Source of the DNA: Lama guanicoe
Lineage: Eukaryota
Assembly: GCA_013239625.1 (NCBI GenBank)
Contig: MU057202.1
Location: 3,299,101-3,363,100 of the forward strand
DNA: 64,000 nt
Direction of reading: 5' to 3'
Below the pieces are notes generated by a model. The model saw only the letters and a list, made by a program, of their open reading frames with translations, did not search any database and was not told where the DNA came from. How positions within the stretch are numbered: the first letter of the stretch is position 1; each line of letters starts with the position of its first letter. The position numbers and the translations under genes are program-made. Of the stretch, positions 1 through 64,000 are shown one piece after another.

Positions 1-817
1 AGTTAGAACACAATTAAGGAGTCCCAGGCCCAAGTCCACGTCAAGGTCAAGACACAGGGCGAGGCCTCTGCAGGCCCTGGGTTCAGCCCCACGGAGCAGG
101 GGCAGACAACAGAGCATCCTTTAGCCTTCTGCTGAGAACCAGAGGGCGAGTGAGCCCCCATCAGAGAAATCCTCACCTCTGGCAATCTGACCCCGCAACC
201 CTAAATCCTGTAAACTGAAAAGTCAGAGGCAGCCTGCTTGGGCAAATGTGCTCCATTCAGCAAATGTTGACCCTTATCAGTAACACAAGGAGCCATCAGG
301 CGTAAGGGGGCTCAGGGAGGCTCTCCATCCTCTGCCTGCCCAGAGCCACGTTCACCTCTTATCCTCCTGCCCCAGGACTTGGGGACACGTGCACCTGGCC
401 ACCCATACGCCGTTTCGTGTGCACACGCTTGTCTTCTCCACGGGCAGCCAGCTCCACGCCATCCCTCACATCCACGGCCAGTGCACGTTCACGTGCACAC
501 GCTCACCTTGACCCGGTCATAGAGAATCACGACATGGACCCCAGCCTCGTTCCCCTGGGCGTCCACTAGTGTGTCCTTCTGTGGGCACCCCACAAAGCCT
601 GTGGGGAGACAGCACGGGGGCCATCCTAGGGGCTGCTCAGACCCCACCCACCTGTCCCCGTGGCATCCTAGAGAGGGAATGCAGGGCTATCCAGGGATAA
701 GGGAGAAGACACAGCCCTCGTGTTGCAGGGGGCCCACTGCCCTGCCCCAGGTCGTAGGCAGCCGCCTCTGCTGCCAGGGTGCCCCCTTCAGGCTATGCCT
801 GCCTCTCGCCCCCACAG

Positions 818-1051
818 AAGACGTCTTCCCCTGCAAGGACTGCGGCATCTGGTACCGGAGCGAGCGGAACTTGCAAGCCCACCTCCTCTACTACTGTGCC
901 AGCCGCCCGGGCTCCGGATCCCCCGCCACAGCCGTCCCCGACGAGAAGCCCAAGGAGACTTACCCCAACGAGCGCATCTGCCCCTTCCCCCAATGTCGCA
1001 AAAGCTGTCCCAGTGCCAGCTCCCTGGAGATCCACATGCGTAGCCACAGCG
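818..1051 (+). CDS. ZFPM1: ZFPM1 (FOG1) internal coding exon: zinc fingers 1 (CCHC) and 2 (C2H2)
   Basis: Translates DVFPCKDCGIWYRSERNLQAHLLYYCASR...YPNERICPFPQCRKSCPSASSLEIHMRSHS, recognisable FOG1 sequence. Acceptor cccacag|aag (tandem NAGNAG, alternative start 821); donor G|gtgagg. Confidence 0.96.
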
Positions 1052-1326
1052 GTGAGGCCCCACACCCCCACCAAAACCATGTGGGCTCGACACACCTGTC
1101 CCGGGGTTGCCCACCAGCCGGGGATGTGCTGGGAGGGGGTCCTCCCACCTGCCCAGGGCACCTGGCCCATCCACAACCACCTGGACAGCCAGCTTGGGGC
1201 TGGGCCCCTGCCAGATCCTGGGAACAAGGGCCAAGGAGGCTGAGTTTAGGGCCCTCCGCATGGCCTGCCGCGGCCCCCGGCCAGCTGGGCTTGGGACCCA
1301 CCCCCTCAATGGGCCCTGTGTTCCAG

Positions 1327-1422
1327 GAGAGCGCCCCTTCGTGTGTCTCATCTGCCTATCTGCCTTCACCACCAAGGCCAACTGTGAGCGGCACCTCAAG
1401 GTGCACACAGACACACTGACCG
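1327..1422 (+). CDS. ZFPM1: ZFPM1 coding exon: zinc finger 3 (C2H2)
   Basis: GERPFVCLICLSAFTTKANCERHLKVHTDTLT; acceptor ttccag|, donor |gtaggt; phase 1/1, consistent with neighbours. Confidence 0.96.
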
Positions 1423-1507
1423 GTAGGTGGGAGCCAGGAAGGGGTCAGACAGGGGGCGTCTCTGGGGCCCACCCACCCAGGGTCCTGATACCACAGCCTG
1501 CCTGCAG

Positions 1508-1654
1508 GGGTCTGTCACAGCTGTGGCTTCATCTCCACCACAAGGGACATCCTCTACAGCCACCTGGTGACCAACCACATGGTCTGCCAGCCGGGCTCTA
1601 AGGCTGAGATCTACTCACCAGGGGCCGGGCACCCCACTGCCAAGCTCCCCCCAG
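1508..1654 (+). CDS. ZFPM1: ZFPM1 coding exon: zinc finger 4
   Basis: GVCHSCGFISTTRDILYSHLVTNHMVCQPGSKAEIYSPGAGHPTAKLPP; acceptor cctgcag| after an 85-bp intron; donor |gtgagc. Confidence 0.95.
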
Positions 1655-1853
1655 GTGAGCCCCGGGGGCCCCCTGAGGACCGGGGAGGGGGAGGCAGGCT
1701 AGTCCGTGAGAGGGGGTTGGTGTCAGTCTCGGCCTTGGCAGCCACAGCCTTTGCCCAGCGCAGCAATCCCTTCCTGCCCTCCCCCGCCCTCAGGTCTGGC
1801 CCAGGCAGGTCCTGCTCCAGCCCTGAAGTGTGGCCCCTGGGGTCTTCCTGCAG

Positions 1854-3554
1854 ACAGCCTGGCCGGCTTCCAGCAGCACACGGCATTGCACGGTCCTTTG
1901 GCCTCTGCTGACCTGGGCCTAGCTACTGCCCCATCGCCTGGACTGGACAGGAAGGCGCTGGCCGAGGCCACCAACGGAGAGGCCAGAGCGGCCCCCCAGA
2001 ACGGGAGCAGCGGCGAGCCCCCCGCGACCCCCAGGAGCATCAAGGTGGAGGCGGCAGAAGAGCCCGAGGCGGAGCCAGGGCCCCCGGCCCCGTCGCGCAC
2101 GCCATCGCCGCCCAGCCCCAGCCCGGTGCGCGTCAAGGCGGAGCTGTCCAGCCCCACACCCGGCTCCAGCCCGGGGCCCGGCGCGCTCTTTCTGCCGCAG
2201 TTGCCCGCGGCGCCCCCGGCCTCCGAGATCCTGGCCAAGATGTCTGAGCTGGTGCACAGCCGGCTGCAGGCGGGCGCGGGGGTGGGCGCTCCGGCTGGCC
2301 TCTTCGCGGGGGCTCCCAAGGGCGCCACGTGCTTCGAGTGCGACATCACCTTCAACAACATCAACAACTTTTACGTGCACAAGCGCCTCTACTGCTCCGG
2401 CCGCCGCCCGCCCGCCGCCGGGCCCCCCGCCCGCAGGCCCAAGGCGGCCCCCGCCCCGCCGCGCGCGCCCCCAGCCCCGCCGCCTGCCGAGGCCGACGCA
2501 CCGTGCTCGTCGCCGGGCCCCGGGACGCGCGAGGACGAGGCCAGGAGCGCGGTCACGCCCGAGGCCGAGGCCGAGGCCTGCGGCCGGGGCAGCGAAGGCA
2601 GCCTGAGCCCGGGCAGCGGGGCGGACGAGGACGACGACCCCCGCCGGACGCTGTGCGAGGCCTGCAACATCCGATTCAGCCGCCACGAGACCTACACGGT
2701 GCATAAGCGCTACTACTGCGCCTCGCGCCACGACCCACCGCCGCGCCGGCCGGCACCTGCTGGGACCCCCGGGTCCCCCGCGCCCGCCGCGCCGCCGGTG
2801 CGAACGCGCAGGCGCCGCAAGCTCTACGAGCTGCACGCGGCCGGCCCCGCCCCGTCGCCGGCCGGCCCCGCCCCTCCCGCTGCGCCAAGGCGGAGGTGGA
2901 GGTGGAAGCTGTTCCACTCCTGCCGAAGGCCCCATCGACCTGAGCAAAAAGCCGCGGCGCCAGACGCCAGCCGCCGCCACCCCGGGCCCCGCGCCGGGCC
3001 TGCCGGCCCTGGCCGACTACCACGAGTGCACGGCCTGCCGCGTGAGCTTCCACAGCCTAGAGGCCTACCTGGCGCACAAGAAGTTCTCGTGCCCCGCCGC
3101 CCTGCGCCGCCTGCGCGCCTCCCCCGAGGACCCGCCCGCCGTCGTGTGCCCCTACTGCCCCCCGAACGGCGTAGTCCGCGGCGACCTCATTGAGCACTTC
3201 CGCCTGGCGCACGGCCTGCTGCTGGGCAAGCCCCCGGCCGGCCCCGGCGCCGAGGCCCGGACGCCCTCGCCCGCCGCCCAGCGCGACGGCCTCAACGGCC
3301 AGGACCTGCGGGAGCCGCCCGCCGGCAGCCCACGGCCCGGCCCGCCGCCGGCCCCGTCCCCTGAAGCTGTGCCGGCGCCCCCCTCCCACTCGGACAAGGG
3401 TGTGCAGACCCCCAGCCAGGGGTCAGCGGCCCCCGTGCCCAACGGCAACCACAGGTACTGCCGCCTGTGCAACATCAAGTTCAGCAGTCTGTCCACCTTC
3501 ATCGCCCACAAGAAGTATTATTGCTCCTCGCACGCGGCCGAGCACGTGAAGTGA
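1854..3554 (+). CDS. ZFPM1: ZFPM1 terminal coding exon: zinc fingers 5-9 and CtBP-binding PIDLS motif; apparent frameshift at ~2845-2920
   Basis: Acceptor cttcctgcag|AC. First frame: DSLAGFQQH..., [54 protein letters not shown]. Second frame: [12 protein letters not shown] (2925-2960), [63 protein letters not shown], stop TGA at 3552-3554. Confidence 0.93.
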
Positions 3555-3700
3555 GCGCCGCGCGCGGAGGGTGGAACCTGCGCGCCTGCTCTCTAGGGGC
3601 CGCCACGGGCCTGGGCACCCTTGCTCCTGGGAAACGCTCCAAGCACAGGCTTCAGCACAGGGGCTGCAGGGGGCAGACCCCGCTTGGACCTTTGGCACTT

Positions 3701-3706
3701 AATAAA
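3701..3706 (+). terminator. ZFPM1: ZFPM1 polyadenylation signal (AATAAA), giving a short (~170 nt) 3' UTR
   Basis: Canonical AATAAA 147 nt after the stop codon, in otherwise very GC-rich DNA. Confidence 0.85.
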
Positions 3707-6700
3707 GAAGTTCAGTTTGATGAGCACAGTGGTGGAGCAGCCTAGTTCTCTAAGCAAAGGGGCCCTGCAGGGTAGGCGCACGCATGGCCAGCACCACCAC
3801 CAAGAACACACAGGCCACTGCAGACAGGAGTCAGAAGCCCAACTCCAGGCTGATGGCACTGCCCTGGGCCCCTTTGGGGGCACAGGAAGAGCAGGCACGG
3901 CCCTTCTAGGTCCACTGCTCCCACCACCCCAGGACGCAGCCAGAAGCTCTGGTTTGATCACCAGACACCAAAGGGAAGAGCTGGGTCCTAACCAGCCTAC
4001 AGTTCTCCTGTCTGCGTGGGTCTGGGGCCTCGATGTCACCTGTACAGCCACAGGCCACCAAGGATTCCGGGAATGGGAGCATCACGGGGGAGGATGCAGC
4101 CCTGTGGTTGCCCCAGCTGATGGGGGAAGAAGGGCGAAACAGCAGACAGGCCCCAGGAAAGAGAGTGGACCAGGGAGGGGCACCAGGGCCCACAGCGACC
4201 CCTAGGGCGAGGGGGAGCCTGTCCTAGAGTGGGGGTGGCAGTGGGCACAAGGACTAATGTCACACACCCCCAGTCTGCCCTGCGGGGGCAGCATAAGTCA
4301 CGACCAAGCCACAACTTGTGGTCTTGCCACTTGGCAACAAGGTGGCGGTGGGCACCGTCCAGCCTGGTGTCCCTTAGCTTGAAGTAGCGTCTTTTCCAAA
4401 TATAATCTTACCTAGAACCTTACTGCAGATTAAAGTGCAATCTGACCGACTTTCTCTGCCCCCAAATACCAGAGGTGCTTCCTGCCACGTAGCCAGACTC
4501 ACTCTCCAGCTCAAGGCAAGCTCCCTCCCACCCAGCCCTCAGAGGTGAGGCCAGGGAGCCTGGGTTTGGACAAGCACAGTCCTCAGGCCCATCTGACACT
4601 CCCTTCCGCTGGCCCTAAGTACCAGGCCGTGACCAGGCAGGGCCACCGGACAGGCCAGGGCCCCAGGGAGCTGAGCTGCCTTCCTGGTAAGGACCGTCCC
4701 TGACTCTGCCCTCCTGGGTTGGGACTGGGAGGCTTACGGACCCCTCAGTCCTGCTCCTCGTTTGCATTGTTCTGCATTAATTTGCGTGGAGAGTTCGAGT
4801 TTCCACCCCCGAGTCTGGCCACCAAAGGCCGACATCGCTCTGTTCTCAAAACGTTAAACCTAAGGCAAAGTGCATGTCCGTCCCTGGCTGCTGGTGAGCA
4901 CAGATGCTGGAAGGGGAGGCAGGCATCCTGCACACCCCATCCCTGCAAACGCCAGTGGGAGGCAGTGCTGCACTGAAAAGGGCTTCAGTTTCCATGCCCT
5001 TAGTGGGGGAGGAGGGGCTCCACCATCCTGGAGCCCCTTCTGAGAGCGCAGCTCCAGAGCCTGAGCTGACCCCTGACCCTCTCCTCAGGCCTGAACTGCT
5101 GGCCAGGCCGAGCCCTGTGCCAGGGAGGTCCCGGGCCCTGGAACTGGGCTCTGTCCCATCCCCCGACACCCCCACTGATGCAGGGCAGGCACCTACTGTC
5201 CTCGCCCAGTTCAAGGTCCCCTGTGCTGGGCTCGCCCACCCACAGCCCCCAGCATCCCTTCGCCCTCCTCGGACCCCGTCTCCCACACACCCTGCCGCCT
5301 CCTCAAGCCAAGACCTAGCCAGCCCCCTTCGCCCCTGCGTCTTCTCCCTATGTCTGCGCAGATGTCACCATCAACCATCTGCCCCTGGAGTGGGTGACAG
5401 TGCAGCACCCTCACGTATGCACACCTCACCATCAGAAGCAACTTGTGATTTCGCCAGACCCGTCTCTGCCCACCCGCCGTCCACCGTCTGGCTCCCAGGT
5501 CCCCTTGGTTCTCTCTCCACCACCGCTTCCAAACCTGCCAGCACGTCTGGTTGCCTGCGGGGACGCCTGCCGCTGCTCCCCCGCCCCGGCCGCACCCTGC
5601 CAGAGGCCCTGGCTGCTGCCTGGCTGGGTGGCTGGGAGCCCAGGTGGCGCCCCACCCTGCTGCAGGCCTTCTGGGCTTCTTGCTGCTCCTGTAGGCACCT
5701 TGGCACAGTCTGCTCCCCGGCCAGGTGGCCTGTCTGGAGACCTGCCCCAACCCCCCCGTCCTACCACCTGGCTGTTCCTCCTGTAAGGGCGCTCCCTCCA
5801 GGGATCTAGTTTCTCTTACCTCTTGCCCCTCCCCCATGGACCTCGCAGCCTTGACCACTGCCTCCTGGACACCTGATCCATGGCCTGGCCCCAGGGAGTG
5901 GCACGTGGTCACTGACGTCACAAGGGAGTGAGAGGACTAGCAGAGACAACGGGTGACCTCCTCTCCCCCAAACCCCCTCGTCTACAGCCGCCCCCTGAAG
6001 CCCACCCTGCCCATCTGCTGCCCCCTCCCCCCGCCTTCCTCCATCCCGTTCTCCACTGGTCTCCTGCCTTTGACTGCCCCCCATGCTGTGCCAGCTGCAC
6101 CTCTCCGGGGCCAGCTCTGACCAGGTGACACCGTGTCCCAGGTCCTCAGCACACAGGTCACACAGTCCATGTTCAAGGCCACCCGCCACCCAACCCCAGA
6201 GTCCTGGGTGCAGATCTCCCACAGGTCGTTGCTGCCAGCAGCCCTGCACACCCCTGGGAACACCTGGCTCTAGGAAGCGCTGGTGGTCATTCCTGGCACC
6301 AGGGGTCAGCAGCAGACCAGGGGACAGGTGCTTCAGGCCGGCCAAGCTGCCCACCCTGTCTCCTGAGGAGGCAGAAGGGAGGTGGGGCAGGTAGTGGTGG
6401 GAGGTGGCGGGATCACAGCTGCAAAGGGAAGGAGTGAGAACACGGAGGAGGGCTATGTGCTAGTAGGCGGCCTGGCAGAGTTCGGAGGCACGTTGGTCTT
6501 CACAGAAGGGGAGGAGCAGCAGAGATAACTGGCCAGCGCAGGAGGGGCCTGACGGTCAGGCCCCGGGTGCAGGGTGCATGGGAGCAGGCAGTGGCCCCCG
6601 GCAGGGCCCTGGCGGGCACCAGGCGGCAATAAGCTCGGTGCCGACCTCCTGCGGGTATCCCACAGCTGGCCTTAGGTGCTGGGAATGATGCTTCTGCCGC

Positions 6701-9289
6701 CACCCTGGAGGTCAGCTTCCACCCTCCCACCACTGTCCTCCAGGGAGGCACAACAGGCTCAGGGAGGGGCGTGGCTTCCCACCGCTCCAGCCACTGCTAG
6801 GAGCATTGCAGCCTGGTGCACAGACAGCCCTGCCCTGCCAGGCACTCAGCCGCTTCAGCCACCTCGGATCTCTGACCAGGGTTCCCCCCACCCAGGGCCC
6901 AGCCTTGCACACAGACCTGCCCTCGCCTGGGGCCCTCCATGGGAGCAGCTTAGAGAAGTGGACCCAGGGTGTCTGCTCCTGGGCAGCCAAGACTGGCCGC
7001 TTTCCCTCTAGGGGACAGCCTCCCCACCACTGTGGTTCTCTGGGACGTGGGTGGTCCCGGTTGCCAAGAGCACTCTTCCAAGACGGCAGCACCAGCACCA
7101 CCCGAGCTGGTGAAGGAGCCTGGGAATCTGTGTCGATCAGCTCCCAGCAGATTCTTCCCTGGCAAGTTTGAGACACACCTGCACAGCAGGTGCTCAGACA
7201 CTGTTTGAGCCGTTCTAACCTAACAGAGACAGACTTGACACAGGACCTTTGTCAGCTGGGACGGATCTCAGCCACTGGGAGCCTGGCTGGGACGACGAGA
7301 CCACGCCTCCCCCCTCAGGATGCGTGCTTCACCACCCGGTGTTCCAGACACTCCACCCCAACACCATTCTGCCTTCAGCCTTCATCGGATGAGCCCTTGG
7401 AAGCCCTGGCCGGCTAAGCCCAGGCCACGCTGTGAGAACAGCAAGGTGGGGGGTGCGTGCTGTAGCTCCACCACCAACACAGAAGGCACCCCGCGCAGAG
7501 CGCTGCCGGCTCCCAACCCTGAAGGGCACACGCTGGGAAAACTGGCCAAGATTTCACAGGGTCCCATCACGTTAGTTACCCAGGGACTTGCGAGTGGGAG
7601 CCACACCCGGTGTCAATCCCACAGAGGCTCCAGGCAGCACCCCCAGGAGGCGGGGGACCCTTCCTGACGCTGTGCCTCCAGGCTGCTCCCTGCCTGCCTG
7701 GATGAGCCCCCATCCCCAGGTGGCCAGATCTCTAGCTGCCTGTCTCAGCCGGGCGGAAAACAGGGCGCGGGGCGAGGGCTTGGCAGGAGATCGAGACCCG
7801 AAACACACCTGCGGCCCCTGTCCTCTGTCCACAGCTGGGTGTCTCCCGGGTCTGTGACTTGATGCTGGGCAGAAGGAAAGCTTCTAGCCAGACACACTCG
7901 CTTGCACACCCACACGCATGCACCCTGCCTCTCGTGTGCAGACGGTGCACTGACGGTGCGATCTCACAGGAAGAGCACCCTTACAGGAGTTCCCCGGCGG
8001 GGGCTGGGACACATCCCTCTGCTGGTTTCTCTGGGTTCCCTGGATGTCACCTTCCCCGCGCCCAAGGCCTCTGCAGGGACACCCCCGACAGGCAGGTCTC
8101 TGCCACTTAACAATGTGAACGTGCGAGATCCCGGCGTCCCCACAGGCCGCCTGCAGCTGACAGAACACCATGTGTCATGGTGAGGTGCAGGCAAAGCTGG
8201 ACCCGCCACCTCATCAGGTCCTGCTTGAAACCGAGGTGCTCCGAGCTCCCTGGAAATCACATGTCAACACTCAGGGTGACACAGGCTGGCTCTGTGAGCC
8301 AGCACCGAGAACTCTCAACAAGGATGCCAGGAGGCCATGCAGCACGCAGGTGCCGCCTAACTGTGGGTTCACAAGGGTGCCTGTTTGTGCTCAGACAGCA
8401 TGAGGGCAGCGTGATGGCCCAAAGCTGTCCACGTCCTAAGCCCCAGAACCTGAGCCTGTTTCTCCCCGGGGCAAAGGAGAATCAAGGTGCTCATCCAGTG
8501 ATGCTGAGATTGGCCCCGGATCCCAGAGGGACAGGCTCGTGCAGAGAGCAAGACCAGCGGGCAGGGCAGACTGGCCAGAGTGGCAGAGGACTGAGCCCCG
8601 GATTTTGAGAATCCCCCAGCACAGCCGGTGTGCCAGGTCCGGACCTGGACACACCCAGACTCAGCCCTCTCTCTGGGGCTTCCCTGAGCGATGTCTCACA
8701 TCTGCACTGGACAGAGCGCAGCCCCAGGGCACCCTGGGGAGAGCAGCGCGAGCTCGCCTGGCGGATGTTTGAGAACCGCGGTAAAGGGATTTCACCGGCG
8801 CTGCTGCCCGGCCCCCCTCCAGCCACCTCCTGGGGAGATGAAGGCAGCGGCCCCTGCAGAGGCCGGCAGGGGAGCGGGGGCGGGGGGAGAAGGGGGCACA
8901 CACCTCCTGTGCTTTTACACCAGCGGCTCTGAGTGTGCACCCCAAGATCCTGTTCTGACCGCAGCTGCACGAGAGGCACAAAGGCCAAGGCAAGTGTGAC
9001 ACATGGACCGCAGCACAGCCCCAGGCAGCAGTCCGTGACTCGGCCTCTTCTGTCCGATAAGTAACACTTGAGAGCCCCTCCCCGGGTCCAGGACCCCTCC
9101 TCTCCTCCCTCTGACTGAAGCCGCGACCGGGCAGGAGTCCATTCCAGGTTACCACTGGGCGGTCGACAGTCGGGGTTCTCTGGGGACACCCTCGTTTTCG
9201 CTCTCGCCTCTGTCTGCTGACAGCCTGTGACAGCGCCGGGGACGCCGGGCTCTCCCTGCCGTCTGGGGTTCTCTCACTGCTCACCTGCG

Positions 9290-10785
9290 ATGGGCAGGCC
9301 CCTCCTAAGGCCCCCAGGACACTTCTTTAGGCTGATTCAACACATTCGAGACCTCCACCTTCAGGAGGTGGTCAAACCCAGACTTCTCGCCTTCCTTGGC
9401 AGTACTGCATGGCCACAATATAAACTTGACAATGGCAGCCAATGGCCCAAAAATGGCACTTTTGATTTGCACATTCTCAAAGATGTCGACAATTTCCTCC
9501 AGTGCCATGGGAAGTGGTCAGGGGCCCCCATCTCCAAGCCTTTTGGTGCCTCCGATCTCGTCGCTCCCTCTGCCGGTCCTGCTCTCCCCACCAGACCCCC
9601 TCCTACGTGAACCCCCTCCTCGGCAGCCCCAGCTCCCCAAAACAAAAGCCGACCCCGAAAATCCTCTCACCCCCACCAATCCTTCCTCATTCGAATTCAG
9701 CTGCAAAGACAAACCCCCTCCTTCTCTCCACAACCCCGACCCTCTCCGCCGAGGCCCCCCTCCCCCCCACACATGAGATCTCGCACCCAACCGTCAGCCC
9801 GACTCCACAACCCCTCCGTGAGGTGGCCGGCACCGATGGCATCCTCTGAGTCCGTGTCCCCTTTCCCTCTCCGACCTCTCAACCATTGAAAACGATGCGG
9901 GTCGTACTCGGCAGACCCTGTCACCTTCCAGAAAAGAACTGCTGTATCTCACCCGGCCCTGTGGCCTGGCCTGGCGTGACATTCACTTCCCTCACGTCTC
10001 CCGCGAGGACCGGGGCGTATCTGGGTGTCAGCTGAGGGCCATGCTGCCACTCTCCGCCAGCAATGCCCCAACAATCACCCCGGCGGCGGCAGCGGTCCCC
10101 AAGACAGACCCCGACTGAGACTGTCAGGCAGCCTCCCTAGGCCGCCCAGGGCGTGCCCATCCCGTTACCTGCCTCCTGACAGGCGTGGGAAAGGCGGCCC
10201 TGAGAGCCGTTAATTATGAAAAGGGCGAGGAGATCACCCAAGGTCTGGACGAAAACCCTGCCCTCTTCCTTCCTCGTCTTGCTGAGGCCACGCAAATTAT
10301 ACCGGCCCCGACCCCGATTCCAGGGAGGGCCGCGCTTACCTTCATCTACATTTCACATCCCAGTCCGCCCAGACATCAGGAAAAACCCACAAAAACCAGA
10401 AGGCGGTCCGCAAACCCCTCAGCGAGACCTCATAAAAGTGGCCTTCAAGGTCTCCAGCAGCAGAGAGGAGGAGGGAAAAGCCTTAAAGGGAAAGCGCGGT
10501 CAGGCCAAACGCCAGGTGCTGGCGAAGGCCCCACAAGAAGGGGCAGCGTCTTCCCAAAGACAAAGGACCTGGGGGCCCCCGGCGCCTGCCTCAGGCGCGG
10601 CAAAACTGCCCGTCGGGCAAGCGCTGCCCCAGCCCTAGGCCCCCACCAGGGCCCTGCCCGCCCTGCAAGCAAAAGGGACACTGGAAACTGGACCGTCCTC
10701 GGCAGTACCCCTCTGGCCTGAGCACACCCCGATCCCTGTCCACTCTGCCGTGACTCAGCTCCTCGGCCGGGCCACTGAAGACCGA
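9290..10785 (+). pseudogene. gag: ERV gag remnant (MA, CA/MHR, two NC zinc knuckles)
   Basis: MG start at 9290; TAWPQYKLDNGSQWPKNGTFDLHILKDVDNF..GKWS then, after a frameshift, QAFWCLRSRRSLC. MHR-like AVNYEKGEEITQGLDENPALFLPRLAEA (~10206-10290). Degenerate knuckles GACLRRGK.. and GPCPPCKQKGHWKLD (~10650-10695). Confidence 0.88.
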
Positions 10786-13700
10786 CAAGCCCCGGGGTCC
10801 ATTGCCCCACCCCCACCCCTCACAATGAGCCGCGGGTAACTCTGACGGTGTCTGGTAAACCTGCATCATGCCTGGTGGACACGGGCCACCTATCCTGTTT
10901 TACCAGAATCCCAAGGACGTCGCACAGGTCCTCCACCTCTGCTGTGGGCGCTGACGGCACTTCTTCACGACCAGGGCAAACCAGCCCTCCTCCGCTCCCT
11001 ACGCCCAGCCCAGCTCACCCACGCCCTCCTAGTGACCCCGCTTGCCCAGCCTCCACTCTGGGCTGAGAGGCCCTCCGAACGCTCATGGGGGGCGATCCAT
11101 CTTTACCCCTCCCACTTTGATCTCCTCTGCTGTCAAGAAACACCCCAACTCAAGCATGCCTGCTCGGTCTCTCCTTCTTCCTGAGGCGACCCTGGTCACC
11201 CGGGGTGCATCACAGCCCGTGGTCACCTCCCACCACACCCCCACCTCGATCTCCCTCCTAGACCCTCAACCACAGTCTGTCAGACACAGCTCCCTCTGGC
11301 CTCCAAGGACTCAGGGCCTAAAGGCATAATCGCTCGTCGTCTGAGAGCCGGGCCCCTTCGGCCGACAGTCGCTCACAGCACCCCTATTCTCGCCATAAAA
11401 GATGAATGGGACCCACCGTTTGGCCCAACCAAGCTATGTCGCCATCCACCCACCGTGCCTAGTCCCTGTACCTCCTCTCACATGTCCCTCCTCAGGCCAC
11501 TCGCTTCCCTGTCCTTGACCTCAAGGACGCCTTCTTCACAGTCCCCTGAGTCCCTCCTCCCCGGAGCCGTTCTCCTTTACCTGTCCCGATCCAGACACCA
11601 CCCGGTCAGCACAGCTGACCTGGACAGTCCCCGCTTATTTGGCCAAGCCTTAAGCCCTGGTCTCTCCCTCCCTGATCCGTCCCCTCGCCTTCTCTTACGA
11701 TACGTGGACCGCTTACTTCTATGCAGTCCCTCAAAGGAACGCTCCATTTCCCATACTACCCAACCACTAAACTTCCTCGCCGACCGCAAGTACCAAGTGA
11801 CCTCCACCAAAGCTCCAGTGTCCCGGCCACAGGTCACTCATCCTGGGCTCGCCATTACCCCGTCACTCCAGGCCATTCCCGAAGAACGGAAAGCCCTCAT
11901 TGACACGTCGCCTCTTCCAAGCTCAAGACCCGAACTCCTCTCCTTCTTCGGCCTGGCCAGCTACTTCAGAATCTGGACCCCCAGCTTCAGCCTCCTACAG
12001 AACCCCTCTCCCAGGCCGCGGAGGGAGAGCCGCAAGAACCCCTGGACCCGACCACACCCATTTCTGGCCCAATCAAAACACTAAAGCGGGCCCGAACGCA
12101 TGCACCCACCCGAGGGCCCCCCAGCCCTACAAAGCCTTTTCACCTCCACCTGACTGCCACTCAGAGCCTGCCCTGGTGTCCTGGGCCAGACACTCGGAGA
12201 GACTCCCTGCGCAGTGGCCTGTCGTCGTGGCCGGATGGTCCCCATGCCCGAAAACCCTCGGTGCCGCTGCAGCCCTGGCAGCCGAAGCCAGAATGTTCCC
12301 TCTTCGCCAGCCCCTCCTTGTGTCCTCCTCACGCAGTTCACAGACCTACGCGGCCATCGCGCCCTTCTCGACCTCTCTCCCTCTTGCTTACAACAAATAC
12401 ACGCCACGTTCTTCCAGGACCCTCCCTGTCCCTGCAGCACTGTACCCTCTTAACCCCACCACCTTGTACCAACTCACTCGGATCCCTTACAACCAGCCAC
12501 TCACGCCTCAAGGTGCTAGACTCCCCTCCCTGTCTCTTCTCTCACCTCTCTGACCTCCCCTTCCTGAGGCCCCTACCTGGTTTATCGATGGGAGCTCTTT
12601 CCAGGACCTTCATCCCCAAGCAGGCTATGCCGTCATTACACAGGACACCGTCCTCAAAGCTAAGCCCCCGGCCCCTCGCCCTACCTCACAGCAAGCTGAA
12701 CTCATCACACTTACCAGAGCCCTCACGTTACCAAAGGTGAGCAAGGAAATATCCACACCCACCCTAAATGTGCGTCCCGTGCCATTCGCACCCACGCCGC
12801 CATGTGGCAGGAAGGGGACTCCACACACACGGAACCCCGTCTCTAACGGAAAACTGACTCACAGACTCTCAGAGGCAGCCTTCCTTCCAGTGGCCGAAGC
12901 TACGCCCCTTTGCAAAGGACGCCCAGCCCCAGAAAACGACGCAGCCTGAGGCAGCGCCCCTGTAGAGCCAATGCAGAGCGGGCCGCAGGGAGGCCGTCGA
13001 GCCCCAGAACACACCCCAACTCCTCCCCGCCTTTCCACCAACCGAGCCCACACACACCCGCGGTGAGCAACACGCACGTCCAAGTCAGGGCTGCCCTCCA
13101 GTTCGGGCATGGTTCGTGCTCATTCCCGAAATCGTGCTCCCCAAATCACAAGGAAGCCAGATCCTAGGGCAAATCCACTCTCAGCTGCCCTCCGGTCACC
13201 CCCCACCAGACAGCAACCCTGCATTTCCTGTCCCCCACTTTAAACCACCTTACCGCGCGTCGCTCTTGCCTGCACTTGTTCCAGAACACCCCCTGAGGAG
13301 CCGCTAGGCCGCCAGCGGCTCCTACACACCAAGCACAAGGACAGCTCCGTGGACAAGGCCGGTGGCTGGCTTTCACCCACATGCCTCCCGACAAAAGATT
13401 GAACTATCTTCTGACCTTAGTTGACTGCTTTGCTGGCTGGACTGAGGCTTTCCCATCCGCATCAGAAAAGGCCCAGGCTGTTTCTTCAGTCTTGTGACAA
13501 CACATCGTCCCCCCGACTCGGACTCCCAGCCAGCCCACAGACAGCGGCCCAGCCTTCAGCTCCCAGATCCCCCAACAGCCCATCAGAGCCCCGGACACCT
13601 CCCGGAAGGTCCGTACCCCTCACAGGCCCCAGTCCTCCGGTGGGGGGGGCAATGCCCTGCTAAAACGGCGTTGAACTGAACTGGCTCTAGAGCTAAAACT

Positions 13701-14200
13701 CTCCCAGACCCGACTTCTTCCGTTAGCTCTTCTTAGACTCCACATGCTTCCTCAGAACCCACCAACCTGACTCTCTTCGAGCTGTGACACGGGCGTCCTC
13801 CTGCCTTACACAGCCGCCCTGCGACTCTGGTCCCCACGCCCTGACGCCGGCCTGCTCTGCCCCTCAGCCAACACGCCACCCGACAGTGTGCTGGGGAGAG
13901 CCTCCCATCGCCCCCCACACGCGAACCCACCAGTCAGCCCTGCCCTCTCCCCGGAGACTGGGTACACCTGCGACAGAAGACCCTCCCAGCCTCATAGCGC
14001 CCGGCTGGCAGGCACCCCGCCAGGCTGCAGCAACCACCCCCTCCACGGCCAGGCTCGTGTCCCTCCCACGTTGGGCGCACAACTCACCACCAAAACAGGC
14101 CCCTCCTGATCCCAACCCTAAGAACCCCAACAAACCCCCGTGTTCCCACTGCGTCCCCACAGGGGCAACCAAACTCCACCTGACCCGGATCCGGGAGGAC
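10786..14200 (+). pseudogene. pol: ERV pro-pol remnant (protease, RT, RNase H, integrase)
   Basis: EPRVTLTVSGKP..LVDTG (DTG 10878-10886); LDLKDAFFTVP (~11515); LLRYVDRLLLCSPS (YVDD changed to YVDR, 11701-11712); LLSFFGLASYFRIWTPSFS; WFIDGSS (~12580); FTHMPPDKRLNYLLTLVDCFAGWTEAFP (~13370-13455); IN C-terminal PGDWV..TTPSTARL..WAH. Confidence 0.9.
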
Positions 14201-15579
14201 AGCCCGCCCTGTGACGGTGGCAGCCTGGAGCCCACCCACTCACAGCTCCTGTCTCCTTGCCCGTGTCTCCCTCATGAGGTCATTCCTGCTCGTCTGCCCC
14301 TGCCCCCCACCCCCACCCCCGCCGAAAGTGTGCTCTCCCCGAAGCCCTCGCCAAGCCGGGGCTCTGATTTTTAACAGGGCTCAGTCAAGAAAGTGGCAAA
14401 TCACTTCACTCTGTGTCAGACCGTCAGGGATTTCGTCTTGGGCGGACCCTCAGTTAAACAGCAGCAGAACTTCTGGGACCTTCTGGTGCCTGGGGGGAGG
14501 GGGCGTGCCAGGCGGGGGCGGGGCGCCTCCGGTCAGAGCCCACTGCCCCCCGCACAGCCTTGCCCAGTGGGCCATACCCGGCAGAGGAAGCATGAGCGGC
14601 CCCCCTCCTCCCGAGGTGGGCAGCCAGCTCTGCCCAACCAGAGCCCCATGCTTGCCGAGCCCCAGCTGTGCCCCACCACCTCCACTCTTGCCCTCTTAGC
14701 CTCCCAGGACTCCCACACACCTGCCGCCCCTCCAAGGCCCTCAACCCAAACTCCCCTCAAACGTGGGAACCCCTGTGCCCCTCCATCTCCTGCCGTGGAG
14801 TGTGGTCCACCTTGGGGTACCCCCCGCACCCCAGGACTAGGGCCCCCGCAAGTCCACTCTGCCCCCAGACAGGTGAATGCAGCCAGACATGGCCAGCCCC
14901 CACTGGGCCAGGGAGCCTGGGTCCTGAGCCCTGAGTGAGGCGTGGGCACCGGGGCCCCCCCGGGCGGCTGCAGGCCTGGGGCTGGGGCTCCTCCTTTCTG
15001 GGGGGGCAGGTGAGGACAGTCCCTGCAGCGATGAGTCGGGACGCAGAAGCTGGGGCCTCTGGGGGAGCACCCTGGGAGGGGCTGCAGCAGCAGAAGGCGG
15101 GCCTGGGGACCACCTCTCTCCACCACCAGCCTTGGGCAAGGTGGGTGGCAGGCTGCAGGCCAGGAAAGTCCTGCAGCCCGTGGGGCATCTCACCCCAGGG
15201 AAGCAGGGGCAGCCGTCCCTCCGGCCTGGACCTGGCTGACAACCACTGCAGGCTGCCGCGTGCCCGTCCTCCGCAGCCGGGCTCCCAGGAGACGGGAGTC
15301 GGGGCCCAAGCTCAGAGGGGAGGCGCTGCCTGGGGCTGACCTGCAGAGAGCCGTCTGCGGACCTCAGACGCTTGTTACACCGCAACCTCCCCAAACCAGT
15401 TCTAGCCCAGGGGACCGGGGTCCCCGAACATCCCAGTTTGTTCCCAGCAAGACAAGCTGGAGGCACTAAACCCTCCGAGGGCAGGCAGGAGGCAGGACTC
15501 CAGCGCCAGGACCTCGCGTAGCTGAGCCCCGGAGCGGGCGGGTTCAGTCCCCTAGACTCCCCGCCCACTCTCCCCACCC

Positions 15580-15920
15580 CTTTATTTTAATCGAGGTAAA
15601 ATAAAGTTCACGTGACAGTTCAGTGGCATTCAGCGTGGTCATGGTGACCTGCAGCCACCCCCTTCTCTGCTTCAGCCCCAGGCATCGCCCCTGAGGAAAC
15701 CCGAACCATCCGTACTCGTACCCCACCTCCCCCAAACCCAACCACCCCTGCAACCTCTCACCTGCCGCCTCTGGGACTCGCCTGTTCTGGACGTTTCCTG
15801 AGTGGAATCCCACCACACGGGCCCTTCGCACCTGGCTTCCTTCACTCAGCGCCTTCCCGAGGCCTTCCACAGTGTCGCATGGGTCCCGCCCCCACTCCTT
15901 CTTAAGGTCCCCGTTCCACC
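15580..15920 (-). mobile_element. Old L1 (L1M-type) 3' end fragment
   Basis: Motifs typical of antisense L1M 3' ends: tttattttaat-gaggtaaaat, cagttcagtggcatt, cctgttctggacgtttc..gtggaatc, ctggcttccttcactcagc. Confidence 0.65.
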
Positions 15921-18900
15921 GTGTGCCCAGGCTGAGCCCGGCTGACCCACCCCCGGCAGGGCGTCTGCCTGTTCTAGTGGGCTGTGGGCGGAGACAGCTC
16001 GGGACCCCAGGGGCAGATGTGAGCCCAGTCAGCCCCCCGCCCCCGCAGTGCGGCCTCTCCTGCCTCCTGTCCTAGGCCCTAGGATGACGCCCAGGGCAGA
16101 CCCCTGCCCCAGGGGCAGGAGACGCAGCGGGGTCATCTCCCCAGGAAGCAGTGACCTCGCAGGGGCCCGTCACGTGCTACCTGGCCGGCAGAGCCCCACC
16201 CCGGGGTCAAGCTTCTCCTGCGGCTCAGCCGGCCTGGTGCCCCCACCTGCCCCCAGCTGGCGACCCTGAGCCTCGGCCTGCAGCCCCCACAGTCTCCCAC
16301 CCAGGACACTGCTGCTCCTTCGCCTGCCTTGTGTTCTCACTGCACCACCATCCGGGGCAGATGCACCCGTTCTGCGCGACTTCTTCTCACTGGCCTGTGC
16401 TCCGTCCCCTCAGCCCCCACCCCACTCGCCTGGGGGCCCAGTTAACTCTCCGGACAGCCCACACGTGACAGGGCAGGAGTCTGGGGCAAGTGTACCTGTC
16501 CCTGGAGGAAGGACATGGAGGACAGTGCCCACAGCATCTTGGCGGGTTCCACAGGATGGAGCCCGGGTGTGCAGACGGCTCTGTTCCCCCGCCTCATCTC
16601 CTCACTGCCCTCCAGGCTTCAGGGACACACACCCGCGATGCTGTGGGCTTTGCACCATCCTCCCTGCTCCCAGCTCAACAAGACGCTCCTGCTCCCAGCT
16701 CTCTCAGATGGGTGGACAGACAACAGCAGCCAGGCCCTGGCAGGCTTAGCGCTCCTGCTCTTACGCACAGCGCCTCTCCCCGTGCCTGCTGGTCCCATTC
16801 CCTCCTCTGCTGGGAGCCCACAACCCCAGGCTCCAGGGCCCCCGCACCAGCAGACTGCACCCCACCTCCACCACAGGACGGGCTACAGGTCAGGCGGGCA
16901 CCAGGCCCCCTCCAATGACCACCAGGGTGGGATCCCTCCCCAGGGTGCCAGGTGGCAGCACTGCACCTCCCGGACAATTCCTGCTCCATCACCAAATCCC
17001 TTCCAAGCCAGGGTCCCGACACGCGCATCAGAACACCTGCAACCCGGCGCCCGGCCAGCCGCTCCACCTGGTGCCCCCTCCCTTCCACCCTGCAGAGCCA
17101 GCGGCTGCCCTGTGGCCTGGGCCGGGAGCCCCATCTCCTGTCACGTGCGGGCGGGAGAGCCGGAGTGGGCGCCCAGTCCTCACAGAGGGAGATGCAACCC
17201 CCGCGAGAGCAGACTGTGGGTTCAGGGGGACAGGAGCCTCCCGGAAACATGAGACCCGGAAGGGCCAGCCCCAGGCGCCCTGGGTGACGCTCTGAAGCTG
17301 CCTGGGGTCAGAGGAAGACAAAGTGCTGTGCCTGCAATGGGAAGGGCAGGCACCTGGTGGTCTGAGAATGTTCCAGAACCCAGCCTGCCCAGGCCAGCCC
17401 CACCCTGTTAAAGGTACCTGTGTCCACACACATTTGCATGTCGTTAAGCAGCCTCCCTGGTGGAGATGGTTCCCTGGCGTTTTTCTCTACAATTTCTCTA
17501 ATATGTGACTCCCGGTGCCCTCTGGTCCTCCACAACCAGAGCACGAATGTGAGGGGGCTGACAGGGTCAGGGCCAGAGGACCCCAGGGCTGCTGACCCAG
17601 TGGTCTCTCCTCCCTGTGCCTGGGTCTCAGGGCTGACCGCTGCCTAGCTCCGCCTGGCACCGGGGCCCCCGGTCATACCCACTGCCCCGGGCGAGACGGC
17701 TCATGCCGGACGGCCCACACCCACCAGCTGCCTGACTGCACACGCGCCACTAGCCCACGAGTGCTGGAGACCCGTGTGAAGTGTGGTCACTAAGTCAACG
17801 CTGAGCCCCGGGGGGACGTCTTAGGGTGTGGGGAGGGGAGAGATGGGGAGAGGAGGGGTTTGGAGAGGAGAAGGGGGTTGGGAACGGGTGCCACCAGCTG
17901 GGGGCGGCCCCCAGGGCTTCCTGGAGAAGGAGGCTCCCAGTGAAGGCCATAGCTATGAGGTGCGCTGCCCCGGGACCAAGCCCAAATGGCTGGTTATGAG
18001 GACGCGATGCCCCAAGATGGCGACCGGCCCCCACAGGCGCCACCCAAGGCCAAGCTGTCTCCTCAGCTGCACGGCGGCCGCTTCCCCGGAACGGCCAGGG
18101 CGGCTTCAGACAACCGCAAAGCGGGCTTCGTGTCTGCACACACAGCTCAAGAACCGCGAAGAAGGGCTCACCTCCACGGCCGCCCAGCGGTGCGCGCGGA
18201 GGCTTCGGGCCGCCCTGGGCCGTCCTCCAAGCGCCAGCGGCTCCGCTCAGCCCCGTGACAGCCGGGACACTGCCGGGCCGGCCACGCGCCGAGGGCGCCC
18301 GACGCACGACACACGCAGGCGAGTCGGGGAGAGCAAGCTCTGCGCCCGGGGCCTGCCCGGCTGCCTCGGGGAGGAGACAGAAGGCGAGCAACTGAGTGGA
18401 CCCCGAGAGAGCGCACCTGTAGGCCCCACGGCGGTGGGGGAGGGTCACAGGAAACACGCAGGCTGCCCTGGGCCCCCCCCCCCGGCCCACAGTGACAGCC
18501 AAGCCGCAGACCCAGGGCCGGCGGGGCGTCCTGGCAGGGGCTTCTGCCCTGGGCTTCTGTGGGGAGGGGAGACAGGTGGCAGGCAGGTGGTCTGCAGGCG
18601 ACGGGCCGGGCTACGGCTGGGCCTGTTTGGCAATCAGGGGACTCTCAGTCAGCTGAGCAGGACTGTTTCTCGGTCTAGCTGGTGTTGGGGGACAAACAGC
18701 TCTATTCGCAGCTACTCAACAATGAGACAAAAAACAGGGCCCTGGAGGTCAGCGTCCAGCCTGGTCACAGGTCACCCAGGGGGATCAGGGGTCTCACAGA
18801 GTCCCGAGGAACATAGATGGGGCTTCCTCCACATCATTCAGGGAAGTCTTCGCAGGATGCCGTCTCTCAGGGTGTTCGGAAAATAGGAAGTTTGTGGGGC

Positions 18901-20504
18901 TCCCAATTCCGTTTTCTGGGAGCACAGGCTCAGAGGGGAGCTCCCCAGGGACCCTGGCTGCTCTGGCATCTCCTAGAGGAGTCCACTGCCCCGGGACCCA
19001 GCGCAGAGCCGGGGCACGCGGCTGCTCCTGCCCCCACCGGCCTCCTGCGAGAGAGGGAGGAAGTGGCGGACACAGCTCAGGAGAAGAGGCACCAGGGTTC
19101 ACTGCTCACCGCAGACGAGCCAGCACCAGGCGCTGTCCCCTTGGCAGCCACACCCAAGGGCATTTACCCTGGGGCCACACACACTCATCAGACAGCCAGG
19201 CTGATGGGGAGCTCTGGATGGCGCTGAGCCAACACCAGACACCCGCAGGCGGTCCCCGGGGCCCCGTGGCTCTGCGCACGCTCTCTGAGCACTGTGGGCC
19301 TGCTCCTGGGAAGCACGCACCCTGGCTGCTGCATCACCTCCACGTGGCAGCGACAGCTCCGATGGTCAAGCGTCCAGGACGGCTCCACCTCTTAGGCACA
19401 GCAGGGGTGTTTCACTCAGGTCGGGGGGATCTCTGGGCCCATGGCAGAGGACCACTGGTGTGCGTCGTTGCATACGAGCGCGTTCACTTTTAGCCGCTTG
19501 GGGTGGGAATCTGGAGCAGACCGCCCAGTCCTTGTTGCTGTAAATGGGGAGCACCGCCTGTCACAGGCGCTGTCCCAGGTAAGGGGTGGGGGTGCCCAGC
19601 CAGGTGGCTGGGATGTCCCCCGCCCAGGTGCCCCCACCCTGCCATTCCCCTAAGCGTGGAGTTGGTTGTCACGCGTTTGTGTCCCTCCCCAGGGCACTGC
19701 TCCCTCTGAGGAGCCCCTGGCCCCTCCAGCTCAAGCACCCAGACCTCTGGGCTTGGCCCACCCTGCCTCCCCGCACTGGTAGTTCTGACATGCTCCCCGG
19801 GGGTGTCACGTGGGAGCCACTGTCCTGAGAACCAGGACGTAGAGCAAGGGAGGGGCTTCGCTCTCGAGAAGTAACACAGAAACAGAGGGAGAGGCTGCTG
19901 CAGACCAGGTCTGGGGACCCTGGACCACCCAGCAAAGCTCCTGAGAGCAGCACGTAAAATAAATCGAGGGGCCGAGGGCTCACTCCTGGGTGTCAGAGCA
20001 GCAGCGGGGAGCTCTCCAACCCTCAGAAGTTCCCTTTTATCATTTGTTGCGGGTTGGGGGTAGCGGTGCCCAAATTAACTTCTTTCCGACGGTCATCTAT
20101 GTTCTGGATAAGGCACAGTAAAACAGTTAACCTCCCTGTTGACGAGATGTTCCTGCGCGCACACACACAATGAAAGAAAAGGAAAAGGGACAGTTCAGGC
20201 AGCAAAACCGGCAGGGCAATGCAGCCAGAACCCTGGTGGGAGCAGCCTCCCTCCGCCCTGTCTTCACTGGAGGCGGGGGCTCCCAAGCCCTGCGTGGGTG
20301 GTTGGGGGGAGGGGTACCGAGAAATGCCAGGCGGAGACCCGAAGCCTAGCCTGGGCCTTGGTTTGGTTGGAGAGGTAACCTCAGCGCCAGGAGGCCGTTA
20401 AGAAGGGACCAGGCCAGCGTGCGGCGCGGGGCAGAGTCAGCAGCGAACGCTGCCCAGCGTGGCCGCGGCTGCAAGGCTTGGAGCCGTCAGCAGCGAAGCC
20501 AGGG

Positions 20505-20565
20505 CGGGCCCCCTAACGCAAAGGCCTGGCCCGGGCCCCCTAACGCCAAGGCCTGGCCCGGGCCC
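20505..20565. repeat. 27-bp tandem duplication (~2.3 copies)
   Basis: cgggccccctaacgcaaaggcctggcc / cgggccccctaacgccaaggcctggcc / cgggccc; one mismatch between the full copies. Confidence 0.9.
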
Positions 20566-22419
20566 TCAGCGGCCGCAGGAGACGCTAACGCCCAGGTGCC
20601 CACTGCACCCAGCCCCTCTGTCGCCCCGCCTACTCCCTCATTCCCGCCTGCCTCCGCCCCACACAGGTGCCCCACTGCGCAGGCCACCTTTGGGCCACCT
20701 CTGGACACCAGACTTCCTCCCAAGTGTCCACGGAAAATCTGCTTTAATGAGCATCACAGGAGCCCAAGGGGAAAATAATCTCAAAGGGCATGCGGATGGG
20801 TCAGGGCCCCAAGCCTTTGTCCTGATCGCAGAGGTGCGCCCACAGGGGGACAGGTGACTGCACCTGAAGGTCTCTGGGCTCAGGGTCCTCATCGCAAAAG
20901 GGGGACAGGTGGAGGTCCCCCCGACCAGGTCATCACTGGGGTAAACGTGAGTCCTGCGTGCACTGGGCTTTTCCCGGGCCTGGGGCCCCTAACCGTCAGT
21001 AGGGACCACCAGGAGGAGGGTCCAGTGGACAGGCCAGCAGGGCCCCTGGTCACCTTAGGTGGCCGCTGTCCTGGCACTGTCACGTACAGTGGCCATGCCC
21101 ACTTACCCATGCACTCTCCCCTCACTGGTGGCTCAGGAGGATTGACAGCCACGTGCACCTATGGAGGGCCAAGCATCAGTGCATCCAGCTTGGGCGCCAC
21201 AGCCAGGCCGGGTCAAGGCACCGCTTTCCCCGACCCGCGTGGGGCTGGACCAGCCAGCACACAGCAGGCCGCCTGTTGGGCCCTTGACCCAGGAGCCAGC
21301 GCTGCCGGGTCCTGGCTGCCCCCATGAGGCCCTCTGCCCAGGCTCTGCTAGCGCTTGAAGTCACAGCAGAGGTGACGACTGCTGATCTGGGTCCCAGCCA
21401 CCATTTTGAACCCACTTCCACAGGGAGCCTGGTCCCTGGGCAGTGAGGGGAGGAAACGGGCCTGCAGTTCTGAGAGCCATGGGCACCCCCCAAGCTGGCC
21501 CAGAAACACATCTCGCTGCTGGGTGGGGGCACTTTCTGCCACCTGCCCCCTGAATTGTCAGTGCCTTTGGCTGCAGTGTCCACCCAGATAAGAGATGGAG
21601 GTGGAAGCCTGCCCACACCCTGAACTCCCCCGTGGGCCCTGGATGAAGGGGGCACTGGTCAAAGCCGGCCTCACGGGAGCAGAGCTTGACGCTTGGGGGC
21701 GAGGGGCTCAGGAACGGCTTCCTACTTCTGGCTGAGGTGCTGGAAGAAACACAGCACTCTGCTCTGTTGACGACTGTGACCCAGGCTGAACGCAAAGGGA
21801 AGGAGGCAGGAGGCTTAGGTACCGGCTGTCCTTAGCACATGTGCGTGGCCAGTTGGAGAAGACCTCCAAGCCAGTGGGGGTGCAGCATGAGGTGTCTCTG
21901 GGTGTCGGTGGTTGGAGCTGGGTGCCCTTTCTGTGTGGCACCATCCACCTTAGAAAATGCCACATGCCAGCTCTGCCCACAGCCAGACTGACAGGGTGTC
22001 ACCAGAGACTGGAAGCACATTCCTGTAATACCTGGGAAAAAGTGCTTGAAGTGGTACGTAGGAGCAGTGGAAGGTCATAATTCTACACCGATGGAGGCTA
22101 GGGTACCCCCAGCCTCCCGTTCCTCACCTCCCGCGCTTCTGGAGGCGGGAGCACTACCCTTATGGAACCCCCCTGGCCAGGACACCCTCAGGTCCTAGCT
22201 CGCGGGGACAGAAGTCCCTGGGGAGCTGGGAGCTAAGAGCCACTGGCAAAGGGGTGTCTGCCCCTCTCCTGGCCCTGCCAGCCGCCAGCAGACAGGACCC
22301 AGCAGGGAGCAGACCAAGGGCGGCAGGAGGAGCCAGGCAGGAGGAGGGCAGCCCTCAGACGATGCTGAAACCAGGCCCCTGCTGCTGGGGTGGGCGCCCA
22401 GCTGCCTGAGGGCCCGCGA

Positions 22420-22729
22420 CCCCACTCTTGCCCATCTGCATCTTCCGGGGGGGGGTCTCTCAGAACCCACCGTGGCTGGTGGTGGTGAGGCAGGCTGGGC
22501 GCCTCCGGGCTCCTCTCCTTGGCACCCGCATGACCGCCCTGGACTTCTGGGACCTGAGGCAGTAGGTGATGGGGCTGATGGGGCTGATGGGGCTGATGGG
22601 GCTGTTGGTGTAGACTCAGGTGCGGCAGAAGAGGAGGACCCAGGGGTCCTGGAGAGGCTGGGCCCCCAGGGGGCTGAGCGTCCACAGGATGGCAGAGAGC
22701 AGCACGACCACCACTCGCACCTCGGTGAC
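22420..22729 (-). pseudogene. TRHR2: TRHR2 pseudo-exon C (TM6, TM7, C-tail); 3' end approximate
   Basis: Acceptor cccacag|GTC ACC; VTEVRVVVVLLSAILWT..AQPLQDPWVLLFCRT*; TGA at 22618-22616; (SPI)x4 in place of NPxxY; then TYCLRSQKSRA. Confidence 0.87.
22568..22603. repeat. Perfect 9-bp tandem repeat (GATGGGGCT)x4 inside TRHR2 TM7
   Basis: Directly visible; reads SPI x4 on the minus strand. Confidence 0.95.
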
Positions 22730-23446
22730 CTGTGGGCTGGCGGGGCTGTGGAGCCACTGGTGCTGGGCCCACCGCATGGCTGGTGGCCAAGCAGATGCCA
22801 CCAGAGCCACAGCCATGGCTGCTGCCCCAGGACGAGGCTGCTGAGTAAGAGATGAGATCGTTACTGAGATAATCACACGACTGCTGCGTGTCCACTGGGC
22901 GCTGTGCTAAACGTTTCCCGTGCAGAGACCCAGGGCCGGCATTCAAGGCTGTGCTGGTTGATACGCTCGTGAAACAGTCCCACCTCCGGTGGTAAATACC
23001 CATGCCCTGAGCCTCTTGTGCACCCTGCCCCCCAGGCCTCTCAGGTTCCCAGCGAGCAAAGACCGGATGCTGGGAACAGGGCCCTGGGACCCTGATGCCG
23101 CAGTGAGGCCCGGGTGGACAGCACCGCTGCTGGCACTCTGGTTGCCTCCCCTGCACCGGCCTGCCCCCCAGTGTGCTGTTGTCACCTCCACTTGAAGGAC
23201 GAGAAATCAGGGGCTCAGGGGGAAGGAGCACACAGCACGCACACCATGAACCAGCTTCTCCTGCAGCCTGCTCGTGCTCACCACTGTCCCAAATGGCCCC
23301 ACCTGCACCCATTCTGGTGGGGGTTGGGGGGATGTCTGTGAGGGGGACGTCCAGTGCGGGGGGCGGGTGCTGTGCCTGCACCCACACCTCTCCCACGTCC
23401 CCCATCTCTGGCAAACCGGCCCCTCCCATCCCAGGAGACCTCGTAC

Positions 23447-23886
23447 CTGCTTCCTGGGAGAAGGGAAGCCTCTGGCCCGGGGGCAGCTGCCGGTCACGTC
23501 CCCACCAGGCCTGCGGGGCTGCCTCTCCCAGGCTCCTGCCTCCCACCGGGCCTCTCTGCCCGCATGCTGGCACCTGTGCTGGGGCAAGTGGGCGGGGGGA
23601 ACCACGGAATAAGATCCTTGCCATGAGCCCGTAGAGGGCGGTGGCCACTAGCAGGGGCGTGACAAAGAAGACCGTGAAGTCCAGCAGGTAGATGGGCAGG
23701 CAAAGGCCGCGGGACACCGTGTAGCTGCACCACAGGCCCCGGTCCCCGTCCACATCGAGGTCCACCAAGAAGAACCAGAGCAGGCAGTAGGTGGACGTGG
23801 CCCCCTAGACGCCTGCCATGATGCGCTTGGCCTGCGCCAAGGTGCACACGGTATGTGCCCTCATCCGGTGGCAGATGGCGATGTAC
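23447..23886 (-). pseudogene. TRHR2: TRHR2 pseudo-exon B (ERY tyrosine to ICL3)
   Basis: Acceptor cccgcag|G TAC ATC GCC and donor AAG CAG|gtacga are both intact. TAG at W4.50 (23807-23805). Length 440 nt implies a net +1 frameshift, located in ICL3. Confidence 0.9.
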
Positions 23887-24452
23887 CTGCGGGCCACAGG
23901 GTCATGTGACCCACCCACCTGCCCATGTGATTGGGCCACGGTGGGGACACTGACCCCGCTCGGCCAATCAGATTCCCCGCTGGGGACCAAATGTGGCCTC
24001 GATGGTTGAACTGGCCCTTTTATAGGGACCTGGAGGGCCATGACCATCTGGGAAGCGAGGTGGCCATGCTGAGGGAGACTCGGGCTGCAGAACACAAGGA
24101 GCCAGTCTTGAGAGGAGAGGGCAGAAGGTGAATCGGAAGAGCAGAGCTTGTCTGCCTCTCGGGGGTACAGATCAGAGCCAGAAGAGCCCCGAGAGGGTGC
24201 CCAGTCCACTGCCCACATTCCGGGCAGGGAAACTGAGCCCAGAGAAGTGCAGGGTGCCTTGGCATCCAGCAGCAAGTCAGCAGCTGTGGTGAGACGACAA
24301 CCTGCTTCCTGGTGCCTGCCCCCTCGCCCACCCTGGATGCCAGTTTACTCCAGGGTCCCACAGGCTCCCCCCCATAAATGGGGAGCAGCCTCAGTTTACC
24401 AAGGATCACGGCCAGGAAGCCCTGGCATGCAGGAGGGGCCGGGAGCGCCGAT

Positions 24453-24787
24453 CTCTCCACGGTGAACTCCAGGACGGAGCAAGAGGAGGCACTGATGCCC
24501 AGGAAGCCAGTGTAGCCACAGACCCACTGCCCAGCCAAGCTGTGGGAGACGATGGGCAGCCCTGCAGCCACCAGTACGGCAAGGTCAGCCAGGGCCAGGC
24601 GAGCCAGGTAGCAGTCGGTGGGTGTGTGTATGTCCTATGTGGTCAGCACCACCAGGACCACCACGGCATTGCCCGCAATGCCCACAGCACACACGAGGAG
24701 CAACAGGAAGACCGAGGCCACCTTGTACACGACAGGGCTTGGGACAGTGTCCCTGCAAGCCAGGGGCACCTTGCTGGGTGTTTCCCG
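24453..24787 (-). pseudogene. TRHR2: TRHR2 pseudo-exon A (N-terminus to TM3/ER)
   Basis: No ATG at the expected start (CGG at 24787-24785); TAG at 24637-24635; ~8-codon TM3 deletion; exon ends GAG AG followed by AT rather than GT. Confidence 0.88.
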
Positions 24788-25714
24788 GCCTCTTCCTGAT
24801 TTCTGTGTTGGCTGTGCAGGCACTGGAGGGGGAGGGGCTCCAGGAGGCATCCACTGCCCGCGGCCGGGCCTCCGTGAACACCGGCCTGCTCTGAGAGCCT
24901 GGCCCCGGGGACACGCAGGAACCCGGCACTTGGGACGGGACTGCTCAGTCAGGTTGAGAGAGGACCAGGAGTGCCCGTTCTGGGCTCTGCTGTAAATAGT
25001 GTCTGCGAGTCAGCCACTCTGCAAGCCTCAGTCTCCTGGTGCGTAAACACAGACAACGGTCGGACCTAAGCCGTGAGCTCGCGGGGAGGCTGAACCCGGA
25101 AGAACGCCCGGCGAGCCCTGGCCCAGCTGCCCTTTGTCGTTAGGATGCCGCACAGCATCTCCAAGCCCAGCTAGCTCAGCTGTGAAACGGGAGAACTGAG
25201 GCACCGGCTTCTCGGGGACGTGGCGAGATTCCCACGAAACGGCGGGGCCTGGAAAGTTCTGGGCCTGGAGGCTGGTTCTGGGCCCATGTCTGCTATTACT
25301 GGTAACATTAAGGCTTCAGTCATGCGGGGCCTGTTTCCCCAGCTGCCGGCAGCTGTGTGAACTGAGTGAGACGGAAGTGCCCGGGGGCCCCGGGAGCCCC
25401 AGGCCTCGGCCCCTACAGGCTCTGCTCCTGATCCGGGAAGAGCCAGCCAGCCTCCCACCTGTCGTGGTTCCCGCGCGGTCCCACACCACGCACAACCCAC
25501 CCCTCTGCCCTCTGACCCTGCTGGTGTCACTGGCCAGAAGGACCACATGCCAGCTCCCTCAGAGCCTGGACTCCCACCTCCGCAGCTACGCCCCCCATCA
25601 GCTGCACGGACCCAGGTCCCGAGCAGAGCCGAGGCCCCTGCAGCGCGGCGGAAGCGGCGCCCCCTGCAGCTCCCACGAGTCAGGGCAGGGCTGGGAGAGA
25701 AGCGGTGGCCCCAG

Positions 25715-26125
25715 GACACAGACCACACACCTGTGCACACACACAACACACACACAATACACACAAAACACAACATGCCATAATACACACATAGCACAAC
25801 TCCCTGTGCACACCAACATGTGGAAACACACCACTCACAAACCCACACCCCCCTCCCTGCACAGCACACCCAACACACCCAGCCGTGCACAGACACATGC
25901 AGACCCCGACACACACGTGGGCACCCCACACACACCTGTACCCACATGCAGGGACCCAAACGCACACACATAAATGCACATCACAACTCGCCCACACCCC
26001 CACAACACGGGTGTCTGCTGTAACCACAGACACGCACCGTCCACACTCACACGCCCAGGTGCACTAGGATGCAGAACACACCACACACCTGTGCCCACAG
26101 CGCCTGCAGGCACTCCCCACACTTG
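25715..26125. repeat. Degenerate CA-rich low-complexity tract
   Basis: Dense acacac/cacac runs over ~400 bp. Confidence 0.85.
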
Positions 26126-27444
26126 GTCCACGTGGCCTGTGGCCCCTCACTCTCCTGAAAATGAGCCACCCTCCTGTTTAGCTGGAGGAGACAATTGCCC
26201 CAGGGTCCCAGCAGCCGCTGTGAACTCCAATTCCCTCCAAGGGCTCCAATTCCCTTCTGCTGCTGGAGGCCCATGGCCCGGGGAACAGAACCCAGCAGCC
26301 TCCCTACCTGCTGTGCAAGCCCCTTGCAGCAGGGGGGGCGCTCACCCATCCCTGCCCCTTGGCATCTCTGGGACCCTCCCCTCCCCACCTCCCTCTTCCC
26401 TCCTGCCTGCATGCGAGCCTTTCTCCACAAGACGTTCCACCAGGCAGGCAGCTGGGACCATCGTCTCCCAGCCCAGCCCCCAGGAGAAACTTGGCAGCAC
26501 TGAGAACTTACTGGCGAAGCCTCAATGCCTTCTTCCTCCTCCCAGAGGGAGACAGAGAGAGAGGAAAGGCGATCCCACAGGCAAGGCTCTTGGTCCTGCA
26601 GCTGCAAGGCCGCACACGTATGTACATACGTGCCGGGAGCTCGCACACCCAGACACGGGGCCCCGCAGCTTCTCCCCGCTCTGCCACGCCCCTCCGCCCA
26701 CACCGCGGGGCCCAGCGCCTGCCGATGCAGCTGCCCCAGCAGGACGCCCCGTGAGAAGAAGGCCCAGGACCGCAGCACCCCCTGCCTCCCCCAGGCCACG
26801 AGTTCGGCAGGCTGGGAAGGACCGGGCTAGCCAGCCGAGCCCTCCGGGCCGGACGGGAGGGGGCAGAGACCCAGGGCAAAGGTGGGGAGGGTGCGGACCA
26901 GTCCCCCTACCCATGAGTGGCCAGGCTGGGATTACCTGGTGGCTGCTGGGTGTCTGGAATCTGGAAGGGACTCTGGTGTGGGGGCCGCTCCGAGGACACT
27001 CCACCGCGATCTGGAGGGGAAGGGACTCCAAGCGCCTCCGCAGCACGTGCCAGCAGGGAGACGGGGCTCAGGACGTGTGTGGCGGCTCAAGAGAAGGGGC
27101 CCGGGCCTCGAGGCTCCAGGGAGCAGGGCTGCCCCACCCTTCCTGCTGGGGTGGGGCTGCTGTGTACCCATGAGGGCTAGCCTTTGGGAAGAGACCCTGA
27201 AGGGGCCCCTCAGCAGGAATGTCCCCAAATTGTCTCCCCCAAATGGCCAGGGGCCTGGCTCCTCAGAGGCATTTAAAACGCAGATTCCAGGCCAGGCTGT
27301 GTGTCACAGGCATGCACCCCAGGACCCGGGAGGGACCCGTAAGCATGCAGGTTCCTGACCACTGAATTGAATATCTAGGAGCAGGCCCTTGAACGCGTGT
27401 TGTAGTGGCTTTCTCTCCCAGGAAGGCCAACACCTGCTGTCTTT

Positions 27445-27870
27445 CTGATTTTTACATTTTTATTTTGGAACAGAATACATTCAGAGAAAGGCACACAGAA
27501 CATGAAGGAAGGTTGGTGAATAAAGTGTGCACGCAGTTACCACCCCCACCCTGGCTGGCTTCCACTGCTGTGCCATCCGGGAGCCTCTGTAACCAGATCC
27601 ACACGTGATGGCGTCCTGCTCACTCCACTGAGGTCAGCAGGTGGAGAGTCACCCTGGCCGTGGGTGCAGTAGCTCACCGTTCCCTCAGCTGTGTGACTCT
27701 CCCCTAGAGGACTGGACCGCAGTGTGTCCATGCACTACAGGCTGTCGATGGACTTGGGGGGGGTCTCAGCTTGGGGGAATCACAGCCACCACTGCTGTGG
27801 ACACTCCTGTCCAAGAGTCCTGGCTGAGTGCATTTTCATCAGCTTGATCCAGAAAGTAGGATTTCCGGGA
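27445..27870 (-). mobile_element. Old L1 3' end fragment
   Basis: ttttattttggaa..atacattcagagaaag-gcaca; later gttgatggac-ttggg..cagc-ttggg..ctgctgtggacactcctgt, typical of antisense L1M 3' UTR. Confidence 0.55.
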
Positions 27871-28764
27871 CCTGGCTGGACTCAGGACCACAAAGATGAG
27901 TGGAGAAGGGGGAGGACCGGTGGGGAGGGCAAAGGGTGACAGAAGAGACGGCACACTTGGCAGGCTGTGGTCTCCACTGCCCCCAACAAGCACCCCAGCC
28001 CCCACAGGGCTCCCCGGAGCACTGGGAGGGCCTGAGGGGCTCAGCGGTGCCTGGTGGACAGAGGGTTGCCCTGTCTCTCCCCTTCTGCTGCTGCCACGCC
28101 CAGCCCACCTCTGGCTCCTCTCCTGCCTCCTCTAGGATGGCCCTCCCCCAGGAATTCAGCTCCCAGGACAGCCCCCAACTGCGGTCCTCCTGGCTGGTGC
28201 TGAAGCCACCCAGCTGGGACTAGTACCCGTCTTTGATCTCACACTTCCCTCGTCCTCCAGGCCCTCCTCCTCTCTCAGACAGAAAAGACGGCCAGAGGGG
28301 AAAAGGCATCGCTGACCAGCACCTACATAGGGAGTGCCTCCTCCACCTTGAGTTCTCACGTACTAACTTGCCTGTGGACAGTCCCCATCGCACAGAGTTT
28401 CTTGCGTCCCCACCCCCTGGTGCCCCAGGTGCAGCCAGCCTCCTCCGCCACTTTCGTTCCTAGTGAGACAGCTCTCTGACGATTTAGCTGTCCACTCAGA
28501 GAGGAAAGGACTCGGTGCTGTGTCCCCACAGCAGAAAGTCTAGCCATTAAAACTGACGTCGTAGGAGCAATCAATCGACACAGAAAGACGTTCGCAGCGC
28601 GACGAGCTAACGGCGGGCTCTGACTGGCGGGTAAGTGCTCTTTCTCGTTTGCGAAATGTGTTCAAGTCTCACAGCAACCGTCCACCAGGAGCTTAGCAAG
28701 TGGCCCGCGTGGGGCACAGCCCTCGGCCTCTCGTGGCAGTCACAGCCCTCCCCTCCTGGAGGCC

Positions 28765-28880
28765 ACTGTTACTGTTGCCAATTTTCAGAACAGAAAGCAG
28801 AGTCTCACAGAGGCAAGGAAGCTTCTCAAAGCACACAGCTAGTCAACGACAGAGCTGGGCTTTGAACCCAGATCCCTCCT
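28765..28880 (-). mobile_element. MIR fragment
   Basis: Core-like ccaattttcaga..agaaa-cagagtctcacagagg..cacacagctagt..cagagctgggctttgaacccag. Confidence 0.65.
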
Positions 28881-30269
28881 TCTACAAAGTAGGTGTCCTC
28901 GACCACAGGCTGGACAGCCACTCCTGTCCCTGCGACCGCAGAGTCACCGAGAGGACAGGGACACACCCAGATCCTGGGCCACCTTATTTTCTATGTCTGC
29001 ATTAGTAAATGTGGATTGATTCTGCAGTTAGAAAGTGTGCGGAGATGCCCCACAGAAGGGCCACCTGCATCACGGGGTCCTTCCCACACTCGGTCCCCAA
29101 GGCCGCGAACCCTGCGGCAGGCGGGTGGGGTTCCTAGCGGCTGTCTTGGAGCCTGAGCACCACAGGCAACTTGTTTTCCGAGACAGGAAGCTGTTGGTTG
29201 CACCTCGGCGTGGCACATGGGCCCCGTGGGCTCTACTGGTGGCCAAGGTGCAGGAGGGTGTCAGGGTGTGAAAGTGCCGTGTGCAAGCTGTCACCGTGGG
29301 AAGAAGTCTCCGGCTGCTGCTAAAGGCTGCGAGGGGGGAGCTGGGCTGCCCTTCGCCCCTTAGTTCCACATCCATTCACTCATTCATTCACTCACCAGAA
29401 CCAGCGTGTGGAGGCGCTGCCGAGTGCCAGGGCGGCAAAAACACACGAAGCCCAAAACCTCCAGTGAGGGGTCCTGGGAGTCCCTCCCCAGCCTCCTGGG
29501 GGCCTGCAGACCTCGTCAGACAAGCGGAGGCAGGTGGCCACTGCTCTGCGGGGCGTAAGAGTGGCCCCGAACGTCTCCAGGGAGGGAAGGAGGCCGGGTG
29601 GGATCAGTGCTGGGACCCCTCGGAGGTCGGGATGGAGCCTGGAGGGGACAGGCGTCCCACGGGGGTCAACACCCCTAACGGTGGAGCCCACCCCTCTGCA
29701 GCCTCTCACTGCATCTGGGTAGGGGCTGTGATGTGAGTGGCAGTTTGGATGAAGGGGTGTGTGTGTGCACGAGCTGGTGCCCTCCCGTGCCCCTCACCAC
29801 TCGACCGGGAGCAAGTGCAGGGACAGATGGCTTGTGGAAGTCCAGAAGCGTGAGGCCCACCCGGCCCGGGGCCGCAGAACCCTGGGCTGGCGCGCCCTCT
29901 GGTGACAGCCGCAGACAGCAGTGGAGGCTGGTGGGCATTGGGCCGCTTGGAGAGGTGAGTCCTCTGGTGGATTCGTCCTGCATACTCACTTCCCAAGCGC
30001 GGCTTTCAGTCAAAAGCCCTTGTGTCGAGCTCACCTGTGTTAACGACAACCACAAAAGCTGGGCAAAACCATCAAGACACACACGTTGAAGCACTTGGGG
30101 GCCGGCTGGGAAAGCCCTGGGGAAGGCAGGGGACAAAGTGAGCCCCACACCACTCTGGCCTTGGGGACAGAAGCAGGAGGCACAGCCTTGCTGAGCTGAG
30201 GAGACGAGGCTCAACAGCTGGGGCTTAAGGGGAAGTGCCCGCCTGGGGAAGACCGCAGGGACCAGCAGA

Positions 30270-30375
30270 AAGCACCGGGGAGCTTAAACAACTCACACTA
30301 ACTTCTCATGGCTGTGGTGGGTGGGAGTCCGGGGTCAGGGTGCCAGCGTGGCCGGGCTCTGCTGAGAGCCCCTCC
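30270..30375 (+). mobile_element. MaLR (MLT1-like) LTR fragment
   Basis: gcttaaacaac..ttctcatggctgtgg..gggagtcc..tcagggtgccagc..ctgagagcc. Confidence 0.5.
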
Positions 30376-30810
30376 CCCTTCTGTGTCCCACCGGGGCTGG
30401 CATCTGGTGTCTCCTCTTTTACAGACGTCGCCCTTTCATAGGGCTGAACAGCATTCTGCTTCATGCACGGACCACAGTCTGTTGATTCACCGTCTGCTGA
30501 AGGACATCCAGGCTGTTTTCACTCCGCGGCTGTTGTCAATAACACTGCTGGAACGTTCCCGTACAGGGTTTCATTGCTCTGGGGGTGGCATGGCCGGGTC
30601 ATGGGTTAGCTCTGTCTACGCGCTCATTTCTTCCCTTGCTCATACGGATAACACGGGCAAGTATGCGGGAGCCCAGTCAACTCCTCTGTGTGCAGACACT
30701 TGCCTTAGTGGGCTGGATGGGGCGGGCTGCCCTGAGGAGGGGATCTTCTTTGTGCTCACTGCGGGCTCTCTGGAGCAGAGAGATGGGGCTCTCAAACCCC
30801 TAGGTACCCC

Positions 30811-30930
30811 CAGGGCCAGCCACAGAATTTGCAGGGTCCAGTGCAAGATGAAAACACGGGCCCTTGTTCAAAAATGACCAAGAGTTTTAAGGCAAGGAAA
30901 GCAAGGTGTTCGACCAAGCCCGGGTCCCTC
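30811..30930 (+). mobile_element. MER45-like DNA transposon fragment
   Basis: cagggccagccacagaatttgcagggtccagtgcaagatgaaaacacgggcccttgttcaaaa resembles the MER45 5' end as recalled. Confidence 0.55.
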
Positions 30931-31130
30931 TAGTGTGGGTCCCTCCTCCAGCAGGGAGATTCTGAGCCTCTGTGGGACGGTTCTGTGAGGCCGTGAAGGC
31001 TTCAAACACGCCCCAAATGCCACAGGACGTCCTTCTGGTCAAGGAAAGGTGACTTTGTGTTAAGCTGATCACGTTTAGCAAGATGCGGAGTTGTTTATTC
31101 CCACAGAAATGGTTTAAAATGTTAAGCTTC

Positions 31131-31245
31131 GGAGTGTAAGACAGGCTCAAGGATGCATTGTACGACATGGGGAATATAGCCAATATTTTGTAATAACTAA
31201 ATGGCAAATAACTTAAAATTGTGTAAAAAATGTTTTTTAAAATTT
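31131..31245 (+). mobile_element. 5'-truncated L1 3' terminus
   Basis: gtgtaagacaggctcaaggatgcattgtacgacatggggaatatagccaatattttgtaataact..aaaattgtgtaaaaaa is a recognisable L1 3' end with an A-rich tail. Confidence 0.75.
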
Positions 31246-31336
31246 TAACTCAAAAACGCTTTAAGCTTTGATATTTAAACTCAGTATCTCAAAAATGATT
31301 AAGCTTTATGCTGCGCTGGTTATTTTTTAAGAAAGC

Positions 31337-31683
31337 TGTGTAAAATAAATTCAGCTGAGTTAATCTGAAGATCTAATTAGCTTTATTCAACAATTTATGA
31401 ACCAGAAAGCATCCCACCTAGCACGTGGAAAGGCCTCTAGGAGCTGTGCAAAGCCGAGGTTCTCACAGGCGCTAGGAGGGCCATTGTTCAGACAAAGTCA
31501 CCTTCCCCGGGGGGACAGCAGGCAGGGGCTCTTAGGCAGATCACCTCCTTGGTGCTGACCAGAAAGTTCCAGGATGATGGGGTTTCAGTTTCCACCCCTG
31601 GGAGAGGCTGAAACTTCCATCAGATGAGCTGTTAAGTCTTGGTGGAGTTAGTGACTCCGCTTTGGGCCTATTGTTTCTTAACA
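31337..31683 (-). mobile_element. Solo LTR (ERV1-like), antisense
   Basis: ~350 bp bounded by TG...CA (tgtg..ttcttaaca); AATAAA on the minus strand (tttatt at ~31382); composition differs from the AT-rich flanking array. Confidence 0.65.
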
Positions 31684-31974
31684 TTGGCGACAGTTAAAAA
31701 TGTTTAAGCTCTGACATTTAAACTCAGCATCTCAAAAAAATGATAAGATTTTGTGTTGAACTGATTGTATTTGATAAAGTAAGAGCTATTTAGTCGCCCG
31801 GAAACAGTCTAAAATGCTTAGGCTTTGAGACTTAAACCTCAGTATCTCGAAAACAGTCAGTTTGTGTTGAACTGATACGTGGAATAGAGTGAGGAGCTAG
31901 CCAATCCCACGGGAACAGTTTAAAATGCTTCATCATTGATCTTTAAGCTCATTTCTCGAACAGGATTAACTCTT

Positions 31975-32920
31975 TGCTGGGCGCGCACGCCCCGTGGCGC
32001 GGGAGCTCCTCAGGCTCGCCGGAGAGATGAGCTCGGAGCCCCGGGATCGCGGGGTCCCGCCCGCAGCGCCAGTCGCCTGGCGCGAACCCGCGCTCGCCCG
32101 TCACGTGGCCGCGTGGCGCGGGCAGCCCTCCCCGCGGCTCATCGGGCGGTGCGCGCGCTCAGAGACCCGCCCCCCGGGGGGCGGGGCCGAAGGCGCGCCT
32201 ACGCCGTGGCGGGCTCGGGCGGGCGCGCGCCGCGGGGGCGGGGCCTCGCGGAGGCGGCAGCGAGGAGGCCGGAAGGAAGCAGGCGGAGGGCGGGGCGAGT
32301 CAAGGAAGCCCGCCGGGCCGCAGGACAACCGTCGCGGCCTGATGACGTCGCACAATGGCCGGCCCCCGAGGGTAGTGGAGCCCGTTTGTTCCGCCCGCGT
32401 CGCGCCTCAAGTCGGAGCCTGTGAGGAGCGGAAGGACCGAGGGACGTCTTCCCCGCACCGCCCCAACCCCCGCGGAGCCGTGGCCCCCCTCCCCGTCCTC
32501 GCGCTGAGGTAAGCGGTGGCGGCGGCTGGGAGGCCGGGTCGGCGGGAGGAGGAGGCCGAGGCGGCCGAGCGGGGAGCGTGGCGGCGGCGCGGAGCCGAGG
32601 CCCCGGAGCCTTGCCGCCTCCGCCTCCGGGGAGCGCTCCAGGCTGCCCACCGGCCGAAGCGTGGCTCTTGAGCCCCTGGAAGGGGAGGCCGACCCAGGCA
32701 CGATCCCGCTTCCCGTCCGCGACGACCTGGCCAGGGTCCCTGAAATCTCCTCAGCCCAAGCGCCCGGCGGCTACCTCCGCGTCCTGCCGTGGGGTTGATT
32801 CTCTCAAAGCTGTCATTCCTCTTCCGGGACATTCGCGTAGCGCTCTTTGCCGCCTACAAAGACGTGGGGCGGCAGAGGGAGGCGCGTGGATTCGTTCTCC
32901 GAGCTGGGGATAGGCTCTTC
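31975..32920 (+). promoter_or_regulatory. ZC3H18: ZC3H18 CpG-island promoter
   Basis: Very high CpG density; E-box CACGTG (32102-32107), GC boxes (e.g. ~32235), ETS CCGGAAG (~32269), CRE-like TGACGTCG (32343-32350); no TATA box. Confidence 0.9.
32270..32508 (+). other. ZC3H18: ZC3H18 non-coding first exon (5' UTR; start approximate)
   Basis: Strong donor GAG|gtaagc at 32508/32509 within the CpG island; the ATG lies in the next exon. Confidence 0.7.
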
Positions 32921-35900
32921 GGGAGCTTTGAGCTTTCCTAGCCTCCTGCAACTTGCTCCCTCGGCTTCCTGGCGGCCACAAGTTGGACGTTGGCTGTGGC
33001 CTAAGACGCGCGCCACTCTCCAGAGTGACTTCCTTACCCCTTTGGTTAAGAGCCCAGAGGCTGCCGGGTCCTTGCTGGGAGAAGATTTCAGGACTTCCAG
33101 CCCTGCTCCTGCTAAAACTTAAGTTTTCCTGAATACTTTATGTAACAGCTGAGTTTGCCGGGTAGAGTGGCTAATCATCTTAAATGAGCTGTTCAGCTCC
33201 ACCTCTGAAAGAGTAGGTCGGTCTTCAGATCCGTTGGGAAGAATGGGAGAAGAGAGTGTTAGAAGCATAGCAATGGCTCTCATTGTTTCTATTTTGAGGC
33301 TCATCTCTTTCATGTTGCCTGTGGAGCAGTCCTTTCCCAGAGCAGAGGTTGGGATTCTCAGGGTGAGCCTGGAGCCAGGCTGATTCCCACTTCCCTGGCA
33401 GGGAAGTCTCTGCCTGAGGATTTTACAGTCTGAGCACATGTGTGGAGCCCAGCCAGCTCTGGAAACCAGTCAGATGTGTCTCAGAGGCTGGAACTCTTCT
33501 GAGTTTTGGATGGGAAACCATCAAACATTGTAAGAAAGCTCTGTGGAATCAATTCCAGAGAGCAGAAGTTTTCCCCCTTTTTTACAGGTCATCTTAAGGT
33601 GAGTGCTTCCTCCCCAAGGAGTTGTTTGGTGTCAGGCCTGGTCAGTTTGGGGTGCTTTCTGTCACCAACTTTGACTTCCTCTGGATGTTGTAAATCTATG
33701 AAGTTACAAATCCGAATTCTAACCAGATGTACCAGCTCTTGGGCGCTGACGTAGGGACTGCTCTGTCAGAAGTTGTTACCCTGGAAGGTGATGCTTGTAT
33801 TTCATTGGTGCTCCTCTGCCAGAACCTCTTTAGAAGTCCTAGGAGGTTTAGGAGGTAAATATGTAAGCCATCTGAGGAAGCAAGTCTCACCCCATGTTTG
33901 ACCAAGAATCATCTCATCTGGCTTGGGAACTCACCCTACTTAGTAGACCAGGCTCTGAACAGCCTCCTGCAGTTTCTCAAAGTGACCCGCCTCGAGAGGA
34001 GGAAGGTTTGCTGCCACTGAGAGTGCCAGGGCAGTGTTCTGCAGGTTCTAAAGGTCACTTGGAAAGAGAAGTTCCCAAATGTTCTGTACTGTAGCAGTGC
34101 CGTGGGAGTCAGGGTGCCTCCCAGAATGCCTGCTGGGAAATGAGACGGCACGCGCTCTGGGTCTGAGGGTAGGGCGGTCTTCTGAAAGCCAGGCGCTTAT
34201 TTCACATTTCTTCCTGGTGTGCAGCAGGTGGTTTATCAAGTACTGAGGCTTTGTCATCTGTTCAGGAGGCATTTACCGGCCGCTGTCTGCCAAACATAGT
34301 ATGCTTTAGAGACATGATGACGGACATGTGTTAGTTTCTTCTCCAGGCAAGTTCACTATCTTGTGGATCAAAGGACTAAAGAGTTTTAAACTTGGCCAAG
34401 AATGCTGGGTTACAGGGTGATTGTGTGAGAAGAACAAACTGAGTAAAAGTCGTGAGCCTGGGAGCTGGTGAAGACGTGCTCAGAGGACCCCCACATTTTG
34501 TTGTGTGCACTTAACAGACCACATGTTTTTCCTGGCACCTGACAGGGAGCATGTACTCAGATGTGTGTCAGATTGAATTCACCTCAGAGCAGGATGCTGA
34601 TGCCCAGAGAGCCAATTAACTTGCCCAGAGTGAGTCCTGGAACAGAAACCATCTCCTGACCCCCGGTGACACTCCTCTTGTTTGCAGCCAGTGTGACTCA
34701 GGTTGCTTCTGATAAGCAGGTAGATTCTCTGACATGTTTCCTCTGTGAGATATTCACCTATGCGTGGCCTCAGATTGTAAAATCCCAGGAGGTCCCATAG
34801 AGAAAAGAGATGTGACTCCTTTCCTCAGGAAATTGTCAAGGCCTCCTGTAGGTGCCTGTGTGTTCTGGTGTGCCCGGGACAGCCCATTTTCATGCCTGTT
34901 GTGGTTGGTAACAGTGGCCCCTTTCAGTCGCAAACCCGTCCCCGAGTTTAGACAATAAGTTATGGATGTGGTAGTTCTGCTACTAAGTGCCAGCCGTTTG
35001 CTGAGCTCGCGGAACGCAAGTGAGTCTGAGCCCTTCCACACAGGTACTTCGTGAGGGGCAGGGGGGCGTCTCTACAGACTTTTGCAAACAGATAGTCATG
35101 TACAGTGTGGTGAGTATGGGTATGTAATAGAGTAACGTACAACATGCTAAGGGTAAGAGTTCTTTATCTGGGGGTGACGGTGGACCTCAAGTTTTAAACT
35201 CTCTGAAGTGGAAGATAAATGGTGTACCTCCAGGTTTTTCTTGGGAGAGGAACCATCCCAGTCATCAGATTCTCAAAGCCACCAATGCTCCCTGAAAGGC
35301 TGAGCACCTTTGACAGCGCCAGTCCCCCGCCCCCTTGACGGGAGCAGGTATACTCGGGACTGTGCGCTCCTCCATCTTCTTTTCTGGTCAATGCTGAAAC
35401 CTGCCCTTGAGAGCAGGGAAGTTTTCTTGTGCTTGGACTGCTGACATGGTTTCCATCATTCAAACTGGGGGCACAAACAGGCTCTCAGGGTACTTCTTTT
35501 CCATGCACAGTACAGCGGCCTTGGATTTTCATTTGAGTCAGCGTTTCCTGTGGTGTCAGTATAGAGGTGTGCACCTTTGGGGGCTTTCTTTTGTTTGATT
35601 CATCTTTAGTTTAAGTGCCTAAGGTTCAAACTTCAGACAGGTTTAAAATAAAAAAGTTAGTGACTGGCATCCCAAGTTCAATTCCCATGTGGTCATCACT
35701 CCTTTTTACCAATAGTCTACATAGTTCATACACTTTTCCATCTCTGAAAGTGTGTGGTTTTGGTTCTGGAAAGGCTGTGGTAGGAAGCTGGATGGCTCAG
35801 CACAGACCTTCAGAAGGGAGGAGAGGACAGCAGGCAGACTCTCCTGATTCAGTAGAAGCCCCCAGTTTATGTGAGGACTGTGGTCCAGAAAAGAATTTGC

Positions 35901-38084
35901 AAAGTCAGTTTGGAATTCAGGTCCCATTTTATAGAAACAGTGGCGGTCAGTTGGGGTTGGGTCCTAGCAGGTAGCAGGAGCCCGTTCACGCGTAGATCCA
36001 GCTCTGGGTCTGGGCACACGCTCTGGCAGCAGCTCTGAGATGCAGTCCCGGGACCGCGCCCAGTGGCCATGTGGCCTAGGTTTCCTTCTCTCTTGGGGGG
36101 AACGTCACTTATTTGGAAGGTTGTTGTGACGGAGTGGGTCAGGTGTCTGGCAGAGGACAAGTCTCTCAGCAGATGTGGGGCCTGTTGACTTCATTGCAGA
36201 GGTTGTTTTAGTGACATAGTCTTGCACGTTTAGGTTCTGGGGTTTGTTGGGTGAATTGCTCCCAGGCACCGCAGGAGAGTTGAACTCAGTCTGATGAGGG
36301 GAAAGGGTGTGGGTTTCACAAGTTGAGGGTTACCGATACTTGTGTGCATGTTAATCCCATGTGAACTGTGTGGAGCACGTGCTGAGCGTGTTACAGGGCT
36401 CATCTCATCGAATGGGCGCGAGGACGTAACACGGCTGCTGCTGTCCGCATACTTCAAATGAAGAAGCTGGGGTCTGGCTAGTTTGCGTCATTCGTCCAAG
36501 ACCCAAAGGCTGGGAGGCAGGAGAGCTGGGACTCTGGTTCTCGCTCGGGAGCCCCACGCTGCACTGCCCCTCTGTCCCACAAAGACGCGGCAGCTGCCAG
36601 ATGGACTGCCTGCTTTGCTGGCCCACAGCTGTGAGCTCACGTATTTGAAGTTAGGCGATCTTTTTCTTCCACTTCTTACCCTAGAATTTAAATTCCAGTT
36701 TGCCAGGAGAGAAAGCGCCTTTTGGTTGGACCTAATCATAACGGTGAAACCCAAGTGCAAACCTGTTGGCACCTGGGCCCCAGGAAGGGGCTGTTATCAA
36801 GTTACCGGGATCGAGCCTCTGTGCTGTGAGCAGGTGGTGTGCTACGAGTTTTGAGTGTCAGTTGTGTGGGTTTTAAACTAGTTTAAGGGGACACTTAATT
36901 TTTTTTTACCAGTTGATTGACTGAAGAGGTAACTTGGTTTCTGGGGTTTCCTTTAGACTGCACACTGAGGATTAAACCTGCCAGGTCCCCAGCAGTGGTG
37001 TGATGGGGCTCGGTGCATTTTGGCGTGACCGCCGGGCCACAGGGTCTCAGTTGCCAGCCTAAGCAACCGGGCAGCAGAAGCCCCTGCCCTTCTGTGAGAG
37101 TTCCTGCGTCTGGCGTGACACAGCCCAGGACCCATCTGCACCGGTGCTGCGGTGCCCCGTGGCCGTCCGTGAGAGTTGAGGCTGTGAACCCTCATTAGCC
37201 GGCCCTGTCTCGGTAGTACTCTCCCCTTGCTCATTGCCCTGGGCTGCGGGAGTGACATGTGTGGTGACAAGGAGGCCAGGAAGCTATGGGGCAGCAAAAT
37301 ACACCTCTTTGGGGCCAAGTTTGTAATGATTCTTTCCAGTAGTCCTACCTCTGCATAGGGTAATGAGAAAACTGAAAAGCGAATCCTTTTCAAAACTGTC
37401 TGCTTTTAAGTGACTTTGAATGGCTTGTAAATGTCTACTACTGCTAACCATTTGGTTTACTTATAAATGATGGATTTTAAGTGATTTGTCCTAGTGTGTG
37501 CTGAATTTAAATAATTTCCATTAACAGCAAAAAAAAATGTAACTGTGGATTCAAATACCAACTCTTGGTATGTTCATCTTTAAACACAGGTTCTTTTGAA
37601 AGTATAAGTTTAAAAGATATATTTTTAATCTTTATTTATATAAATGTATACAATAACTTTATATTATTTATATAGTACACAAACGTGTGTGTTTCCACAT
37701 CTCACTGAGGTACCGAGTAGCATGAGTGTGGTACTCATTATTTTAAATCAAAAATTTTGAAGAATCAGGTGAACACTGAATCCTTTACTGTTGTTGTTGC
37801 TTCACACTGGTTAGACAGTTACTTGCTACACCTCGCAATGGTGGATGGTAAAAGTTTACTTATGGGCAATTTGATTTCAGGCGCACACGCTCCTACCCCA
37901 CTTCTGCAGCCTGCATTTAAAACTAATGGAACAGCATCCTGTCTTTGCACACTGAGGTGGGAAGAGCAGGAAACAGTTACTTTGTAATTAAGTCTAGATA
38001 GTGAAACTAGAAATGAAACCTAAAATGACAAATTTTTTGTTTGTTTGCTTTTTAAAAAGAAACTACTTAAATATGTAAAGTTTT

Positions 38085-38290
38085 CTGCCAGAGTCCTTTC
38101 CCACGGCGTGCCTGTCCTGGAACGGTGATTCTCAACTATCCTACCAGAATCACGGTGCACTGAGGCCTCTGGGCATCCCTTGGCAGCCTCAGTACACAGG
38201 TGTGTGGGAGGCCCAGTGTCTGCATTTCTAAAGATCATCCCAAGTGGTTCTGACGTGGCCATCAGGGCCATACTTGGAGAAGCGTGTTCA
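38085..38290. mobile_element. MER5A-like DNA transposon fragment
   Basis: gattctcaac..ccagaatcac..ggaggcccag..tctgcatttcta..cccaagtggttctga..cttggagaa. Confidence 0.55.
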
Positions 38291-38742
38291 GGAACGGGAG
38301 ACAGCCCGCATCCCGGGAACTCCTGAAGATGGGCCCGGTTTCTCCTTCAGACTCTTCAGAACAATGGCCAGGCTCGTGCCTTCAGTGTGACCAGCTCATG
38401 CATAATGCAAGTTTTCCTGAATTGCAGAAGTAATTAATTCATTCTAGGGATCCAGAAAGCTGGCCCTTGCAGTTCACATCTTATTTCTCACTTTCTGTTA
38501 GCCGTCGGGCTGCTCTGTGAAAGCGGGCAGGCGGGCCTCTTCCCGGCTGGTCCCGCCTCGTGGAGGCCTTGTGTGCGGTGACCAGCAGCGGTGGTCTATG
38601 CAGTGCGATCTGGAGGAGCTGTGCAGGGCCCAGCAGACTGTGTGTCAGGAGTGAGTGTGGGGCCAGGGAAACCAGAGCGAGATTTCCCTTCCATTCTGCT
38701 AAATGCTGTGACTCTGTGTCTCTGTCTTTTGCAGAAGTGTGA

Positions 38743-39441
<699 letters not shown>

Positions 39442-42400
39442 TAGGCTGGATTGAGAAACTGCCAGTCGGTAGCTGGCGGGAGTTCCACAGGCCCTCCTCG
39501 CTCATCCGTCTGGTCGTATTAAAATTCTGGAGTTTTTTAACAGGCAGTAGTTTTCACCCTTTGTCTTCACTGTCTCAGAGTAGTACTTGAGTTAGCAGTC
39601 AACTAGAACCTCTGTGGGTTTCAGTTCTTGTTATTTTCTTGAGGCTGAAAAACTCCTTCCTTCCAGTTTCGTCTGTTCTTTTATTCATTTTTTTCTTTGC
39701 CCCATGGCCTCTTGTCTGATGCGGGCCCCAGCTTCTATGGAAGTATCCCTAAAAAGGCCCTCACTGGATAAAATGGGGTTGCGCATCAGAACACCTTGGG
39801 TTTTGACCAAGCTGTCACATCCTTAGAACTTACTTACATTCACCTGGCCTTCAGGGTAAGGAGAAGGTAACTGGTAATGATCATCTTAGATGTGGGTTGT
39901 TTGGGTTTTTATGACAGATGATCCTGTTGAAAGAACTTTAATCACCATCGTTTAAGAGGTTGAGTTTGAGGGGCGGAGCCTGAAGCCCTACTGAGTAAAG
40001 CTTGTACTCAAAGGAGGGGAGAGGGAGGCAGAGCAGAGGGAAAGGATCTGGAGTGTTAAGCATCCTGGGGGGCGATCCTGGTTGAGAGTCATTGTGGAGA
40101 GAGGTGGGCCTGAGGAGTACCCCTCAGGAGGGCCCTGTGTTAAGGAGGGAGAGGTTGCTGTCCAGGCGCGCAGCTGCAGCTTCACGGGCAGCTCTGTCCT
40201 GGAAGGTGAGGCAGTGCCGCACAGCCACGCGTGTGCCTGGTCTTAAAAGACGTGCTTGTCGGTTCACAGGGACAGAATTTGTGGGGCATGCGTGTGTAGT
40301 TAAAGCTTAGGGGTTTAGATACTCTCATAACTTAAGTTTAGGAGGTGGTCTCACGTATTAATAGCCTTTGCTTAATATTATCTTATTGAAAGTGGTATTG
40401 TCGAGACCTGATCATGCAACTGTCCTCAGGTTTTGCCAGCTCCAGCTCCTTTCCAAGCTCCCTTTAGAAAGTTAACCCTGGCAGCAGGGTTGCCAGAGGG
40501 AAAGAGATGCCGAGAGACTCCAGTGAATCAGTTTGGGTGGAATTTGGGAGTGGAAGGTGAAGTCACTGGTTGAGGTCACCTGTGAGTTTGATTTTTCAGT
40601 TTACGGAGAGAAAAGCCACTAGGAAGGTGAGGGGTCCCGGCAGCGGGGGGCGCCGTGGCCGGCGGTTCTGGGCGCCGTGTGTCCCGTTAGGAAGGCCCAG
40701 CTGCAGATGCTGCTTGCTTCCGCTGCTGAACGCATGGTAGCAGACTTCGCCTCCTCTGCTGCCAGTGTTCAGTCGCAGGGACCTGAGCCTCGCTGCGCCG
40801 TGGCGTTCCTGCCGCGTCCAGCTTTGTTGGTCTCCCCCGGGGCAGCATTGGAGCCCCCTTGCCCACCGACCCCGCCTGGTTGGCCAGTCGAACGGACTTG
40901 TGCCTGCCTGGCACCTCCAGTGAGGCCCCCACAGCCCAACTGGAACAGCTCCACTCAGCTCTGCGGGCCCCGCGGTGTGCCAGGCTCACTGTGACGCACT
41001 GGGGGTGTAACTGTCCCCCATCCTTGGGGACCGGTGGGCCTGCACGGGGCTGGGCACTGTGAATGGAGACTTTGGCCTTCACAGGAGCGCACCTGCCTTC
41101 CAGGAGCTCCTCTGGGTTATTTTTGCTCTTGCCCGTGCCTGTGACTGCGGGCTCCTCCACACCCTGTAATTACTGGCCTCAGTGTCACCTCCTTTCTGTA
41201 GGCCTCCTGCCTACCGCCCCTGGCTCTCCTGTTAGATCTGCCTGGGCACCGTTGTGGTGCTTCCACACACAGTCTGAAGTAACCAGGCCATTAGTGCGTG
41301 TGTCTCTGCTGCTTCCCCGCACCTGCTCCTCCAAGAACACGAGTTCCCGAGTCCGGCCCCTGTGTGGCTGGCTCCCTCCATCCCTAGCACCTGGCACCTT
41401 GGAGGCAGTGCTCTGGGGCATGCCAAGTTGAGTGCCATCGAGATGAGGCATGGTGGTGGGCGGGACGTCTGCACTGGAGAGCCTTCCGAACAGAGGGCAG
41501 TCTGGCACTGCGCGTGGGTGACCAGCACCAGCCTGAGCCTGCGTTGGCAGAGCCCGGCGTAGACACGCGTCAGCTGGCGTCTGAATCACTGCTGCTGGGC
41601 CGTCTTCCTGCTCTCTCTGTCCCGGTTCTGGCCCTTCCTTCCCTGTCAGGATCCCGTGTATCCACAAGCATACACTTGTATCTTTCTTTCCCAAGATGGA
41701 GAGGGAACTAGAGGTGTGTGCTTGGGTCCATGAACAGCCTGCTTCCTTCCAGCAGGCTTTGGTCTAGTCCCCTTTAGTTCAAGTCCCTGCCAGGTAGCTT
41801 CTGGTCCTAGTGGGAAGTACCCATCCCAGAGGGCTTTTTCCCTGTCACCTTCCAGGTATCAGAGGTGAACTACCTGGATGTTTTTGTGAGGAGGAAATGT
41901 GTAGTTTAGTGTATACCTCGAAGATGTACATTCACGGAAGCCTCTGAGCTTCTCCGTGCCCAGCAGCCCCTCCTGCCTGTCTGCCCATTTCCTGCCCATA
42001 GCATCAGGCCCAGAATTGCTGGGAACAGCAAGCTGAGTGGAAGAGTCTAAAAGGCCCTGTGATTTATTCTCCTCTTAACTCAGAAGCACTTTTCCTTGTA
42101 GGTTAGGGTTAGATTGGGGGTCACTGGGACAGGTGAACTGGTTTGGGAGGGAGTCACCCCCACCCTCCTCAACTCTTCTAGTCTGCTGAGAGTTTCCGTG
42201 ATAATGACATCAATTTGTACAATAAACCCTTGAAATTTTTTTGTCTAAACCACAGTTTATAACTCAGGCCTTGAGTTACCTTTATATGTTTTTTGTGTGC
42301 TGCCCTCAGAAGCAGATGCCTTTCTGGAAATGCTACTTCCTTGTGCGGTGGGGATGGGATTTTGCAAATAGGGTGGTGGGCCAGCTGTTAGCAGCACTGG

Positions 42401-45139
42401 CTTATTTGTGGAGGGGGCGTCGAGGGGACCTGAGGACCCTGACGCCTGAACCACGGTGAGCCCTGTCTAATCAGTAGTCGTGCCCATGCAGGATGCCACA
42501 CTTAGGAGGACTAGAAACGTGTGGTTTTGTTTCTGCTCCCTGCGTGTCTCTCAGAAGAGCGCCGGAGCCACCACCGTGGCCTTGCGCTGCGCGCGGTCTT
42601 CCTCTCTTAGACCAGCGCCTCCGGTTCGTCTCGCCAGAACTACTGCTTCCTTCGGAGGCTGCTGAGTAGATCGAATGTTCTTCAAGGGTCTTTGATTTGC
42701 CTTTACAGACGCCAGCCCCACTGTCTGGTCTCCCCATCCTCTCCTTTGCTCAATTCCTTGGTTTCTGTTTTTATATCTTACTTGTCATCTGGTGAACAGA
42801 ACTTCAGCCCCCGAGAGTATGCCATCCCCCAGGAGAGGGTGGAGTACGTTTTGTTCCCTTCCTTTCATCGGTGACTCTCACACTGTATGCTGGCCTCTCA
42901 GAGATGGCAGGACAGTGGCCTGGTCAGAAGTGATAGCTCTGGGTCCACCCACATAAAAGTGCTTTGAAGCATTTTCCTTGCAGTGGTACTTTGTGTTTTG
43001 TCCTGTTCAGAAGCACCTGCTCTTTCTGTGTCTGGATACATAGTATCTTCTGCCAAAGGGCTTCCCGCACCACTCAGGCTTCCTGGGGACACGTCACTGC
43101 ACTCACTCCGCTGGATGCCACTCAGATGCTTCCCAGCATCTGTCCCCTTGAGGAAGCCAAGGAAGCCACTGCCTGCGCCTCCATCAAGGAAGGAGGCCGT
43201 GCAGCGCAGCCCCTGAGGGACTAAGTGGTGCCAAGCTGTTGGCTTCGTCCCCCGCAGGACGGGGACAGCTGCTCCAGACCCCTTTCTAAAGCCGGAACAC
43301 GTCTGAATTACCAAACCACGTCTGGCTCCAGGGGTTTTGAGTGAGGGATTACAGCCTGTATTATTACCCCATTTTGCAGGTGCAGAATCTGGGGTTCAAG
43401 GGGATTCTGGTGGGACCTGGTGGTTGTGCCAGGGTGAGCTCTCTCTGCTCCTGTGTACACGGGGCCCTGCGCCCAAGCTCCACGTGTGGTGGGCTTCAGC
43501 CTGGCACAACCCATTGGGTAGACCAAGGCTTGGGGTCGGGGCATCTGCAGTCACACAGGCAGGATTCAAACTCAGGCCTCCCCACTGCGTGTCTGCTATA
43601 AATAAGGACCTTCAAGGTGAACATGCTGGTTCGTGCCCACCCCAGCGGCACGCTGCCAGTGGGCTGGAGTTCCTCCCAGGCTTGCACACTGTGGCAGGCC
43701 TGGCGCTCTCCCCCCAGGCTAGTCGTCAGTGTCCTTGTCGCCTGGCCTTCTGTAGACCCACAGGCCTACTTCTGACTGGACCGCTAGGGCCCCTGCTCTC
43801 GATCACATCGTCAAGGGTCGCCAGGTCAGAATTCCTACCCATTAATCACACATCTGACCTGATGGAACAGCTAAGTGCTGGCAGTCTGGCTTCAGAGATC
43901 CCTTTCTTGAGTTATGTTTGCAAGAAACTCTCTAAGATTCCGGTACTCCTTTTATTTGTCATCACCTGAAACGCCATCGTGCTAAACACACAGTTAGTTG
44001 GCAGGTGAGGACCTTCTACTGCTGGGTGATTTATTGCTTGTTTTGTCTGTTAGGCCTTGGAGTATCCCAGGGCACCCTCGGCAGCCCCGGTGACCGCTCC
44101 CCAGCTCTCTGCTCTTGTGAACATGGAGAGTAACATCCCTGCAGAAACAGCTCTTCACCCCAATCTGGTGCCCTGCCTGTGCATCCTGACTGCTGACACA
44201 CAGTCACTCTGTTCCTCATCCCAGGCTAGAATGTGGCCAGGCTGGACTTGAGAAGGTCACGGCAATGTGGAGAGCTCAGAAGTGTGGACCCCTGTCAGGG
44301 AGTGTCCCCAGGCCAGCTGGGACAGAGCGATAGTTCAGACGAGGCGGTGCTGAGGAAGATGGGGGAGTGGGGTCCGCCCTGCTTGAGATCCCTTTCATCG
44401 ACTGTACTAGGGTACCTTGGACAGGATGAGAAGGGGCAGTGAGGGGCCCCATCCTGGACATACTGACAGATTTCAGTCAGGTGGCTGGATGCTTGTCTGC
44501 TAGGGGCGATCCCAGGGGTGCAGGGTCTCAACTCTGGGGTGCAGATGGCCCTGGGGCAGTGGGGGCTAGGGGTGGGTTGTGCAGAGCATTTGTCTAAGCT
44601 CTCTGCTGCTCTTTGGAATCCCTGGGGAGAGACCCACTCAAGCTTTGGTCTTTAAAGTCTCCTGCGTCACTCTAGAGCCAGGGTTAGGAACTCTGGACCA
44701 AGAACAAGAAGAGAAGGGCCCAGGTCTGAGCTAATGGTGGGCCCACTCACTGGCCTGAGCCACCTAACTTTCCTCCTCCCTGCCCCTAGACTTTTAAATT
44801 AGAGGGAGGCATCTAATTTAAAGGACATACAATATTTTGTTTTACTGTACAAAATATTGAAAACCTGAAGGGTAACCATGTCCTGCTCAGAACTGCTAAC
44901 AGAACTTGTAGGAGTATCCTTTGGTGTGGTGCCTCAGTCTTGGAGGTGAGCTCTGAGACATCCCCGTTGTGTGGATGAGGTTTGGGAAATGCACGTGAAC
45001 TGGTGAGTGGCCAGGACCCGGACCTCGGGAACGCACCCTTTCTGGTTTGGTGAAAGCACGCTGGTTGGTAGATGCCCCTCCCGCCTCTTCCCTTTGTTAA
45101 GACAAGTCTCTCTTCAAGTCACATTGTCCTCTGTTTCAG

Positions 45140-45224
45140 GATGATGACCTGGAAGAGGGTGAAGTGAAGGACCCCAGTGACAGGAAGGTGAGGCCTCGTC
45201 CCACCTGCCGATTCTTCATGAAAG
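45140..45224 (+). CDS. ZC3H18: ZC3H18 coding exon (first part of CCCH finger)
   Basis: DDDLEEGEVKDPSDRKVRPRPTCRFFMK; ctgtttcag| ... G|gtaatt. Confidence 0.95.
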
Positions 45225-46899
45225 GTAATTGTCTGGGTGAGAGCCTTGGCATGGCCCGTCCACGTGGCCTGGCTTCTCCCAGGACGGGTGCTGGTTCAGT
45301 CTGGTCGGGCGCCCTGGGGCCTGCTCAGGGCTGTCCTCGGGGCCTATGGTGGTGGCGGCGGCAGCAGCGGCACGTTGATGTCAGACAGTGGACCCTTTCA
45401 TAGGCTGCTTTCAGGACTCCGGAGCCGGGCCAGCCCACCTATCTCTTGCTAAGGCTCCTGGCCCTGCTGCTCAGCGCAGACCTCCTCTTTACTGTAGGCA
45501 ATGTCAGCTCTTTCTAAACGGTCCTTTTTAGAAGGCCACATGCCCCAAGCTGCCAGTTTTGACATTTTCCCACCTCTGTGAGGACAATTCCCTCTTTCCT
45601 GCAAGATGTCTCAGAAGCATATCTTTCATCTGGCGTGGATCTCGAAATAGCTGAGGCATGGCCTTTGAAAGCCAGCCATCCGTCCTGAAAAGTGGACAGA
45701 GTGAGTCAAGTAGTTGTGACAGGTGGCACTGTGACAAGGGCTGGTGAGCAGTGGGCATTAAAGTCCTGGAGACTTGGCGTGGAGACGGCAGCCTGTGTGT
45801 CAGGGCCGCTCTGGGCGCAGCGCTGGTGGGCACGTCGCCGTAGCTCCTCCTCACACGCTGGCAGAAGGCGTTTGCTCTTGCCCGTGGTTCGCCCTGACCC
45901 TAGACGACCTACCCGCTGAGCCGGCTCCCCATGCGGCCTAACGTTCACCACAGCTTCCTGTACTTCTTTTCCAGACGTTGTGACACCATTGTCCACTGCT
46001 CCACCAATACCAAATTCCATACCATTCAGAGGCCAGGTTAAAGGTACAAAATATACGATGTTCCCTCTCTTTAGTACCTCAAAGCCCCTCTGCTCCAGAG
46101 GCCAGACTTCTTTCTTCTGGATCCAGAGTCCTGCTGTGAAGCCGGAAGGAAGGGGGAGGCTTTGAGGGACAGAGAGTGGTCATGCCAAGGCTCACCGGAG
46201 CGCGGCTGCCTGCCCGGGGAGGGCGGGGACGTTGGGCGCTGGAGCCCCATCCTGTGGGTGGCCCTGGAATGAGCCTGTCCTGAGTGCCAAGATGGCCTGG
46301 TGGTGAGGATGCCTGGGAGCTGGGGGCCCTGGGCAGCTCATCCTTGGGGCATGTCCTCTTGGCTGTGCTATTTCCATGCTGCTGCTTTCTGCCACTGGGG
46401 ACAGTCTGTCTCGTCTGAGTCAGATGTCCACATGGTGGTTTCCCTATGTAGCCAGTGCCCTGTGCACGCGGGAAGGCCGCAGAGCCAGCCTGAGGACACG
46501 ACGAGCGCACAGTACGTTCTAGAAAGAAAACTACTGCGGTTCCCTCCAGCAGCAAGAGAGTCACTTTAGGAATACAACGAAGTCTGTTGTGTTTGGTGAG
46601 GATGCGGAGAAGGCAGCCGCGCGCCTGCTGCTGGGAGCCAGCAGTGGTGCGGCTGCCTGGGGCCCGTCCCCTCAGCGTGCCGTGTGCAGCGGCCGCGGAC
46701 CCAGCGGCCCCTGCCTGGTGGTCGGGAGAGGAGCGGAAGCCTAGGCCTCCCGGAGGCTGGGGCGCGAGTGTCCGCAGCAGCTGCGGAGTGGGCGCTATCC
46801 GGGCATCCCTTCGCTCGTGAGGGGAGAGACAGAGCACGATCCATGTGTGCGGTGGGAGGCCTGACCCCATGACGTGGAGGAGCCCTGGGGGGCTGTGCC

Positions 46900-47175
46900 C
46901 GTTGAAGGAAGCCCATCTCAAAGGCCCCTGTTGCACGTCCACGTCCGTGAGCGTCCAGGGCCGGCAGGGCCATGAGACAGAGCAGGTCGTCACTGTCTGC
47001 GCTGGAAGGGAAGGGGTAGCCGTTGAGTACGAGGTTTCCTTTTTGGGTGATGGAATGTTCTGGAATTAGAGGTGATGATTGCACAACTTTGTGAAAGTAC
47101 TGAAACCCACTAATTGTGCACTTAAGTGGGGGTCTTTTAGGATAGATGAATTATATCTTAATTTGAAAATTTTGT
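46900..47175 (+). mobile_element. L1MB-like 3' end fragment, sense
   Basis: gaggtttcctttttgggtgatggaatgttctggaattaga..gtgatgattgcacaactttgtga..tactgaaacccact..tgaattatatct. Confidence 0.75.
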
Positions 47176-47529
47176 TTTTAAAAAGTGTTTTAGCTATATT
47201 TCTATTACGTGTTATGATCTGCAGATTAACTGTTGCTTTGCCCGAATGGACACAGTGCTGTTCGTGGCCATTGACTACAAAGTACACTGGGGAGTACAAA
47301 GTGGAACATTTTAAAGCACCAGTGCTTTGTTTAGGACGTATTTTCACCTCTCATGTGTTCAGGTTGAGTCATCAAGACGTGAAGTTCTATCCAAAGAGGC
47401 ACAAACAGCACTTTCTTAAAGGGGGTGCTACTTGGAGTCTCCGATCTTCCGGCTGTCGGCAGCGCACTGCCCGTTCTGTGGGCCGGCCTCCTGCGTCTGC
47501 TCCTTCCTAGTCTCCCTTTCCCTTTCCCC

Positions 47530-48350
47530 TAATTTTAAAATTGTGGTAAAATACACAATATAAAACTTACCATCCTGCCCATTTTAAAATGTCCGGTTCA
47601 TTGGCGTTGAGCACCTTCATATTGTGGCTCCTGTCACCGCCCACCTGCACAACTCTCCATCCTGGAAAACTGCAGCTGTCTCCATTAGACGTGGACTCAG
47701 CACCCGCCCCCACCATCCTTGGCACCTGCCCTTCTGTTTTCTGTCTTTGTGTCTGACTTCTCTAGGTGCCTGCTGTAAGTGCAGTCTTGCAGGGTTTGTC
47801 CATTTGTGATCGGCTTCTTTCAGTCAGCATGGTGTCCTCAAGTTTCATCCTGCTGTAGCAGGTGTCAGGATTTCGTTTTTAGACCGATAGTACTCCCCGT
47901 ATGATGGGCCGCTTTCTGCTTACCCGTCACCCGCCGATGGACACAGGGCTTGCTCCTGCCTGTCAGCTGTCAGGAGTGATGCTCCTGCGAATGTGGGTGC
48001 ACACGTGTCTGTTCAAGACTCTGCTTTCAAGTCTGCTGAGTACACACCCAAAAGTGGGGTTGCTGGGTCATGTGGTAGTTGTATTTTTAATGTTTTGAGG
48101 AACCCCCCACTGTTGTCCATGGTGGTGCACCATTTGCACCCCACCACCACACCCAGGCTTCAGGTTCTCCTCCTTGTCAACTCCTGGCGTTTTCTGGTTT
48201 TGTCATGGGAAGTGTCGTACTGGGTGTGAGGTGGTGTCGTTTCCCTGTGGTTAGTGGTGCTGAGCATCTTTCCATGTGCTTTTTGGCCATTTGTGTATCT
48301 TCTTGGGAGGGATGGTTTATTGCACATTTTTTAACCCCTGCATTCTCTTT
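47530..48350 (-). mobile_element. L1MB-like 3' end fragment, antisense
   Basis: ttttaaaattgtggtaaaatacacaatataaaacttaccatc..; ggcttctttcagtcagcatggtgtcctcaagtttcatc; gctgagcatctttccatgtgctttttggccatttgtgtatcttc. Confidence 0.8.
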
Positions 48351-48359
48351 TGTGCTCAG

Positions 48360-60739: not shown

Positions 60740-61050
60740 GTGGCTCTGCCGGCTGGCCTGCGTAGTGCGGACGATACTCCCATAGCAGTATTAGTTCTTC
60801 CAGGTCATGAGCGTGGAATATCTTTCCTTTTCCTGTGTCTTCAGTTTCATCAGCGTCTTACAATTTTCAGTGTACTGGTCTTTCACCACTTTGGAAATTT
60901 ATTCCTAAGCCATTGATTATTTTTGTTATAAATAGGATTGTTTTATTTCTTTTTCAGATAACTTGTTGTTAGTGTCTAAAAACACAGCTGGTCTCTATGC
61001 TGACTTTGTATCCTGCAGTTGTGCTGGGCACGTTTGTTAGTTCTGACGAA
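60740..61050 (-). mobile_element. Old L1 fragment
   Basis: gtattagttcttcc..catgagcgtggaatatctttcc; aattttcagtgtac..gtctttcacc; aaatttattcctaag; ctgactttgtatcctgca. Confidence 0.7.
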
Positions 61051-62830
61051 ACCAGGCTCTCATCCCTAATTGTCCTTTTCGTCTGACAGGCTCCTGTCCC
61101 GTGTGCCGTTGTGTTTCTGAGAGTGAAAGTCAGGACTGCAGGCTTCCGTTTTAGTTTGTGGTCAGCACCAGTGTTGACTCTCTGTCCTCTGGATGGCAGT
61201 GAAATGACCTCGCTGAAGTTGCTATATTTTTTCCTAGCACTGGGCAAAGTGAAACTCTTAGTTCAGTTTTTAAAAGATTATTTCGATGAGTCTTTTTATT
61301 TTATAGTAGTCACTCTTTAAGTTATCTTGAAATTATACATTCATTTGAGTGGATTTTGATCTGGTCTGGTCCCTTTGAAGACCCTTTTTGATAGAAGCCC
61401 TTTCCCCTAAGATACACCTTCTCTCCAGTTAGGCTCAGTCCTGGGGGCGCACTGCCAGGGGGAAGAGACTCAGTGCCTTTCTGTTCACACCCGCCAGCCA
61501 CACTGCCTCCTCACTGCTCACGGGCTGTGTGTCCCTGTGTGGGCCCCAGCCTTTGCTCTGCCATTCCCTCTGCCTCCAGGGCTGTCTCGCTGCTCAGAGA
61601 GGTTCCCACACTCCTTTGTCACCGCTCTCATCATCCCCAGCCCCCTGGTGTTCACTTGTCCGTCCTCATCTTTTTCCCTTGTAGAATCGAATCCCCCGCC
61701 CTGAGGGCGTTCATGAGCATTTGACAGATGCCGTCAGTGAGTTTTGGCTTTAGTGGCAGCCTGCATTTTTACCTCAGGTGACATAAATGGGTGCTCTGCT
61801 TTCCAGAGTCATGAACTGGCTCTGTTTCCATGTGTATCCAGATGCCTAGTCGGACAGGTGACAGCTTATATGTCCCTGCGGGTAAACGCGTGGATTTCTG
61901 AGTCACATCAGCACGTCCACTTCGGTGGTTTTGGGATTTATAAGCATGCTTACTCTGGCTGCAGACCCCCTTCTGTCCACAAGTGTGTTTTTAGAGACTG
62001 ATGGAGGATAGGCTAGCTGTGTCTCTGTGTGTCACCGCAAATCCTCCCCAACTTTCGAGGGATCACATCCCAATAAACCTATCGTACATGGAAAATGCAT
62101 CTAATACACTTAAGGTACTGGGCATCATCAGGTGTGGAGCCTCTCGTGCAATTTGCTGAATACTGTACTGAAGGTGCAAGACAGTGGTTGTCTGGGTCCA
62201 GAAGGATTGTTAAGCGTACTGGTTGTTTGCCCTCCTGGTCACATGGCTGGCAGGCGCTATAGCTCACTGCCCAGGAAAGGACAAAATTCGAAAAACGGCT
62301 TCTGCTTAATGCATGTGACTTTTCCACCATCATAAAGTCAAAAACTCAGACTTGCGCCAGCGTAAGCCAGGCACCAGTCTGTCTCATGGGACGGAGGCCT
62401 GTGTTCACAGTTCCAGGGCTGCCTGGCCTCTCTAGAGGGAAGTACATACAAATTCCAATGGAGGGTTTTCTTCAAGGCCGTGGCATGTCTTGGCTCGGCC
62501 CCCTAAGCTGCAGATCACTGTGTCTGCACAACCACAGATCTTCAAGTGAAGGAGAGTCACTGAGAACGTGGCTGCACTTGCAGGCCAGGGCTCCGGAAGC
62601 TCAACTTCCTGCGTTCTTCCTAAAATCGGGTGCAGCTTTGCTCACCACACCGGGCCGTCTGCTCCGCCGGCCACTGGCCTGGTTTGTCTCCTATGCGCCT
62701 CTATCCCCGGCACCTCATGCCGTCAGCAGAGAGGAGCTCTCGTCCCTCAGTCTGGGTTCAGCCTGTCTTGCTGGTCTCGAGAGTCTTGCAGTCCATGTGC
62801 TGTCCTGGCTGGAACCCCACCACCCGCCCC

Positions 62831-62930
62831 NNNNNNNNNNNNNNNNNNNNNNNNNNNNNNNNNNNNNNNNNNNNNNNNNNNNNNNNNNNNNNNNNNNNNN
62901 NNNNNNNNNNNNNNNNNNNNNNNNNNNNNN
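62831..62930. other. Assembly gap (100 N)
   Basis: Run of exactly 100 n; true size unknown. Confidence 0.99.
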
Positions 62931-64000
62931 CCAGCGCCAGCCTGTAGGGTCAGGTCTTGCCAGGGCAGAGCTTCCAGCAGGGCCTCCTGCCTCCTTCCCT
63001 CTGACCAGCAGAGCTGGTGTGACCATTTCTGCAGGAGGCGGCTCACTCCCCGCAGTGCTCCCTTTATACCGTCGCCCTTTTATAGTGGAGTTTGTTTACT
63101 TAGCCTTTGACGGGTTGGGATTTTTTCGTCAGCAGCCTGACGGAGAGAACGCTCACCTGAAGTAAGAGATGGGCTTAACTGCGTCCGGAAGGAGCCACCG
63201 GGGAGACCTCTGTCTGCCATCGGTCTATGAGCGCCCTGCCGGAAACAGCACTTGCAGGGTCCAGCGGACGTGCTGGGAGTGGGCGTGCAGGTGGTCCCCC
63301 GCGTCATCCGCAGTTAGCAAGAGCTCCTGAAACACGCCTTTTCCCCGGGAGAGGGTGAGGGAGGCGCAGCGGGCAGCATGGTGGCGCTGGCTGCGCGGTG
63401 CAGGTGGGACAGCAGGTGCCCCCCACCTCGCGCTCTCACCTGCCGCGCTGGGCGCGCTCGGGCCGGTAGTAGGTGGAATGTCAGCTCCTCCCTACACCTC
63501 AGGGCTAGGTGCCGTGCTTCTGTAGGAACTACATCACTCCCTGGTCCAGGTTTTCCTTTCGTAATTACGCCTTTTGAGACATTTTGCCTGCTCCTAGATC
63601 TGGGCTATTTTTAGGCTAGAGTCGAACCTTTCAGCCAGTTCTGTAGAGGAATGCTTCTGCGTCATAGGGGGAATTCCCTCTTGTCTTTACAGCCAGGCCA
63701 GTGGGTGTGCGTTCCCGGGTGGAGCTGGGGCAGTGATCAGGCTGTTCCTCAGCGCAGGCAAATGAACCTCATTCCAGATATAAATAGTAAGTGGGGCCTT
63801 TCTGCAGGAATTGTCCAGACTGCCTGTTATCTTTAAAGCTGCTTACTAAGCGTTCAGAGGTAGTGTGAGGTTCGGTGCCTCTTGGGGTTGGTCCAGCAGA
63901 CTTCTCACCTCCTTGGAGATTAGCTGACCCTCCTAAGGGAGCACTTGCTTCCCATTTCCTCACCCTCGTCCAAGCCTGGCCTTTGCCCGGCGTCTCAGGG

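Follow-up and report, generated by a model that had tools for sequence, protein, structure and literature searches.

A decayed TRHR2 gene in the guanaco: a unitary pseudogene of the TRH receptor family

Introduction

The TRH receptor subtype TRHR2 is patchily distributed among vertebrates. In rodents and fishes the gene is described as carrying an intron at the ERY motif (PMC3151243), TRH-R1 is reported to have its affinity and pathway in common with TRH-R2 (PMC9485831), and Trhr2-null mice are, according to a review, euthyroid with mild behavioural change (PMC7225337). Loss of TRHR2 is already in print for primates (PMC2117022), chicken, fugu and "many mammals", the last being a proposal made in PMC7587745. 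Birds are stated to have TRHR1 and TRHR3 only, and TRHR3 has been reported in dog, pig and cattle as well (PMC7587745, PMC2651185).

Here, we analysed a stretch of 64,000 nucleotides from the guanaco, Lama guanicoe (contig MU057202.1), referred to in its full length as the window, in which a preliminary description had seen a long-dead TRHR2 gene. All coordinates are those of the window unless another contig is named.

Results

The TRHR2 remnant occupies 24,806-22,355 on the minus strand and consists of three blocks matching TRH receptors, separated by two introns of 566 and 717 nt. The three-exon GPCR remnant with retained introns reported in the preliminary description is therefore present at the right locus, but the span given there, 22,420-24,787, was slightly too narrow. 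Pseudo-exon 1 (24,453-24,806, 354 nt) extends from the N-terminus through TM1-TM3 to the AG of the split ERY arginine codon and shows 58-69% identity to six TRHR2 proteins. It is followed by intron 1 (23,887-24,452), the ERY/DRY intron typical of TRHR2, with an intact AG acceptor, and by pseudo-exon 2 (23,447-23,886, 440 nt, 59-66% identity), which runs from the end of TM3 to ICL3. Intron 2 (22,730-23,446) retains both GT and AG and lies at the SRKQ|VT position common to TRHR1 and a third paralogue described below. Pseudo-exon 3 (22,355-22,729, 375 nt) contains TM6, TM7, the tail and the native stop; its identity to TRHR2 is 44-53%, and its C-terminus agrees with those of deer and bat.

The order of genes along the window is ZFPM1 3' exons, TRHR2 remnant and, from 38,749, ZC3H18. 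The 3' exons of the first flanking gene (523-3,554, plus strand) gave CCHC_ZFPM2 and zf-C2H2 matches as well as a U-shaped finger match, and we take the gene to be ZFPM1 (FOG1) rather than ZFPM2. The 5' coding exons of the second (38,749-60,300, plus strand, the gene running on) include a CCCH finger split between 45,206 and 53,173 and a PDB match at E 3e-13 to a "Zinc finger CCCH domain-containing protein" fusion, the matched name being incomplete. A PDB search with another exon of this gene was without a match and an ESM Atlas search put no name on the ZC3H18 exon; the number 18 in ZC3H18 is our assumption. Rodents presumably have the order Zfpm1-Trhr2-Zc3h18; our literature search found no paper stating it. 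The last ZFPM1 exon passes from one zinc-finger-coding frame to another shortly before the PIDLS motif (2,880-2,930, plus strand); this switch lies in a tract of 78% GC and is probably an assembly error. A broken endogenous-retrovirus-like gag-pol remnant lies between ZFPM1 and the TRHR2 fossil (9,336-13,000, plus strand), with Gag_p30 (E 7e-06) and RNase H (E 5e-04) both scoring under the cut-off, and a 100-base assembly gap is found within the ZC3H18 region (62,831-62,930).

Exons 1 and 2 of the remnant passed the Pfam cut-off for 7tm_1 (E 8e-10 and 6e-08), exon 3 alone giving no Pfam match. Among solved structures, exons 1 and 2 both matched TRH receptors best (E 8e-25 and 3e-27), the next GPCR family following at E 1e-4 to 1e-7. 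Of the 158 candidates in a protein search with exon 2, 70 came back as matches; TRHR2-type proteins with 63-69% identity from beaver, jerboa, vole, gerbil, rat, platypus and deer head the list, and reptile TRHR2-type proteins are also among the top. In a tree of 34 proteins, the mammalian TRHR2 clade (100/100) took in the remnant, which was placed within the placentals (100/100), together with horse (96/89) and as sister to the ruminants (95/88), as in the species tree, on a long end branch of 0.58; a second tree including the third paralogue placed it in the TRHR2 clade again (SH-aLRT 99). Its ERY arginine codon is split AG|G at 24,453/23,886 by an intron without a counterpart in either paralogue. 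Tree placement and ERY intron rule out a remnant of TRHR1 or TRHR3, and the best matches do not belong to another GPCR. The remnant is thus a member of the TRH receptor family of class A (rhodopsin-like) GPCRs and of the TRHR2 subtype, as first proposed.

To map the lesions, the sequence was read directly and aligned, with frameshifts allowed for, to six TRHR2 proteins, those of deer, cattle, mouse, rat, golden mole and platypus; all lesions are on the minus strand. Alignment of TRHR2 proteins to the window was the check that the preliminary description had proposed, and every lesion listed there was found again. The start codon is lost, with ACA (24,804-24,806) where relatives have ATG, a position inferred from protein alignment in which whale and deer N-termini align. 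The ICL1 arginine is replaced by TAG (24,635-24,637), as seen in both the alignment and the run contigs. At the top of TM3 (about 24,505-24,514), eight codons are missing, among them that of the disulfide Cys3.25 (TRHR1 C98), a deletion common to both Camelus models treated below. The donor of intron 1 reads AT instead of GT (24,452-24,451), and a second TAG stands at W4.50 (23,805-23,807), both Camelus models ending one residue before it. Where ICL3 begins, alignment with each of the six reference proteins shows a +1 frameshift, which lies within a C-rich run, near 23,597 (23,582-23,606). At the end of TM6/ECL3 (22,678-22,681), a seven-codon deletion in the alignment removes P6.50 and a TRH-contact tyrosine (TRHR1 Y282), and TM7 is interrupted by TGA (22,616-22,618).

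Four further lesions extend this set. In the N-terminal tail, similarity to the deer and whale N-terminus changes frame, marking a +1 frameshift near 24,779 whose exact base is ambiguous (24,778-24,790). Alignment and repeat analysis revealed a 9-nt tandem repeat in four copies (22,567-22,611), amounting to an 18-nt insertion inside NPxxY. Another TGA is aligned within the C-terminal tail (22,460-22,462), and helix 8 has a deletion of four codons. Altogether, the start codon is lost, the frame is shifted twice, stops come prematurely at four places, one splice donor is dead, and there are deletions including those in TM3 and TM6.

The tyrosine, asparagine, tyrosine and arginine contacting TRH have been named for chicken TRHR3 (PMC7587745), and the TM3-ECL2 disulfide is given as C98/C179 (PMC9485831). 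In TRHR1 numbering, C98, P281 and Y282 are deleted in the remnant, Y106 has become Phe, N110 and N316 have become Ser, and R306 is kept, so that three of the four TRH contacts (Y106, N110, Y282, R306) are lost. Owing to the lost start, frameshifts, stops, dead donor and deletions, together with the missing cysteine and TRH contacts, the remnant cannot encode a receptor; it has neither the open seven-helix frame and start codon nor the canonical splice sites, contacts and disulfide of a functional TRH receptor. The frameshifts, the deletions and the occurrence of TAG as well as TGA stops rule out a recoding of stop codons. A stop-to-stop frame of 523 codons at 22,233-23,804 was likewise rejected as a gene, as it exits the receptor frame at 23,597 and crosses intron 2.

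Fourteen DNA runs, distributed over four organism labels, contained 0.98-1.00 of the words sampled. Four of these, one per label and from four studies, were compared in full as contigs, which drop rare alleles. In each of the four, one contig covers all 2,601 bases; it is free of indels and differs by one substitution, at 22,520 or at 24,082, neither position being at a lesion. All four runs are flagged as possible sources of the window DNA, though four labels cannot all be the source. Since contigs of four runs with four labels carry the same sequence, assembly error is untenable, and the lesions are fixed in the lineage rather than assembly errors or polymorphism, as far as contigs that drop rare alleles can tell. 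Six runs listed as RNA or guessed to be RNA contained 0.06-0.24 of the sampled words, a word share without bearing on expression.

When the same genome was searched with a deer protein, 26 matches resulted (104 of 914 candidates scored), among them three TRHR-like loci; at the DNA level, exon 2 matched this locus only. An intact TRHR2 elsewhere in the genome, which the preliminary description had named as evidence against its reading, was found by neither the protein nor the DNA search of this draft assembly. Being single-copy and retaining both introns at ancestral positions, the remnant is an unprocessed and, as far as a draft assembly can show, unitary pseudogene. A processed pseudogene or retrocopy is ruled out by the kept introns and flanking genes.

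Two gene models lie over this locus in camels, namely LOC123612213 of Camelus bactrianus ("uncharacterized", XP_045361206.1) and CB1_000130039 of C. ferus ("hypothetical"). The TM3 deletion is present in both, and both stop one residue short of W4.50; the comparison of lesions with Camelus extends to these two. The C. ferus model has 86 codons in common with the window. Window and Camelus here share 16 departures from the outgroup consensus, 12 of them at constrained sites and one found in all artiodactyls and horse, and differ from each other at five codons. In the non-coding read-through, 37 of 343 residues differ (about 11%), a larger share than the 5/86 of the pseudo-exons, the numbers being small. 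Taken with the near-identity of the sequence under all four organism labels, this difference of about 11% suggests a South American camelid, in agreement with the probable camelid origin proposed in the preliminary description. Non-coding stretches at 26,548-28,309 (minus strand) serve as exons in both models. The first of them has an in-frame stop in the guanaco, and the Camelus models are therefore likely artefacts. ORF-based annotation had been predicted to miss or mis-call the locus, and two models stitched across it are a case of the latter.

At constrained sites away from indels, the window is changed at 30 of 142, compared with five in horse, six and seven in two bats and seven in golden mole; against the full-length proteins of horse and rhinolophoid bat, the difference is significant (Fisher p 5e-9, 177-site set). 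Calibrated on the non-coding difference from Camelus, the time of neutral change comes to about 54 Myr (27-96), near the base of the camel stem; resting on protein-level comparison and a constant rate, this date is indicative only.

Lesions in other species were mapped on predicted proteins, not DNA, and gene predictors can patch such models. The TRHR2 proteins of horse and of horseshoe and other rhinolophoid bats are full length. Models of deer, musk deer, muntjac, cattle and whale keep the codons broken in camelids where covered, and display their own damage: the reindeer model has a frame shift in exon 2, that of muntjac skips half of exon 2, that of yak stops in ECL2, those of baleen whales read through the intron-1 donor, and that of cattle skips 13 ECL2 residues and has two TRH-contact residues changed. 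Constrained sites are changed in deer at 21/142 (white-tailed deer, including Y5.58), in musk deer at 18/140, in muntjac at 17/132, in cattle at 10/136 and in whale exon 1 at 12/76; compared with horse, the excess is significant in deer (p 5e-4) and not in cattle (p 0.15). Among the best 120 of 970 matches (one name per cluster), there was no TRHR2 of pig or toothed whale and no full-length one of carnivores, primates or camelids. A scan of metagenome contigs for mammalian TRHR2 DNA yielded 80 loci with a best identity of at most 60%, none of them mammalian TRHR2.

At the position of mouse Y90 (about 24,519, minus strand), before TM3, a tyrosine is replaced by cysteine in camelids and baleen whales, not in ruminants; this sharing is homoplasy or incomplete lineage sorting. 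Signs of TRHR2 decay also appear outside the ungulates (proteins P0095, P0118, P0310 and P0004): Hipposideros armiger has His at the TM6 TRH-contact tyrosine, and the models of Rhinolophus ferrumequinum and beaver are gapped or truncated.

The guanaco genome also contains an open TRHR1 of 398 aa with all four TRH-contact residues kept and a TRH precursor exon with six repeats. The third TRHR-like locus (contig C55221, 11,440,600-11,444,842, minus strand; locus L009 of genome G000) has two exons, a GT-AG intron and an open frame of 390 aa, retains all key residues including the four TRH contacts, and is without the ERY intron. Its product falls outside both TRHR1 and TRHR2, in a group with proteins of marsupials, elephant, ruminants and whales (SH-aLRT 98), on a short camelid branch (0.09), and is 65% identical to a galliform cluster, the fork with the galliform pair being left unresolved in a quick tree. 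Orthologue models of goat, red deer, porpoise, narwhal and elephant look patched or decayed. No database entry among the matches was named TRHR3 outright, and the ESM Atlas returned only generic class A GPCR clusters. On account of its grouping and galliform identity, the avian set of TRHR1 and TRHR3, and the reports of TRHR3 in dog, pig and cattle, this paralogue is likely TRHR3. Describing the fossil as the loss of "the second TRH receptor", as its original title did, is therefore misleading, since TRHR1 and a second intact receptor are kept.

Discussion

Both Camelus models share the TM3 deletion and the W4.50 stop with the guanaco, and 16 common codon changes stand against five differences, so that the loss predates the camel-llama split, given as 16.3 Ma (PMC12127551). 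This and the 30 changed constrained sites bear out the original view that the gene died long ago. Full-length proteins in horses and rhinolophoid bats indicate that the laurasiatherian ancestor had a working TRHR2; the camelid loss would consequently be separate from that of primates, and the ruminant and whale models, free of the camelid lesions where covered, agree with the independence from the human lineage claimed at the outset. We are accordingly quite confident that TRHR2 turned into a unitary pseudogene at an early point of the camel lineage, long before Old World and New World camelids separated, and that this was independent of the loss in primates.

A rather unlikely alternative places a single loss of function, for example of expression, in the ancestor of even-toed ungulates, each lineage then gathering its own lesions, with the open deer frames as late survivors and the camelid remnant as one branch. 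Every artiodactyl model seen is decayed or patched, the N-glycosylation asparagine is gone in all artiodactyls sampled, pig and toothed whales are absent from the best 120 of 970 matches, and the estimated 54 Myr of neutral change extend back to the beginning of the camel stem at 55-60 Ma (PMC12127551), all as such a loss would predict. However, the proteins compared have no stop, indel or splice lesion common to camelids and other artiodactyls, and the frames of deer and musk deer are nearly full-length and keep all four TRH contacts. Decay in these two has reached about 60-70% of that in camelids, which is difficult to reconcile with neutrality over 55-60 Myr, and cattle do not differ significantly from horse (p 0.15). 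An early loss on the camel lineage itself accords better with these points, even though the excess of change at constrained sites in ruminants and whales means that relaxation may predate the camelid branch.

It is improbable that the locus, dead as a receptor, is still transcribed or reused, be it in the form of a non-coding RNA or of the "uncharacterized protein" predicted from a spliced model in C. bactrianus. The RefSeq model XP_045361206.1 spans the locus, the splice sites of intron 2 and the acceptor of intron 1 are intact, and a 184-codon ATG frame starts from the end of TM5 and runs off-frame; but the first exon of the model contains an in-frame stop here, its segments differ at neutral level (37/343 residues), the two Camelus models disagree with each other, and long frames are common in this region of 65% GC, with 129 frames of at least 130 codons in the window. 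Hardly any weight can be given to the idea that the lesions are assembly errors or that the remnant is a decayed duplicate of an intact TRHR2 elsewhere. The assembly is fragmented (55,231 contigs), and the last, GC-rich exon of ZFPM1 in the same window has an apparent frameshift, yet all four independently assembled runs carry every lesion, two lesions are shared by the Camelus models, protein and DNA searches found one TRHR2-type locus only, and the retained introns and flanking genes speak against a retrocopy.

The most likely mechanism for this early camelid loss is redundancy followed by drift. Selection on TRHR2 may have been relaxed through redundancy, TRH signalling being carried on by intact TRHR1 and the intact, slowly evolving and likely TRHR3; once dispensable, TRHR2 would have decayed neutrally. 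The part ascribed to TRHR3 is inferred, and TRHR3 would not be needed for the loss, since primates lost TRHR2 without keeping TRHR3. Judging from predicted proteins, the loss does not look special to camelids, the ruminant and baleen-whale TRHR2 models being patched, truncated or decayed. We give even chances to a broader scheme in which camelids would run TRH signalling on TRHR1 and a still-constrained TRHR3, TRHR2 having been discarded in the Eocene, as a mirror image of rodents (TRHR1 and TRHR2), and in which TRHR2 would be undergoing parallel loss across even-toed ungulates. If true, this would be a recurrent neuropeptide-receptor loss invisible to human-referenced screens, and camelids would offer a natural model for the role of mammalian TRHR3.

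No new mechanism is involved: mice can do without Trhr2, and several lineages are already described in print as having lost it. So far, absence alone had revealed how patchily the receptor occurs in mammals. The fossil provides a dated, lesion-mapped loss, and it accounts for two spurious Camelus gene models. Rodent TRH-R2 pharmacology is not transferable to camelids or, probably, to other livestock ungulates, and the little-studied mammalian TRHR3 is indicated as the second receptor of camelids.

Compared with known systems, the camelid loss is real but ordinary, belonging to a kind of gene loss already known, with no report of the camelid case found. Like the unitary pseudogenes of mammal-wide loss screens (PMC2864566, PMC7498332), it is a disabled sole copy at its ancestral locus. 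Trhr2 is not mentioned in the available text of PMC2864566, nor in the available passages and one supplement of PMC7498332, whose human reference means that a gene humans lack cannot appear; the available parts of the camelid study PMC12127551 do not mention TRHR. We found no paper on a camelid or artiodactyl TRHR2 pseudogene, and mouse-referenced loss tables (e.g., TOGA) may list it. The C55221 paralogue is likened to the mammalian TRHR3 reported in dog, pig and cattle (PMC2651185, PMC7587745), at a locus separate from the TRHR2 fossil. The closest intact relative is rodent Trhr2, encoding TRH-R2 (rat NP_852029.3, mouse NP_573465.1), an orthologue by tree, with three coding exons, the ERY intron (PMC3151243) and 59-63% identity in exons 1-2; the rodent gene is intact and expressed in brain, whereas the camelid copy is left without start, frame, donor, Cys3.25 and three TRH contacts. 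With the TRHR2 losses published so far, the guanaco locus shares the gene, the outcome and the proposed reason, namely that TRHR1 takes over. Those losses, as far as the sources at hand describe them, rest on absence from assemblies and do not name camelids, whereas here the fossil is in place, with its lesions mapped, evidence that they are peculiar to camelids, and a rough date.
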